From assembly GCA_019057795.1 (NCBI GenBank), contig JAHLWS010000069.1:1-64000 (forward strand): 64,000 bases of DNA, written 5' to 3'. Position numbers and translations under genes: made by a program. Origin of the DNA: Promethearchaeota archaeon (lineage in GTDB: Archaea; Asgardarchaeota; Lokiarchaeia; Sigyniarchaeales; SOKP01). Under the pieces are notes generated by a model. It saw only the letters and a list, made by a program, of their open reading frames with translations. It searched no databases and was not told the origin of the DNA. Position 1 is the first letter of the stretch. Each line of letters starts with the position of its first letter. Shown here piece by piece: positions 1-64,000 of this stretch.

Positions 1-3000
1 AATTAAAGCTAGTCGATCACGAAGACGAAGCGACTGAAGAGGACCTAAAAGAAGAGCTGGATAGAATAGATCTATTAGAGCAAGCTGTAGAATTAGAAGA
101 AATATTATTTCAGCAAGGAGAATCGCAAGAGGAGATAGATGCGAGGGTAGAAGAATCCATAGAACCGACTAAATTTGGGGAAAGCTTAAAAGAAATGATT
201 GAACCAGAACAAGAATCGATTGTAAATAAAAAGCTTAAAAAACTCGATTTAGAGATTAACGAACAAAATTCAAATGAAAATGTTGAAAATGAAGAAAATT
301 TAGAAGTATTAAAACCAGAACTAGATGCTATGGAAAGCGAATCGGACGAAGAGGAAGATGAGCGTCTTCAAGAGTTATATCGCCAAGAAACGAACAGGAG
401 ACCTATATATGCTAGAAAAAAAACAAAAAGTTATAGCCAATGGTTAGAACAACGAGAATTAGGAGCGGAAAAAATTAAAAATTCTAAAAGTGAAAGCGAA
501 AAAATAAAAGAAATTGAAGAAGAGGATTGGAAAACAACCCTTAAACAATGGATAAGAGAGGCTTCCGAAGAAGAATGCAACGCTGAGCTTAAATCCGAGT
601 TAAAAAAAGCCCTTGAGAGTTATGACGAGTTCGAGGATTTGACTCGAAAATTTTTAGAATTATATGAAAAGTCTCAACACAAAAAACTTACTGAAAAAGA
701 AGAGAATAGAATAAAATCCTTAACAGAAAGACTACAGGAGCTAGGCCCAAACCAATTAGAATTATTAGCAAATATTCGGGCTTTTAAAGATTATTTTTAT
801 AATCATTTGTGGGAAGTTATGAACAGGTTTTTTGTTATTCGAGTGCGTAGCAAATTTTTTAAGCATGTCTCGCAGAAATATAAAGAGTTAAGGAAAGAAC
901 AAAAAAACGAGAAAATTAAATATTCCCTTATAATTAAACAGGAGAATGATCTTCATAAGAGAATTTTTAAATATGGTGAATCTCTACATCAAGGGATTGT
1001 ATGTATATATTATATTTGTGAAATATTTCCAAAAAATAGAGAAATCGATAAGAAATATTTTTCTGGAAGCGAACTAAATTATATACTTAATAAACATACT
1101 CAGTTTTTTTATACTATTAATAAAAACTTAAAGGATAAAGATTTAATTCGATATTATGGCTCTATTACAAGAAAGAAGAAATCAAACGAAATGATATATA
1201 TTATTACAGAAAAAGGAATAGAATTTACAGAAGAGATAATAAAAATAAAAAGGCGAGATTTTCCAATATTATTTGATGAGCTAATTGCCACTCTTGAGAA
1301 AAGATATATTGAATATAATAAAGATTTAATTAATTCAGAAAAAAAAAATAAAATTCGATCACATGAAGATATAAATAAGGAATTAAGAAAAATTGCTAGA
1401 CATAATAATGTAGAACTGGTCGATTCATACAGATCTGATCGTTTAGATATAAATTTTCGTTGTAAAAAATGTAAAAAAGAATTTCTAGATATTTATAAAA
1501 ATATAAAAAGAAGGCAACCACCAAAATTATTCTGCCCATTCTGCTTTCCAGAATTAATAAAAAACCCTTCTATTTCTAAAAAGTTAAAAGAACAAATTAC
1601 AAAATATAGCTTGAATAAATTGGAAAGAATTATTATTAATGATTTATCAGAAGTTGAAATTTTAGAAAATATAAAAACGATTAAGGAATCTGTTTTTGAA
1701 CAAATAGAATCTCAATTATCATGTAAAAATTCTGAATTTAAAAGATTTCTAAAGAAATATATTGCTAATATTGTTTGGTTTTTAACAAAGATTAAATTAC
1801 TAAGTGAAACAAATCAAAAAATAAATATAAGCAATGTAGCAAAAGAAACTCATGATAAAAGTTTAACATCATTAAATCAATGGTATAAAATTGTAAAAGA
1901 AATAGTTAGACATTTAAGAGATATCCTTGGTTTCAGTATAAGAACAACACATCAAGATCCTTTATTAATACCAGAATCCTCACGGAATGGTATCAGGAGT
2001 TTCAAGACTTATTATAAACTAATTAAAGGCAGTGATAAAAAAGGCATAACAATTACATATTTAGATATAGATTATAAAACTGAAATCAAAATACATTATG
2101 ATGGTAAATGTCAAGGTTTAGACGAATACTGTCCCTTCAATATTGATCACAAATTCTTACCAAGTCTTAGTCATCACCATAGACTTGAAGGTTATAACAA
2201 AATTATAACAGAAAAAGACTATGAATATATACAACCTAGTAAAATTTTTAGACATTCTCTTCATAGAGCTCTTGAATTATTACAGACTCAAATAGGGGGA
2301 TTTGATTTAATGTGTATAAATTGTCATTCTATTAAACATTCAATAAGATATACTTTTCCTCCTATTTTTAATTTTCTTAAATCATTAACTTTAGAGGATA
2401 TTAAAGAAAATGTATCAGATGTTTTCAATGAAGTAAATATTTTAGCAAATAAATTTCTTGAGCAAAATAAAGAAAGATATAGGATAACCAAAAATAACAC
2501 TATAGCAAAAATAAAAATTGATATAAAAAGATCAATAATAGGATTCGTAAAGAAGAAATATGTAATTGAATATCTATTTGGAGCAAATTATATATGTCCA
2601 GTTTGCCAAAAAGCTAATATTAATGACCACCTCACTTGTTTTGAAGCACATCATACTAACTTAGACTTATTTGAAAAAATTGAAAAAATAGAGTTTGGAA
2701 AGGAATATAAACGCAAACCTATCCCTTGGCTGATTAAGAACTTAATTATACAAGAATGCATCTATCTTTGCTCAAATTGTCATGCAATGATTAAAGCAAC
2801 AATTTATCGAGATTATATTCTCATTATTTTAGAAAACCAAAAAGAAGCTTTCTTTGTTAACAATTTCTATAAACTTTTAGATACACAAATAGCAGTAAAA
2901 AGAAATATAATTTTACAATGGAAAATTCAATTAAAAGATAGAAGTTTAAATTTTGCAAATCCCCTTCGATTAATATTTAAAATGGGAGAAGCTTTAGACC

Positions 3001-3326
3001 AAAAAGTAGTATGTATTTATTATATCTGTGAAGAATTTTCCAGAGATACAAAAAAGCATTTCTTTACTGCCAGTGTTCTTAATTTTATTCTCAATAAATT
3101 TCATACTCATTTTAATAATTATAAAAACCAATTAATCAGTGATGGTTATATACAGTATGTAAAAGGAAGACATCAGTTTAATCAAAAATTTTTTGCAATC
3201 ACTCCTAAAGGTATAGAAAAAGCTAAAGAGATAATTAAAAAAAAAAAAAATGAATTTTCTGAAGAATTTAATATGTTAATTCTTGCTTGGAAAGACCGTT
3301 ATATTGAATATCACAATTCTTCATAA
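1..3326 (+). CDS. Large multidomain protein (5' truncated by window): acidic coiled-coil N-terminus, two related winged-helix-like repeats, Zn ribbon, two HNH-type nuclease domains
   Basis: Frame is open from position 3 to the ATG at 195 (LKLVDHEDEATEED...). Repeat IFKxGExLxQxxVCIYYICE...ITxKGIE...RYIEY at about 963-1320 and 2973-3323; CKKC...CPFC ribbon; HNH-like C..C/HH/CxNCH units at about 2095-2340 and 2570-2790. Confidence 0.75.
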   Translation, partial: LKLVDHEDEATEEDLKEELDRIDLLEQAVELEEILFQQGESQEEIDARVEESIEPTKFGESLKEMIEPEQESIVNKKLKKLDLEINEQNSNENVENEENLEVLKPELDAMESESDEEEDERLQELYRQETNRRPIYARKKTKSYSQWLEQRELGAEKIKNSKSESEKIKEIEEEDWKTTLKQWIREASEEECNAELKSELKKALESYDEFEDLTRKFLELYEKSQHKKLTEKEENRIKSLTERLQELGPNQLELLANIRAFKDYFYNHLWEVMNRFFVIRVRSKFFKHVSQKYKELRKEQKNEKIKYSLIIKQENDLHKRIFKYGESLHQGIVCIYYICEIFPKNREIDKKYFSGSELNYILNKHTQFFYTINKNLKDKDLIRYYGSITRKKKSNEMIYIITEKGIEFTEEIIKIKRRDFPILFDELIATLEKRYIEYNKDLINSEKKNKIRSHEDINKELRKIARHNNVELVDSYRSDRLDINFRCKKCKKEFLDIYKNIKRRQPPKLFCPFCFPELIKNPSISKKLKEQITKYSLNKLERIIINDLSEVEILENIKTIKESVFEQIESQLSCKNSEFKRFLKKYIANIVWFLTKIKLLSETNQKINISNVAKETHDKSLTSLNQWYKIVKEIVRHLRDILGFSIRTTHQDPLLIPESSRNGIRSFKTYYKLIKGSDKKGITITYLDIDYKTEIKIHYDGKCQGLDEYCPFNIDHKFLPSLSHHHRLEGYNKIITEKDYEYIQPSKIFRHSLHRALELLQTQIGGFDLMCINCHSIKHSIRYTFPPIFNFLKSLTLEDIKENVSDVFNEVNILANKFLEQNKERYRITKNNTIAKIKIDIKRSIIGFVKKKYVIEYLFGANYICPVCQKANINDHLTCFEAHHTNLDLFEKIEKIEFGKEYKRKPIPWLIKNLIIQECIYLCSNCHAMIKATIYRDYILIILENQKEAFFVNNFYKLLDTQIAVKRNIILQWKIQLKDRSLNFANPLRLIFKMGEALDQKVVCIYYICEEFSRDTKKHFFTASVLNFILNKFHTHFNNYKNQLISDGYIQYVKGRHQFNQKFFAITPKGIEKAKEIIKKKKNEFSEEFNMLILAWKDRYIEYHNSS

Positions 3327-3343
3327 AAAACATTTTTACTTAA

Positions 3344-4135
3344 TCACTTAAATATTTCATACATTGGAGGCATTTTCCTTTTATGCTCTGCTAATCTCAT
3401 CATTTTCTTAACTTTCTTAACATTCTCCTGATTTAATTCACTTAAGTCAAGACCATATTCCATCCTATATAGAATCTCATCTATAGTATCGTATAATAAC
3501 CCAATTTCTCCTTCATCTGTCTGTCCAATCCACAACCCCGGGGAGGGCGGTTTCAAGATTATTTTTTCAGGAATTTTTAGATTTTCTGCTAATTTTCGGA
3601 CTTCACATTTGTAAAGTGCACCAATTGGTTCAAAGTCTACTCCACTCTAGTGTAGGAATTCGTTTATAATACCTAAATCACCATATTTGGTAAAATACCC
3701 AATTGCATGCTCTGCACGATTGCCTGTACCCGCAACCAAACAATTTCCCTTTGACTGACCATGAAAATACAGGGTTATCATTCGTAATCTGGGTTTTAAG
3801 TTAGCAGATGCCATTTTATTAGTCTTAACTATTGGTTCCATAACTTCTAAGAATTTGTTATATACTGAAGTTAAGTCTATTATTTTAAAGTCGATATCCA
3901 AAACTTTCGCTATTAATTTTGCATCTTCAAGATCTTGAGATACTGATTCACAAGGTAAACCCAATCCAATAACATTTTCTTTGCCAAGTGCATTTGAGCA
4001 TAATGCGGCTGTAACTGCGCTGTCAATTCCACCACTGAGCCCTAGTACAACACTCTCGGCATTAGCAGCCATAACATAGTTCTTAATCCAATTTTGAATG
4101 TCAACAGCTAACTTTTTATAGTCGAGTTTGCGCAT
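3344..4135 (-). CDS. nadE: NH3-dependent NAD+ synthetase, split by a predicted 30-nt BHB intron (exons 4135-3677 and 3646-3344; 253 aa spliced)
   Basis: GLSGGIDS, NLKPRLRM, GYFTKYGD in the 5' part; VDFEPIGALYKCEVR and PPSPGLWIGQTDE in the same frame after the in-frame TAG at 3647-3649. Confidence 0.93.
3647..3676 (-). other. Predicted bulge-helix-bulge (BHB) mRNA intron, UUAGGUAUUAUAAACGAAUUCCUACACUAG
   Basis: Central helix GGUG/CACU, 3-nt bulges AUU and AGA, intron stem UAGG-U-AUU/AAU-U-CCUA, exon pairing UAU/GUG plus UUUAC/GUAGA. Cuts at AU^U and AG^A remove exactly 30 nt including the stop. Confidence 0.85.
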
Positions 4136-4293
4136 AATGTATAATAATCTTCTTTTTATTTAAAACTCATTTAAAAAGCTATTTAAAAGAAAAGATTCAA
4201 ATAATATTTATTAGATCATAAAATTAAAAGAAAAATCTTAATTATCAACTTATATATAATAAAATTTATAGAATTTGAGAAAACTGATTTAGT

Positions 4294-4707
4294 ATGAATG
4301 ACTTCATAACAATTGTTAATTCTTCGTTTGATAATGGTATTCCGTTCTGGATTTATACCAGCGATTATATTTTTGGTATGGTGCCTGTAGATGCAAGTGG
4401 AGCTCGCTGGAAAGAGATATCATACACTTTTGAAGAACCCGATAATCCTCTTTTTATCACAGAGAGAGCTGCCGATTTATCCTTTCAATTTTTGCTTGAA
4501 GAAGTTGAAAAAGGCGTATCCTTTTATGTTGACGACTTAAAAGTACCCATGATAAAGGAATTTGCCAAAACACTCGAAGGAAAACCTGGTCCCGAAAAAA
4601 TGAACGCTATTATATCTGAATTAATCAATAACTCATCAAAATATTCCTCAAAATTTCCAATCATAAAAAACAAAGATGAACTTAACTCTTTAACAAGTAA
4701 AATTTAA
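4294..4707 (+). CDS. Hypothetical protein
   Basis: 137-aa ORF, protein-like composition, divergent from nadE. Confidence 0.7.
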   Translation: MNDFITIVNSSFDNGIPFWIYTSDYIFGMVPVDASGARWKEISYTFEEPDNPLFITERAADLSFQFLLEEVEKGVSFYVDDLKVPMIKEFAKTLEGKPGPEKMNAIISELINNSSKYSSKFPIIKNKDELNSLTSKI

Positions 4708-4763
4708 GTTTTTCTGAATTTCTTATATTACTCTTCCTGAATCTTCAAAAAAAGTTCAATCCT

Positions 4764-5261
4764 TTAGATGTACAAATTCTTTCTTAGAGGATGTTTCTTT
4801 GTGAATTCCTCGTCAATTCTTTTCGCCATTTGATATTCTAAATTCGAATCTCGTTCGCCAACGATTTTTTTTAAGTAATTTCCATGTTGTTGCGAGTATT
4901 TTTCGATCCCCGCTGCAACGATATTTTTACCTTTTTTTATGGGAACGACCATCCCAAAAAGACGAAACATTTCATCAGGTGATAAGGATTTTCCTTTTCC
5001 CACTTCTTCCTCGATATCTCTATCAATATTTCGAACAATGGTACCCATAGTTAACGAGGAATAAGGACTGAGCATTTTAGATTTTAACCAATACGCATTG
5101 GGTTTTTTTGTTATAAAAGTATCTGTATTTCCCTGGTCGTCTTTTGATCCTATAACTCTCCAATCGTTAGGGTCCTTATCGTACTCCTTTTTCAATTTTT
5201 TTATTATTGGCTTGATTGGAGCGATTCCATGGTAATCTTCTTCATCTTCGTAATTCGTCAT
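4764..5261 (-). CDS. Hypothetical protein
   Basis: 165-aa ORF with ATG start; no family recognised. Confidence 0.7.
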   Translation of the reverse strand: MTNYEDEEDYHGIAPIKPIIKKLKKEYDKDPNDWRVIGSKDDQGNTDTFITKKPNAYWLKSKMLSPYSSLTMGTIVRNIDRDIEEEVGKGKSLSPDEMFRLFGMVVPIKKGKNIVAAGIEKYSQQHGNYLKKIVGERDSNLEYQMAKRIDEEFTKKHPLRKNLYI

Positions 5262-5440
5262 ACTTCTAATTATAATAAATAAATGTAACTATAAAAATAT
5301 AAAGAACCTTCTAATTAACTTATTTTGAAGAAATATTCCAGATTGAATACGAAAATGAATTCTTTGATTTCATAATTTCTGAAGATTGGTCAGATAATCA
5401 GGTTAAAATCCAAATCATAAAGAAATAAATAGGTGAAGGT

Positions 5441-8400
5441 CTATTTATAGACTTCCTTAAACATTTTTAATTGTGATTTAATAAGGCTTATTATCAGTTC
5501 CTTTTCCTCTTCAGTGATTTTATAAATTTTAAAGATGAAATCATCTATTTCTTTAATTAAATTATTTATCTCATTATTAATTGTCCCATTATTTGAAATA
5601 AATAAGTTATTAAGTAAATCCACTTTACTTGCTATAGTTTTTACTATAGTTTTATTTGGTTTTTTAACAGGTAAGTGCCGAATCATATATTGATTAAGAT
5701 TAATTGTGGTGTCTTTTTGATTATTAATTCCATACATGCAATAAAACTGTATCAATAAAGAATTATAGAGAGCTGATAAATATTTCAATAAATCTTTATC
5801 ATTATGAAGTAAAGAATAGATTGATGAAGTAAAACACATATTGTCTTCAGTATAATACGTTTCAGGAACGATACTATTATGTTTTATGAGTAATTTAGGA
5901 TCTTTATAATACTCATAATTGTTTCCTTTTAGAATAGAAGGTTTAATCTTATCAATGTCAAAAGATTTATTTTTATCGATATAATAATATGTGAAATCAT
6001 CTCTTGCATATACAAATGTGCACGCTTGGGAATTGTCTCCTTTTAATATTGCCTTAATTTTTATTAATCCTTTATCTTCTTCTCCTCGAACCATCTTAGG
6101 AAAATCAACTGTATTTAAAAAATTAAGATCTCCATTTTTTTCAATTTTGGTAATTATTGGATATATATCATCTGTTAATTTAATTCTAATTCTATTCAAT
6201 GATACCGTCTTAACATCACACTTCGGACACTTATTTTTAAATGTATAATAGCAAAAACTTGCATTTCCATTATAATAAGAACATTTTGAATTTTTACAGA
6301 TTTTTAAACCATCTACTTGTTTATCTGCTTTTTTACCATTTAATACATATTCAATTCTGAGTTGACTGTCAAAAAGATCTTTTATTCGCAATTTTTCAGA
6401 ATACCCATGATTCGTATTAAAGAAAAGAATTTGAACCTCATTTGTTGCCCCTGGAAATTGTTTTGATCCAATATCTGTTATTTCATAAGGACCAATCTCC
6501 AAAAGTAATTCGTTTCTTACTTCAATATACTTTTGCCTAAGGAGGTATGATTTTGGTGTTAAAATTCCTGCATATTGAAAAGGAATTTCTTTTCTAGCAA
6601 GCTTTAATAAGAAATTTAAGTAAATATCTTCGGTTATATCATTTTTTAAGATTGATTTACCCATCTTACTTAGAATATTTCCATAAGGTGGATTTGCTAT
6701 TATTATATCAAAACCTTTTGTATTGAAGAAATCAGAAAATTCCATAGACCAATGAAAAGGTTTAAGACTCTCAAGTTGTGCTAAATTAATTAAGAACTTT
6801 AAATTTATATTTTGAATTTTGTTTATTCCAATAGCATTTATAATTTTTGTACATATTTCTTTTGGATTCTGTTCTTGAAAAACATCAGTGTCTTCGGGCT
6901 TAAAAACACGATATGATAAGGATACTGAATTACTTCTAAAACTAATACCTCTTATATTTTTACTGTTTTTATCTAATTTTAAATCTTTCTTCTTTGTATC
7001 GATGAGATTAATCTCTTGTCCTTCCTTTAATCGTATTAATATTGAAAATATATTGCTAAAGTCTGTAGTTTCGACAGCTTTAGGTTTAATATCAATTTCT
7101 CTACCTAATATTTTATTCTCTTGATATTCTTCTAATAGTATCTGATTAAAATTTGTTGTATATTCTTCAGTTAAATCTCTTAACTCTGTTCTAAGTGTAA
7201 TTTTTTTAGTTCCATTCTTTTCTTGATAATAAGATTTTATCTTGTTATTCCTTTCTACTAACATTTGGCTTAAAGATTCCTTTTCTTTTCCTACCCATTC
7301 ACTAAGGGGCGCAAACTTTACTTCTTTTTTTGTTATCTTATCTAACCATCCAATGCTCTTAATCCCTTTTGTATAACCAAACAGACTGTTACCTTCTCTA
7401 ATGTTATACTCAATGTTAGGTAGAGGTGATAATTCTATATCAATAGTGTCTAAATTAGGGGGAGGTTGGACAATCCATAACCATAACCTTAGTTCACAAA
7501 TTTCGATTGCAGAGGAATTTATATCTACACCATATAAGTTATTTTGCACTATGTAAGTTTTTAAATCTACTAGATTTTTAAAGGGTCTTTTGTCCCCTTC
7601 GATTTCCTCTACTGATTGATATTTCAATTCATCTAATTTTAGACTTTTTATAAAGAAATAATAATATTCAAGGAGTAAGTTAGCAGAACTGACTAAAAAA
7701 GCACCGGAGCCAACTGCAGGGTCACAAATCTTAATTTTTTTGAGTAATTTAATTACATAATCATAAATTTTAGCCTTGATCCCTATATCATACATTCTTA
7801 TTTCTCGTATGGTTCGTAATTCCCAAGGGATATCACTCTTAAATTTATTATTTATTTTATCTACTACAAAAACCTCTAATGTATTTCGTGATATGTAATT
7901 TGTTATAGTAACTCTGGTGTAATAAGTTCCAGTCGGTTTTCTCACATCACCTATGGATTTTTCAAATATATAACCTAAGATACTAGGGTTGATAATATTC
8001 TTTTTATTTTCGCTTACTTCCTCTTCACCATTCTCTTCGCTAATAGTAAAATCGTAAGCTTTTAATAAAGCCCAAATTACTTTTATTGCCTCAGAATTCA
8101 GAGAAATGTTAGGATTTTTAATTTCTATTTCCGAGAGTCTAAATAATCCTCCATTTAAATAAGGTAAATTTTTAAACTTTTCTAAAACATCGATTCTCTC
8201 ACCTTCGTTATTTAAAACTTCAAAGAATAAATCCTTAAGGCATTTGAAATAATTTCTTTCTTCTTCCTCATTAAATATCTCTTGAATAGGGTCTAAGGGT
8301 AACAATTTCCAGTCTAATAAGATCTTTATAAACAACATACGAAAGAAAATTGTTCTATAATAGGTAGTTTGCATGTCACTAAGTTCCTCCCCAGATTGAA

Positions 8401-9106
8401 TTGTTAGATTTCTTATATTAATTGTTGTATCGTTGGGATCCAAGAGCTTATTAAGTTTTGCACTGAATAAATTGTAAAATTTCTTTGTAATTATTTCGCC
8501 TTTTTCTTCTTCTAAATAGGATCTTTCCTTTCCTAATGCAATATCACGTATTATTTCTAAAACTTCTGAAGGTTCCTTTCTGTTTGGTTTCATTTGATGA
8601 GTAGATTCGTCATATTTTAGAATATACCACTCATTAAAATTAGTAATGATCGCATTATATTCCTGTTCTAAACCTATAAACTCATGGAACCATTTTTGAG
8701 CTTGTTCTATACCCTCTTCATCTCCTGCTTTGTCAAGTGGTTTATTAAGACTTTCAATTTCAAATAATAAGGATTTCCCCTCCCCTTTATTAAAAATTCC
8801 AAAATCCGGATATTTATTTAAACTTTTACCTGTGAATGAAATTGATTTTAACCTTACTTGAGGAACAATATATTCATCTTCAATTCCAATGTTGTTAAGA
8901 AGTTTAGTTATAAATTGAGAGGTAATTGCTTCAGGCAAACTTCCTGCGGTTAAAGGGAGTGCTTTTAAATGGCTCGATTTTAATACTAACCTTGGTTTCT
9001 TTGTTTTATCAAATAAATGATTCTTAATTTTATTATCAGCAATGAGATTTTCGAACTGTTGTTTTACTAATTTAAAAATTTTTTTAAAATCCATTTCAAT
9101 TATCAA
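5441..9106 (-). CDS. Type IIG (Eco57I-like) fused restriction endonuclease / N6-adenine DNA methyltransferase
   Basis: N-terminal PD...E-x-E nuclease-like region; YLNGGLF, ILGYIFE, GTYYT, DPAVGSGAF (motif I), GVDIN, GNSL, FDIIIANPPY (motif IV); TaqI_C-like C-terminus. Confidence 0.88.
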   Translation of the reverse strand: MIIEMDFKKIFKLVKQQFENLIADNKIKNHLFDKTKKPRLVLKSSHLKALPLTAGSLPEAITSQFITKLLNNIGIEDEYIVPQVRLKSISFTGKSLNKYPDFGIFNKGEGKSLLFEIESLNKPLDKAGDEEGIEQAQKWFHEFIGLEQEYNAIITNFNEWYILKYDESTHQMKPNRKEPSEVLEIIRDIALGKERSYLEEEKGEIITKKFYNLFSAKLNKLLDPNDTTINIRNLTIQSGEELSDMQTTYYRTIFFRMLFIKILLDWKLLPLDPIQEIFNEEEERNYFKCLKDLFFEVLNNEGERIDVLEKFKNLPYLNGGLFRLSEIEIKNPNISLNSEAIKVIWALLKAYDFTISEENGEEEVSENKKNIINPSILGYIFEKSIGDVRKPTGTYYTRVTITNYISRNTLEVFVVDKINNKFKSDIPWELRTIREIRMYDIGIKAKIYDYVIKLLKKIKICDPAVGSGAFLVSSANLLLEYYYFFIKSLKLDELKYQSVEEIEGDKRPFKNLVDLKTYIVQNNLYGVDINSSAIEICELRLWLWIVQPPPNLDTIDIELSPLPNIEYNIREGNSLFGYTKGIKSIGWLDKITKKEVKFAPLSEWVGKEKESLSQMLVERNNKIKSYYQEKNGTKKITLRTELRDLTEEYTTNFNQILLEEYQENKILGREIDIKPKAVETTDFSNIFSILIRLKEGQEINLIDTKKKDLKLDKNSKNIRGISFRSNSVSLSYRVFKPEDTDVFQEQNPKEICTKIINAIGINKIQNINLKFLINLAQLESLKPFHWSMEFSDFFNTKGFDIIIANPPYGNILSKMGKSILKNDITEDIYLNFLLKLARKEIPFQYAGILTPKSYLLRQKYIEVRNELLLEIGPYEITDIGSKQFPGATNEVQILFFNTNHGYSEKLRIKDLFDSQLRIEYVLNGKKADKQVDGLKICKNSKCSYYNGNASFCYYTFKNKCPKCDVKTVSLNRIRIKLTDDIYPIITKIEKNGDLNFLNTVDFPKMVRGEEDKGLIKIKAILKGDNSQACTFVYARDDFTYYYIDKNKSFDIDKIKPSILKGNNYEYYKDPKLLIKHNSIVPETYYTEDNMCFTSSIYSLLHNDKDLLKYLSALYNSLLIQFYCMYGINNQKDTTINLNQYMIRHLPVKKPNKTIVKTIASKVDLLNNLFISNNGTINNEINNLIKEIDDFIFKIYKITEEEKELIISLIKSQLKMFKEVYK

Positions 9107-9247
9107 TAGATAATGTGATTTAAATTATTATATATTTTTTATTTGGGTATTAATTTCATCAAATGCAGGATAAGAATGTTTTATTATCAACTTACTAATA
9201 TTCAATTTTGAGTTAGAATATATGGAAATCCAATATTTTCCTAATCC

Positions 9248-10168
9248 CTAATTTTTAGACGAGTTTTCATTCTTCCCTCGTTCAAGTATGTTTAATGATT
9301 CTTCCCTATTGTAACAATCAATTGGTCTCGAAATTCCATATTTATACTTTCTGATGTAATCTTCCTTTTTCCATCTCTCAATGTTACCAACAAGGTTGGG
9401 TAAAATCTCATCAATTCTCCTAAAGTTTGAGAAAAATACGATATAATAAAGCGGTGTATTAGAATTCAAACTTTTAACTAATACAGAGTACGAATGAATA
9501 TAATAGGGTTTGAAACTCTCTAAAAATGTTATAAACAAATTTTTTCTCCGTTCATCGGGAGTTTTACCTTTTTGATAAGCTTTCTTCCAATTATCATTAC
9601 CAAAAAACCTGGTATTAATTTCACATCTTGATTGATTATGTTTATCTATATAGCCACAATTCTTTGTAATGCTATATAGCGGAAAATTAATAAGCATTTC
9701 AGGACGCATGATTTCTTTTGTTTGTTTATAGATATATTTATAATCAATTATTCTCTGAATTGTTTCAAAAGATATTTGTGACGCATTATCTGGGTCCAGA
9801 TAAAAAAGACTATGATAATAAGATGGAACTTTTTCTAATATTGCTTCAATATTCTCATTAGCATCTGAATTAAATACTTCAATGATTTGTTGCGGATATT
9901 TTTTATTGAGATTTTTCACATTTTCTACAACTGATTCGGAAATATCATTAAAAACACATTTAACTTTTTTTTTTAATGCTATTAAAGGAGAACCATCAAT
10001 GTAATTGTTCCCTTCAAACTGGATTCGAGGTTCCCCACAAAAGAGATCTACTAGAGTAAACCTTTTATAATTATCTTTTATATGATGACTTGCGCATATC
10101 TGGACATAATGTTTGTAAAACCTGAGTTTTATTCTGCTATGGTGTTTCCAAATTCTAGATTCTGACAT
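9248..10168 (-). CDS. tcmP: Three-Cys-motif partner protein (TcmP / GMT-like methyltransferase fold)
   Basis: W..HS..K...Y..Y start, VDLFCG, DGSPLIAL, DANE, LFYLDP, EMLINFP, PLYYIVF motifs. Confidence 0.75.
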   Translation of the reverse strand: MSESRIWKHHSRIKLRFYKHYVQICASHHIKDNYKRFTLVDLFCGEPRIQFEGNNYIDGSPLIALKKKVKCVFNDISESVVENVKNLNKKYPQQIIEVFNSDANENIEAILEKVPSYYHSLFYLDPDNASQISFETIQRIIDYKYIYKQTKEIMRPEMLINFPLYSITKNCGYIDKHNQSRCEINTRFFGNDNWKKAYQKGKTPDERRKNLFITFLESFKPYYIHSYSVLVKSLNSNTPLYYIVFFSNFRRIDEILPNLVGNIERWKKEDYIRKYKYGISRPIDCYNREESLNILERGKNENSSKN

Positions 10169-10306
10169 TTCTGAAAAAATTTAATCTAATAATGCTTATA
10201 AATAAAATTGTTTAAGGTTTAATTGTGCCGACAAAAAATTGAAGAGTGAGACTTCATTAAAAAGATGGAAATCACAATTAATTTTAAAGTTACCAACAGT
10301 GAAAAA

Positions 10307-11110
10307 TTAGTGATTCAAATGATATTTTACTTCTGGGATTTGATAACTCGGAACTACGATATTTAATCTTTTAATACTATCCTTATAACGTACTTTTTTA
10401 AATTGTTTTAGTTTATTAATAATTTTCTCGATATTATTGATTGTATAATTCTCCCTTATAGCATCGAAGAACTCAATTTCTCTCTCTTTTAGATTTTTTC
10501 GGTCAATATAATTCATTTTTCCTATCCAAATAGTTTCAGAGATATAAGGATATAATTTTTTTACTAAAGGGACTGGATCGAGATCTATAAAGGGTTCAAT
10601 GGAGACACTCGTTTTAAATTTCATTTTATAAGCGTACTTCAAAGAATCTAAACGCTCTTCGAAAGAGGGAGCTCCTTCTTCCCAAAAATTTAATAAATCG
10701 TTATTTAATGAAGTGATTGTAAATCTAAATTGAATCTTAGTTCTATATTCTTGGAAAGTCTCACAAAGCTCTCTTATGACAGAATAATAAGGTTTTGAAG
10801 TAATTAAGATCGAATTTCCAGCATTTAGAAGTTTTTCTATTGTTCTAAAACACTCATATTTAAATTCAGGAACGATGTCATGTGAAGAGGGAAACATTAC
10901 CCTTCCTTTCCGTTTTTTATAATTCTTATTTAATTTTTCTTGACATAACTCCATAATTTTCCAAGTTTCTTCCGTTTTTCTCCCAAATCGTAAAGCAAGC
11001 TTTTTTGCATAGCAATAACGACAATTGTGAGAACATCCTGAAAGAATATTTACGTTAGAAGATGCCCATTCTTTTGTTCCAGTTGGAATAGCAGATTTTA
11101 TTTTTTCCAT
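10307..11110 (-). CDS. Radical SAM protein (SPL-like / DUF5131-related)
   Basis: EWA...N...GCSHNCRYCYA (CxxxCxxC), ITSKP, WEEGAPSFEERL, VSIEP. Confidence 0.8.
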   Translation of the reverse strand: MEKIKSAIPTGTKEWASSNVNILSGCSHNCRYCYAKKLALRFGRKTEETWKIMELCQEKLNKNYKKRKGRVMFPSSHDIVPEFKYECFRTIEKLLNAGNSILITSKPYYSVIRELCETFQEYRTKIQFRFTITSLNNDLLNFWEEGAPSFEERLDSLKYAYKMKFKTSVSIEPFIDLDPVPLVKKLYPYISETIWIGKMNYIDRKNLKEREIEFFDAIRENYTINNIEKIINKLKQFKKVRYKDSIKRLNIVVPSYQIPEVKYHLNH

Positions 11111-11372
11111 TTTATATTAATATTTATGTATGTTTATAAAGGGCAAAAAATGATCGTTTAATTTTTATGATTCTATTACATAAAATATTCCCTTTTTTTA
11201 TATAAAGAATAGGATTTTTTTTTTATAGTAAAGCTATTGCTTTACTAAGAGAGAAAATTTAAAAGTATCAAGAGAGATTGATGAAAGAGAGTTGATAATC
11301 TTAACTATAAAGAATCAAGTTGATTTTTACAAAAAGGTTTATGATTAATTTGTAATTAATACAATATTATTT

Positions 11373-12401
11373 TCAATCTTCCAATTTTAGGATGAAATCG
11401 CAGACAGAATCCCCTGTGCCGATAAACTTCTCTCTTTTGTATTTAATTTTAGGGTTGAATTCTTTTATTACTGGTTCTAAATATGGGATGCACATTTCTT
11501 TACAAATTGACTCTATTCTGTGGTGCCTATCTGGATTTCTTTCCATAGCTTCGATATAAGGACATTTGGTGATGTTTATTACTGCCTTCTTCTCGCCTTC
11601 TTGAAAGATCTCGTGGATATTACCTTCACAATTCCATACAAAAGAAAGAATTTCTAGTAAGTCGTTTAGAGAATTTCCCTCGAGTTTTAAATATTTTTTT
11701 ACTCTGCGAAATATGATGCTATATAATCTCTGCCATACTACTATATCAAGTTTTAGGGCTGTATCCCAGTCTATCTCGTTTTCGGTTTCTATTACCCACA
11801 ACCCGTCGAGCGACCTAAAATTTCTTTCGAAATAAAACAATTTATCTTTTTTAGTAATTCTCCTCAATGGTTTAATAGGTTCGCTTTTTTCATCTTCACC
11901 TAAAAGAGATTTATCTAAAAAAAAGTTAAAATTGCAGAAATTATCTCCTAATCCCATATACATAGTTCTTTTTACAATTATTTCCTTATTGAAATCTCTA
12001 ATAATTGATTTATAGAATGGAATACACATGTCTTTACAGATTAAAGAAATTTTTTCTTGACGTTCTGGATTTCGATCCATAGCCGCTTTATAAGGGCATT
12101 TTATAATTATTATTTCTGCTTTATCACATTCATTTTGTTTCAGTTCGTAATCCCAGCCTTCTATAGACCATCGAAAACTAAGAATTTCAATTAAGTCGTT
12201 AAGATTATTTGTCTCGATCTTTAAATATTTTTTTAGCCTTCTAATAATGATTTTTAACAACTTCTCCCATACAACTAAATCAATCTTTAATGCGATCTTC
12301 CAATTCGTTTCCTCTTCCGTCTCTATCATCCAAAGTCCATCTAGACTAAAAAAACTTCTTTCAAAAAAAAATAATTTGTCCTCTAAGCTTAAATTTCTCA
12401 C
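11373..12401 (-). CDS. Tandem-duplicated DUF6125 / ATC-hydrolase-like (V4R-type) domain protein
   Basis: Two internal copies of FERxFxSLDGLW...CPY..AMxRNP...ICKxMCIP...GxGD..CxF. Confidence 0.7.
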   Translation of the reverse strand: MRNLSLEDKLFFFERSFFSLDGLWMIETEEETNWKIALKIDLVVWEKLLKIIIRRLKKYLKIETNNLNDLIEILSFRWSIEGWDYELKQNECDKAEIIIIKCPYKAAMDRNPERQEKISLICKDMCIPFYKSIIRDFNKEIIVKRTMYMGLGDNFCNFNFFLDKSLLGEDEKSEPIKPLRRITKKDKLFYFERNFRSLDGLWVIETENEIDWDTALKLDIVVWQRLYSIIFRRVKKYLKLEGNSLNDLLEILSFVWNCEGNIHEIFQEGEKKAVINITKCPYIEAMERNPDRHHRIESICKEMCIPYLEPVIKEFNPKIKYKREKFIGTGDSVCDFILKLED

Positions 12402-12548
12402 GATTTAACCTTGTTTAATGATTTTATCTATAATTAAAAAACGATTCCATATTATTTATATTGTAAATAAAATCATTTTGCATTTAGTTGATATTATTTA
12501 GGGGATTTGTAATAATTACAGGAATTTCATCGTAACGAGGTTTAAAAT

Positions 12549-13382
12549 TTGGAAATCTTTTTATTCGCTTTTTTGTTGAGTTTATTTGCTGGGTTGTCTA
12601 CAACAGTGGGCAGCTTTATCGCGTTTGTTATGAAAAAACCTAGTCCAAAATTTATTTCTTTTATAATGGGATTTTCAGCGGGAATTATGATTCTCATATC
12701 CTTTGTAGAATTGCTACAAGAAAGTATTAACACAAATGGTATTTTTATGGGATTCGTATTTTTCTTTATAGGGATGCTAATTATGCTTGTTATTGACATT
12801 CTTGTATCCCATAAATACGAATTTGAGGATTCTATAGAAATTTTTGTCACCGAAAATGGTAAATATGAGCCACATATTCATCGTGGCCATCGTGGCCGTC
12901 AGAAGTATCGTGGCGAAATAAAAAACGTAAAATTAGCAAAAAGCTCTTTATTCATATTTTTAGGGGTATTTATTCATAATTTCCCAGAAGGGATGGCAAC
13001 ATTTATTGGAACTGTAAAGGATGTTGAACTTGGTTTGTTATTAACTTTAGCAATAGCTCTGCATAACATTCCAGAAGGAATTGCTGTTGCGGTACCGATC
13101 TATGCTAGCACAGGAGATAAAAAAAAAGCTTTTAAATGGTCTTTCTTATCAGGTATAAGCGAACCAATAGGTGCATTAATAACGGGACTTATCCTTTTCC
13201 CTTTTATTAACAATGTTTCATTAAGTGCTCTATTAGGCATTGTAGGTGGAATTATGGTCTATATTTCTTTAGATGAGTTATTACCCGTCTCTAAAGCGCT
13301 AGGTAAAGAACACATATCCATTTTAGGGATCATTTCTGGGATGTTAATCATGGCCCTAAGTTTGTCGTTATTTAATTTGTAG
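12549..13382 (+). CDS. zupT: ZIP-family zinc transporter
   Basis: HNFPEG and HNIPEG motifs, His-rich loop, multiple TM helices. Confidence 0.9.
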   Translation: MEIFLFAFLLSLFAGLSTTVGSFIAFVMKKPSPKFISFIMGFSAGIMILISFVELLQESINTNGIFMGFVFFFIGMLIMLVIDILVSHKYEFEDSIEIFVTENGKYEPHIHRGHRGRQKYRGEIKNVKLAKSSLFIFLGVFIHNFPEGMATFIGTVKDVELGLLLTLAIALHNIPEGIAVAVPIYASTGDKKKAFKWSFLSGISEPIGALITGLILFPFINNVSLSALLGIVGGIMVYISLDELLPVSKALGKEHISILGIISGMLIMALSLSLFNL

Positions 13383-13401
13383 ATAACTCTAAATAGCGAA
13401 A

Positions 13402-14283
13402 TTATTGAATTTTAAAAATACGTTTAGCATTATTAAAAAAAATATTTTCATAAAAAGATCTAGGTAACTCCATTTTAAGTAATCCTTTTGTAGAATTTTC
13501 GTAGTCGTAGGGGATATTAGGGAAATCAGAACCAAAAAGTATTCGATCTTGATAAGATAATAATACATCCGGTTTGGGACGCTTTGTTCCTCTTTCAGGA
13601 AATATATTATTAGGTATATAAATCATGGTGGTATCCAAATAGAGGTTCTCGTGTTTATCTAATAGTTTTAAAAATTTATCGTATTCAAAAGCTCCCATAT
13701 GAGCTATGATTATATTCATTTCTGGATATTTTTCAAAAAAATTCATAAAATTTTTGTATCCGACGTACTGGTTTCGATAAGGCGCTGTTCCTATGTGGAC
13801 GGCCATCCATTTACCTCTATCGACAATTACATCATACATCTCAAATAAACGACTGTCGTTTAGGTAGAAGTTCTGGACTAAAGGTTGAATTTTTATACCG
13901 TAAAAATCGTATTCGTCGAACACTTTTTTAATATATTCAACGAGGTTATTATCTTCCGGCCAAACACAAGCAAATGGAATGGAATTTTTATAGTTTTGAT
14001 TAAACTCATAAGTCCAATCGTTAATGTATTCTGCTACACCTACCTTATGAGCATAATTATAAGTAGTAAAATGTTTTATGTTTTTACTTTCAAGAATTTT
14101 TACTAATTCTTCTGTTGGTAGCTTATAATTAATTAACCATCCTTTTATTTTACCTTCATTATCTCGTTGTTCAAAGTAATTCCAAATTGCTTCAAATATT
14201 TGCGGTGGGAAAAAGTGGCAGTGTGAATCAATGTATTTGAAATCATTATGCGAATAGCTCATTAAAAAATATGAATTGTTCAA
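13402..14283 (-). CDS. Amidohydrolase family 2 protein
   Basis: IDSHCH, GIKIQP, HIG, IIAHMG, FGSDFP, NAKR. Confidence 0.85.
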   Translation of the reverse strand: MNNSYFLMSYSHNDFKYIDSHCHFFPPQIFEAIWNYFEQRDNEGKIKGWLINYKLPTEELVKILESKNIKHFTTYNYAHKVGVAEYINDWTYEFNQNYKNSIPFACVWPEDNNLVEYIKKVFDEYDFYGIKIQPLVQNFYLNDSRLFEMYDVIVDRGKWMAVHIGTAPYRNQYVGYKNFMNFFEKYPEMNIIIAHMGAFEYDKFLKLLDKHENLYLDTTMIYIPNNIFPERGTKRPKPDVLLSYQDRILFGSDFPNIPYDYENSTKGLLKMELPRSFYENIFFNNAKRIFKIQ

Positions 14284-14312
14284 TGAATAAAAGTTTTAAA
14301 TAGAAAATAAGA

Positions 14313-15326
14313 CTAAATTTCTGCAAAAAAAACATTAATAATAATAAAAACAATAAAGATGACCAACAAAATTAATCCATCTTTTTTGGTAAGCTTTTCT
14401 CTTCTAGAAGAAAGGTTGAAATAAACGATAATTATTAATAATATTAACCAATTCAATAGTAATATTAATTTAAAAGATATATTCATCATAATAACTCCAC
14501 TAATTCCGAAAGTAATTGTCAAATTCCAAATTAATTTACCAATCATACCTCCGAAACCAATATCTACGGACTTTTTCTTTATGGATTTTAAAATCAAGGT
14601 TAATTCCTCCACGTTAGTAACGAATCCTATAATAATAAATCCAAAAAACGCTTCGGGTATATGTAGTATATCAATAATTTGACCTGCAGATAAAATTAGT
14701 AATTCACCTCCAATTAAAATAAAGATAAACCCTATAGATGTTATAAAGATCTTCTTTGCTTTAGAGGATCCTTGTAATTCCATCGATTCTCTTTCGTTAA
14801 ATTTTGTGTCTTCTTCGATATCCTCTACATTTCTATCCTTTTCTTGGGAATAATGCCTAAGATTCCTCAAAAAGTAGATTATATATACTCCTAAAGCGAT
14901 TAAACCGGATACAAACATAAAATTGTTAAATACGAGCCTAAAAAGAAGATTAATTAATAAAATATATAAAATTATAAAGTAAAATCTTGATAGAGATTTA
15001 AACTTCAAAGTGTAGAATATTAAAGATAAGGCAAATGGTAATGTCATAGCAATTATAGAATTACCGACTACATTTCCAATAGAAACGTAAGGTAGCCCGT
15101 TAATAGCAGCGATTATGGAAGCGATTGATTCTTCAGGATCAATTCCAAGAACCAACATTCCAATAATAAAAGGCGATAAATTGTAAATGACACAAATATC
15201 TTTCAAATTATCCAAAAAGATGTCAGCAGCAAAAAAAATAATAAAATAACTTCCGATAAAAAATATAATCCAAAAAGTTATTCCTAACATTGAAATCATA
15301 TCATCATATTTTTTATTAAAAATCAC
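14313..15326 (-). CDS. Sodium/calcium exchanger (CaCA, YrbG-like)
   Basis: Two alpha repeats (GIDPEE...GNVVGN; TNVEE...GGMIG), hydrophobic. Confidence 0.8.
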   Translation of the reverse strand: MIFNKKYDDMISMLGITFWIIFFIGSYFIIFFAADIFLDNLKDICVIYNLSPFIIGMLVLGIDPEESIASIIAAINGLPYVSIGNVVGNSIIAMTLPFALSLIFYTLKFKSLSRFYFIILYILLINLLFRLVFNNFMFVSGLIALGVYIIYFLRNLRHYSQEKDRNVEDIEEDTKFNERESMELQGSSKAKKIFITSIGFIFILIGGELLILSAGQIIDILHIPEAFFGFIIIGFVTNVEELTLILKSIKKKSVDIGFGGMIGKLIWNLTITFGISGVIMMNISFKLILLLNWLILLIIIVYFNLSSRREKLTKKDGLILLVIFIVFIIINVFFAEI

Positions 15327-15919
15327 TTTTCTTTAGGAGGGACTGAATTTCTTATTTGTGAACTTATTAAAAAATAGATATAGTTGTCAAGTCCTAAGTT
15401 ATCTAAATTAATCGTTTTTTGTTTATTTTGTTTTAAAAAATCTTGTATGAATTCTTCGACTTTTTGATTAAACAGCTTTCCTGTTTTCTTATCAAGAAGA
15501 AACATGACAAGATTTATGTTATCTTTATGTTCTTCAAGATTAGGTGTGAGAATATTTTGAATTATGCTTTGAGAGAGTAAAATAAAATTGTTTAGTTGAG
15601 TTGTTATTTCCTGCTTTTTTTGGAGAGGCAAATTTTCGATAGTCTTAATATCGACTATTGAAGGTTCTCTAAAAATTTCAGGATTAATCCTCCAAAATTT
15701 TACTTGCAAATTATTTTTTGATTTAACTTTTGAAAGTTGGATTAAATTAGCATCTTTCATAATTTCTAGATTTCTTGTAATTGTAGATACATTTTTTTTA
15801 AGCATTTTCGCTAATTTTCCAGCGCTTAACTCCCTATAAACGATTAAATTCCATGAAATACGAGAACGGGTCATATTATCAAATAACTTGAGCATGTTAA
15901 ATACTACCAATATTATCAC
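15323..15919 (-). CDS. Winged-helix (ArsR-like) transcriptional regulator
   Basis: TRSRI...LSAGKLAKML...STITRNLEIM...LI HTH pattern; 4-nt overlap with the exchanger gene. Confidence 0.7.
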   Translation of the reverse strand: MIILVVFNMLKLFDNMTRSRISWNLIVYRELSAGKLAKMLKKNVSTITRNLEIMKDANLIQLSKVKSKNNLQVKFWRINPEIFREPSIVDIKTIENLPLQKKQEITTQLNNFILLSQSIIQNILTPNLEEHKDNINLVMFLLDKKTGKLFNQKVEEFIQDFLKQNKQKTINLDNLGLDNYIYFLISSQIRNSVPPKEK

Positions 15920-16006
15920 TCTATATTTATTACTATAATTTTAATTATGCAAAAGATATATAAATGTGTAGCGTTTTCTATAACATAAGCGCTTGCATTA
16001 CCGCAA

Positions 16007-17263
16007 GTGGAAATAATTAAATATTTTAAAAAAATGAAGATTAAAACCTTAAATTTAAAACAGAAAGAGAAGTTATTGATTTCATTATTTGAAGAAGGAA
16101 AGTTTATTGAAGCAAAAATTGGATTTCAAAATATCTTAGATGAAATCCCAAACAAATTTAATGCTCTATTTTATTTAGGGAGAATAAATTTGCTTTCTAA
16201 TAATTTGAATAAAGCTAAAGAATTATTAACCAAGGCATCCAAACTAAAACCAAAGAAACTAGAATTAAACCCCTTACTTGGTGAATTATACTATCGTTTA
16301 AAAAATTATTCTAAAGCATCCGAATTTTATGTTGCTGCTGGAAGAAAGGTTGTCGCTAAAAAATTAGCTAGTTTTAATGGTTCTATACCCTACCAGATTG
16401 AAAGTGAACAAGAAATATCGAAAATAAAATTCATAATGTCAGAACCATTACCAGTAGTTGAAATTAAAGTAAATGAAAGTCAACCAGTTAATTTTGTCAT
16501 AGACACAGGTGGTGCAGAAATCATACTTGATCAACAATTTGCTCAAGAAATAGGAGCGAAGAACTTTGGTAATGAAATAGGATCCTTTGCTGGAGGAAAA
16601 ACCGCAACATTTCAACATGGAAAAGTAGATTCAATTCTTATTGGGGATTTCAAAGTGAGAAATGTTCCCATTAATATAATGGACATCCGTCGCATTTCAG
16701 ATGCTTATTTTAAGGGTTTAAGAATAGATGGTGTAATTGGTACCATATTATTATATCAATTTCTCGCTAGTATTGATTACCCTAATAGTCAATTAATCTT
16801 GCGATGTAAAGACTATGAAAATTTATCTCAATTTGAAAAAGAAGCTGAAAATGGTAAATGCGTAATTGTTCCATTTTGGCTAGCAGGAGATCATTATATG
16901 GTTGCTTGGGGAAGAGTGAACGATTCTAATCCCATGCTTTTCTTTATAGATACAGGATTAGCGGTGGGAGGTTTTGTATGCCCAAAATCTACGATAAAAG
17001 AAGGAAATATCAAATTAGAAAAGGAGAAAGCAGAAGAATATTTAGGAGGGGGTGGAAACACTAAAGGTATTCCATTTGAAATAAATAAATTAAGTTTTGG
17101 AGATACTAGAGAAAATAATATTCGAGGGATATATTTTAATAATTTTCAATTTGAAAAAGCATTTGGATTTCATGTTGGTGGGTTAATTTCACATGATTAT
17201 TTCAGTAATTACACTGTTACTATAGATTTCATAAAAATGCGATATTTCCTAAGTAAAAAATAA
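16007..17263 (+). CDS. TPR-repeat protein with two retropepsin-like aspartyl protease domains
   Basis: N-terminal TPRs; FVIDTGG...DGVIG and FFIDTGL...GGLIS. Confidence 0.8.
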   Translation: MEIIKYFKKMKIKTLNLKQKEKLLISLFEEGKFIEAKIGFQNILDEIPNKFNALFYLGRINLLSNNLNKAKELLTKASKLKPKKLELNPLLGELYYRLKNYSKASEFYVAAGRKVVAKKLASFNGSIPYQIESEQEISKIKFIMSEPLPVVEIKVNESQPVNFVIDTGGAEIILDQQFAQEIGAKNFGNEIGSFAGGKTATFQHGKVDSILIGDFKVRNVPINIMDIRRISDAYFKGLRIDGVIGTILLYQFLASIDYPNSQLILRCKDYENLSQFEKEAENGKCVIVPFWLAGDHYMVAWGRVNDSNPMLFFIDTGLAVGGFVCPKSTIKEGNIKLEKEKAEEYLGGGGNTKGIPFEINKLSFGDTRENNIRGIYFNNFQFEKAFGFHVGGLISHDYFSNYTVTIDFIKMRYFLSKK

Positions 17264-17436
17264 ATTCTTTATGATAAATATTATTTACATGGTAATGGAA
17301 TTTTTAAAAGCTTGTAAAACTCATTCTTTTATTTTTCTCGTATTTCTATATATATAAGTTAATATATTTAAAAGAAAGTTGATTCTTTGGTCTTTGTACA
17401 AATATAATAAAAATAATAAAGAAAAGGAAAAAAAAA

Positions 17437-17601
17437 TTATTCTTTCCTCAGAAGAGTGCTGAGTTCAATTTTGAGTAAATCCCTAATTGCTACGCGAATA
17501 ACTTCTGAACGGTTAGGATACATGTTCATGTTAACTAATTCTTCTATTCCCTTAATATATGCTTCTGGAATGTGTACTGTTATGAGCTTTATTAAAACCA
17601 C
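17437..17601 (-). CDS. Small ribbon-helix-helix (CopG/CdrS-like) regulator, missed by the ORF track
   Basis: Translates KLITVHIPEAYIKGIEELVNMNMYPNRSEVIRVAIRDLLKIE. Start is GTG at 17601 or ATA at 17592 (5 nt after AAGGTGG). T-rich run follows the stop. Confidence 0.85.
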   Translation of the reverse strand: MVLIKLITVHIPEAYIKGIEELVNMNMYPNRSEVIRVAIRDLLKIELSTLLRKE

Positions 17602-18075
17602 CTTATAAACTGTTAATAATGTTGTTTTTAATATCTAAGCACGAAAACAGAATAATATATCCGTATAATACGAGAATAATATATTTAGAACACGCAAACA
17701 TTTCACGAATATGTATACTAACTAATTATGTTAAATATTTATTTTTTAAATTTTTAATCCTTGGGATGTTAAGTATTTCAGATTCTATAATTAGGAATGA
17801 ATAAAAAATTCTATTATAAAGTCTATATGCATTCCATCAATCTTTATTTTTTATATTTTGAGAGAATTTACTTAGATTTTCTTGTGAAACTTATGAAATC
17901 ATTGAATCCGTACAAATTTGAGGTAAAAATTTTAAATAAAGATAACCAAAAAAAAGGGAATTTAAAAGTTCTAATATTTTAGAAATAATAAGTTTTTATA
18001 TCGATTAATGATATATATCCATAAGTGAGATATTCTTTTTGTCTCACACAAATTTAAATCAAAAACTGAGAAAAA

Positions 18076-19134
18076 ATGTCAGAAATTGTAATTAAATTAG
18101 AAAATTTAACGAAAAAATTTGGAAACTTTACTGCGGTCAACAGTGTTAATTTAGAAGTACGGAGAGGAGAAACTATCGGACTCGTAGGTCCAAACGGCGC
18201 GGGAAAAACGACCGTGATAAAGATGATTGCGAAGATTCTCAGACCAAATTCAGGTAAAATACTAATTAGAACAAACCATAGTGATTTGCAGGACTTACGA
18301 CATGTATCTTCAACAGTTAGCCAGATTGGCTTCTTAATCGATATACCTAATTTTTACAACATGACAGCCTATCAGCTACTCAAGTACTTTGGAAAGATTC
18401 AGAGATATCCTAAGGATAAATTAAATAACCGAATCGACGAACTTTTAACGCTTTTTAATCTTTCAGAGTGGAAGTTTGAGAGAGTTAGAAATTATTCTAA
18501 AGGGATGGTGCAAAAATTAGGAATAATCCAAGCCATTTTCCACGATCCAGAAATTATTATTTTGGACGAACCACAAACTGGATTGGACCCACTTGCGAGA
18601 ATAGAAATACGTAAATATCTCAGAGAACTTCAATCAATGGGAAAAACCATCTTTGTCGCATCACATATGCTCTACGAGATTTCTGAAGTGTGTGATAAAA
18701 TAGCGTTAATAAATTATGGTAAAATAATAGGATTCGATACAGTAGAGAACTTAGCACTTACCCTAAAGACAAGTGAATTGAATTGTGATCTACTAAATCC
18801 TCTTGGAGCTGAAAAATTGGCTTCTTTGTTATCTCGATTAGCTGAAAGACTTAAGCCTTATCTTGATCAGAATTTGGATCCAAACATATCAAAGATTCCT
18901 ATAAAGTATAACCCTGAACATCAAGGATTGAAACTGTATTTTGATGGAAAAAACGAATCTAAAGGAGAGATTTTGAAAATTTTAGTTAAGGAATTCGAGT
19001 CAGATTTCACAGTTGTCTCATTTATTCAACCAAGAACTACTCAACTTGAGAGAATATATACACAAATGGTAAGAAATAACACACCAGAAGGTTCAACTAA
19101 ATTAAAAGGAGATGACAGTAAAAATGAGAAATAA
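18076..19134 (+). CDS. ABC-2 type exporter ATP-binding subunit
   Basis: GPNGAGKT, YSKGM, ILDEP, SH. Confidence 0.92.
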   Translation: MSEIVIKLENLTKKFGNFTAVNSVNLEVRRGETIGLVGPNGAGKTTVIKMIAKILRPNSGKILIRTNHSDLQDLRHVSSTVSQIGFLIDIPNFYNMTAYQLLKYFGKIQRYPKDKLNNRIDELLTLFNLSEWKFERVRNYSKGMVQKLGIIQAIFHDPEIIILDEPQTGLDPLARIEIRKYLRELQSMGKTIFVASHMLYEISEVCDKIALINYGKIIGFDTVENLALTLKTSELNCDLLNPLGAEKLASLLSRLAERLKPYLDQNLDPNISKIPIKYNPEHQGLKLYFDGKNESKGEILKILVKEFESDFTVVSFIQPRTTQLERIYTQMVRNNTPEGSTKLKGDDSKNEK

Positions 19135-19981
19135 AAATGATTCTTATATTGGTCTAACCCCAATTTTTCATACAATTATCTTTGAAATGAAAAAACAGAG
19201 AAAAAAACTCTACTTTTTTATATTAGTCACAATCTTAGTTGCAGTGTTACTAGGTTATATCTTGCAGCTTTTCCCTGAATATCTCTTATCAGACACACAA
19301 GCTGCCTTCTTTAGTGGCGGATTAGGCTTTATATCGTTTATATCCTTATTTGCTGCATGTTTGTTTTTTTCAGGGATTATCTGTTCTGAATTTAACAAAA
19401 GAACAGGCTTTATAGTTTTTCCAAAAATAAACAAATACAAATTGATAATAGGGAAATATCTTGGAAATTTATTCCTCGTGGTATTTATTGTTACCGTTTA
19501 CTACTTCGTTCTTGGGCTTCTAGGTTTCTATTATTACGGTGGACCAATTAATATTCGAATCTTCTATTCATATGGTTTTGCCATACTATATGTAATTGCG
19601 CTGAGCAGCTTTGTGACCTTATTTAGTTCTTTTATGAAAAATGTGAATGTAACAATCATTGTAACTTTAATAATACTTTTTATGGGATTTAATATAGCTG
19701 ATATGATTGTTAACCTAATTTATGCTGGTACCTTTGAACCTCTATACTCTTTGGCATATTTGGATAATCTAATTACTTCGATATTACAAAATCCATTTCC
19801 AGATCCAAGATATGTCGAATATTCATTTGGTGGAATGGGTGGTATGGGTGGTATGGGGGGCAGTTTTACATATGGTTCTTGGGTAACACCTAGTATAGCT
19901 ATGGGAACAACGTTATTACTTGTGTATATCGTAGCATTTTTTGTATTAGCAGCATTATTATTCAAACGGAGGCAATTGTAA
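19112..19981 (+). CDS. ABC-2 type exporter permease
   Basis: Six TM segments, ICSEFNKRTG loop, GKYLG; overlaps the ATPase gene end. Confidence 0.85.
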   Translation: MTVKMRNKNDSYIGLTPIFHTIIFEMKKQRKKLYFFILVTILVAVLLGYILQLFPEYLLSDTQAAFFSGGLGFISFISLFAACLFFSGIICSEFNKRTGFIVFPKINKYKLIIGKYLGNLFLVVFIVTVYYFVLGLLGFYYYGGPINIRIFYSYGFAILYVIALSSFVTLFSSFMKNVNVTIIVTLIILFMGFNIADMIVNLIYAGTFEPLYSLAYLDNLITSILQNPFPDPRYVEYSFGGMGGMGGMGGSFTYGSWVTPSIAMGTTLLLVYIVAFFVLAALLFKRRQL

Positions 19982-19982
19982 A

Positions 19983-20951
19983 ATGTGGTCAATTAAAAGT
20001 AAAAACAGAACAAGCATATTGAGCTTAACTATGCTTAGCTTATTTCTTATTGGAATTCTATCTACATCGATAGTAGCTAGCTCAACATACCAACATACAT
20101 TAGCGAAAAGAACTGATGATTTCGTAGTAGAGCTTTATAATAGTGCTGAATGGAAAACCACTGTTGATTCCAACTCAACACCGAGCGATTGGTTTGAAGG
20201 AGAGGCAAATATAACAAATGCAAAAAGCAAAACAACTCTAAAAGGATGGACAACCAACACCTGGGACACATATGATGTTCTTACATCAATATTTATGCCC
20301 GAATACTTCAATTTTACAGAAACCATGGCACTCTTATACATAATGGATGAGCAGGGATACAACGAAACTACGATCAATGCTAATTATACAAATACTTATA
20401 GCTTATGGTATGGATTCACTGCTGTATGGAATTATACGAGTAATGACTATGAGGAGAATCCGAGCTATTCCGATGGAATCATAATCCTTCACAATCCTTT
20501 AGATTACAAATCAATGTTGGACGATTATAATAACATCGCCGAGGATCTTAACGGAAACTTTTTTATTAAAATTATGGGCTATAGCTTTCCAAATATAAGC
20601 GCAGATGAATTTCTTTGGCAACTCGCTTTCAATAGTTTAGCAATCGCTGAACCACATAATAGTTATTTGGAGTCTCTAATTACTGAACTTGGATGCGAAA
20701 ATGCATCGGTAAGCGGATCAACACTTATAATTGAGCGTTACGGTTTAACGAATTACACTGTCGAAATATCATACGGAGATAAGGGGACTATGTCCTCATT
20801 CACGGTAAAAGACATTGGTGATACGGTTATCTATCGAATAACCAGTTCTAATTCAGAGTGGCTGTTTTATTTAATTCTAATAATAGTATCAACAAGCAGC
20901 ATTGTATTAGTTGCTTATGTAGTTATTAGAAATTGGAGACATAAAAGATAA
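19983..20951 (+). CDS. Secreted, C-terminally membrane-anchored protein
   Basis: N-terminal signal-like segment, C-terminal TM plus basic tail, nine N-x-S/T sequons in the mature region. Confidence 0.75.
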   Translation: MWSIKSKNRTSILSLTMLSLFLIGILSTSIVASSTYQHTLAKRTDDFVVELYNSAEWKTTVDSNSTPSDWFEGEANITNAKSKTTLKGWTTNTWDTYDVLTSIFMPEYFNFTETMALLYIMDEQGYNETTINANYTNTYSLWYGFTAVWNYTSNDYEENPSYSDGIIILHNPLDYKSMLDDYNNIAEDLNGNFFIKIMGYSFPNISADEFLWQLAFNSLAIAEPHNSYLESLITELGCENASVSGSTLIIERYGLTNYTVEISYGDKGTMSSFTVKDIGDTVIYRITSSNSEWLFYLILIIVSTSSIVLVAYVVIRNWRHKR

Positions 20952-20962
20952 TTCTAAAACGA

Positions 20963-20986
20963 TTTTTTTTTAACTTCTTTTTTTTT
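20963..20986 (+). terminator. Oligo-T archaeal terminator after the ABC operon
   Basis: Two long T runs directly after the stop at 20951. Confidence 0.45.
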
Positions 20987-21253
20987 AATGATATCTTTTC
21001 GATTATTTCTCACCAAAATCAGTTTATTTATTAATATTAAGATAATTAATAACCAGTTTAAACAAAAAATAAAAAAAAGCTATTAAAAAAAATGGCTCAA
21101 AAATTATTCAGAACTGTCTGGTAAATCATTTTTGGGAGGATTATAACCTGCGGGATAAATGTTAATTAAATCATGTGGAGTAGTGTCTAAATTATTCTTT
21201 TTAATAATTTTATATAAACAAGATTAAAAAAGAAAAAAAATAATATTTATTGG

Positions 21254-21324
21254 GGAGCTTTAGAGTAAAATTTTTACTTAAAAACTCTCGTGAAGTCGGC
21301 AAGTAAATAATTCTAAAGCGCTCC
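21254..21324 (-). other. Long imperfect stem-loop just downstream of hsp20
   Basis: Minus-strand nested helices GCUUUAGA/UCUAAAGC, UUUACUU/AAGUAAA, GACUU/GAGUU. Confidence 0.55.
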
Positions 21325-21348
21325 GCCTTATTTTTCGATAGATGTATG

Positions 21349-21819
21349 TTAATTGTTTGGTTCTTCGTTAATATCTATCTTTTTAGCAAGTTTCTTTCCT
21401 ATCGTAATCCTTAAAAGACCGTTAGTCAATTTAGAAGATATCGTATTTTCGTCTGCGTCAGCTGGAAGTGGAATGTCCATGTTTACTTCTGTGAACGTAA
21501 ATCCTCTGAACGCAAAAGGAAATCCATGTTTTTCAGGCTTTTCTTTGCTCTTTTCACGTTCTGGTACTTTCGGCTTGCTTGCTGTTACATTTAGATGTTT
21601 ATTGATAAGCGATACTTTAACATCCTCTTTAGTACGTCCTGGTAATGGTACGGTAATTAAATATACGCTTCCTAAATCTTCTATGTTGTGGTGAATATAA
21701 CCGCCCATAAAATCTCTCATAAAATGATGGGCCATTCGCTTCATTCTAGTTATGTCTCTTGGATTAATAGGGATGCAACCATGCATCATTCTTGGTCCAA
21801 AATTTCTGTCGTCACACAT
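21349..21819 (-). CDS. Small heat shock protein (Hsp20/alpha-crystallin)
   Basis: LPGRTKEDVKV...IPLP...SKLTNGLLRITI, C-terminal IDI motif. Confidence 0.88.
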   Translation of the reverse strand: MCDDRNFGPRMMHGCIPINPRDITRMKRMAHHFMRDFMGGYIHHNIEDLGSVYLITVPLPGRTKEDVKVSLINKHLNVTASKPKVPEREKSKEKPEKHGFPFAFRGFTFTEVNMDIPLPADADENTISSKLTNGLLRITIGKKLAKKIDINEEPNN

Positions 21820-21866
21820 TCGATTTTTTACCTCTTTTCTTTAATTTTTTTTTAAATTGATGAAAA

Positions 21867-22529
21867 TCAAAAGTTTTCGAAATCATCATCATCGTCTAGT
21901 ATTTCAATAATTTTCACGTTTTCTTCCCTATTCTTCTTTATGTTATTGAGTAGAACTTTGTATTCAGAGATTTTTTTATCAATTTCTTTCAGTCTTCTTG
22001 AAAGTCTATGCTTCGATAAGTCTAATTCTTTAATTACTTTATTTACGCGTTCAATGTTTGCTAAAGAATAATCATTTTCATTAATTTTTCTAGATGAAGG
22101 TTCACAGTGATAAGGAAAGCAAGACATCATACTGTGTATGCGTTCCTCGTTAGGAATCCATGTTTTAACAATAGTTCGTATATATTCTCCAAGCGTGTTA
22201 ATGCTAGGCTCTAAATTGCTTTTGAGTATTTCTTTCAATCCCTTTTTTCCAGATTCTGTTATTCGATATAATTTTAATTGACGATTGTTTCTGATTATTG
22301 CTTCAATGTTGATATATCCTTTCGTAGTTAACCTGTTCAATAAAGGGTAAATTGTTCCCGGTGAAGCTCGCCATAAATTTTTAAATTTTTCGTTGATTTT
22401 TTGAATAAGACCGTATCCCGAGATACCGTCGAAATTTTCTATAATAGAAAGTACTAGGATATCTAACCCTGATAAGGATCCGCTCTGATGTCCGCTGAAA
22501 CGTTTACCAAAAAACATTTTTTTCACCAA
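21867..22529 (-). CDS. PadR-family transcriptional regulator
   Basis: SGYGLI...W..SPGTIYPLLNRL...Y.ITESG. Confidence 0.88.
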   Translation of the reverse strand: MVKKMFFGKRFSGHQSGSLSGLDILVLSIIENFDGISGYGLIQKINEKFKNLWRASPGTIYPLLNRLTTKGYINIEAIIRNNRQLKLYRITESGKKGLKEILKSNLEPSINTLGEYIRTIVKTWIPNEERIHSMMSCFPYHCEPSSRKINENDYSLANIERVNKVIKELDLSKHRLSRRLKEIDKKISEYKVLLNNIKKNREENVKIIEILDDDDDFENF

Positions 22530-22540
22530 TTAGATAGTCT

Positions 22541-22561
22541 GATCTCGATATATCTAAGATC
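22541..22561. promoter_or_regulatory. Imperfect palindrome, candidate PadR operator
   Basis: GATCTCGATATATCTAAGATC centred on GATATATC, about 12 nt upstream of the padR start; related ATATATCG near 22600. Confidence 0.45.
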
Positions 22562-22630
22562 GAACATTAATATTTTAATATAAAGACGCCTTAATAAATA
22601 TATCGGAAATCGAATACATATAAAAGAATG

Positions 22631-23197
22631 TTATAATTCATTAATTTTTTGATGTACTTCCTTCCAATTATGAACCCTATAAATATTATTCTCACAAATA
22701 ATATCTTGATTCCAGGGTTGATTAAATAGTAACAATGTTCTGTTTTTTAACTTCTTAATTGGTTCTACTAAGCTCGGGTTATCATCAACGTAGAGATCAT
22801 AACTTTGTTTTAATTTAATATCGTAAGGCCGATGGTGTAGTAAAATTAATTCAGAATATTGAATACTCTCCCTAATATTGTGAAAATCTAACTTTTTTTT
22901 TATTGAAGAACGATATTCAGGTATCCGTGCTGAGAGTATATCCATGTCGTATACCTCGTTTAATTTTTTCATAATTTCCGGAGCGTTCTCGTCAATAAAA
23001 GGAATATTCATAGAATCAGCATATATTTCGTAGAAAATTTTGAAAGCAGTATCTTCATCCACATTCCAATCTTTAAAAAAGTCCCATTTAGTAACATCTT
23101 TTTTTTGATGGTTAGTGCCATATCTTTTGTTGAATATTTCGCAATAGGTTACAATAATATCAAGTAAAACGCCATCTATGTCGATCGCGATTTTCAT
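22631..23197 (-). CDS. HAD-superfamily 5'(3')-deoxyribonucleotidase-like protein
   Basis: IAIDIDGVL, LSAR, YVDDNP, QPWN, RVHNW. Confidence 0.85.
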   Translation of the reverse strand: MKIAIDIDGVLLDIIVTYCEIFNKRYGTNHQKKDVTKWDFFKDWNVDEDTAFKIFYEIYADSMNIPFIDENAPEIMKKLNEVYDMDILSARIPEYRSSIKKKLDFHNIRESIQYSELILLHHRPYDIKLKQSYDLYVDDNPSLVEPIKKLKNRTLLLFNQPWNQDIICENNIYRVHNWKEVHQKINEL

Positions 23198-23623
23198 AAT
23201 AAAATAATTGGCGATAATATTATAAATATCTTTATGTGATTATTATGTGATTTGTTCAAACCAAATTTTAGTAAATACTATTCTGTTTAGAAATTTTAAA
23301 TTTACTTGAAATTATTCGTTAAGTTTTGTTGAATTTTTGTTGAAACTAAGCGTTAAATTTATATAGCCACATTAATAATACAGTAATGGGACTCGATTCC
23401 CACAAATAATGCTATAAACGAAGGTGATGATTTAAAAAAACCTGAATTGAATACAGAAAAATAAAAAAGTTTATCCTTTCCTCTACTAGGATTAACAAAC
23501 AACGACTTTTCTTTTTTTTCCCTTCTTCTTAATATTTTTTATATATATATGCTAAATTAATTTTTATGTCTTATATCGAATTAAAGTGCAATTAAATTTA
23601 AAATAAAAAGTTGTGAAGTCTAA

Positions 23624-24400
23624 TTGAAGCAAATAAAGGGAATTTTGGCAGATATTGATGGTACTCTCTACTTTAAAGGTTCAGCAATTTCTGGAACGAT
23701 CGAAGCCGTAGAAGAGCTACGAAAAAAAGGCATTAAATTGTTGTTTTTAACTAACACCGATAGTAAATCTCCTAGAACTGTGTTTAATACGCTGAATGAA
23801 TACGGATTTTCTATTAAGGAGCGGGAGTTATTTACGCCGATTATTGCTTTAAAGGAATTTTTAGAGGAATATCCCGATAAGAAAATTTATTTGGTTACAA
23901 CTGAAGAGGTAAAAGAAGAATTTCAAAAATTTCGTCAAATTAAGAGTTCAGAAGTTCCGGATTTTGTAATTATAGGAGATTTTCAGGATAATTGGGATGT
24001 TAACAGACTTAATGTAGCTTTTAAATATGTTATAAAACATAAAGCTAAATTACTTGGAACGCAAGGAAATAAATATTACCTAGATCGTAATGGAGAACCC
24101 GTAATAGATACGGGGTCTTTTGTGTGGATGATTGCCAACGCAGCAAATGTAACGCCAAAAATATTTGGAAAGCCTTCAAAAGAATATTTCGTACAGGCTT
24201 TAAAGAAGCTTGATTTGTTAGCTAAGGACACTGTTGTAATAGGAGACGATATCGAATCAGATATTGAAGGTGCTCTTAATGCCAACATTAGAGGAATTCT
24301 TGTAAAAACGGGAAAAGGAAAATTCTTTAATCCCTTAGAATCAGAGATACATCCAAATATGGTTATTAACTCGTTTAGTTCCATACTTGAACTGCTATGA
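23624..24400 (+). CDS. HAD-IIA hydrolase (LHPP/HDHD2-like)
   Basis: DIDGTL, LTN, FGKPS, IGDDIESDIEGA, VKTGK. Confidence 0.88.
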   Translation: MKQIKGILADIDGTLYFKGSAISGTIEAVEELRKKGIKLLFLTNTDSKSPRTVFNTLNEYGFSIKERELFTPIIALKEFLEEYPDKKIYLVTTEEVKEEFQKFRQIKSSEVPDFVIIGDFQDNWDVNRLNVAFKYVIKHKAKLLGTQGNKYYLDRNGEPVIDTGSFVWMIANAANVTPKIFGKPSKEYFVQALKKLDLLAKDTVVIGDDIESDIEGALNANIRGILVKTGKGKFFNPLESEIHPNMVINSFSSILELL

Positions 24401-24416
24401 ATTAATAATTTTGGTT

Positions 24417-24617
24417 TTATGCTGACATCGCTGAAGAATTAGGTGTTCCATTAATTTTGAAAATTTGATATTGATCCTTTATTTCATCAATATCTACGGT
24501 AATGAGCGTGTGAAGATGATGTTTTTTCTCAAAGAGCTCAATTTTATTTTGATTTATGGGATTATTTGGGTGAATTACTATATATTCCTTACATCTAATA
24601 CATGCTCGAGCTCTCAT
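24417..24617 (-). CDS. Small putative zinc-binding protein
   Basis: CxxC near the N-terminus and HxxH (HHLH) later; ATG start. Confidence 0.6.
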   Translation of the reverse strand: MRARACIRCKEYIVIHPNNPINQNKIELFEKKHHLHTLITVDIDEIKDQYQIFKINGTPNSSAMSA

Positions 24618-24819
24618 AATACTTCTTCATCGATCTATCTTAAATCTATAATTATTAAAAATCAAATGTATAAGAAATTATTGTTTTTTTTTAGAAATGT
24701 TCGTGTTGATCGAACATAATATTAAAAGAGGTAATTTCTATACTATAGACTAGACTCAATTTTGTTTTTTACAATTTCTTCTTTAATATCGCAAGTTTCT
24801 TTCAAGCAGATCGTTCACA

Positions 24820-27066
24820 CTAAATATCCATAAGGTTTGGTATCGTTGAGTCGTACAAATCCTTCATCTTATCGATATCAAGTTTAATATCTTGAGATTT
24901 TAAACCTTTTACGTTGATTTCTGGTTTATTGGTTAAAACACCTAATTTTTTAACGGATACTTTAAATTTTTCGCAAAGAATCATAATTTCCTTAAAATCT
25001 TTTGGATCAGTTTCTATTATAAATCTCCCTACAGATTCGCTAAATAAAAGCTTATCGTCTCTTAAATTCTTGTCATTGTAACTATTTAGGTCTAAATCTG
25101 CTCCAAGTTTATTTTTGAAACACATTTCGCCAATTGAGATTATAAATCCTCCCTTGTTTACATCGTGATTAGCTTTAATCATTTTTTTTTCATACAATTC
25201 AAAAATAAAATCCCATCTTGCCTTGATTTTTTTCTCATCTACTTTAGGTGGAATCCCCCCTTCAATATCATATATAACTGAATGATATTCTGACCCGCCT
25301 AATTCATTTTCGGTTTCACCAATAATAAGAATGTCATTTCCTACATTTTTAAACGGTAAAGTTATTATATTTTCAACACCATCAATTATACCAACAATCA
25401 TTATTACGGGTGAAGGCTTAATTGCCGTTTTAGTGACCTCGTCTTCGTTATAAAATGAAACATTTCCACCTACCACAGGGATTCTTAATTCTTTGCAAAA
25501 ATCAGCCATACCTCTTACGGAATTTGCAAAATACCAGAAAGATTCAGGAATTTCAGGATTTCCGAAATTACAGCAATTTACCATAGCTTTAGGCTTTGCA
25601 CCGTTTGCTATTATATTCCCACAAACCTCTACAAGACCTCCTTTAGCTCCTTCGTATGGATCTAGGAAACATTGCTTTGAATTCGTTCCAACGCTCGACG
25701 CTAAAAATTTGTTAGTTCCGATTATTCTAAGCACTCCCGAGTCACCAGTTCCACATTTTACGACTGATCTAACTCCTACCTCGTGATCGTATTGTCTATA
25801 AACCCATTCCTTACTGCAAATATTTTCAGAAGCTATTAATTTGTAGATTATTTCTTCAAGATTAGAAGAAGGTTCAGGTGTTTTTTGGGATATAAGATCA
25901 TCAAGAATTTCAGGTCTTTTTTCTTCGCGATCTATTATTGGAGACTCTGAAAGAGCTATTGAAGGCAAACTAACTACTAAATTATCGCCATCATATATCT
26001 TCAAAACCTTAGAATCGTCTGTTCTGCCTATTACTGCGTGAGCCATTTCAAACTTTCGAAAGATTTCTAAGATTTTTTCTAAACCTTCTGGTTTTACTAT
26101 AAATGCCATCCTTTCTTGGGATTCTGAAAGCATAATTTCGTAGGAATTCATACCCGGTTCACGCGTAAATATTTTACGCATCTCTATCCTAGCTCCCGTT
26201 CCACCATCTCCTGTTAACTCGCTTAGCGCACAAGATATCCCTCCTCCGCCAAGATCCTTTAATCCCCTTACATAACCTGTTTTTATAGCTTCTATAGTTG
26301 CTTCAATTATCATTTTTTTCGTAAACGGGTCCCCTATTTGAACCGCAGGTCTATCTGCTTCAGACATGTCTGTTAATGTCCTTGAGGCAAATGTTACTCC
26401 ATGAATGCCATCCCTCCCAGTTGAGCCTCCCATAAGGATAATATAATCTCCCGGGTTATATGCTCTACTCGGAGCGTGTTTAAAATCTTCAACGCTACCT
26501 AATCCGATGCATGCAACATTGACTAAACAATTGCTTTCAAAACTTCTATCAAATTCTACCTCACCTCCAATGGTGGGGATTCCGGTACAATTTCCATAGT
26601 CAGCAATTCCCTTTACCACATATTTAAAAAGCCATTGAGAATGTGGATTATTTTTTAGTGTACCAAATCTAAGTGGGTCTAATAACGCAATTGGTCGTAC
26701 ACCCATACATAAAACATCCCTAATAATTCCACCTATGCCCGTTGCAGCACCATGATAAGGTTCTATCGCTGAAGGGTGGTTATGAGATTCAATTCGAAAT
26801 GCTAACGCGTAACCATCTCCTATGTCAATAACCCCTGCATCTTGCCCAGGTCCAGCTAATACATAATCGTAATTTTTTTCAGCATCTTCAAAAAGTTTTA
26901 ATTTAGGACGAGATGATTTATAGGAGCAATGTTCGCTCCACATGACATCAAACATGCCCAATTCAGTGATAGATGGATCTCTTTCAAGCGTATCTTTTAT
27001 CCACTTAACCTCTGGCTCCGTTAAATCAACTTTTAATTCTTCTCCATTAATTTTCACTTTAGGCAT
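24820..27066 (-). CDS. purL: Phosphoribosylformylglycinamidine synthase subunit PurL
   Basis: MWSEHCSYKS, ESHNHPS, TGRDGIHG, SESQERM, QYDHEV, GGNVSFYN. Confidence 0.97.
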   Translation of the reverse strand: MPKVKINGEELKVDLTEPEVKWIKDTLERDPSITELGMFDVMWSEHCSYKSSRPKLKLFEDAEKNYDYVLAGPGQDAGVIDIGDGYALAFRIESHNHPSAIEPYHGAATGIGGIIRDVLCMGVRPIALLDPLRFGTLKNNPHSQWLFKYVVKGIADYGNCTGIPTIGGEVEFDRSFESNCLVNVACIGLGSVEDFKHAPSRAYNPGDYIILMGGSTGRDGIHGVTFASRTLTDMSEADRPAVQIGDPFTKKMIIEATIEAIKTGYVRGLKDLGGGGISCALSELTGDGGTGARIEMRKIFTREPGMNSYEIMLSESQERMAFIVKPEGLEKILEIFRKFEMAHAVIGRTDDSKVLKIYDGDNLVVSLPSIALSESPIIDREEKRPEILDDLISQKTPEPSSNLEEIIYKLIASENICSKEWVYRQYDHEVGVRSVVKCGTGDSGVLRIIGTNKFLASSVGTNSKQCFLDPYEGAKGGLVEVCGNIIANGAKPKAMVNCCNFGNPEIPESFWYFANSVRGMADFCKELRIPVVGGNVSFYNEDEVTKTAIKPSPVIMIVGIIDGVENIITLPFKNVGNDILIIGETENELGGSEYHSVIYDIEGGIPPKVDEKKIKARWDFIFELYEKKMIKANHDVNKGGFIISIGEMCFKNKLGADLDLNSYNDKNLRDDKLLFSESVGRFIIETDPKDFKEIMILCEKFKVSVKKLGVLTNKPEINVKGLKSQDIKLDIDKMKDLYDSTIPNLMDI

Positions 27067-27068
27067 TA

Positions 27069-27776
27069 TTATGACCTCCTTTTAATAAATTCTACCATCG
27101 AATTAAAAAACAGCTTACCATGTGTCGTACCTTTAGGGGATAATATTGCTTCTGATGCTCGTTCTGGATGTGGCATTAATCCCATACAATTTCGTTCTAA
27201 ATTACAAATTCCTGCGATATTTTCCATTGATCCATTAGGATTTGCATTTTGAGTATATATACCATTTTCATCTGAATATTTAAATACTATTAGCTCGTTT
27301 TCTTCCAATTCCTTTAAGTTGTCAGCAAAATATCTTCCTTCTCCATGAGCGATAGGGATAGCAAGTACGTCACCGTTTTTCATTTTGTGTGTAAAGGGGG
27401 TTTTGTTATTTTCTACTCTTATGTTTATCCATTTACAAACGAATTTCAAAGAGTCGTTTTGTAAGAGAGCGCCAGGAAGAAATTCAGCTTCGATTAAGAT
27501 TTGGAAACCGTTGCAGATACCTATTATAGGTCTACCGTCCTTCAACATGATACGAGCTTCATCTAACGCGGGGCTATGGGCTGCAATAATGCCCGCTCTT
27601 AAATAATCTCCAAATGAGAACCCTCCTGGAAGAATAACGCCATCAAACTCGGCTTCTTTAAAGTGATTATGCCAAACTAAGCTGGTTTCAACTCCAATAA
27701 CATTATTTAAAACATGCATTGCGTCTAAATCGCAATTTGCTCCAGGAAATTGAATAACAGCAATCTTAATAGTCAT
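27069..27776 (-). CDS. purQ: FGAM synthase glutaminase subunit PurQ
   Basis: PGGFSFGDYLR, GICNGFQ, AHGEG, NPNGS, MPHPER. Confidence 0.97.
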   Translation of the reverse strand: MTIKIAVIQFPGANCDLDAMHVLNNVIGVETSLVWHNHFKEAEFDGVILPGGFSFGDYLRAGIIAAHSPALDEARIMLKDGRPIIGICNGFQILIEAEFLPGALLQNDSLKFVCKWINIRVENNKTPFTHKMKNGDVLAIPIAHGEGRYFADNLKELEENELIVFKYSDENGIYTQNANPNGSMENIAGICNLERNCMGLMPHPERASEAILSPKGTTHGKLFFNSMVEFIKRRS

Positions 27777-28042
27777 AATTTCTTCACGTTTAGAACGTTT
27801 AAATTCTGCGTAACTGGATTAAAGATTCTTAGGTCATTGCACATTTTTGTGACAATTTCCTTGGCATCTTCTTCATTGTTCGCCTTTAAAACGATTCTTA
27901 AATATTGACCCGAACGAACTTTGGATACTTGGTCATATCCTTTTTTTGCGAGCAAATCTCTTTTTATAGTCTCAGCTACGGGATCGCGAGCGGCAGGTTT
28001 GTTCTCCAACGAGATTTCTATTTCAAATTCTGATTGAGCCAT
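27773..28042 (-). CDS. purS: FGAM synthase subunit PurS
   Basis: KP...DP, VRSG, MC..L...NPV; overlaps purQ. Confidence 0.9.
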   Translation of the reverse strand: MAQSEFEIEISLENKPAARDPVAETIKRDLLAKKGYDQVSKVRSGQYLRIVLKANNEEDAKEIVTKMCNDLRIFNPVTQNLNVLNVKKL

Positions 28043-28175
28043 TTATGAAAAAAAGGTGAGTAATAATTTTAATAGTTCTTATTAATTAATAAATAATTTT
28101 CTTCAATAAAATGCGACAAAAATGATTTATTTTTTATCTATTAAAATTTAAAGACCCTAAATCGAATCTAATCTA

Positions 28176-28376
28176 TTACAATTGCATAAAGCTAACTAAA
28201 ACCAAGAGTAATAACGCAAAAAGGTTGAATAGAAAACTGTATTTACCGAGTTTTGGCAGTTTTTTGTCCATAACTCTGTTTTCATTCCTTTTTGTGGAAG
28301 TTAGATCAATAATCAGCGTAACAAAAGCAGCCATAAACAATGCAAATACACCAATCAATAAAATAAAAATAAACAT
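28176..28376 (-). CDS. Small two-TM membrane protein
   Basis: Two hydrophobic segments; co-oriented between purC and purS. Confidence 0.5.
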   Translation of the reverse strand: MFIFILLIGVFALFMAAFVTLIIDLTSTKRNENRVMDKKLPKLGKYSFLFNLFALLLLVLVSFMQL

Positions 28377-28422
28377 GATAAAAAAATTACTATTAAATCT
28401 TATTTAAATCTTTTCCTAAGAG

Positions 28423-29400
28423 CTATAAATAATTTGCTTTCTTCAAATTGTTTACAATTCTCTCTACCACATCGATGACTTCAGCTTTAAATTCTAACCC
28501 TGTAATCTTTTGATAGCTTTTCATGTATCTTTTTGTCAGCTCAATTTTAATTTCTGAGGAAATTGGAGGTATATCTTGATCCGGCTTAATATTTGGGAAT
28601 ATATTGGGGTAAGTTTCCATCAACCAACCCCGAAATATCTCTTTATCTAAAATTTCAGGTTCTTCGTCGTTTTCAAATCTTTCTTCGTAATTCTCTAACA
28701 TCCAAAATCTGGACGAATCTTGAGTGTGTATTTCGTCGATTAATAGTAATTCTCCATCTTTCAAGCCAAATTCGTATTTCGTATCTACTAATATAAGTCC
28801 GTTTTTGTTGCAGTAATCTTGGCCAAATCTGAACAATTTAACAGCAGCTTCTTCCATTTGTAAATATATGTCTTTATCAACTCTTTTATCTTTTAAGATC
28901 GTATCTCTTGAGATATATATATCATGACCACTCTTTGCTTTAGTAGAAGGAGTTAAAATAATATCGTCTAACTTTTGATTTTTTTTTAAACCGCTCGGTA
29001 AAACAATTCCTGAAGTCATATTGCCTTTAGTATAACTACGCCACGCTGTTCCAGTTATATACGCTCTTACAATCATTTCCACTGGAATCATTTCACACTG
29101 ATGAACAACGGCAACGTTAGGATCTGGAATGGTTATAATGTGATTTTTAACTAAATTTTTAGTTTTTTCAAACCAAAAAGACGAGATTTGATTTAGCATC
29201 TGCCCTTTAAAGGGTATCGTAGTAATAACGCGATCAAAAGCAGATAAACGATCTGTAGCAATAATAATTCTAGTATCGCCTTTTATGTAATTATCTCGCA
29301 CTTTTCCCTTATATAATTCCCCTAAAGATGAAAAATTAGTCTCATCTAAAGTCTTTTCGAATTGATTTTTAATTATATCATCTATTTTGTCAGTTACCAT
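28423..29400 (-). CDS. purC: SAICAR synthetase
   Basis: GKVRD, TDRLSAFD, TPSTKA, LVDTKYEFG, IDE...DSSRFW, DKE. Confidence 0.96.
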   Translation of the reverse strand: MVTDKIDDIIKNQFEKTLDETNFSSLGELYKGKVRDNYIKGDTRIIIATDRLSAFDRVITTIPFKGQMLNQISSFWFEKTKNLVKNHIITIPDPNVAVVHQCEMIPVEMIVRAYITGTAWRSYTKGNMTSGIVLPSGLKKNQKLDDIILTPSTKAKSGHDIYISRDTILKDKRVDKDIYLQMEEAAVKLFRFGQDYCNKNGLILVDTKYEFGLKDGELLLIDEIHTQDSSRFWMLENYEERFENDEEPEILDKEIFRGWLMETYPNIFPNIKPDQDIPPISSEIKIELTKRYMKSYQKITGLEFKAEVIDVVERIVNNLKKANYL

Positions 29401-29479
29401 GTATATAATTAAGATAAAAAAGCATAAAAATTTTATATTGAAATTATTAACGCAAAAATAATTAATAATAATAAAACGC

Positions 29480-29848
29480 TCATAGTTTTCGGTAAGAACC
29501 GTTGTTAAATTCTTCTGTTGAGTATTTATTTCTATTTTTTTCCATTTTTTTGATAAAAATATCAGTTAGATCTACATTAACGCTATTTGTAATGCTAATT
29601 AAATATATAAACACGTCTGCAATCTCATCAGAGAGCTTTTCTAATATTTCCTTATTCTTACGAATAGTTTCAAGTGAATAATCTTTAAACAAAAAGATTT
29701 CGGATAATTCTGCAACTTCAATACTAAGTGCTTGAATTAAATTTTTTGGAGTATGAAATTTAGCCCAGTTGCGTTCTCTAACAAATTCTCGCACTTCTTC
29801 TTTAAAAAAAGAAATTGTCGTATTATCATCTTTAAGATTTGGATTCAT
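29480..29848 (-). CDS. MazG-like nucleotide pyrophosphohydrolase (dCTPase family)
   Basis: ERNWAKFHTPKNL, EVAEL, DEIADV, KM.KN..KY. Confidence 0.88.
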   Translation of the reverse strand: MNPNLKDDNTTISFFKEEVREFVRERNWAKFHTPKNLIQALSIEVAELSEIFLFKDYSLETIRKNKEILEKLSDEIADVFIYLISITNSVNVDLTDIFIKKMEKNRNKYSTEEFNNGSYRKL

Positions 29849-29888
29849 AATTAAGTAAACAACAACAAAATAGAATATAATTAAGATA

Positions 29889-30728
29889 TTATTGCTGGAG
29901 GTTTTTAATAAACTCGCATATTAACAGATTAATTCTATCCTTACGTTGAGCTGGGGCAAAATGTCCCGCTATATCAATAATTTCAAGCTTAGAATTTGGA
30001 ATCATTTTATGGAGTTCTTCCGACATTTGTTCGGGAGCAAAATTATCTAATCTTCCACCAATAATCAGCGTGGGGCACTTAATTCCAGAGGGATCGTATT
30101 CATTAATCTCATTTATCATACTAAATATCTGATCTTCAATAAGCATATACAATTCGTCTTTAGTCATTCTCGATCCATTTAAAGAGTCAGATAACGAAGT
30201 TAAAATATAGGGTATAATTTTATCTAAAATATCCTCTACAGAATTGGCAACCACATCCAAAAAATTTATACGGATAAAATATGGAAGCAGGTTGTAAAAA
30301 ATATTTCTAACTACATTATCAATCATTATGTATCCTGAATTTAACAAAATTAAGAATTCTACATCATCCGGATATTTCATACAAACTAATTGTCCGATCA
30401 TACCTCCAACCAGAGAATGTCCAATAATTCCATATTTTTCATTTACGCCTAAATTCTCTAATAAATCCTCTAGATCTCTTATGATATCGTACCTTAAATT
30501 CTTAGAAAGATTTATTTCTACAGGATGATCGCTCCTCCCATGCCCTAACGCATCAAAAGCTATGATACGGTAGTTTTCTCTTAACATTTGTATTTGCCCT
30601 TTGAAAAATGAAGCTGAAGAGGCGAAACCATGAAGTAAAATAATCGTACCTTCGTTTTTATCTTTAAATTCGCCGTTGATATCTTCGTAATACAGGTTAT
30701 AACCTTCTTGGTTTTTAAAGAAGGGCAT
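29889..30728 (-). CDS. Alpha/beta fold hydrolase
   Basis: LHGF, DALGHGRS, GHSLVGG, GRLD, AGH. Confidence 0.88.
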   Translation of the reverse strand: MPFFKNQEGYNLYYEDINGEFKDKNEGTIILLHGFASSASFFKGQIQMLRENYRIIAFDALGHGRSDHPVEINLSKNLRYDIIRDLEDLLENLGVNEKYGIIGHSLVGGMIGQLVCMKYPDDVEFLILLNSGYIMIDNVVRNIFYNLLPYFIRINFLDVVANSVEDILDKIIPYILTSLSDSLNGSRMTKDELYMLIEDQIFSMINEINEYDPSGIKCPTLIIGGRLDNFAPEQMSEELHKMIPNSKLEIIDIAGHFAPAQRKDRINLLICEFIKNLQQ

Positions 30729-30918
30729 GGTATCAAAATTTTATTTATTGGGTTTAATTTTGTGAATTAAAGTACAAACAAATACTTTTCTAAAATGAAA
30801 ATCATTTAAATTTAGAAGGTTATTCTGAAAAATTTAAAGAACTACTATTCAGAAAGAAGAAATTTCGTGAACTATTTTCATATATATTAACTTTACTTAA
30901 AAATAGAGAAAAAAAAAA

Positions 30919-32382
30919 TTATAGGTTTTTTGTTATTCGTTTTTTGTCATTAATTTCAAGTACTGTGGACATGAATATTCTCCCCAATTTTTTGTATATT
31001 TTTGAATTTTCTTTATTTGGGTTTTTAACATCAGCAAATCTTACCATTTTTTCAATTGCATCTTCGATACTGTTAAATTTACCAAGTCCACAGAAACCTA
31101 GAATTGCGGCTCCTAAAGCAGCACCGTCTTTGATTTCTGGAATTATTACTTTCTTGATCATAACATCTGCAACCATTTGTGCCCAAAAATCACTATTCAT
31201 ACCGCCTCCATCTACTTTTAACTCATCTATTTTAACTTTTCCCATACCTTCTAATATATTTAGGTACATTTGAGCACTTAAAACAGCAGATTCCATTATA
31301 GCTCTAATCATGTGACCTCTTGTATGATTTAAGCTTAATCCATGAATTGTCCCTTTTCTGAATATATACAACGGAATAAATAACAAACCTGCGCTTCCGG
31401 GACTAATCTGTTCTGCTTCTTTTGTTAAAATATCGTAAATATTTCTATTTAATTCCTCAGATTCTTTGACTTGAAGTTGTGAGAAATTGTCTTTAAACCA
31501 TTTCAAGGCCGTCCCAGTTCCCGGCATAGTGCCTTCTATAAACCACTTTCCCTTAATAACATGTGGTAAGGAGAAAATTGGCACATCCCCAGCAGGTTTC
31601 ATAGGTCCATCAACAATTAAATCCACAAATGTCCCCGTTCCAAAGGTCACCTTTGCTTGCCCTTTATTAATTACTCCTAAACTTAAAGCAGCGCATTGTT
31701 GATCTCCGCCTCCCATTATTATTGGTATAGATGGATTTAAACCTAAACTTTTTGCAGCTTCATCTGTTAACTTACCAATTATTTCACCGGGAGTATGAAG
31801 TTCAGGCCATAAATTTAGTGGCATATCGTATAGATCAGCAAGACCAGCGTCCCATTGCAATGTATCCATATTTAAGATACCATATATTCCATTCGTGGGG
31901 TCTGTAACGCACGCTCCACATAATTTCATGTAAATATACGAGTCTGTGGAAATTATTTTAAAAGTTTTATTATATAATTCAGATTCGTTATTTTTCAACC
32001 AGAGTATTTTTGGGATTGCTCTTCGTAATTCTCCCTCTTCTTGGAATCCTTTAAAATCCGTAATTTCTCGTTCGTCCATCCATGTAAGCGCAGGATGCAA
32101 TACTTCACCATTTATATCAATGATAGTCGTAGTTGCCCTTTGAAAGGCTGCTGAAATTCCAATTATGTCATTTGGGTCTATTACTCCACTTTTTATAATT
32201 TTGTTACAAGTACTTTTGACAGCATTCCACCATATTATTGGGTCCTGCTCTGAGATTCCAATTGGTTGTTCTACAACGGGATACTCTTCATAAGCCCGAG
32301 CTATTTCTTTCCCGTTTATATCGAAAATCATTGTTCTTGTACCTGTTGTTCCAACATCAAAAACACATATTAAATCGCTCAT
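30919..32382 (-). CDS. FGGY-family carbohydrate kinase (xylulose/glycerol kinase-like)
   Basis: DVGTTGTR, EQDP, GGDQQCA, GTGTF, DGGG, ALGAA. Confidence 0.9.
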   Translation of the reverse strand: MSDLICVFDVGTTGTRTMIFDINGKEIARAYEEYPVVEQPIGISEQDPIIWWNAVKSTCNKIIKSGVIDPNDIIGISAAFQRATTTIIDINGEVLHPALTWMDEREITDFKGFQEEGELRRAIPKILWLKNNESELYNKTFKIISTDSYIYMKLCGACVTDPTNGIYGILNMDTLQWDAGLADLYDMPLNLWPELHTPGEIIGKLTDEAAKSLGLNPSIPIIMGGGDQQCAALSLGVINKGQAKVTFGTGTFVDLIVDGPMKPAGDVPIFSLPHVIKGKWFIEGTMPGTGTALKWFKDNFSQLQVKESEELNRNIYDILTKEAEQISPGSAGLLFIPLYIFRKGTIHGLSLNHTRGHMIRAIMESAVLSAQMYLNILEGMGKVKIDELKVDGGGMNSDFWAQMVADVMIKKVIIPEIKDGAALGAAILGFCGLGKFNSIEDAIEKMVRFADVKNPNKENSKIYKKLGRIFMSTVLEINDKKRITKNL

Positions 32383-32437
32383 TTAATCACTTTAAAAATA
32401 TATTTTAAATAAATTAATTAAAAATAATTTTTTCATA

Positions 32438-33712
32438 TTAAAGTACTTTATTTAATAATTCAGACACGTCTACTATTTTAATCTTTTCTTTTTCATCTTC
32501 TTCAAGTCCATAAGCCAAGCCTAATTCACATAATGGACATGCAGAAACAAAAACTTCTGCTCCCGTTTCCTTTAACTCATTGACTCTATTAGAAGCCTGT
32601 TTAATCGCTAAATCTTTATCGGCCCAATGAGCTGTACCACTCCAACCACAACAATGTACGTATTCTTTAGTATATGTTGGTTCTACCAATTCCAGACTTG
32701 GAATCTTACCAAGGATGTCTCTAATAGATGAAGTATCGTTCATATTTCTAGCAATAAGACAAGGATCGTGGATCGTTACTTTTTTCAAATCATCAGGTAT
32801 ATTTTTTGTTGGCTCGATTTTACCTTCGTCTAACAATTTTTTGATGTATTTTGCTATATGAATTATTTTTTTATCGATTTTAATTCCCGCGCTTTCGTAT
32901 CTTTTGGTTAATGTTAAAATACAACCAGGGCAATCTGATACAACAACATTGGCGCCCGTAGATTCAATCAATTCCTTGTTTTTATTAGCAAATCCTTTCG
33001 CTGTTTCAAAATCTCTTATATTAAATGCTGGGCCCCCACAACATACTTTTTTATCGAGATTGGTGGAAAATTTTACTCCTGCTTTTTTAAGAATTTCAAT
33101 GTTTGCCTTTATTACTTCTGGGAACTTCATTGACTCGCAACCAATATAATAATAAACCTCGTCATTACCGTCAGTTTCAACATTTTCAATCCCTTTTTCT
33201 TTATAGGTTTCGTAAATGTTGTACCCTTCAATTGTGTTTGAGCTTTTTAATTTATCAATTTGCTCCTTACAATAATCAGGCATTAATCCTTTATCGTTTA
33301 GATCGTCTCTTACAGTTTCTAACAAAGAAACAACTGAAAAGTCAAAAGGACACCAAATTTTACAACTCTCTTCGTTGGAACACATATACATAAGATCAAT
33401 AAATGCTTTATTTTCTTCCTTTGTAGGATCTATTTTCCCTATTGACAGATAATATCCAATTCGTGCTTTATAAGCGGGACTCATAGTTTCTGATTGCGAA
33501 GCTTGAAGCGTACCACAGTCAAACCTGCACATATTTGGACAAAGCATACATTTAATTAAATTACCAATATCTGCTTTATATTCTCCTTTAGGGTAAAAGT
33601 TCTTCTTTGTTGAGCGCATATTTTTCATTAGAATTGCTTTAATATCCCTATCTGCTTTACTAAGGAGTGGAAGCATCCATTTATACTTTTTTAATGTTTC
33701 GAAAGCACCCAT
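32438..33712 (-). CDS. Fe-S oxidoreductase with CCG domains (GlcF/GlpC/HdrD-like)
   Basis: CMLCPNMCRFDC, CCGG, DCPGC, HDPC, CCGW, ACPLC. Confidence 0.85.
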   Translation of the reverse strand: MGAFETLKKYKWMLPLLSKADRDIKAILMKNMRSTKKNFYPKGEYKADIGNLIKCMLCPNMCRFDCGTLQASQSETMSPAYKARIGYYLSIGKIDPTKEENKAFIDLMYMCSNEESCKIWCPFDFSVVSLLETVRDDLNDKGLMPDYCKEQIDKLKSSNTIEGYNIYETYKEKGIENVETDGNDEVYYYIGCESMKFPEVIKANIEILKKAGVKFSTNLDKKVCCGGPAFNIRDFETAKGFANKNKELIESTGANVVVSDCPGCILTLTKRYESAGIKIDKKIIHIAKYIKKLLDEGKIEPTKNIPDDLKKVTIHDPCLIARNMNDTSSIRDILGKIPSLELVEPTYTKEYVHCCGWSGTAHWADKDLAIKQASNRVNELKETGAEVFVSACPLCELGLAYGLEEDEKEKIKIVDVSELLNKVL

Positions 33713-35191
33713 TCATTTTTCGCCTCTCTTCCATGTATCCACATAAATTTTACCTGGATTTAAAATATTATTAGGATCTAAGAGTTTTTTAATTTCTTTC
33801 ATAGTTTTCAGAGATTCCCCCCATTCTTCAGCCATCCAATGAGATCTATTAATACCTACTCCATGATGGTGCCCAATGGAACCCCCAGCGTCTAAAACTG
33901 CTTTAATTGTTGAATTCCAACAATTTTGATAAAATTCAAGATCAGATGTACCTTTAGGAGGGACACCTCCAAACGTAAAATAGATACCAATGCCATTTGG
34001 ATAAAAGTGTGAAACATGAGCCGTTATTAGTAGATTACCTTTTACCTTGCCCGTTGCTTCTAATACGGAATAATATAACTTTGTTGCGTTCTCCCATAAA
34101 GAAGCGACTTCAATAGTATCAAAGACTAATTTATAAGCAGGCATCGAAGAAGTTTCGGTAACTTTAAATCTAGTTTCAAACCAATGTTCTACCGGAGCCT
34201 CTCCGCAATCTATCCCAAGATTTTTCTCACATTTTTCTCTTGTGATTATCTCTTCTAAATCAACTAGTTTTTGGTTTCCTTCACAAACGAAAATAACCAT
34301 TACTTTATCTTTCGCATTTTCAACTTCGCCAAAATGCCTATTAGTTTCTGATTGGTCGTAAATTCTGATAACCGCAGGATTCATATTCTCCCTTAAAATT
34401 TCTCTTACAGCTTCAAAAGAGGCTTCAATTGAAGGAAATGTGTATGATATTAATGTTCTTTTTTCCGGAATAGGCCATATTTTCAATGTTGCTTGTGTAA
34501 CTATCCCTAAGGTTCCTTCTCCTCCTATAAATAATTTATCAAGTAAAGGTCCTGTTGATGCTCCTGCAATCGTTTTGAATTTGATAAGGTCGCCTTGTGG
34601 TAATATTACATCCATACCTAAAACTATATCTTCAATTTTACCATATTTGGTTGAAAATTGACCCGCTGCTCTATGAGCAATCCAACCACCTAGTGAAGAT
34701 GTGTAAAGAGATTGTGGTATGTGCCCCGTAGTATATCCTTTAGCCTCCAAAAACCTTTCTAAATTCATTCCATTAATTCCAGCTTGAGCGGTTACCGTTA
34801 AATTTTTCTCGTTTATATCCACGATCTTGTTAAACTTTTTCATATCAAGAATTATACCCCCATAAATAGGTATAGCGCCTCCAACAACTCCAGAACCCTC
34901 AGCAAATGGAATTACAGGGATTTTCTCTAGATTTGCTAGCTTTAAAATTTCTGAAATTTGAATGACATTTTCTGGCCAAGTTATAAAATCAGGTAAACCT
35001 GCAATTATTCCTTGTATTGTCCAATTCAAAGCTATCATCGAAGTGTCTTTTGTATAAGCCAATAAGTCCACTTCTTCAGTCGAAACATTTTTTTCTCCGA
35101 TAATCTCAATTAGTTTTAACTTAATGTTTGACTTATTTTTAATTTCAGAGCGATTTTCCTTATATATTATTTCAAAATCTTTAAAATCCAT
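33713..35191 (-). CDS. FAD-linked oxidase, alkyl-DHAP synthase (AGPS)/YgcU-like
   Basis: GSGVVGG, GHIPQS...SLGGW, GQFSTKYGKIED, GGEGTLG, HHHGVG, DPNNILNPGK. Confidence 0.85.
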   Translation of the reverse strand: MDFKDFEIIYKENRSEIKNKSNIKLKLIEIIGEKNVSTEEVDLLAYTKDTSMIALNWTIQGIIAGLPDFITWPENVIQISEILKLANLEKIPVIPFAEGSGVVGGAIPIYGGIILDMKKFNKIVDINEKNLTVTAQAGINGMNLERFLEAKGYTTGHIPQSLYTSSLGGWIAHRAAGQFSTKYGKIEDIVLGMDVILPQGDLIKFKTIAGASTGPLLDKLFIGGEGTLGIVTQATLKIWPIPEKRTLISYTFPSIEASFEAVREILRENMNPAVIRIYDQSETNRHFGEVENAKDKVMVIFVCEGNQKLVDLEEIITREKCEKNLGIDCGEAPVEHWFETRFKVTETSSMPAYKLVFDTIEVASLWENATKLYYSVLEATGKVKGNLLITAHVSHFYPNGIGIYFTFGGVPPKGTSDLEFYQNCWNSTIKAVLDAGGSIGHHHGVGINRSHWMAEEWGESLKTMKEIKKLLDPNNILNPGKIYVDTWKRGEK

Positions 35192-35316
35192 ATAAAATCA
35201 GTATTTAATTTATGGTTTGTTATCATAGTAAAATGATTAGAATTAATTTAAAATTTCTACTTTTATTAATATTCTAACACTATTTGTAACAAAAACTACG
35301 AGAAAAAGCGTGTAAA

Positions 35317-36801
35317 TTAATAAAATGTTTCTCCTGTAATTCTATTCACCTTTAAATGTCTAAACCTAGCTTGAGTTTTAATCAGCTCCATATTTAAAGA
35401 TACTTTCTCTACAACCTCGGGGGGAAATAAATATTTAGCCAGTTGAATAATCATCTGTCGAGTTTCAATACAATTAAATAATTTAAGAATTTCTAATGCG
35501 TAAAACAGCTCGGAAATTAAATCAAAATTCATATCTGCTGAAAACTCAAGAAGTTCTAAATTTCTATAAATTCTAGATATTATACTTGATAAAAGGTCGT
35601 AGTCTTTTACCCTTTCTAAAGTATTTCTCATATAATTACAAAATAATACGTAATAAGTCGCTTCAGATGAAATAAAGCCATCTCTATATTGCTTTATTCC
35701 TTCCGGTGTTATTCTATGTTCTAATTCTTCCAATATTGCATAAATATTGTCTTCTATGTTACGAGCACGAATAAGATTATAAATTTTTAAGATTACAACT
35801 AGTTGAGATGTTTCTAAATTCTTTAGATAAGATTGCTCGAAATATTTAGAATCAGCTTCTATTAAACTATTAAGTTGAGAATTTGTAAGCCACAATTTCA
35901 TAAATTGTGTAGCTTTTAATAGGTAATATACTCCATCAGTAGCTTGTACTAAGGGTGCTTCAAACTCATCTATCCCTTCTTCATATAAATCCATTAAAAA
36001 ATTCTTAATTTTATCTTTGTCTAATTTTAGATTAAAAAGGTTTGCTAAATAAATCCCACAAAAATAGAGGTCAGGATTTTTTAAAGTAACAAGCGGAATT
36101 GTAACCAACCACTCACTCATATTATTCAAAATGTATTCTTTAATATGAGAAAAATCAAATCTCCTTTCTAAGTGGAAAAAGCTAATTATACGGTCTATTA
36201 AATATAAAAGTTGTAATTTTTCTTTTGGATCCTCTAAATCTTCTAAAACCTCAATTCTTTTTTTATTTCCAATTAATTTCTTTACGAATCGCTCTTGAAT
36301 TTGAAGATATTTCTTCAAATTTTCTTTTTTTTCTGGATGTTTATTAATTAGATCTTTTAAATTTCTCAATTCAACTATAAATTCTAAACTCAGAAAATCT
36401 TTTGATTTCAAATTTAGTATAATTGGATTAACATTAATATCAACTAAATAATCTACAACTTTTTCTAAAAAAATCTCATACATAATAGGTGCTATTTTTA
36501 TATCGTAAATTTCATGAATAGAAGAAATTTTACAATTACCATTAGGATTAATCTCAAAGAAAAGGTCTAAAAATTTATTTTCTATTTCTTCTAGCTCAAA
36601 TTCCATTTCTAGTAAATCTGCTTTGATAAAATCTAAAATTTCAGCAAATCTATTATCCAAATTATCTATTTCAATTTTCTTCATTTTAACATAATTATAA
36701 ATTCTTTCGCGAAAAAATTGGTCTACCCTATTATAAAAAGAATCAACATTGTCGAGGTATAAACTAAAAATGTTAAATAATCCTTGAAAAATCATTGACA
36801 A
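35317..36801 (-). CDS. Hypothetical helical protein; C-terminal half possibly a prenyltransferase-like alpha/alpha barrel
   Basis: 494-aa ORF; recurring YF/YY helix motifs (LYFCG, GVYY, EATYY, LFYAL). Confidence 0.6.
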   Translation of the reverse strand: MSMIFQGLFNIFSLYLDNVDSFYNRVDQFFRERIYNYVKMKKIEIDNLDNRFAEILDFIKADLLEMEFELEEIENKFLDLFFEINPNGNCKISSIHEIYDIKIAPIMYEIFLEKVVDYLVDINVNPIILNLKSKDFLSLEFIVELRNLKDLINKHPEKKENLKKYLQIQERFVKKLIGNKKRIEVLEDLEDPKEKLQLLYLIDRIISFFHLERRFDFSHIKEYILNNMSEWLVTIPLVTLKNPDLYFCGIYLANLFNLKLDKDKIKNFLMDLYEEGIDEFEAPLVQATDGVYYLLKATQFMKLWLTNSQLNSLIEADSKYFEQSYLKNLETSQLVVILKIYNLIRARNIEDNIYAILEELEHRITPEGIKQYRDGFISSEATYYVLFCNYMRNTLERVKDYDLLSSIISRIYRNLELLEFSADMNFDLISELFYALEILKLFNCIETRQMIIQLAKYLFPPEVVEKVSLNMELIKTQARFRHLKVNRITGETFY

Positions 36802-37171
36802 CTACCCGAAATTTTAATACCAGTTTTAATTATAGCTATACTCAATATATTTTATAGAATATATGGAAGAACAGAAATTAATATTTTATTCTTATTTCAA
36901 TAAAATGAAAATATTTGCCGATTATTATTTAATTAGGCGGTTATATTTAAGTATGAAATTTATCAAAAAAAAATTAAAAATGATAATAGGTTCTTAATGT
37001 CTTTAATTTAAAATTTATAATTTTAACTCGTAATAAAAATCCTTCTATGAAATTAAAGATTTGACCATTTGAATTTTAACCTTAATGGATACTTAAAATT
37101 CGAAAAAATTACTTCATAAAATTTAAAATTAAAGAATAATCTATATATATAAGATAATTTTTAAGGAAACG

Positions 37172-38608
37172 ATGAAAAATATGACTTCAAATATATTTGG
37201 TACTTCAGGCATAAGAAAGGTGTTCCAAAATTATAGCGAGACAGATCTCATGTTTACGCCGCAAATGGCTTTAGATGTGGGATTGGCGTTGGGCACATAT
37301 TTAAAAGGTAAAGGAATCGTAGTTATCGGGAAGGATATTAGAACTTCTGCTTTACCAATAGAATATTCATTAATCTCAGGGATTTTAAGTACGGGATGTA
37401 ATGTGAAAACATTAGGAATTGTAACTACGCCCACATTAGCAATGTCTTTACGATATCTAAAAGGGGATGCTGGTGTTGAAATCACAGCCTCTCATAATAC
37501 TCCCGAATACATCGGGCTCAAGTTATGGAATCCTTCAGGTATAGGGTATTCCCACGAGCAAGAAGATGAAATTTCGCGAATATATGACGAGAAGGATTTT
37601 CTTGATATCAAATGGGATCAAATTGGAAGAGTTACTCAGGTTAATGATATTAACGATAAACACATTTCAGATATAATGGATCGTATAGCATTTGATGGGA
37701 GTAAACTTAATGTTATAGTTGACCCTGGAAACGGAGCAGGATGTGAAATTGTCCCAAGGTTATTAAGTGCTTACAATGTAAATATTATTACCATAAATGC
37801 GCAGATGGATGGTAAATTCCCTGGAAGAAATTCAGAACCTAGCGAAAAAAATTTGATTCAGATTTCCAAATTTCTGAAAATATCAACACAAGAAGATATT
37901 GGAATAGCGCTAGACGGGGATGCTGATAGAGTTATTTTCTTAGATGAAACTGGTGAGATTGTCGATCCAGTTAGGTTATTAGCCCTCTTGGCGAAATATT
38001 ATATACAAAATAATAAAAATAAAATTTCATTGAATGATATGAAAATATCTACTCCAGTAAACTCATCTAGCTTAATTGAAGATGTGTTACAACCGCTAGG
38101 TTGCGAAGTAATAAGAACTGAGGTCGGAGATATTCAAGTAGCTCAAGCTTTACAGAAGAATGGGGGATTCTTAGGTGGAGAAACTTCAGGTACTTATATT
38201 TGGCCCAGCTTCCATTTAGGTCCAGATTCAATAGTCACAATTGGATTAGTATTGCAAATGATAGTCAAAACAGGAAAAAATTTAATAGAATTATTGAAAG
38301 AAATACCAAAATATCCCTACTACCGTAAACAATTTCAGCTTATAAAAGACATTCCCTTTACTGATGAGATAAACCAAAAAATTATTACTGAGATGAAAGA
38401 GAGCTTCGAATCTATGGGAAAAGTTTTAAAATCTATTAATAAAATGGACGGTTGTCGATTCGATTACGATAATGGATGGATTTTAATAAGACGTTCAGGA
38501 ACTAGCCCATATTTAAGAATTTCTGGTGAATCTAGTGTCGATATAAATCAATCAATTGAAATGAATAAAATAGCAGAAGAAAAAATGAAGAAATTAAATT
38601 TAATATAA
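37172..38608 (+). CDS. glmM: Phosphoglucosamine mutase / phosphohexomutase
   Basis: FGTSGIR, TASHN, DGDADR, GGETSG, RRSGTSP. Confidence 0.88.
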   Translation: MKNMTSNIFGTSGIRKVFQNYSETDLMFTPQMALDVGLALGTYLKGKGIVVIGKDIRTSALPIEYSLISGILSTGCNVKTLGIVTTPTLAMSLRYLKGDAGVEITASHNTPEYIGLKLWNPSGIGYSHEQEDEISRIYDEKDFLDIKWDQIGRVTQVNDINDKHISDIMDRIAFDGSKLNVIVDPGNGAGCEIVPRLLSAYNVNIITINAQMDGKFPGRNSEPSEKNLIQISKFLKISTQEDIGIALDGDADRVIFLDETGEIVDPVRLLALLAKYYIQNNKNKISLNDMKISTPVNSSSLIEDVLQPLGCEVIRTEVGDIQVAQALQKNGGFLGGETSGTYIWPSFHLGPDSIVTIGLVLQMIVKTGKNLIELLKEIPKYPYYRKQFQLIKDIPFTDEINQKIITEMKESFESMGKVLKSINKMDGCRFDYDNGWILIRRSGTSPYLRISGESSVDINQSIEMNKIAEEKMKKLNLI

Positions 38609-38642
38609 AGCTTTTCTAAAGCATCTATTTTTTTATGTGGAA

Positions 38643-39605
38643 TTAACTGTTTCTAATTTCTATTTCTATTCCTTTTTGTTCAAGCTTTTTTTTGTTAGCA
38701 AGAAGTTCTCGACCAGCGATTTTGTCTAATACATAGGTCAGATTACCACCATTATTTGAATATATCTGCCCATAAGAAATTGGAATATCTGGAGTTGGAT
38801 CATTTAATAACGATTTGGTGACTGATTCAACCTTACGTTCGCCATTAGCCAACAGAATTACTGCCTTTGCTTTATATACTAATTCAGCCCCCATACTGAT
38901 TGCATACTGAGGGGACTCTTCTTTTGTAGCGAAATGACCATCTGTCACAGCATTTTCTACAGTGTTATCGTCAAGTTTTACTAATAAAACGTTACTCCCT
39001 TCAAAAGGGATTCCTGATTCATGAAAAGCAACATGACCACGACCTCCAACGCCTATTATATGTAAATCAATACCACCAGCATCTGTAATTTTTTGAACAT
39101 ACCCTTCTAGTATTGTTTTTTGAATCCACTTTAAATAATCTGACACCGGATTTTCTTTAATAGATATCGATTTACCTGCATCTGTACCCAATTCACTCCA
39201 GTCTTCTGGATTTGCGTCAAGTTCATTTATTAATTGTTTTTGATCAATCAAACAACCATAAGGGACCGAGGTCTCGATGAATTTTTTATCAAGAAGCCCA
39301 AAAAATTCTTGAATCATAAAATAACAATAACTCTCTGGATGTAGCATTCGTTGTTGAGCATTTTCACCAGGGAGACCTACATATTCATCAAGATTAAAGC
39401 TACGAATTCGAGTACTATCAAATTCACCAGAATTAGCCATCCGAGCTAAATTTTTATACATCCCGGTAGGTGAATTTCCTGTTGCAAGCCCTAAAACATA
39501 TTCACCCTTGTCTTGTAATCCTTGGATGATATGTTCTTTTACGATTTCTGCTGCAACCTTACTTAGTTGTTCAAAATTATCTGTTACAAATACTTTAATC
39601 GCCAT
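38643..39605 (-). CDS. nagB: Glucosamine-6-phosphate deaminase
   Basis: LGLATGNSP, FNLDEYVGL, GGIDL.IIGVG..GHVAFHE, AISMG. Confidence 0.88.
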   Translation of the reverse strand: MAIKVFVTDNFEQLSKVAAEIVKEHIIQGLQDKGEYVLGLATGNSPTGMYKNLARMANSGEFDSTRIRSFNLDEYVGLPGENAQQRMLHPESYCYFMIQEFFGLLDKKFIETSVPYGCLIDQKQLINELDANPEDWSELGTDAGKSISIKENPVSDYLKWIQKTILEGYVQKITDAGGIDLHIIGVGGRGHVAFHESGIPFEGSNVLLVKLDDNTVENAVTDGHFATKEESPQYAISMGAELVYKAKAVILLANGERKVESVTKSLLNDPTPDIPISYGQIYSNNGGNLTYVLDKIAGRELLANKKKLEQKGIEIEIRNS

Positions 39606-39750
39606 TAAAAATACTTCTAAAATTTATTTTAAACTAAAAAAAGGTTTACATAATAAAAATTTAATTATATGAACTTCTTGGATTATATTTGTTATATCTT
39701 CGTTCGGGAACAAAAATATTTTTATTCCTTTCATTCTTTTCTATTTTTAA

Positions 39751-41601
39751 ATGTGTGGTATTTTTGGAATAATTACTAATCAAGAAATTCCTTTAGGAAA
39801 AGTTGTCTTAGAAGGAATTAAACGATTAGAATACCGTGGATATGATTCATGTGGTATTGTTTCACTCTGTAATTCTAAATTATTTGTTAAAAAAGAGGCT
39901 GGAAAAATTGCTGATATCTGTAAAAAAGTTAAATTAGATGAGTTTCCTGATGGTTCGAAACTTGCGTTGGCCCATACAAGATGGGCAACTCATGGGGCAC
40001 CTACTAAACAAAACAGTCATCCGCATTTAGATTGTTTCAACAAAATTGCAGTTGTGCATAATGGGATAATAGAAAATTTTATGGAATTACGGAATGAACT
40101 CTCTTCTACAGGACACTCGTTTAAATCAGATACTGATACTGAAGTTATTCCCCATTTAATTGAAGATTTTATGAAAAAAGGTTTTAATCTTAAGCTTGCT
40201 ACCATAAGCGCATTAAAAAAATGTAAAGGAGCATACGCAATAGCAGTCTGTCAGGTTGATAATCCTGATACGATTATAGTTGCTCGAAAGGAATCTCCTT
40301 TAATAATTGGAATAGAAGAAGGAAAAACAACTTATTGTTCTTCAGATATTCCTGCTTTTCTACCTCTTACTCGTAAATGTTATATAATGGAAGATAACGA
40401 ACTTGCTGTTTTGAAAGCGGGAGAAGTAAAATTTTTTGATCTTAAAAACGATAATGAATTGATTAAAAAAAAAATACAAAATATTGAATGGAATATAGAT
40501 GCTGCTGAAAAATGTGGTTATGAGCATTTTATGCTAAAAGAAATTTTCGAACAACCAAATGCATTAAGGTATACTATGAAAATTTCAGAGCAACTTTTAA
40601 GTAAGTTCGCAAACGCTTTATTATCAGCAGATAACATATATATTACTGCTGCGGGTACATCTTATCACGCAGCACTAGCAGGAAAATTTATAATTACTAG
40701 ATTTCTTGGTAAAAACATTCAAGATATAGAATGCTCTGAATTTGAGACTCAACTAACAGGTAGTTTACAAGATGATTCCGTGATTATTGCAATCTCTCAA
40801 TCAGGTGAAACGATTGATACGATTGAAGCGATTAGATGGGCAAAAAAGGCAAAGTCTGTTAAAATCTTAACGATTACTAATGTTGTAGGCTCATCGATTA
40901 CTAGGTATTCCGATCACGTGATCGTAACAAATGCAGGACCTGAGATTGGTGTAGCCGCAACAAAAACGTATAGCACACAAGTTCTTGCTCTTGCTTTGAT
41001 AGCAGTTTCAATCGCAAAAATTAGAAAAATAATATCAGACGAAGATATAATAAAATACTACGGTGCTTTAACTGGAATTCCTAATATCATTGAAAATTTC
41101 CTTAAAAAAAATGTTGATTTAATTAAATATATCGTAAATAATTTAGAAAAAAATCTGAATTATTTCTTTTTAGCAAGAGGTATTTCAATCGCAACTGCCA
41201 AAGAAGGAGGATTAAAATTGAAAGAAGTTGCTTGTCGATTTATCGAAGGTTATTCAGCAGCTTCTGCTAAACATGGGCCAATTTCTTTAGTAAGAGAAGG
41301 ATTTCCTATAATTTTTATTGCTCCACCTGACGAGACATATAATAGATTAGTTGGGAACGTAATGGAGTTCAAATCTAGAGGAGGAAGAATTATTTCCGTC
41401 GTTGTGGAAAGCGATGTAAAAATAACAAAATTAAGTGACATAACAATTCGAATTCCTCAACCCGCTGATAAATATCATAATCTTTTCAGCCCAATTACTT
41501 TCATGCCTGCCTTACAATTATTAGCCTATTATGCTGCCTTAGCTCATGATCTAGACCCCGATAAACCATTAAATCTTAGTAAGACTGTGACCGTTCATTA
41601 A
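39751..41601 (+). CDS. glmS: Glutamine-fructose-6-phosphate transaminase
   Basis: MCGI, LEYRGYDS, HTRWATHG, SQSGET, AATKT, KHGP, SKTVTV. Confidence 0.96.
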   Translation: MCGIFGIITNQEIPLGKVVLEGIKRLEYRGYDSCGIVSLCNSKLFVKKEAGKIADICKKVKLDEFPDGSKLALAHTRWATHGAPTKQNSHPHLDCFNKIAVVHNGIIENFMELRNELSSTGHSFKSDTDTEVIPHLIEDFMKKGFNLKLATISALKKCKGAYAIAVCQVDNPDTIIVARKESPLIIGIEEGKTTYCSSDIPAFLPLTRKCYIMEDNELAVLKAGEVKFFDLKNDNELIKKKIQNIEWNIDAAEKCGYEHFMLKEIFEQPNALRYTMKISEQLLSKFANALLSADNIYITAAGTSYHAALAGKFIITRFLGKNIQDIECSEFETQLTGSLQDDSVIIAISQSGETIDTIEAIRWAKKAKSVKILTITNVVGSSITRYSDHVIVTNAGPEIGVAATKTYSTQVLALALIAVSIAKIRKIISDEDIIKYYGALTGIPNIIENFLKKNVDLIKYIVNNLEKNLNYFFLARGISIATAKEGGLKLKEVACRFIEGYSAASAKHGPISLVREGFPIIFIAPPDETYNRLVGNVMEFKSRGGRIISVVVESDVKITKLSDITIRIPQPADKYHNLFSPITFMPALQLLAYYAALAHDLDPDKPLNLSKTVTVH

Positions 41602-41715
41602 AGATATTCTTTATTCTTATTAAAGTTCAAAATTCTTCCTATTATTGCTATTTTAACAATATTAAAAATATAATAAGAATAAGAAAAAAAGTAGTATTAA
41701 ATGAAAAGATGATTT

Positions 41716-42957
41716 CTAAATAAAGGATGGAAGATACTTCAATATTGCATTTCTTGTATTTTCAACGATACTCAAAAGCCAAGAAGTTCCAACTTTTAAA
41801 TTGTGCTCGTCCAAATTTTGTATTACATTGATATAATCCTTATTTGTTGTATCTATGTTATTTATAAATTCATCCTTCATTTTCTCGTCACCAGAATACG
41901 ATAGACATTCATTAAAGCATTTTTCGATTTTTTGTATGTTTTCAAGTAGTTCTCTTTTTTGATTTATCAACTCATTTGACACTTCATTACCCTTAATCGA
42001 TTTATACAATTCAATGGATTTTTCCATCTTACTAGCTAATTGTTTGAATCTTTTAATTCTCTCGTTGAAAATAATCTCAAGTTTTTCAAGTGCACCTTCA
42101 TAAAGTAGTTTTTCCATATCACTTCCTTGAAAAAACTTAGAACGTACAATTAGATACCATTGTTTAAGAGCTATTATGTTTGCTATATATTCAATACAAT
42201 TTATAACCCTTCTTTTAACGCTCCAATATAATCCCGGATAGAAATCCATATCCCCTTTTTGAGGCTCTTTACCCATTAAAAGTTTATGGCCTTGGGGACA
42301 ATCTCCACGGTAAATAACTCCAGCTGCAATTACTGTCTTATAACCTATCCGACTAGGTCCTACTATTCCGCCTTGGCCCCCTAAAAAGATGGGAGGTTGA
42401 TTGAGCATAACACCATATGCTACATCTCCAATTAAAGATGCAGTTGCTTTATCCTGATTAGGTGTATAATTAAAATGAATATACGAACTACCCACTTCAC
42501 TATGGTTTATTCTGCTCGTCCCGCCTGCCATTAAAACATCACAAAAATTAATAATGCTCCCTAATGTCACAAATGGAAAAAGAATTGTTTGTTTAAGACC
42601 TACTGTATGGGCACCATTTGCTTTCTCCTCCAGCAGGCATCCCTCCCGTACTTCAGCACCATCCTGAAACATTGATCCTTTAAGAAATGTTGATCCTTCA
42701 AAATATCCACCTTTTAATTCAACTTTTCTCCCTAATTGACAATTTTTAATAGTAACTGGAGACCTACTGCCCAGCTTAACTCCCGGCATAATAAGTGTCT
42801 TTTTGCCAAATATTTTACATCCTGAGTGTATTGTAACATCCTCAGATGATATCAGATTAATGTTGACTTCCTCGCCTATTTCAACCGAAGAAGGATTTGG
42901 TATTTTGACTCCTTTTTCAATTAAAGCAGTAATTAATGAGTTTTTATTATTTACCAT
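41716..42957 (-). CDS. GlmU-related left-handed beta-helix protein lacking a nucleotidyltransferase domain
   Basis: Begins LIEKGVKIPNPSSVEIG like the GlmU C-terminal half; hexapeptide-type repeats; NYTP..DK; no LAAG motif. Confidence 0.7.
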   Translation of the reverse strand: MVNNKNSLITALIEKGVKIPNPSSVEIGEEVNINLISSEDVTIHSGCKIFGKKTLIMPGVKLGSRSPVTIKNCQLGRKVELKGGYFEGSTFLKGSMFQDGAEVREGCLLEEKANGAHTVGLKQTILFPFVTLGSIINFCDVLMAGGTSRINHSEVGSSYIHFNYTPNQDKATASLIGDVAYGVMLNQPPIFLGGQGGIVGPSRIGYKTVIAAGVIYRGDCPQGHKLLMGKEPQKGDMDFYPGLYWSVKRRVINCIEYIANIIALKQWYLIVRSKFFQGSDMEKLLYEGALEKLEIIFNERIKRFKQLASKMEKSIELYKSIKGNEVSNELINQKRELLENIQKIEKCFNECLSYSGDEKMKDEFINNIDTTNKDYINVIQNLDEHNLKVGTSWLLSIVENTRNAILKYLPSFI

Positions 42958-43136
42958 ATAATCTTATCTCTTTTCTGGTTCATATTTCTTATTTTTTTAA
43001 TAAAAATAATTTCTAACTTCTAATAAACCTTTTTTAGTAAATTATTGTCTAATTCATTTATTCCCTCAATTCAACTTCTAACATATTATTACTATTACAC
43101 ACTCTGCTGAAGTGTCCCAACAAGATGTGAGAATTA

Positions 43137-44423
43137 TTATAAACTCTTCTTAATAATCCCTTTATTTGGATCATGGTAATAAAGAGTATTTGGAGGGATA
43201 TCCTCACTTACTATTGTATGGGCTCCGATTCTTGAATTTTCACTAATGATTTTACCTGTCATTATGCTTACATTTATTCCGGTTTTAACGTTTGGTCCGA
43301 TAATAGTACCTAATTTTCTTCTTCTTGAATCAACTAACTGACCTTTAATAGACACCTTAACGCTTTTTTCATCAAGTCTTAAATTTGCAACTTTAGTTCC
43401 TGCTCCCAGATTTACATTCTCACAAATAATTGAATCTCCTACGTAATTAAAGTGAGGAATTGTAGTATTTGATAAAATAATAGAATTTTTAATTTCACTC
43501 GTGCCAATGTGGCAATCATTAGCAATGAAAGTATATGGTCTTATAAACGAATTAGGCCCGATTAAATTGTTATTTCCGATATAACAAGGCCCCTGAATAT
43601 AGGAGCCAGAACGAACATTAGTTCCTTCGCCAATATACACTTTCCCTGAGATTTGAACATTATCTTCAATCTTGCCTATTATTTTATTTTCTATTTTGTC
43701 TAAAAGATAACTATTGGCATCTAAAAATTGCCAAGGTAATCCTATATCGCTCCAGAAATAGTTTTTTATCGTGTAACCTGCAATATTTCCTTTAAATTGG
43801 TTTATCAGAATTTCCATAGAATCTGTAAATTCATATTCCCCTCGAATAGATTTTTCAGTTTTTTCAATTGCTTGAAAGATTTTAGATTCGAATATAAAAA
43901 TTCCTGCATTTGCTAGATTTCCTACATTCATCTCTGGTGTGGGTTTTTCAATAATTTTTTCAACAAAACCGTTAGGATTTAAAGAGATGATACCAAATTC
44001 TTCAGGATTTTTTACTTCCATTAATAAAATTATACCTTCCACCTTGTTTTCATTAAATTTTTGAACAATTTCTTGATAAACTTTAGGTTCTACTAATAAA
44101 TCTCCATACATCATTAAGAAAGGCTCGTCTTTAATAAAGTCCTTGGCAAAACCAAAAGCATGTGCTGTACCTAAATATTCTTCTTGGGTTTTATATTCTA
44201 TTTTAATTTGAAATTTATCAATTCCATTGCCAAAATAATTTCTAATTATATCTTCTTTATATCCAACTATTAATAAAATTTCATTAATCCCTGCGTCCTT
44301 TAACCCTAAGATTGTATGTTCAAGTAAAGGCTTGCCAGCGATAGGAATCAGAGGTTTTGGGCGAGAAAAAGTTATAGGCATCAATCTCTTTCCCTTTCCT
44401 GCTGCAATTATTACCGCTTTCAT
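43137..44423 (-). CDS. glmU: Archaeal bifunctional sugar-1-phosphate nucleotidyltransferase/acetyltransferase
   Basis: IIAAGKGKRLMP.T..RPKPL, GTAHA, EKP, RGEYE, HFNYVGDS, GAGT..ANLR. Confidence 0.9.
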   Translation of the reverse strand: MKAVIIAAGKGKRLMPITFSRPKPLIPIAGKPLLEHTILGLKDAGINEILLIVGYKEDIIRNYFGNGIDKFQIKIEYKTQEEYLGTAHAFGFAKDFIKDEPFLMMYGDLLVEPKVYQEIVQKFNENKVEGIILLMEVKNPEEFGIISLNPNGFVEKIIEKPTPEMNVGNLANAGIFIFESKIFQAIEKTEKSIRGEYEFTDSMEILINQFKGNIAGYTIKNYFWSDIGLPWQFLDANSYLLDKIENKIIGKIEDNVQISGKVYIGEGTNVRSGSYIQGPCYIGNNNLIGPNSFIRPYTFIANDCHIGTSEIKNSIILSNTTIPHFNYVGDSIICENVNLGAGTKVANLRLDEKSVKVSIKGQLVDSRRRKLGTIIGPNVKTGINVSIMTGKIISENSRIGAHTIVSEDIPPNTLYYHDPNKGIIKKSL

Positions 44424-44653
44424 ATAAGATATTAGTTTAAGATTATATTAAAAACTTCCTCTATAATGCCATTTAGGGCAATAGGACTATTAAACATCTC
44501 TAATAATGAGTGAAGTCAAGATCTTTAATGAAGATTCATTGTTCGCAAAATAATTATAATATCATTACAGTATCTTAACTAAAAATCCTTTCTAGTGCCT
44601 TGCATTTATTTATTATTTATATTTATACATTAAAACTAGAATTGATATGATGA

Positions 44654-47404
44654 TTATTCTATCTTCTTAGGAAGGGAGAAATAAAACGTGCTTCCCATGT
44701 TCTTCCCTTCTGATTCCATCCAAATTTTCCCCCCGTGTGATTCCACAATTCTCTTTGAAATAAATAGCCCTAAACCAGTACCATCAATTTCTAAATCAAG
44801 ACCTTGACCATAACGTTCTATTTTTCCAAATTGTTGAAAAAGTTTCTTTTTCTGATCTTCATTAAAGCCAATTCCGTTATCTTTTACTGAAACAACAACA
44901 AGCTCTTCTTTTAATTCTGTCTTTATTTCAATTTTCCCCCTGGGTGGAGTGTACTTAATCGCATTAGATAGTAAATTAGAAAGAACATCGTGAATCTCCT
45001 CTTTTTCAATATTTGCGTACAACTGGTCATGTATATCTAATTTAATTGAGTGCTTTCTTTTTTCTGCCATAGGTTCTAATTCAAGCACGCAAAAATTTAT
45101 GAGAAATGATAAGTCTTCCCTTTGCTTACTCGGTCTTAATTCGGGTGATTCTAATCTAGAAGATTTTAAAAGGTTGTTAATAATATTCTGAAGTCTATCG
45201 CAACCAGCATTTATCTCTCGTAGTTTTGAAATAATAGATGAATCTAATTGATCTTCATGTAAAGATAATATGAGTTCAGAATATCCCTTAATTGAAATGA
45301 GGGGGGTTTTTAATTCATGAGAAGATCTTCTAAGAAACTCAGATTTTAGTTTACTTACTTCTCTTAAATTTTCCTCAACATGCTTTCTCTCAGTAATATC
45401 CATGCCATATATGTTTACATAATTAGTACCTCTTATGGGTGTAAAAGTAAAGGAGTAAAAATTCTCACCAAATCTCACTTCTGATTCAGTAATTTGATTG
45501 CTTTCAAACGAATGTTTCACGTTTTCCTTTATGATATTTGGGATTTGATTATAATCTATTATGTTAAATAATTTTTGACCTGCATAGTTTATATAAATAA
45601 CTTCATCTCTATTCACTCTTAAAACGGGATAGGGATTCTCTGATGGAAATTGAGCTAAATCAAAGATTTCTTTCTCCTTTTTCTTGCGCTCGGTGATATC
45701 TGTAAATATAATTCCAAGATTATCTCCTACTTTGAACGCTCTTATCGAGAGTTGAGAGGAAGATTGTCCATCTATTCTATTAAAAATACCATCTTCTGTA
45801 GAAAACGGTTTTCCAGTTTTAATGACTTCAATATATTTGTCATATCTCCCAGTTTCTTTAAGATTTGGTACGATATCTAAGATGTTTTTTCCGATTATTT
45901 CCTCTTTAGTCATCCCTATAGTTTGTAGCGTTACCTTGTTCACATCAATATAATTCAATTGTGCATCATAAAGGACGAACCCATCGGTAGCTGAATTCAT
46001 GAAACTCGCTAATCGCTGTTCTGATTCTTTTAATTTTTGTTCTGATATCTTTTGTTTGGTAACATCTCTAAAACTCCATACACGTCCCTTAATCTCTCCT
46101 GCGTGAATTAGTGGACTAGATAAGCGATCAAAAATCCTTCCATCTTTAAATAAGAGAGTATCAAAACCTTCGCTAGCAGATCTATAAAGTTGATTTACTT
46201 TTGAAAGAAAAGCTTCTGGGTCTGTTAATTGACTTAATACATAATCTAATAATTTTTGATCATCTCTTTTTTCGATTAAATCCTGTGGAATACGCCACAT
46301 GTCCGCAAATTTAGAATTAGTGTGCGTTACTTGACCATATTCATCAACAACAAGAATCCCATCTGCAGTAGATTCTAGGGTTGACCTCAAAATTTCTTCG
46401 GATTCTCTTAATTTTTGTTCTGATATTATTTTTTCGGTAACTTCTCTAGCGAAACCGTAAAATCCGATCTTATTTCCTTCAGAATCGTGTATTAAATCGA
46501 TAAATCCTTCCAAAAATACTTGTTTTCCCCTATTCGTTAACCCTTTAGCTCTATTAGTATGAGGAAGGGGAATTCCTGATTTATAAAGTTGGTTAAACAT
46601 TTTAAATAACTCTTTAGATGTCTTTTCGTCGAAAATCAAGCGAAAATTCTTTCCTAATAGTTCTTCCTTTGAATATCCTACTGTTTTACACCAATAATCA
46701 TTCACGAAGGTAAAATTTCCCTTAAGATCGAGAGCATAATATCCTTCCATCATGTTTTCGAGAAGCTCTCTATATTTTTTCTCGGATTTTTTTAATTTGT
46801 GTTTGAATTTAGTCTGATCTGAGCCTTTGAATATCTCCCAGGTGCCCTCTCGCCTAAAAAGAGCACATTGATGATTGCGAACAGCATCCAAAATCTTAAA
46901 AGATCCGCATATTTCAAGGGAATAGGCGCAAACAGCAATTATATTATAGGAAGTGATTATATTACTTATTTCTTCCTCAAAATCGTTGAAAACTTTCCAA
47001 TCTTTATCTTCTTGCCAAAAAGTATTTCCTGTTAATCTTAATCCATTAAATCCATTATCTAACGCACCATTATATTTATCTACCCATCGATTGAGAACGC
47101 TTTGCAGGTCAAATTCGTTATTTTCCTGATACAATTCTGTATATGGAATAATCTCTATCTGATTTTTCTGTACATACGTATCAAACTTAGGTATAGCCAT
47201 TCTCATAGCCTTCTCGGCATCTTTTTCATTTAACGGTTCAGAAGTTATCCACATGCAATATTCATTATTCTCTAAACCTGCTTTAAAATAGGACACTAAA
47301 ATCTCGAGAAGATCGCCTTGTGTTTGATAAAACATACAGAAATGAGTGCCCCATGGTATAGTGCCTAAAACTTCAATCCCAGATTTTCTTTCTGATGATT
47401 TCAT
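44654..47404 (-). CDS. Soluble sensor histidine kinase: MEDS domain, several PAS domains, HisKA/HATPase
   Basis: PWGTHFCMFY (MEDS), repeated DITERK-type PAS ends, SHELKTPL, NLLSNAIKY, DNGIG, GTGLGL. Confidence 0.92.
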   Translation of the reverse strand: MKSSERKSGIEVLGTIPWGTHFCMFYQTQGDLLEILVSYFKAGLENNEYCMWITSEPLNEKDAEKAMRMAIPKFDTYVQKNQIEIIPYTELYQENNEFDLQSVLNRWVDKYNGALDNGFNGLRLTGNTFWQEDKDWKVFNDFEEEISNIITSYNIIAVCAYSLEICGSFKILDAVRNHQCALFRREGTWEIFKGSDQTKFKHKLKKSEKKYRELLENMMEGYYALDLKGNFTFVNDYWCKTVGYSKEELLGKNFRLIFDEKTSKELFKMFNQLYKSGIPLPHTNRAKGLTNRGKQVFLEGFIDLIHDSEGNKIGFYGFAREVTEKIISEQKLRESEEILRSTLESTADGILVVDEYGQVTHTNSKFADMWRIPQDLIEKRDDQKLLDYVLSQLTDPEAFLSKVNQLYRSASEGFDTLLFKDGRIFDRLSSPLIHAGEIKGRVWSFRDVTKQKISEQKLKESEQRLASFMNSATDGFVLYDAQLNYIDVNKVTLQTIGMTKEEIIGKNILDIVPNLKETGRYDKYIEVIKTGKPFSTEDGIFNRIDGQSSSQLSIRAFKVGDNLGIIFTDITERKKKEKEIFDLAQFPSENPYPVLRVNRDEVIYINYAGQKLFNIIDYNQIPNIIKENVKHSFESNQITESEVRFGENFYSFTFTPIRGTNYVNIYGMDITERKHVEENLREVSKLKSEFLRRSSHELKTPLISIKGYSELILSLHEDQLDSSIISKLREINAGCDRLQNIINNLLKSSRLESPELRPSKQREDLSFLINFCVLELEPMAEKRKHSIKLDIHDQLYANIEKEEIHDVLSNLLSNAIKYTPPRGKIEIKTELKEELVVVSVKDNGIGFNEDQKKKLFQQFGKIERYGQGLDLEIDGTGLGLFISKRIVESHGGKIWMESEGKNMGSTFYFSLPKKIE

Positions 47405-47677
47405 ATATTATTTTACCCATTTAATATTAACTTTTGGAAATAATTCTACTATTTGAGCCTATTAAATATCTTTTATTTTTTATTATTTAGAACTAGTTTT
47501 TTTATATAATTTTATTGTTTTAAAAAAACCTTAAAACAACTACGAAAAATTTATATTTTACGCTCAACTAAAAATTAAATAAATTTATAAAATTCAAAAG
47601 TCTTTTTAAATAAAGAATTTACACCTAATAATACCAGCTTTCATATAAGAGATTTGTTAACGTCTATTGAAAGCTTT

Positions 47678-49168
47678 TCACGCTTTTTCTACACGAAATA
47701 TATGGCTATTCCAACCCTCTAATTCGATATATAATCCATTTTCACGAAGATCTTTTCCTTTATAAATATACTCGTTCCTTGTAAGCAGATCTGTAAACTT
47801 CCAGTTAAATAGTCCAAAATCTATATCTTCTATTATTAAATGCGCTTTGGAAGCAATTAAACTATAATTGACAACAATTAATAGTCGATCCTTATCTGTC
47901 CACCACTGATACGAAATAATATTATTGAAAGAGTTATCACTTGAACTGATAGGTTTAACTTTACATAAAGACCATTTTGCATTATCAAACTCTCTTCCGG
48001 GAATAATTTCCAACAAATTGTCATAGAATTCCATCAGAGCTAAGTCATCTTCTTCTGTCGTCGCCCTTCCTAATTGAACAGGTAATTTTATTTCGTATCC
48101 TCGTGTTTGCCCTTCAAAAATCAATCGAGCGCCAGGTAGTGTTGATGTAATAACAACAGCAGCTTTTGAAGCTTCAGTTCCGAACACCGTTATAGCTCTT
48201 GGTTCATCGTGATTTTCAATAAAGCGGAGCAATTTTCTTTGGTAATCCAAATCTGCTTTAAGATGTTCGTTTACTCTCTGAGCATTATCATTAGCTAAGC
48301 GTTCGTATAGTTTCTTATCATAACAATAATCAAATCCTTGCTGCATCAATTCCCATTCCATATCCCAATACACTTCAGCTATAAACTTAAAATCGGGGAA
48401 TTCATTTTTTACAGCAACAATAATTTCTTCCCAAAATTCTTTTTCAAGAGCTGGACCTACTTTTACCTCCCATGTGCGGTTAAAAACGCTATTAGTCATT
48501 AACATTGCCATATCACATCTAACACCATCACATTGTTGGGCGATCGAAAGTAGCGTGTGAATGGCTTTTGAACGAGCTTCAGGCGAAAACGCATTGATTT
48601 GCACGGTGTCGGTCCATGCAGGAAAATTGGGATCGCGACCATGAGCATAAACAATATCTCCTAAAGAGAAAAAGTCGTATGGTTTAGCTATTAAATCATC
48701 TATAGTTCCTTTTATAAAAACATCTGATTTTTCAAGCGTCCATAGATGGTCTACTGAAACATGGTTGGGAACATAATCTAAAAGTAGCAATATTCCATGG
48801 TCAGCTAATTCTTTGCGGAAGAAATCTAAACCATCTGAACCCCCAAGGTGAGAACTAACGTGATAATAATATACTGAATATGGCGAACCAATAACATCAT
48901 CGGTATTAAAATAATGTAACGCCTTACGATATTCTTCTTGTAAACCTTCGTGGTTAATCGCAATTTCTCTTCCTATAGGACTTCTTTCCCATACTCCCAT
49001 TAACCAAATTGCATCATAAGGAGTTAATTCTTGGTCAATTAATTCAACAGGTAATGTATCTAACTTAATTGAATGGCCATATATCTCAGATAAATTGTTT
49101 AACCATGGCCACGTGTTAATTTCGTAAATTTTAGGGTGTTTAGGCCATATAATCTTTTTTATTGACAT
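47678..49168 (-). CDS. GH13 alpha-amylase family protein
   Basis: YEINT, LDYVPNH, DGVRCDMA, FIAEVY, ENHDE. Confidence 0.88.
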   Translation of the reverse strand: MSIKKIIWPKHPKIYEINTWPWLNNLSEIYGHSIKLDTLPVELIDQELTPYDAIWLMGVWERSPIGREIAINHEGLQEEYRKALHYFNTDDVIGSPYSVYYYHVSSHLGGSDGLDFFRKELADHGILLLLDYVPNHVSVDHLWTLEKSDVFIKGTIDDLIAKPYDFFSLGDIVYAHGRDPNFPAWTDTVQINAFSPEARSKAIHTLLSIAQQCDGVRCDMAMLMTNSVFNRTWEVKVGPALEKEFWEEIIVAVKNEFPDFKFIAEVYWDMEWELMQQGFDYCYDKKLYERLANDNAQRVNEHLKADLDYQRKLLRFIENHDEPRAITVFGTEASKAAVVITSTLPGARLIFEGQTRGYEIKLPVQLGRATTEEDDLALMEFYDNLLEIIPGREFDNAKWSLCKVKPISSSDNSFNNIISYQWWTDKDRLLIVVNYSLIASKAHLIIEDIDFGLFNWKFTDLLTRNEYIYKGKDLRENGLYIELEGWNSHIFRVEKA

Positions 49169-49389
49169 GATTAATTTAGGGTCGATTCATTCTTAGTATT
49201 AATGAATATTAAATATGCCTCCTAATATAAAAAATAAATCCTATTTTAGTTTCAAATTTCGAACAGAAGTTAACGAGTAATTTATTGTTAAGTTATTTTT
49301 TGTCAACTTTTTTAAAAATAAATATATATAAATTATTAGACAATCATATCTATAATATCTATAATAAAGAAAAATAAAAGAAGTAAGTA

Positions 49390-49953
49390 TTGAAAATGAG
49401 TGAAGAGAAAGAAGCAATTCGAAAGCTTATAATGCTGATTTCAGATTTACGTGCTAAAGACGAGGAGCGTTACGAGGCTCACGTTAATTTTATGAACGAA
49501 ACCATTAAAATGATTAGTGCAATTGAGTCTCAGATGAATAAACACTGGTCTACTGTGTTAGAATCCCTTAAGGAATTAAATGAGGACATAAACAATAATT
49601 TAGACAGTTTACTTACAGGAATAAACCCGAAAGGTCTAAGAGAAACGTCCAAATCGCTTCAAGAAATCATGGATACAATGAACAAGAGCGTTCAATCGAT
49701 GAATTTGGAAAAGGTTTTAAGCGAACTTAAAGTTTTAAAAGCTTCAACAATACCAATAACAGCAATTCCTGGGGCGGTTTCTGTAGGACAGCAACCAGAA
49801 CAAATTACAGCTAATCTTAATCTGAACCCTCCGGGGGGTGCAGTAGCTTCACAAGAACCTGAAGTATACGGATTTGTCCCCGGAAAAAAGAAGAAGAAAG
49901 AAGACGAAAATGACGAGCCGCACCTTATGAAGCCAAGTGACCTTTTTAAGTAA
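49390..49953 (+). CDS. Hypothetical coiled-coil protein
   Basis: Helical N-terminus, Pro/Gly linker, KPSDLF end. Confidence 0.65.
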   Translation: MKMSEEKEAIRKLIMLISDLRAKDEERYEAHVNFMNETIKMISAIESQMNKHWSTVLESLKELNEDINNNLDSLLTGINPKGLRETSKSLQEIMDTMNKSVQSMNLEKVLSELKVLKASTIPITAIPGAVSVGQQPEQITANLNLNPPGGAVASQEPEVYGFVPGKKKKKEDENDEPHLMKPSDLFK

Positions 49954-50025
49954 TTTGGGAGATTTACTGGCTCAAAAAATCAATATAAGTCCACCTGCTG
50001 CCCGGGGATTAATTACTTAATCAAT

Positions 50026-51384
50026 CTAATACATATTTTTCAATCTTTCCATAAAAGGTTCTACACTTTTTTTGACTCCGTTTACATTTTCGCCTATTTT
50101 TTTGAAATTAATAACTATTGATGGTATATTTAATTCCGTTTTCATTTTATCCTTTAATGTATCGTATGTTTTTGATATTGAAGGGCACCCAAATACCTGG
50201 TTGAAGATTAAACCATCTATGTTCATTCTTTTTGCTGCTGCTAAGTAGGAATTCGTCATATTTTCTCTGTTGCATCCAATTCCTTTTGTTGATGCGTTCA
50301 ATAGAAAACGAGAGTAATCTTCAATGGGGTCGGAATTTTTTGATAAAGGGATTTCTTCCAATAAACCTAGTAAGTCCCAATCAGCATAAATTATCCTTCC
50401 ACCCAATTTATAAATAATTTCGTGTACTTCTGGTTCCCACCCTTGGTACATTGGGGCAAATAACACCCTTGGCATGTGAGAAACATCCATTCCTATACCT
50501 TTTTTGATCCTCTCTCTCATTTCTTTAACTAATTGACTCATATTATTTAAGTATCTTTGAGCGTTAGAATTATAATCTTGAAATGTTATTGTTAGAAGCG
50601 CTAGAATTTCCGCAAAGGATGCAGGATTACAAGGATAGAAATTTGAAGTACTGATCTCATAAAGGATTGTTTTATAAAATCGCTTTACCTGGTTTCCTAT
50701 TCGGAATTGTTTTTGTAAGCTACTATCTGTGACAAAATTTCCTGTTATACCCTCTAAATCACTGATCCCCCTTTTTACACTGTTTATTATTTGTTCTAGT
50801 GCCTTATTTTCATTTTCTAGATTTTTAGGAGGAACCTCAATCGTTATTTGATTAGGGACTGTTGTTTTTAACGATTCAGAAAACTTATTCCATTCACCAC
50901 AACGCATAGCAAAGTTAAGATTAGCGTCTAAATTTTTGCCCTTTGATAAATGCATTCCATAAAGAGCGTTAATTCCATAACATAATTCAGAGGGAACGCC
51001 ATTATTAACACCTAATTCGTACATTTCATTATATTTACTATGAATCGAGGTAATAACATCTTCAAGAATTTTATCGACTATTTTTAATATATCAAATTGA
51101 CGAGCGAAATCTAGAAATTTTGATGTTAAACTCCAACCTAATACACTAGTGGCGGAATTTAACATTGCTAAGTACTTATTAACTTCAAACGATTCCATTC
51201 GAATTGGAAAAACTGGAATCCCTCCAACGGCAAAAGCTAAATCTGGGAAACCTAAGGCAACTGAAATTAATTTTTTCTTTTCTTTAAACTTTTTCTTTTT
51301 TAGATACTCTCTACCTGTTAAAAAATTATAAGCCATTTTAAGAACAGACGTGAAACTTACGACATCGTCAGCGTATATACTCGT
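50026..51384 (-). CDS. 2-hydroxyacyl-CoA dehydratase subunit (HgdAB/FldBC family); likely starts at ACG 51384 rather than ATG 51336
   Basis: Paralog of 57275-58630 with conserved Cys (LCYG, RCG, FGC). The upstream in-frame TSIYADDVVSFTSVLK aligns to the paralog's MSLIAEEIITFSSVLK. Confidence 0.8.
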   Translation of the reverse strand, partial: TSIYADDVVSFTSVLKMAYNFLTGREYLKKKKFKEKKKLISVALGFPDLAFAVGGIPVFPIRMESFEVNKYLAMLNSATSVLGWSLTSKFLDFARQFDILKIVDKILEDVITSIHSKYNEMYELGVNNGVPSELCYGINALYGMHLSKGKNLDANLNFAMRCGEWNKFSESLKTTVPNQITIEVPPKNLENENKALEQIINSVKRGISDLEGITGNFVTDSSLQKQFRIGNQVKRFYKTILYEISTSNFYPCNPASFAEILALLTITFQDYNSNAQRYLNNMSQLVKEMRERIKKGIGMDVSHMPRVLFAPMYQGWEPEVHEIIYKLGGRIIYADWDLLGLLEEIPLSKNSDPIEDYSRFLLNASTKGIGCNRENMTNSYLAAAKRMNIDGLIFNQVFGCPSISKTYDTLKDKMKTELNIPSIVINFKKIGENVNGVKKSVEPFMERLKNMY

Positions 51385-51486
51385 TTTAAAACCAACTCTA
51401 GCTGCTATTATAAAATAAGAATTTTCTACAACTATAATTTAAAAATAGTCATCTAATTGTAATAAAATTTATGAGGTAAAGTATAA

Positions 51487-51503
51487 GGGTTTATGATTTT
51501 ATT
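51487..51503 (+). repeat. 17-bp direct repeat R1, copy 1 (GGGTTTATGATTTTATT)
   Basis: Identical to 53934-53950. Confidence 0.75.
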
Positions 51504-51630
51504 TGAACATCTTCATAAAAACTCCAAGATGAGTTTTTATTTCTTCGATTTTTTCGCCAATTTTATTATATATCATTGTTATTGATGGTATTTCAACTAC
51601 TCGACATAATTTTTCTTTTAATATAACATA
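51499..51630 (-). pseudogene. 3'-end remnant of a 2-hydroxyacyl-CoA dehydratase subunit gene
   Basis: YVILKEKLCRVVEIPSITMIYNKIGEKIEEIKTHLGVFMKMFK* aligns without gaps to the 57275 gene end YTMLREKVRRELEIPTTAITFNKIGENIEQMKTRLGAFMEMFK*. Confidence 0.85.
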
Positions 51631-51777
51631 TACTCTTAGAAGTTTTATTCTAATACTCGAATATTATCTCGGATTTGAAAATATTTATATTTCATGGTTT
51701 ACTTCTTGAAATTCGAATTTTTCCGCAAACATAAGAGTTAAGCAAGATTTAATTGTATATAAAATGTATTATAAACC

Positions 51778-51797
51778 AAGAAAATGAAAATATGAAA
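51778..51797 (+). repeat. 20-bp direct repeat R2, copy 1 (AAGAAAATGAAAATATGAAA)
   Basis: Identical to 53980-53999. Confidence 0.7.
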
Positions 51798-51810
51798 AAA
51801 TCTGATCAAG

Positions 51811-52797
51811 ATGACTAAGGAAAAAATAAAAATTTGCGTACTTGAGAAAAAACGAGGAAATTTTTCAATACAAGAGAAATTTGCTAAAAACGAAAATATT
51901 ATCGATACAACTAATCAAGAAGTAGAACATCATTTAAGTGCTTTAAATGAAGCGGGTTATGATGTAAAAATATTAAAATGGAATGACAATATAATTTATG
52001 ATTTAAAAAGTCTTGACATTGATATCGTATTTAATATATCCAGCATTGTTGAAACAGCTATTTTAGAAGAATTAGAGATACCTTATGTAGGGTCTGATGT
52101 TTTTGGATGCGTTATAGCAACCGATAAGGTTCTTACTAAAGACTTGTGGTTTAAAAAAGGATTACCAACATCACCTTATATTTTAGCAAGATCAAAAGAG
52201 GATTGTGAAATTTTTAAGAAAAACAAGCCATTTGATTATCCTTTATTTATAAAACCCTCTCAAGGGAGAGGAAGTTCTGGAATCGATGAATCCTCACTTA
52301 TCTGTTCATATAACGAATTAATTAAAGGAGTTGAAAAAAGATTAAACACAATAAATCAACCTGTTCTTATTGAAAAATTTTTAAAAGGTAGGGAAATAAC
52401 ATGTGGAATTATTGGTAATGGAAATCAGATTAAAGCCTTACCTTTATTAGAAATAATACACAAGGAAAAGGAAAAATTCTTGACATTTAATAAAAAAGAG
52501 TTAGATGACGATCAATTCCAATGCCCTGCAAAATTAACTCCGAAACAGTCTAAAGAATTACAGAAATTAGCTATTTCAGCATTTCAAGCGATAAATCTTA
52601 GAGATTATGGTCGTGTAGACATGATCTTATCAGAAGAAGGTCCTTTTTTATTAGAAATAAATTGTTTTGCAGGATTAATGTGTACACCAAAAGATAAACC
52701 TCATAGTTACATGGGCTTTATGGCAATTGCAGAAAACAAAAAAAGTAGTGAATTCTTAGATGAAATTATAAAAGAAGCATTAAAAAGAATTGGATAA
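51811..52797 (+). CDS. D-Ala-D-Ala ligase-like ATP-grasp enzyme
   Basis: IPYVGS, DK..TK, FIKP..G.GSSGI, EKFL.GRE, YGRVD, LEIN; lacks the N-terminal GGxSxE of true Ddl. Confidence 0.8.
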   Translation: MTKEKIKICVLEKKRGNFSIQEKFAKNENIIDTTNQEVEHHLSALNEAGYDVKILKWNDNIIYDLKSLDIDIVFNISSIVETAILEELEIPYVGSDVFGCVIATDKVLTKDLWFKKGLPTSPYILARSKEDCEIFKKNKPFDYPLFIKPSQGRGSSGIDESSLICSYNELIKGVEKRLNTINQPVLIEKFLKGREITCGIIGNGNQIKALPLLEIIHKEKEKFLTFNKKELDDDQFQCPAKLTPKQSKELQKLAISAFQAINLRDYGRVDMILSEEGPFLLEINCFAGLMCTPKDKPHSYMGFMAIAENKKSSEFLDEIIKEALKRIG

Positions 52798-52839
52798 CTT
52801 TCGTTCAAACTAAAAACAAATTGTATTATGTGAATTAAA

Positions 52840-53925
52840 ATGCCAATACTTGAAATAAATTTGAGAAAAATTAGACATAACGCAAAATTATTAAAGAATC
52901 TTTTAACTCAGCGAAATGTATCTATTATTGGAATTACAAAACTTGTCTTAGGAAACCCTACTATTGCAATGACGTTGGTTCAAGGAGGAATAGAGTATTT
53001 AGGAGATTCACGAATTAACAATATTATTAAAATGAAAAAAAATAATATTAGAGCTCAATTTGTTTTAATTCGTATTCCAAGCATTACTGAAATTCCTCTT
53101 GTTGTTAAATACGCAAATTATAGCCTAAATTCAGAATTAAAGACCATAAGAATGCTTTCAAATGAAGCCGTTAAACAAAAAAAGATACATAATATAATTC
53201 TAATGGTAGATATGGGAGATTTAAGAGAAGGAATAAATATATTCAATATTGAATTTTTTGTCGAAGAGATTTTAAAACTAAAAAATATAAATTTAAGTGG
53301 AATTGGTACAAATTTCAAATGTTTTGGTGGTATCATCCCGACAGATGAAAATATGAATGAATTTTCAAAATTAGTCTTTAGGATCAAGGATAAATTTGAA
53401 TTGGAATTAGAATTTGTTTCAGGAGGAAATTCTGCAAATTTTAACTGGTTTAAATCGTGTAAAAACATTGGTGAAATAAATAATTTTAGAATTGGGGAAG
53501 CCATGTTTCTAGGAAAAGAAACGATAAATTATGAACCAATTCCAAATCTATATACAGACGCTTTTAAGTTAATAACAGAGATTGTTGAGTTAAAACAAAG
53601 ATCTGTAATCCCCAAAGGGATTATTGTATCAAATGCATTTGGGGAACGTGTCCAAACTTACCATAAAAAAATTAACAACGGTAAAAAAAGCGATATAATT
53701 AGAACACAAGCACTTTTAAATATAGGTAGACAAGATATTGCAGTAAAAGGATTAAATCCGAAAGAAAGTATTAATATTCTTGGAGCTTCAAGCGACTACT
53801 TAGTTGTAGATATAAGAGATAATCAATTTCAGATTGGACAAAAATTGCATTTTGATTTAAATTATGAAGCTCTTTTAAGAGCAATGACTAGTCCCTATAT
53901 CCATAAGAAATTTATCGATATTTAA
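52840..53925 (+). CDS. PLP-dependent alanine/ornithine racemase family (Orr-like)
   Basis: GITK (PLP Lys), GDSRI, GDLREG, GTNF.CFGG, SGGNS, RIGE, GRQD, GASSD. Confidence 0.88.
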   Translation: MPILEINLRKIRHNAKLLKNLLTQRNVSIIGITKLVLGNPTIAMTLVQGGIEYLGDSRINNIIKMKKNNIRAQFVLIRIPSITEIPLVVKYANYSLNSELKTIRMLSNEAVKQKKIHNIILMVDMGDLREGINIFNIEFFVEEILKLKNINLSGIGTNFKCFGGIIPTDENMNEFSKLVFRIKDKFELELEFVSGGNSANFNWFKSCKNIGEINNFRIGEAMFLGKETINYEPIPNLYTDAFKLITEIVELKQRSVIPKGIIVSNAFGERVQTYHKKINNGKKSDIIRTQALLNIGRQDIAVKGLNPKESINILGASSDYLVVDIRDNQFQIGQKLHFDLNYEALLRAMTSPYIHKKFIDI

Positions 53926-53933
53926 ATTTACAT

Positions 53934-53999
53934 GGGTTTATGATTTTATTCTGAATGGTAACGAAACACATTTTAGAAGAAGAAAATGAAAATATGAAA
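53934..53999 (+). repeat. Second copies of R1 (53934-53950) and R2 (53980-53999)
   Basis: Exact matches to 51487-51503 and 51778-51797 in the same order and orientation. Confidence 0.7.
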
Positions 54000-54335
54000 T
54001 TTATTTTTATTACAGTAAGGATAATTTTTAGTTTATTAAAAAAAGTTCTAAAAAACATCTACATAATTGTAGAATTAAAATTTGCCTCTTAATCTATATA
54101 AATGACGCAAAATTTTAAATGTAATAATTGATATAATAAGATAGGAAGAATTTTGCATTGAAACTTAAAACGGTATTAATTATCTAAATATTAGAATATA
54201 TTTTTGTATCCAATAAATTAGGGATATAATTAGAGCAACTGGTTATTCACTGTTATTATTCTATCGAATTTTAATAATCACTACTCTGCAATCCAGTAAG
54301 TTTCTTTAATGCTTATTTCAAATATTGTTTGAAGG

Positions 54336-56090
54336 GTGTTTTATTCAATAATGATGACTAACTCTTATTTAGAGAAAAAAAAAAATAGAAGAATTTTAAC
54401 AGCATGTATAGGACAATGCGTGCATGTAGCAGGTACATATAATTTCATTCAAATTTCAAAACAGTTAGGTTATAATAATATATTTTTAGGACCTGCTACC
54501 CCTATTTCAATTGTTATCGATCAAATTAAAAAGTATGACCCTAACATTGTAGGGCTAAGTTATCGTTTAACGGCAGACACTGTTAGACCTTTACTAAATG
54601 AATTTTTTAAAAATTTTATAAAATTAGAGAAAAAACCAAAAAAATTATTTTTTGCTGGAACACCTGAAGTAGTTGAGATTGCAAGAAAATATGAAGGGTT
54701 CGATGAATATTTTGTTGGAGGGGAATCAAAATTTGAATTAATTTCTATCTTGAGAAATGAGAAAGTAAAATCAGAAAGTAAAACAGAAATCCCTATGGAC
54801 ATTATTTCTCGAATACAATGGAAGAAACCTTATCCTGTAATTAGAGCGCACTTTGGATTACCTAATTTCAATGAAACAATAGAAGGAATAAAAAAAATTG
54901 CTAAAGCTAAAGTCTTAGATGTTATTTCAATTGCGCCCGATCAAAATACGCAAGCAAATTATTTCCACCCTGAAAATCAAGATAAAGAATTATCTGGAGC
55001 GGGCGGGGTTCCTTTGCGCACTCAGCAAGATTTCGAAAAGCTCCATCAGGCAAGATTAACCGGAAACTATCCGATGTTAAGGGTATATGCTGGAACACGC
55101 GATTTCATTAAATTAGGAAAATTGTATCGAGATACAATTCAAAATGCTTGGGCAGCAATTCCTATTTTTTGGTTTAATCAAATGGATAGTAGGGGGCCTT
55201 TAACTTTAAAAGAATCGATTAAACAGCATCTAAACGCAATAAAGTGGCACGGAAAGCACAATATTCCCGTTGAAGTAAACGATCCACATCATTGGAGCCT
55301 TCGAGACGCTCCTGATGCTATAGCTGTTGCTGATATGTATTTATGTGGAATAATAGCCAAAAAATTAGGCGTCAAAAATTTTATAGCACAATATATGTTT
55401 AATACACCTCCATCAAGTTCACTTGATATGGACTTAGCAAAAATTCTCGCTAAAGATGAGTTACTTCAAACGCTAGCCAATGAGAACTTTACGATAATTA
55501 AGCAAGTTCGAACGGGAATAACAAGTTTCCCATTAGATTTGGATAAAGCAAAAGGACAGCTTGCTACAGCGACATTTGTTCAATTAGCTATTAGACCAGA
55601 CATTGTTCATGTAGTTAGTTCTTCTGAAGCTAGTCATGCAGCTCGTCCAGAAAATGTAATAGAAAGTTGTAAAATAGTGGATCAAGTCATAGATAAAGTT
55701 TATTCCTGTAAAATTAATATTATAGATAAAAAAATTGAGGAAAGGAAAGAAGAATTAATAAGACAAGCCAAATGGATAGTTAATTTAATACCTCATCTAA
55801 CAAAAAATGAAGAAGAAACGATAAGTCCATACACCAATTATGAAGTTTTAAGTCGACTCGTAAAATATGGTATATTTGATGCCCCACATTTAAAAAACAA
55901 TAAATTTGCGTTGGGTAAAATTAAAACAAAAGTAATTAACGGTGCTTGTTATTCGTGGAATGAATCTCAGCAAAAAATTTACGATGAAATTGAAAGAATA
56001 AAAGACATTATCTTTAATAGCCCATTTAAAAATTTTTCTGATTCATTACAACAAAAAGAAAAATCCATCACAAAGGTGATGGATGAATGA
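54336..56090 (+). CDS. Cobalamin-binding domain protein fused to a putative mutase-like catalytic domain (true start probably ATG 54351/54354)
   Basis: GQCVHVAG (DxHxxG-type), FLG, VGLSYRL, F.GG B12-binding Rossmann domain followed by about 430 aa. Confidence 0.75.
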   Translation: MFYSIMMTNSYLEKKKNRRILTACIGQCVHVAGTYNFIQISKQLGYNNIFLGPATPISIVIDQIKKYDPNIVGLSYRLTADTVRPLLNEFFKNFIKLEKKPKKLFFAGTPEVVEIARKYEGFDEYFVGGESKFELISILRNEKVKSESKTEIPMDIISRIQWKKPYPVIRAHFGLPNFNETIEGIKKIAKAKVLDVISIAPDQNTQANYFHPENQDKELSGAGGVPLRTQQDFEKLHQARLTGNYPMLRVYAGTRDFIKLGKLYRDTIQNAWAAIPIFWFNQMDSRGPLTLKESIKQHLNAIKWHGKHNIPVEVNDPHHWSLRDAPDAIAVADMYLCGIIAKKLGVKNFIAQYMFNTPPSSSLDMDLAKILAKDELLQTLANENFTIIKQVRTGITSFPLDLDKAKGQLATATFVQLAIRPDIVHVVSSSEASHAARPENVIESCKIVDQVIDKVYSCKINIIDKKIEERKEELIRQAKWIVNLIPHLTKNEEETISPYTNYEVLSRLVKYGIFDAPHLKNNKFALGKIKTKVINGACYSWNESQQKIYDEIERIKDIIFNSPFKNFSDSLQQKEKSITKVMDE

Positions 56091-57193
56091 GGTTCTGCGT
56101 TATTGGAGCAGGAAATGGTGGCCGAGCGTTTGCGGCATATTTATCATCAGAAGGATATCCTGTAAATCTATATAATCGCTCATATACCAGAATTTATGAC
56201 ATCAAAAAGAAAGGAGGAATAAAAGCAAAAGGGAAGTTAAAAGGCTTTTTCCCAATTGATCTGATTACACAAAATCTAAATTTGGCAGTTAAGAATGTAG
56301 ATGTTATTTTAATAGTAACTCCTGCTTCAGCACATAAAAGTATTGCAAAGAACATTGCACATTTTTTAACAAACGATCAGATAATATTGTTGAATCCAGG
56401 TAGAATTTTTGGAGCTGTAGAGTTTAGAAGTATAATAGAAAAGGAAAGAGGGAATCTCCCTATTTTTATTGCTGAAACCCAAACATTACTTTTTACATCA
56501 AGACAATTGAAAAAAAATGAAGTTCAAATTCTTACAATTAAGGATTCTGTTAGTTTTTCTGCTTTTCCAGAGAAGCATACGTTTTTCATTAGTGATACAT
56601 TGAGAGATGTTTTTCCCCAAATGAATCCTATTGATAATTATCTGCAAGTTACATTAAATAACATGGGGATGTTATTGCATCCAACTCTCTCATTATTGAA
56701 TGCTAGTGCTATGGATTATGGAAGAAAGTTCAATTTTTATGCACAAGGGGCATCTACACATACTTGTGAAATTCTTGAGGCTCTTCAAATGGAATTCAGA
56801 AAGATTTTTGAAAAGTTAAATTTAAAGCAAATAAATTTTTGTGAATGGGTGGAGAAATCTTATGGATTTAAAGCAAACAATATCTATAATGCTATTCAAA
56901 AAATAGAGGCATATAAAAATATTGTTGCTCCAAAAGAATTAATAACTAGATATTTCACTGAGGATGTTCCAACTGGACTTGTACCTATGGCGTCATTAGG
57001 AGAATTCTTAGAAATTTCTACACCAATAATTGATTCTATAATAAATTTATCTTCGATTTTATGTGGAATTGATTTTAGAAAAGAGGGAAGAAGCATTATG
57101 AACTTAAATTTAGCTAGCCATATAACTAAACAAATGAAAGGAGAAGATATGTTGGGAATACTAGAAAGTCAAAAAACACAAATCGATGCTTAA
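56087..57193 (+). CDS. NAD/NADP opine (octopine/nopaline) dehydrogenase family protein
   Basis: VIGAGNGG, LLNPGR.FGA.EF, AETQT, N.G.LLHP, FY.QG, RYFTEDVP.GLVP; ATGA overlap with the B12 gene. Confidence 0.88.
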   Translation: MRFCVIGAGNGGRAFAAYLSSEGYPVNLYNRSYTRIYDIKKKGGIKAKGKLKGFFPIDLITQNLNLAVKNVDVILIVTPASAHKSIAKNIAHFLTNDQIILLNPGRIFGAVEFRSIIEKERGNLPIFIAETQTLLFTSRQLKKNEVQILTIKDSVSFSAFPEKHTFFISDTLRDVFPQMNPIDNYLQVTLNNMGMLLHPTLSLLNASAMDYGRKFNFYAQGASTHTCEILEALQMEFRKIFEKLNLKQINFCEWVEKSYGFKANNIYNAIQKIEAYKNIVAPKELITRYFTEDVPTGLVPMASLGEFLEISTPIIDSIINLSSILCGIDFRKEGRSIMNLNLASHITKQMKGEDMLGILESQKTQIDA

Positions 57194-57274
57194 ATTGTTT
57201 TAATTTATGAAGATATTATTAAGCTTTAATTTCTTCTATATTAGGAGATTATATCTAAAATCTCTATTTTTTAA

Positions 57275-58630
57275 TTACTTAAACATTTCCATGAATGCAC
57301 CGAGCCTTGTCTTCATTTGTTCGATGTTCTCTCCAATTTTATTAAAAGTAATTGCAGTTGTTGGTATCTCAAGCTCGCGTCTTACTTTCTCTCTCAGCAT
57401 TGTATAACAATTTGAAATAGAATGACATCCAAACAATTGAAAAAATATAAGACCATCGGCATTTAATTTTTTTGCCACTCTCAAATATGAGTCAGTTAAC
57501 GTGTCGTTATCACACCCAATCCCTGATACTGTTGCATTTAAAAGAAATCGAGCGTATTCTTCAACAGGATTTAAATGATTAGCCACGGGAATTTCCTCTG
57601 AGAATTTTATTACTTCCCAGTCAGCATAAATCGCTCTCCCGCCTAGTTCATATATAATATCGTGGGTTTTTGGTTCCCATCCTCCGAATATTGGCGTTAC
57701 AAAAATACGCGGCATTTTAGACACATCCATTCCAATTCCCTTTCTTATTCTTTCCCGCATTTCGTCTACGAGTGAAATTAAATTATCCCTATATCGTATC
57801 GAATTAGAATTATAGTCTTGAAATGTAAGGCTTAATAACGCCAGAATTTCACTAAATGTTGCTGGATTACACGGATAAAAATCAGAAGCACTAATATCGT
57901 AGATTATTGTTTTATAAGATTTTTTTACTTGATTACTAATTTTAAAATGCTCTCTCAATTGATTATCCGTTATTGTGTTGCCAGTTAAATTCTCCAATTC
58001 TCTTATGGCGTTCGATACATTATCAGTTATAATTTCCAAAGCATTTCCAATATTTCTGGGAGGAATATCAACCCATATTTGCTTTGGGTCTTGATTGATT
58101 ATTTTTAAGGATTCCATATATTTATTATACGCGCTACATCGAATTGTAACGTTGAGACATGCGTCTAAATTACGACCTTTGGAAATATGCGCACCAACTA
58201 AACTTTTCAACCCGTAACAGAAGTCACTTGAAATTCCATTCTCAATTCCAAGATCATACATTTCGTTGTATTTTTTGTTAATCGTGTCAATTACATCCTC
58301 AATAATTCCGTCAACAATTTTACTGATTTCAGATATTCCAAGGTTCTTAACAAAACTTAAGAAGCTAGAAACATTTTTCCAGCCAAAAATACTAGACGCG
58401 GAGCCTAAGTACGCGAGGTATTTACTAATTTCAAAAGTGTGCATCCTTATCGGAAACACTGGTACAGCACCTGCCGCGAAAGCTAGATCTGAAAATGCTA
58501 AGGATACTCCAACTAGCTTTTTTTTCTCTCGGAACTTTTTCCTTTTTAGATACTCTCTGCCTGTTAAAAGATTATAAGCCATTTTTAATACAGAACTAAA
58601 AGTTATTATTTCCTCAGCAATTAAACTCAT
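57275..58630 (-). CDS. 2-hydroxyacyl-CoA dehydratase subunit
   Basis: FCYG, IRCS, FGCH, EIP....F...GE..EQ.KTRL.AF.EM. Confidence 0.82.
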   Translation of the reverse strand: MSLIAEEIITFSSVLKMAYNLLTGREYLKRKKFREKKKLVGVSLAFSDLAFAAGAVPVFPIRMHTFEISKYLAYLGSASSIFGWKNVSSFLSFVKNLGISEISKIVDGIIEDVIDTINKKYNEMYDLGIENGISSDFCYGLKSLVGAHISKGRNLDACLNVTIRCSAYNKYMESLKIINQDPKQIWVDIPPRNIGNALEIITDNVSNAIRELENLTGNTITDNQLREHFKISNQVKKSYKTIIYDISASDFYPCNPATFSEILALLSLTFQDYNSNSIRYRDNLISLVDEMRERIRKGIGMDVSKMPRIFVTPIFGGWEPKTHDIIYELGGRAIYADWEVIKFSEEIPVANHLNPVEEYARFLLNATVSGIGCDNDTLTDSYLRVAKKLNADGLIFFQLFGCHSISNCYTMLREKVRRELEIPTTAITFNKIGENIEQMKTRLGAFMEMFK

Positions 58631-59766
58631 TTCATCATCTCCAAATACGCTTCTATTCTTGTTGAGAGCTGCCCTCGATTAGCTCGAGAATAGTCTCGCT
58701 CTAAATTCAATACTTGTATTCCTTTTTCTTGTAACTCATTTTTCAAGAAAGAAGACATTAACGATATGTGGTCGCAAAATTTAATAATATGATTGAAAAC
58801 GCCTAATTTTTTACCAGTTTTTTTTGTATAGTTCTTAGAATAATTATCAATCAAAGAAACTTTTTGTTGCAAGAAGTTAGGTACTGAATGGTCTCCACAC
58901 GTATTATTTTTAAATCTCAGCACCAATAAATCTAAAGGATTTTTGTTTGAATTTATCGAGTCATCATCTATAACTTGTGAATAATAGTGATTTCCAATCC
59001 ATGTATCGAAATAAACAATATTTCCCCCTCCTTCTTCGATTAAATCAATTAGGTTATCATTAATGAAGATAGAACATCCTGTAAATAAAATATCTTTAGA
59101 TAAACCAAGGTTTTGAGGTGGATTGTTTTTTACTTCTTCAATGTACTTTTCTAAATCAGGTAGGAATGTTGGACCATATAATATTGCTTTTTGAATTATA
59201 TTTAATTTTTCTGAGCCCAAAATCTCTAAATCATTAACTTGCGATATTTTTTTTTTAAAATCATTATACTTCTTAATACTCTCAAATAATTTTTCGTCAG
59301 AAATTTTTTTACCTATAATATCTTCAAGCTTCTCCTTTAAATTTTGTAGCTCTATCTTGAAATATTTTAAACTACTTTCATTAGTCATATATGGGACATA
59401 AAAATTTAAACGAGAGATATTGAAATATTTAGTTATTATTTCTGAAGCACAAATATCTGATACGCAGTGGTTTGAAACAATAAAATAATCCACCAAATCT
59501 AAAAATCTGTAGTTATTTGGTTTAGTAGAAAATAATCCAATACATGATTGAGCAAATGCACATGTAGATGGAGGTAAAAAATCGTGACTAGCTTCCATTA
59601 ACTCGTCATCCCCTCCAAACATCATCCTTAAAGGAAAGAAACCCGCTGCATCTATCAACTCTTCGGGGATATTGTCGTGAGCTAAAAAAGCAACGATTTT
59701 AACACCTTCTTGCTTTTTTTCTTTAAGAAATAACGAAAACTCTGGGAGAAGAATGGGATCGGTCAT
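58627..59766 (-). CDS. 2-hydroxyacyl-CoA dehydratase subunit (HgdB/D-like)
   Basis: PEELIDAAG, TCAF, NHC, KFCD, GQLSTRIEAYLEM. Confidence 0.85.
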   Translation of the reverse strand: MTDPILLPEFSLFLKEKKQEGVKIVAFLAHDNIPEELIDAAGFFPLRMMFGGDDELMEASHDFLPPSTCAFAQSCIGLFSTKPNNYRFLDLVDYFIVSNHCVSDICASEIITKYFNISRLNFYVPYMTNESSLKYFKIELQNLKEKLEDIIGKKISDEKLFESIKKYNDFKKKISQVNDLEILGSEKLNIIQKAILYGPTFLPDLEKYIEEVKNNPPQNLGLSKDILFTGCSIFINDNLIDLIEEGGGNIVYFDTWIGNHYYSQVIDDDSINSNKNPLDLLVLRFKNNTCGDHSVPNFLQQKVSLIDNYSKNYTKKTGKKLGVFNHIIKFCDHISLMSSFLKNELQEKGIQVLNLERDYSRANRGQLSTRIEAYLEMMK

Positions 59767-59880
59767 AATATTAGCTTGAGTAGTATGAAATTATCTATCT
59801 GAAAAGACTTATTTCCTTAAAAAAGTTTCCCGATTTAAAATATAGATAAAAATATTAAAATTAGCTGAAATAAAATTAAT

Positions 59881-60660
59881 CTAATTAGAATTGTTTTCTT
59901 GAGCTATTAAAGCGGCACCAATAGCTCCCGTGAGTTGAGGAAATTCGGGTGTTTCGATGCCATATCCAAGTTCATCTTCTAAAAATTTTTTTACAGCAGG
60001 GTTTTTGGCGACTCCACCACAGAAAATAAGTTTAGGTCCTACTCCAATACGTTTTGCCATTCCGGCAACTCTTCTCGCAATTGATTTATGTATGCCGCTT
60101 GCGATCTCTTCTTTAGAAGCCCCTCTCGCGAATAAACTTATTACTTCGCTTTCTGCGAAAACTGTACATGTTGAACTTATTGAAGCCGATTTGTTAGATC
60201 GTAAAGCTAAATCTCCAAATTGATCAATAGGAACTTCCAACGCGTGAGCCATGACTTCCAAAAACCGGCCCGTTCCTGCTGCGCATTTGTCATTCATTTG
60301 AAAGTCAATAACATTTCCAGTTTTTGCAGACATTACAATTGCTTTACTATCTTGACCCCCAATATCTATTACGGAATTAGCATCTGGAAAGAAATATTGC
60401 ACCCCCCTAGCGTGAGCTGTAATTTCAGTCACTCGATCGTCTGCAAAGTCTACTGTATTTCTTCCGTAACCGGTGCTCATAATGTGTACATCTTCCTTCT
60501 TCAAACTGTGTTTATTTAATATTTCATTAAATAAATTATGACCAATTCTTTTGAAATCATATGTGGATCTTTCTGTTCGGTGATCAATTAACTTCCTATC
60601 GTTAATAAGCACTATCTTTGTTGCCAAAGAACCAATATCTATACCAATAAAATTCTTCAA
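59881..60660 (-). CDS. hgdC: 2-hydroxyacyl-CoA dehydratase activase (HgdC/FldI, ASKHA ATPase)
   Basis: GIDIGS, TGYGR, EITAH, DIGGQD, MNDKCAAGTGRF, STCTVFAESE, GGVA.N. Confidence 0.92.
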   Translation of the reverse strand: MKNFIGIDIGSLATKIVLINDRKLIDHRTERSTYDFKRIGHNLFNEILNKHSLKKEDVHIMSTGYGRNTVDFADDRVTEITAHARGVQYFFPDANSVIDIGGQDSKAIVMSAKTGNVIDFQMNDKCAAGTGRFLEVMAHALEVPIDQFGDLALRSNKSASISSTCTVFAESEVISLFARGASKEEIASGIHKSIARRVAGMAKRIGVGPKLIFCGGVAKNPAVKKFLEDELGYGIETPEFPQLTGAIGAALIAQENNSN

Positions 60661-60781
60661 TTTAAATCATTTAAAAATATAATTTTATATCTTAAAATTT
60701 TTTAAAAAATTTTAAATTTTCGATAAAACCAAATAATTACTTCCTTTATTCATTACAAATTTATTTTAGTTGAAGGCTAAA

Positions 60782-61651
60782 TTAAGTAGGAATTACTAAT
60801 TGTAGCAATAGAGAAACTAGTAATGTCGTAACACCCGCTGTAACTAAATGAATTGCGTACTTAGCATGTCCCCCGCCAGAGATTTTTCCTAAAAATATAC
60901 CTAAATAAATCAATATAGCTACCAAAACTCCATAAGAAACTAAAAAATGAAATATGGATAAAGTATCTCCAAAGAAAAACGGAATTAATGGAAGGATCGA
61001 TCCTAAAACAGGAGCGCCCCCGTCGACTAAAGACGCGACTATGGTGGCAAATTTTTCTGATCGTTCAATTATTGATTTATTATTTTTTCTTATTTTTTTC
61101 TTTGGTTTTCCCTTTAAAGAAAAAAATCTTTTGTTATTAGTATGATTTAAATTTATGGGAGTTACCATTGCTTTTTGAATCTCTTGTTCTTCTAAAATTT
61201 CTTTCTCATCATTACTTAAGCCTTTTTTCTCTCTATTATTCGGTTTTTCTTCCTTTTCTTCTTCAAAAATTACCATCTCTTTTTTTAGATCAATCATTTT
61301 TTTCTTTCTTTCGGCTTCTTCAGAGAGAAAGGCGCCCCATAAGCCACTAATACCAATTGCTAAAGCAGTGGAAAAACCAGTTATTATAATGATAGTTGAA
61401 CTTAAAGTTTGAGCTGTATTTAAAAGAAAATTTGGAAGAAATATGATGAAACTTCCGCTAACTATTCCCGCACAAGTTAAGGCTCCGTCAAAGGCGTTAT
61501 TAAAAAATTTACGGCGAACTATTATGCCTAAATTAGACAGTTCAGAATATTTACGCCATTTCTTGGTTAAATCTTTTAAACCCATTTTATTTAAAAAAAC
61601 CCCATTTTTCGCATTTTGTACATACAATAAATCTCTTATCTTTAATAACAC
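60782..61651 (-). CDS. VIT1/CCC1-family membrane protein (start probably downstream, at MGLKD)
   Basis: RRKFFNNAFDG, A.GISG..GA.LSEEAE, PLIPF. Confidence 0.75.
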   Translation of the reverse strand: MLLKIRDLLYVQNAKNGVFLNKMGLKDLTKKWRKYSELSNLGIIVRRKFFNNAFDGALTCAGIVSGSFIIFLPNFLLNTAQTLSSTIIIITGFSTALAIGISGLWGAFLSEEAERKKKMIDLKKEMVIFEEEKEEKPNNREKKGLSNDEKEILEEQEIQKAMVTPINLNHTNNKRFFSLKGKPKKKIRKNNKSIIERSEKFATIVASLVDGGAPVLGSILPLIPFFFGDTLSIFHFLVSYGVLVAILIYLGIFLGKISGGGHAKYAIHLVTAGVTTLLVSLLLQLVIPT

Positions 61652-61813
61652 ATACTTATATTTTAAATTTAAGGGGGAATCTATTATAATCTTTGTAATT
61701 ATTTGATGCTGTTAATCTTTTTGAATTAAATTTCAGTAAAAACTGATGATTTTTATTTATTTAATCATATAATATTCATAGAATATTAAAAATTATGGAA
61801 TTGAATACTAATT

Positions 61814-62455
61814 TTGACAAACAGAAAAATCAAAGAAGAAATAATTTCATTACTCATAGATCATGTTCGGATTATTTACTCTATTATTAGCGACATGGGC
61901 GTGTATTATACCACCTGGGCAGAAGACTTTGAGGCTAATAAGAAAAGTTTAGAAAAGAAAAAAAGTAAAATGCAATTATCAGAAGAAGAAGGTGACGAGC
62001 TAAAAATTCGCTTAATACAGAACTTTTCAGAGGCTGAAGCTTTCAATCTCGGAGATTATGTAGCATTAATGTTGAAGATGGATAATGTTATTAATTATCC
62101 CCTCGAATTTGTCGATATGTTAGCAAAAATTAACTTAACTGGTAAAAGTGCAAATAAGATTAAGAAGAAATATCATAAGTTAATAAACCAAATTATGGAA
62201 ATGGCTGGTATCTTGAAAATAGCTATAAAAAACTTAAGGGATAATCAGGATAATGTCTTTGATAACACAACTACAATTCATGAACTTGAATCTAAAATTG
62301 ACAGAACTTATAGGCAATTTCTTGAGTTTTTATATTCTAATGTTGAAGACATAAGAATTTTACTACGTATCAGGGATAGTATTGTGTTACTGGAGCAGTT
62401 GGCAGATCGTATCCACGATATTGCTGATTTAATGAGAGTTTTGCTGTATCAATAA
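61814..62455 (+). CDS. DUF47 / PhoU-like protein
   Basis: EEEGDELK, MDNV, HELE..ID, LEQLADR. Confidence 0.75.
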   Translation: MTNRKIKEEIISLLIDHVRIIYSIISDMGVYYTTWAEDFEANKKSLEKKKSKMQLSEEEGDELKIRLIQNFSEAEAFNLGDYVALMLKMDNVINYPLEFVDMLAKINLTGKSANKIKKKYHKLINQIMEMAGILKIAIKNLRDNQDNVFDNTTTIHELESKIDRTYRQFLEFLYSNVEDIRILLRIRDSIVLLEQLADRIHDIADLMRVLLYQ

Positions 62456-62653
62456 ATAATCTCATCCTATATTACATCAAATTCGTTCTTTTTTAAACCA
62501 AACATCATATTCTTTCTTAAAATCGAAACAACTCAATATTTTTTTAGCAAATTCCTTAAAACCATAAAAAATATGGAAAAATTTATACCTATTTTTACAT
62601 TATTCTATTTAAAATAACTTTAATTGAGTTAAAATATAAAACAAGTACAATTT

Positions 62654-63025
62654 GTGAATACTATGAACGGAAAAATGAAATTTTATTCATTGTTAGGATT
62701 TTTCCAATTAGTGCTTATATTAATTGTGTTTTTTAGTGTAGATGGAATTATCACTATGGTTGCAGCACAAACAGAGAGTTTTGATTACTATAATTCTCCA
62801 ACAGCGGCGATTTTAGCGATTTCAGCAGCAATCTCCCTTTCAGCAGCAGTATTAGGAAGTGCAATCGCTTTAAAAACAGTAGGTACAGCAGCAATATCAT
62901 CTTTATCCGAAAGAGAAGAAAGTTTTTTTAAAGCATTCTTAGTTGTTGCATTGTGTGAGGCTTTAGCCGTATATGGTTTAATTGTTGCCATCCTCCTCTG
63001 GACAAAAATCCCCACGCCAGGATAA
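62654..63025 (+). CDS. atpK: A/V-type ATP synthase proteolipid subunit K (c)
   Basis: LGSAIA...VG.AA...E....F.KA...VALCEALAVYGL with the conserved Glu; extra N-terminal hydrophobic segment. Confidence 0.88.
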   Translation: MNTMNGKMKFYSLLGFFQLVLILIVFFSVDGIITMVAAQTESFDYYNSPTAAILAISAAISLSAAVLGSAIALKTVGTAAISSLSEREESFFKAFLVVALCEALAVYGLIVAILLWTKIPTPG

Positions 63026-63065
63026 TCTTGATTTACATTTAAAATCGTTAAGAAGGTGTTTTTTT

Positions 63066-64000
63066 ACGAGTGAAATTATTCCGTCTTATGCTTATACATA
63101 TATTAAAATCGATTATTTAAAACTATTAATAATTGATGATGACACTTTACTAAAACTTAAAAGAATCTACGATATTGATGACTTCATGGAATCTATTAGA
63201 CCTTACTATCCTAATTTAGATTTCAAAGAAAATACTATTGAAGATATTGAAGTAGCTCTTAATAATAATTATATTAAGCTAATTGGTAAAATTTTACATT
63301 ATTCCCCCCAAAACATGAGAATATTCTTAAGAAATTATCTCATGAAATTTGAAATACAAAATCTCAAACAAATAATCATCAGTTTAATTTTAGGAATTAA
63401 TCTAGAAGAAAAAAGAAAATACATTAATTTTTTAGTTGAAGAATATTTAGATAACACGGAATTCATTGAAGAATTGCTTAAATTTACTTCTTTAGACGAA
63501 ATACAATTATTTCTTAAAAGAACTAAATACAATATAGCTATTAGAGAAGGGATTCTTTACTTTAAGAAAAATAAAGAAATTTTTATTCTGGAAGCTTTTT
63601 TAGATCAATTATATTATAAGCAACTTAATGCTCAACTGGAACGTTTAAATAAAAAAGAGAAAACAATGATATCGTTGTTTGTGAAATATAAAACTGAAAT
63701 TTATAATATAAATGTGATTTATAGGGGAATAAAAAATAAAATTGAAGGAAAATTATTATCTCAATTTCTTGTAAATAATTATTTATTCCTAAATGAAAGT
63801 AAATTAGAACAATTGTTAAATCTTGATAATGTTGATGAATTTATATCAATTATTAAAGAATATTTGAAGAATATTAAGGAAACAAAACCATTTTTTATCA
63901 AGCTAAAAATTAATCAAAAACACTTAATTAGGTCAATTGAACAATTTTATATAACTTATTATTTTAAGAAATTTAAGATTAAAATTGACGATATTGATTT
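63066..64000 (+). CDS. atpC: A/V-type ATP synthase subunit C (AC39 family), 3' truncated, apparent ACG start
   Basis: Frame reads (T)SEIIPSYAYTYIKI...YL.KFEIQNLK.I...T.Y...E.FLD..YY...EI.NI..IYRG. AAGGTG lies 7 nt before ACG 63066. Absent from the ORF track. Confidence 0.8.

What the first reader, a model, noticed from the sequence alone, without database searches (positions are those of the whole stretch)
3647..3676. Bulge-helix-bulge intron inside the protein-coding nadE mRNA
Seen: nadE carries a 30-nt insert with an in-frame UAG inside the conserved YFTKYGD-xG-VD motif. The pre-mRNA UAU-GGUG-AUU-UAGGUAUU-AUAAACG-AAUUCCUA-CACU-AGA-GUG folds into a BHB: central 4-bp helix GGUG/CACU, 3-nt bulges AUU and AGA on opposite strands, an intron stem, and weaker exon-exon pairing (UAU/GUG, UUUAC/GUAGA). 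Established: archaeal splicing endonuclease EndA cuts after the second nucleotide of each bulge and RtcB ligates. Applying that rule (AU^U, AG^A) removes exactly 30 nt and gives UAU GGU GAU AGU GGA GUA GAC = YGDSGVD and a 253-aa NadE. The classic archaeal mRNA BHB intron is crenarchaeal cbf5. Inference: this is EndA-type mRNA splicing of a metabolic gene in a probable Asgard archaeon, which pipelines would call a pseudogene. I cannot confirm novelty without a literature and database search.
Basis: partly seen in the sequence, partly recalled or inferred. Interest (0 to 1): 0.95.

Follow-up and report, generated by a model that had tools for sequence, protein, structure and literature searches.

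The report
tRNA-type mini-intron in Asgard nadE
The only NAD synthetase gene of this Loki-type Asgard archaeon is interrupted by a 30-base insert shaped like a tRNA intron, and comparison with relatives indicates that it is cut out of the messenger RNA, a kind of splicing that the papers I could search report for only one other archaeal coding sequence (cbf5).

Summary
nadE lies on the minus strand (4135..3344) and carries a 30-nt insert (3676..3647) with an in-frame TAG inside the YFTKYGD-GG motif. Removing it joins the Pfam NAD_synthase match without a gap.

Seven distinct 30-nt inserts sit at the same site in 8 of 135 species genomes of the family, in 5 genera. They keep the bulge-helix-bulge (BHB) shape through compensatory changes (92% of cells paired, against 38-54% for shifted pairings). 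The canonical cut rule restores YGD|GGVD in relatives and YGD|SGVD here. Exons of intron-bearing genes are under purifying selection. An independent metagenome contig holds the insert. The genome encodes two EndA subunits and RtcB, and no second nadE.

Best reading: an EndA/RtcB-spliced mRNA intron (confidence 0.85). No RNA data could be obtained.

The intron is patchy and seems to move as DNA with flanking exon sequence. Here it sits in a foreign patch next to a large insertion. That insertion encodes a 1043-aa Cys/His-rich protein that also accompanies the intron-bearing nadE of another genus.

Earlier notes of this scan describe similar mini-introns in other genes of this genome and in other Asgard genomes. 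I spot-checked cobO and looked at the mevalonate kinase DNA.

The parts
3677..4135 (-). nadE exon 1 (153 codons, ATG at 4135-4133, ends ...YFTKYGD)
   Evidence: PF02540 positions 4-143, E 5.7e-44.
3647..3676 (-). 30-nt BHB mini-intron with an in-frame TAG (3649-3647)
   Evidence: same site and length in 7 distinct sequences, with covariation in the stem and central helix.
3344..3646 (-). nadE exon 2 (100 codons plus stop, begins SGVDFEPIG)
   Evidence: PF02540 positions 145-242, E 6.7e-25.
3643..3685 (-). whole BHB motif: exon helix UAU/GUG, central helix GGUG/CACU, bulges AUU and AGA, 8-position intron stem, 7-nt loop
   Evidence: Covariance model R1 scores it at 76 bits, E 6e-18.
3581..3711 (-). 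foreign patch around the intron (about 35 nt of exon 1, the intron and about 66 nt of exon 2) that differs from the otherwise 92-100% identical nadE of congeners G009/G020
   Evidence: identity to L030 falls from 0.96-1.0 to 0.56-0.76 and returns to about 0.9.
3357..3582 (-). 3' part of nadE that is duplicated in contig C4 (555-780) of the same genome; its last ~130 nt are foreign (64-67% identity to congeners)
195..3326 (+). 1043-aa Cys/His-rich ORF of unknown family, convergent with nadE and part of the insertion that displaced the native nadE 3' end; possible nuclease (conjecture)
   Evidence: no Pfam match, only 15 homologues, and a homologue in the same position next to the intron-bearing nadE of G074.

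Best explanation

Inferred steps: the transcript folds so that GGUG (end of exon 1) pairs with CACU (end of the intron). This leaves 3-nt bulges AUU and AGA on opposite strands, closed by an intron hairpin and a short exon-exon helix. The heteromeric (alpha-beta)2 splicing endonuclease EndA cuts after the second nucleotide of each bulge. RtcB joins the 2',3'-cyclic phosphate and 5'-OH ends, and the intron is probably released as a small circle. The mature mRNA reads UAU GGU GAU|AGU GGA GUA GAC and encodes an intact 253-aa NAD synthetase.

Shown here: the anatomy, its conservation by covariation, the exact restoration of the protein, selection on the exons, and the presence of the enzymes.

At the DNA level the intron behaves as a mobile passenger. 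It is present in a minority of species and sits in patches of foreign exon sequence.
For: 1. Excision restores the protein. Removing the 30 nt closes the Pfam profile at positions 143|144-145.

2. Same site and length in relatives. 8 of 135 species genomes of the family, in 5 of 13 genera, carry a 30-nt insert at the same site. These give 7 distinct sequences.

3. Covariation. 92.4% of cells pair, against 38-54% with shifted partners. 5 pairs carry changes on both sides. The covariation score is 0.248 against 0.126+-0.030, with 0 of 500 shuffles as high.

4. The cut rule restores the motif. It gives YGDGGVD in the six other sequences and YGDSGVD here. Ser or Ala at that position occurs in uninterrupted relatives P0025, P0038, P0050 and P0005.

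5. The stop codons differ between species (TAG, TAA, TGA+TAA).

6. Selection. G097 and G105 both carry the intron. Their exons have dN/dS 0.25 and 0.15 at dS 0.34-0.96. Their introns differ at 4 positions, all in the 7-nt loop, with none in the 23 structured positions.

7. Only copy. It is the only nadE found in G000 (100% complete), and also in G097 and in the single-contig genome G105.

8. Real DNA. A contig of an independent cold-seep metagenome spans 3550-3715 with no mismatch.

9. Machinery. The genome has two EndA paralogues, each with N-terminal and catalytic domains, and RtcB. Asgard EndA is reported as the broad-specificity (alpha-beta)2 type with the L1 loop (PMC5829648).

10. Another case in the genome. 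A 29-nt insert of the same architecture splits the P-loop of cobO; I checked it by eye.
Against: No RNA evidence is available. No RNA run holding this sequence was on offer.

On the single sequence the BHB is not the minimum-energy fold. It scores -3.0 against -9.9 kcal/mol. The MFE keeps the 5' bulge, central helix and intron stem, but it extends the central helix by U-A and rearranges the 3' side. The z-score is -0.2.

The exon-side helix is only U.G/A-U/U.G, and its middle pair is broken in G079 and G072. The motif is therefore relaxed on that side.

The spliced product has Ser where most relatives have Gly.

The window's gene is a mosaic next to a mobile insertion, so recent damage cannot be excluded for this one allele from sequence alone.
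Confidence: 0.85

Rival explanations
1. The gene is a pseudogene: a small hairpin-forming mobile insert (MITE-like) has inactivated nadE, and nothing removes it.
For: There is an in-frame stop. The gene sits beside a large insertion and is a recombinant mosaic. NCBI- and JGI-type gene calls stop at 162 aa. Some congeners have no nadE in their assemblies at all (G005, G042, G019).
Against: Both exons are intact in all 8 intron-bearing genomes of 5 genera. dN/dS is 0.15-0.25 between two intron-bearing species. It is the only nadE in G000, G097 and the closed genome G105. The insert always has exactly 30 nt at one site, and its helices are kept by compensatory changes. Strains that differ by 4-12% in exon 1 protein keep the same insert translation (P0001, P0022).
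Confidence: 0.06
2. The insert is translated or skipped by the ribosome: either stop-codon read-through or reassignment that gives a 10-residue loop insertion, or gene-60-like translational bypassing over the hairpin.
For: The insert is in frame (30 nt) and forms a hairpin. aragorn calls a doubtful tRNA with anticodon CUA in the genome.
Against: The stops are TAG, TAA or TGA+TAA depending on the species, so no single reassignment works. Ten extra residues would sit inside the most conserved motif, YGD-GG. No matching take-off and landing codons flank the 30 nt; GAU is not repeated at the 3' end. The covarying pairs include the bulge-flanking central helix with exact 4-bp spacing, which is a feature of EndA substrates and not of bypass signals.
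Confidence: 0.03
3. The gene is split and expressed as two polypeptides that assemble, or the insert is an assembly artefact.
For: A TTG-initiated 70-aa ORF (3556..3344) exists downstream.
Against: That ORF would lack SGVDFEPIGALYK...IPEKIIL, which is conserved in all relatives. An independent metagenome contig contains the insert with 0 mismatches, and seven other genomes carry homologous inserts.
Confidence: 0.02

Closest known systems
BHB intron in the cbf5 (pseudouridine synthase) pre-mRNA of Desulfurococcales and Sulfolobales (Watanabe 2002; Yoshinari 2006; Yokobori 2009, PMC2738675)
   Same: It is a short intron inside a protein-coding sequence, bounded by a BHB or relaxed BHB motif. The host has a hetero-oligomeric broad-specificity splicing endonuclease. 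Among relatives the intron shows gain and loss.
   Different: The phylum differs (Asgard, not Crenarchaeota), and the gene is metabolic (nadE). Splicing is not shown experimentally here. The intron lies in a patch of foreign exon sequence and, in two genera, next to a rare Cys/His-rich ORF, which points to DNA-level mobility. As far as I read, that has not been described for cbf5.
BHB introns of archaeal tRNA genes, very numerous in some Asgard lineages (preprint 10.64898/2026.10.13.758758; EndA types in PMC5829648)
   Same: The motif, the size range (aragorn reports 11-30 nt introns in this genome) and the presumed enzymes (EndA alpha-beta, RtcB) are the same. Gains are repeated and patchy.
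   Different: The host RNA is an mRNA. The exon-side strands are constrained by codons, and the 5' strand of the central helix is the Gly-Asp codons. [quoted passage not shown]
BHB intron in the 5' UTR of Haloferax volcanii HVO_1309 (PMC7714728)
   Same: It is an mRNA substrate of the archaeal splicing endonuclease.
   Different: It lies in the untranslated leader and not in the coding sequence. It has 46 nt, and it was confirmed there by circRNA-seq and in vitro cleavage.
Collaborative homing of an ORF-less group I intron with a free-standing HNH endonuclease in T4-like phages (Bonocora and Shub 2009; Zeng et al. 2009; recalled from my own knowledge, not read here)
   Same: There, as I recall, an intron without its own endonuclease interrupts the target site in a conserved gene, a nuclease gene lies nearby, and the intron spreads with co-conversion of flanking exon. 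In nadE I see the co-conversion patches and a neighbouring Cys/His-rich ORF in 2 of 8 genomes. That nadE's intron site is the ORF's target is conjecture.
   Different: The intron type differs (BHB, spliced by host protein enzymes, not self-splicing). The neighbouring ORF is not shown to be a nuclease, and it accompanies only 2 of 8 intron-bearing nadE genes.
Unconventional cytoplasmic splicing of HAC1/XBP1 mRNA and RTCB-dependent 'SOS splicing' of transposons from animal mRNAs (PMC12779559)
   Same: All are spliceosome-independent. A structure-defined segment is excised from an mRNA and the ends are joined by RtcB-family ligation.
   Different: The endonucleases differ (Ire1, or an unknown enzyme, against EndA), as do the domain of life and the biological role.

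Membership tests
Archaeal BHB intron (substrate of splicing endonuclease EndA) | Two 3-nt bulges on opposite strands separated by a 4-bp helix | tested here: met
   GGUG/CACU with bulges AUU and AGA. The central helix is paired in 100% of cells in 7 sequences, with one double change U-A to C-G.
Archaeal BHB intron (substrate of splicing endonuclease EndA) | Flanking helices on both sides of the bulges (strict hBHBh') | tested here: inconclusive
   The intron-side stem is good: 89% of cells pair and 4 pairs carry double changes. The exon-side helix has only 3 bp (U.G, A-U, U.G), and its middle pair is broken in 2 of 7 sequences. It is not part of the MFE fold. This is a relaxed motif on the exon side.
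Archaeal BHB intron (substrate of splicing endonuclease EndA) | Cutting after the second nucleotide of each bulge yields a functional mature RNA | tested here: met
   It removes exactly 30 nt. The Pfam profile becomes contiguous, and YGD|GGVD or YGD|SGVD is restored in all 7 sequences.
Archaeal BHB intron (substrate of splicing endonuclease EndA) | The host encodes EndA and the RtcB ligase | tested here: met
   Two EndA paralogues (200 and 201 aa, each matching PF02778 and PF01974) and one RtcB.
Archaeal BHB intron (substrate of splicing endonuclease EndA) | Spliced RNA, a circular intron, or in vitro cleavage is observed | not testable with these tools
   No RNA run holding this sequence was listed. 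The single 'RNA?' run is probably DNA, and its contigs do not reach the site.
NAD+ synthetase NadE (Pfam PF02540, ammonia-dependent single-domain type) | A full-length match to the family profile including the SGGxDS and YFTKYGD motifs | tested here: met
   Exon 1 covers profile positions 4-143 and exon 2 covers 145-242. Read through the stop, the score is 239.5 bits. Both motifs are present.
Mobile intron spread by a homing endonuclease (own or free-standing) | Patchy distribution and co-conversion of flanking exon sequence | tested here: met
   8 of 135 genomes carry the intron, and the nadE tree needs at least 4 changes of state. Foreign patches surround the intron in G000 and G016. In G074 the native gene is cut 6 nt from the intron site and replaced by an incoming intron-bearing copy.
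Mobile intron spread by a homing endonuclease (own or free-standing) | An associated gene with a recognisable nuclease domain | tested here: not met
   The neighbouring 1043-aa ORF has no Pfam or PDB sequence match, and its AlphaFold model is poor (pLDDT 51). The only hints are CxxC..HH..CxxCH motifs and a weak language-model lead to HNH. It lies next to nadE in only 2 of 8 intron-bearing genomes.

The most novel reading that the evidence does not exclude
The nadE mini-intron is the passenger and 'immunity patch' of a selfish DNA cassette. In this reading the rare 1043-aa Cys/His-rich protein encoded next to nadE is a site-specific nuclease that cuts intron-less nadE at the conserved YFTKYGD-GG coding site. 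Repair from a cassette-bearing donor copies in the intron with flanking exon, or a whole replacement gene. The intron destroys the target site, and host EndA/RtcB keep the gene functional. This would be collaborative homing with a protein-spliced BHB intron. It would also give a concrete route by which introns invade protein-coding genes in the archaeal relatives of eukaryotes.
Probability: 0.3. Interest if true: 0.9.

Novelty: new member of a known kind. Interest (0 to 1): 0.8.

Why it matters
In the papers I could search, an archaeal BHB intron inside a coding sequence is reported only for cbf5 of Crenarchaeota (PMC2738675). PMC7714728 says so explicitly and adds one 5'-UTR case.

A second, independent case would show that protein-enzyme mRNA splicing is not a crenarchaeal curiosity. 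This one lies in a housekeeping metabolic gene of an Asgard archaeon, has comparative support as strong as that for a structured RNA family, and appears to be one of many in the same genome.

It matters in three ways:
- Annotation: pipelines call such genes truncated or pseudogenes (162-aa calls), which biases metabolic reconstructions of Asgard MAGs.
- Intron spread: the recombination patches and the truncated native gene in G074 make a homing-type mechanism directly testable.
- Origin of eukaryotic features: EndA/TSEN and RtcB are the enzymes of HAC1/XBP1-type mRNA splicing.

Tried and rejected
- RNA evidence: the look-up of sequencing runs listed no holder on record as RNA. The one 'RNA?' run (X20) is probably DNA, comes from a 90-95% relative, and its contigs end before the site. 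This says nothing about expression.
I could therefore not fetch the DNA of the close relatives P0001, P0022 (intron-bearing), P0003 and P0014 (intron-less).
- The single metagenome scan was swamped by the generic GGIDSAVT motif and returned distant NadE only.
- The single-sequence fold does not give the BHB.
- The covariance model R1 finds only nadE in the own genome. A weak hit in G069 lies inside an uninterrupted ORF and is probably chance.
- My own genome-wide scan (strict BHB geometry plus fusion of two open frames of at least 60 codons) recovered nadE but gave no excess over decoy geometries (17 against 11-24). I cannot give an independent count of such introns. The scan misses introns near N-termini, such as the cobO one.
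- ORF1043: there is no Pfam match even at E 10 (only weak zinc ribbons) and no PDB sequence match. AlphaFold gave pLDDT 51, so I made no fold search. Its nuclease nature stays a conjecture.
- Rfam finds nothing on 3300-4300.
- Rejected readings: stop-codon reassignment or pyrrolysine, translational bypassing, a two-polypeptide split gene, and an assembly artefact (see the rivals).

Full report
**Observation.** nadE lies on the minus strand of the window, from ATG at 4135 to the stop at 3344.
- Read straight through, the frame gives ...GYFTKYGD LGIINEFLH* SGVDFEPIG....
- The N-terminal 153 residues match Pfam NAD_synthase positions 4-143. The 100 residues after the stop match positions 145-242 from their second residue. 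Exactly ten codons (3676..3647) therefore interrupt an otherwise continuous family match.
- This is the geometry of a tRNA-type bulge-helix-bulge motif: exon helix, 4-bp helix, 3-nt bulge, intron hairpin, second strand of the 4-bp helix, 3-nt bulge, exon helix.
- Cutting after the second base of each bulge removes 3676..3647 and gives UAU GGU GAU AGU GGA = YGDSG and a 253-aa protein.

**Is it more than chance?** On this sequence alone, no.
- The minimum-energy fold of 71 nt is no better than shuffles (z -0.2).
- The forced BHB costs -3.0 kcal/mol against -9.9 for the MFE. In six of seven species the MFE keeps the 5' bulge, the central helix and the intron stem, but it rearranges the weak exon side.
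- The evidence comes from relatives. A Pfam search of whole genomes found nadE read through one stop, and about 30 nt longer, in two congeners (G016, G057) and in G072, G074, G079, G097 and G105 of four other genera.
- A covariance model built from them finds the element in 8 of 135 species genomes of the family, in 5 of 13 genera.
- All inserts have 30 nt and sit after the GAU codon of YGD. They give seven distinct sequences.
- On the BHB structure, 92.4% of cells pair, against 38-54% when partners are slid. Five of 15 pairs carry changes on both sides. No shuffle in 500 reaches the observed covariation.
- One double change links exon and intron: GGU-to-GGC in the Gly codon is matched by CACU-to-CGCU.
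- The cut rule gives YGD|GGVD in the other six sequences.
- Ser (as here) or Ala at that place occurs in uninterrupted relatives (P0025, P0038, P0050, P0005).
- The in-frame stops are TAG, TAA or TGA plus TAA, so a change of genetic code is excluded.

**Is the gene alive?**
- All eight interrupted genes have intact exons.
- G097 and G105 both carry the intron. Their exons differ with dN/dS 0.25 and 0.15 at dS 0.34-0.96. Their introns differ at four positions, all in the 7-nt loop, with none in the 23 structured positions.
- In G000 (100% complete by markers) this is the only nadE; the other Pfam hits are different families plus a 3' fragment.
- G097 and the single-contig genome G105 also have no other NAD synthase.
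- A 166-nt contig of an independent cold-seep metagenome covers 3550-3715 without a mismatch, so the insert is real DNA.

**Machinery.**
- The genome has two EndA paralogues of 200 and 201 aa, each with the N-terminal and the catalytic domain, and one RtcB.
- Kaneta et al. report that Asgard archaea have the (alpha-beta)2 EndA with the L1 loop, which confers broad specificity for relaxed motifs (PMC5829648). That fits the weak exon-side helix here.
- aragorn finds only 29 tRNA genes, 16 with introns of mostly 11-30 nt. This agrees with a recent preprint on heavily interrupted Asgard tRNA genes (10.64898/2026.10.13.758758).

**Explanation.** The best reading is an EndA/RtcB-spliced intron in the nadE pre-mRNA.
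- Shown: the anatomy, the covariation, exact restoration of the protein, selection, and presence of the enzymes.
- Inferred: cleavage, ligation and release of the intron.
- Missing: any RNA observation. No RNA run holding this sequence was listed, and the one doubtful run did not reach the site.

**How it got there.**
- The intron is scattered on the nadE tree, with at least four changes of state. The window's gene nests with the intron-less genes of G009/G020.
- Against G020 the window's gene is 92-100% identical over most of exon 1. Identity falls to 0.56-0.76 from about 35 nt before the intron to about 66 nt after it, returns to about 0.9, and falls again to about 0.65 in the last 130 nt.
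- In G016 only the first roughly 100 nt of the gene resemble its syntenic congeners (87-89% identity). The rest, with the intron, is foreign.
- Intron-less proteins 89-95% identical to exon 1 are common in metagenomes. One of them (P0014) has the window-type tract after the intron site but no intron.
- The intron therefore moves as DNA together with flanking exon sequence.

**The neighbourhood.**
- Contig C4 of the same genome holds the native 3' end of nadE and its native downstream gene, collinear with G009/G020 at 92% identity over 1715 nt. Window 3357-3582 is the duplicated counterpart.
- So a large insertion (window 1-3343 ... C4 1-554) sits in the 3' end of nadE. Its first gene is a 1043-aa ORF (195-3326).
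- This ORF has no Pfam family. It carries CxxC..HH..CxxCH motifs, has only 15 homologues among 5.8 billion proteins, and occurs in 12 of 135 family genomes.
- A homologue (57% identity) lies in the same convergent position behind the intron-bearing nadE of G074, another genus.
- In G074 a native nadE fragment is 70% identical to the congener G075, against 55% for the full intron-bearing copy. The fragment ends at YFTKY, 6 nt before the intron site, and is followed by the incoming complete gene.
- Breaks of the native gene within a few tens of bases of the intron site, in two genera, are what a site-specific nuclease would leave.
- The nuclease nature of the ORF is not shown: the AlphaFold model is poor, there is no PDB or Pfam match, and there is only a weak language-model lead to HNH. 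The ORF accompanies only two of the eight intron-bearing genes.

**Comparison with what is known.**
- The closest known case is the cbf5 pre-mRNA intron of Desulfurococcales and Sulfolobales (PMC2738675).
- PMC7714728 states that cbf5 was the only mRNA BHB intron reported before its own 5'-UTR case in Haloferax.
- Five full-text searches found no paper on BHB introns in Asgard protein genes.
- I file the element as a new member of that kind. The motif-level features are met, the exon-side helix is relaxed, and the biochemical features could not be tested.

**Context.**
- Earlier notes of this scan (AI notes, not evidence) describe similar mini-introns in other genes of this genome and of other Asgard genomes, several beside putative homing endonuclease genes.
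- I checked two of them at the DNA level. cobO has a 29-nt insert with an 8-bp stem, a GGGU/GCCU central helix and AAA/AUA bulges, and its removal restores GKGKTT. The mevalonate kinase gene has a 31-nt hairpin insert.
- My own motif-plus-ORF scan of the genome gave no excess over decoys, so I cannot give an independent count.

**Verdict.** Interest is high because of the lineage, the strength of the comparative signal and the testable route of spread. RNA proof is still missing.

Noticed in passing
G000 contig C4 (L002) 555-790 and window 3357-3582: The native 3' end of nadE (69-aa remnant) and its native downstream gene sit on another contig, collinear with congeners G009/G020 at 92% identity. 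The window keeps a diverged duplicate. A large insertion therefore lies in the 3' end of nadE and carries its own replacement 3' end.
   Followed up: partly
window 195-3326 (+); paralogue at G000 C78:188141-191524, N-terminal fragments on C75 and C54: This is a 1043-aa Cys/His-rich ORF of unknown family with two CxxC..HH..CxxCH motifs and an internal repeat. It has only 15 homologues in 5.8 billion proteins, all from Loki-type MAGs. It looks like a gene of a mobile element. A nuclease function is a guess.
   Followed up: partly
L152 (G074:C143) 2034-2501 minus, 1511-1996 minus, 147-1319 plus: G074 has a truncated native nadE (ending YFTKY, 6 nt before the intron site) directly upstream of a complete, foreign, intron-bearing nadE. 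That copy is followed by a homologue of the 1043-aa ORF.
   Followed up: yes
L120 (G100:C28:217046-218356): This nadE has no insert but carries a single in-frame TAA where relatives have a Glu codon (NRT*LVIGYF). It may be a nonsense mutation or a sequencing error.
   Followed up: no
L125 (G151) and L126 (G149): nadE of genus g23 carries a 15-residue in-frame insertion without stops in the middle of exon 1. It is a protein-level insertion, not an intron.
   Followed up: no
G000 whole genome: aragorn detects only 29 tRNA genes in a marker-complete 4.95-Mb genome, 16 of them with introns (mostly 11-30 nt). This suggests many multiply interrupted tRNA genes that the program misses.
   Followed up: no
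L159 (G069:C139:3801-3832): A hairpin resembling the nadE intron core (GGTG TGA TATATGAATTT..AATTTATA CAC) lies inside an uninterrupted 352-aa membrane-protease-like ORF. The covariance-model hit is weak (29 bits) and probably chance.
   Followed up: partly
protein P0014 (JGI metagenome, 252 aa): This intron-less nadE is 92% identical to exon 1 but shares the window-type tract EPIGALYKCEVRKIAENL after the intron site. It is either a recombinant or a precise intron loss. Its DNA could not be fetched.
   Followed up: no
L149 (G000:C47) about 1985-2013 minus; L150 (G000:C65) about 2310-2340 minus: cobO is split in its P-loop by a 29-nt BHB-shaped insert, and the mevalonate kinase gene by a 31-nt hairpin insert. 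Both are frameshifting and lie near the N-terminus.
   Followed up: partly
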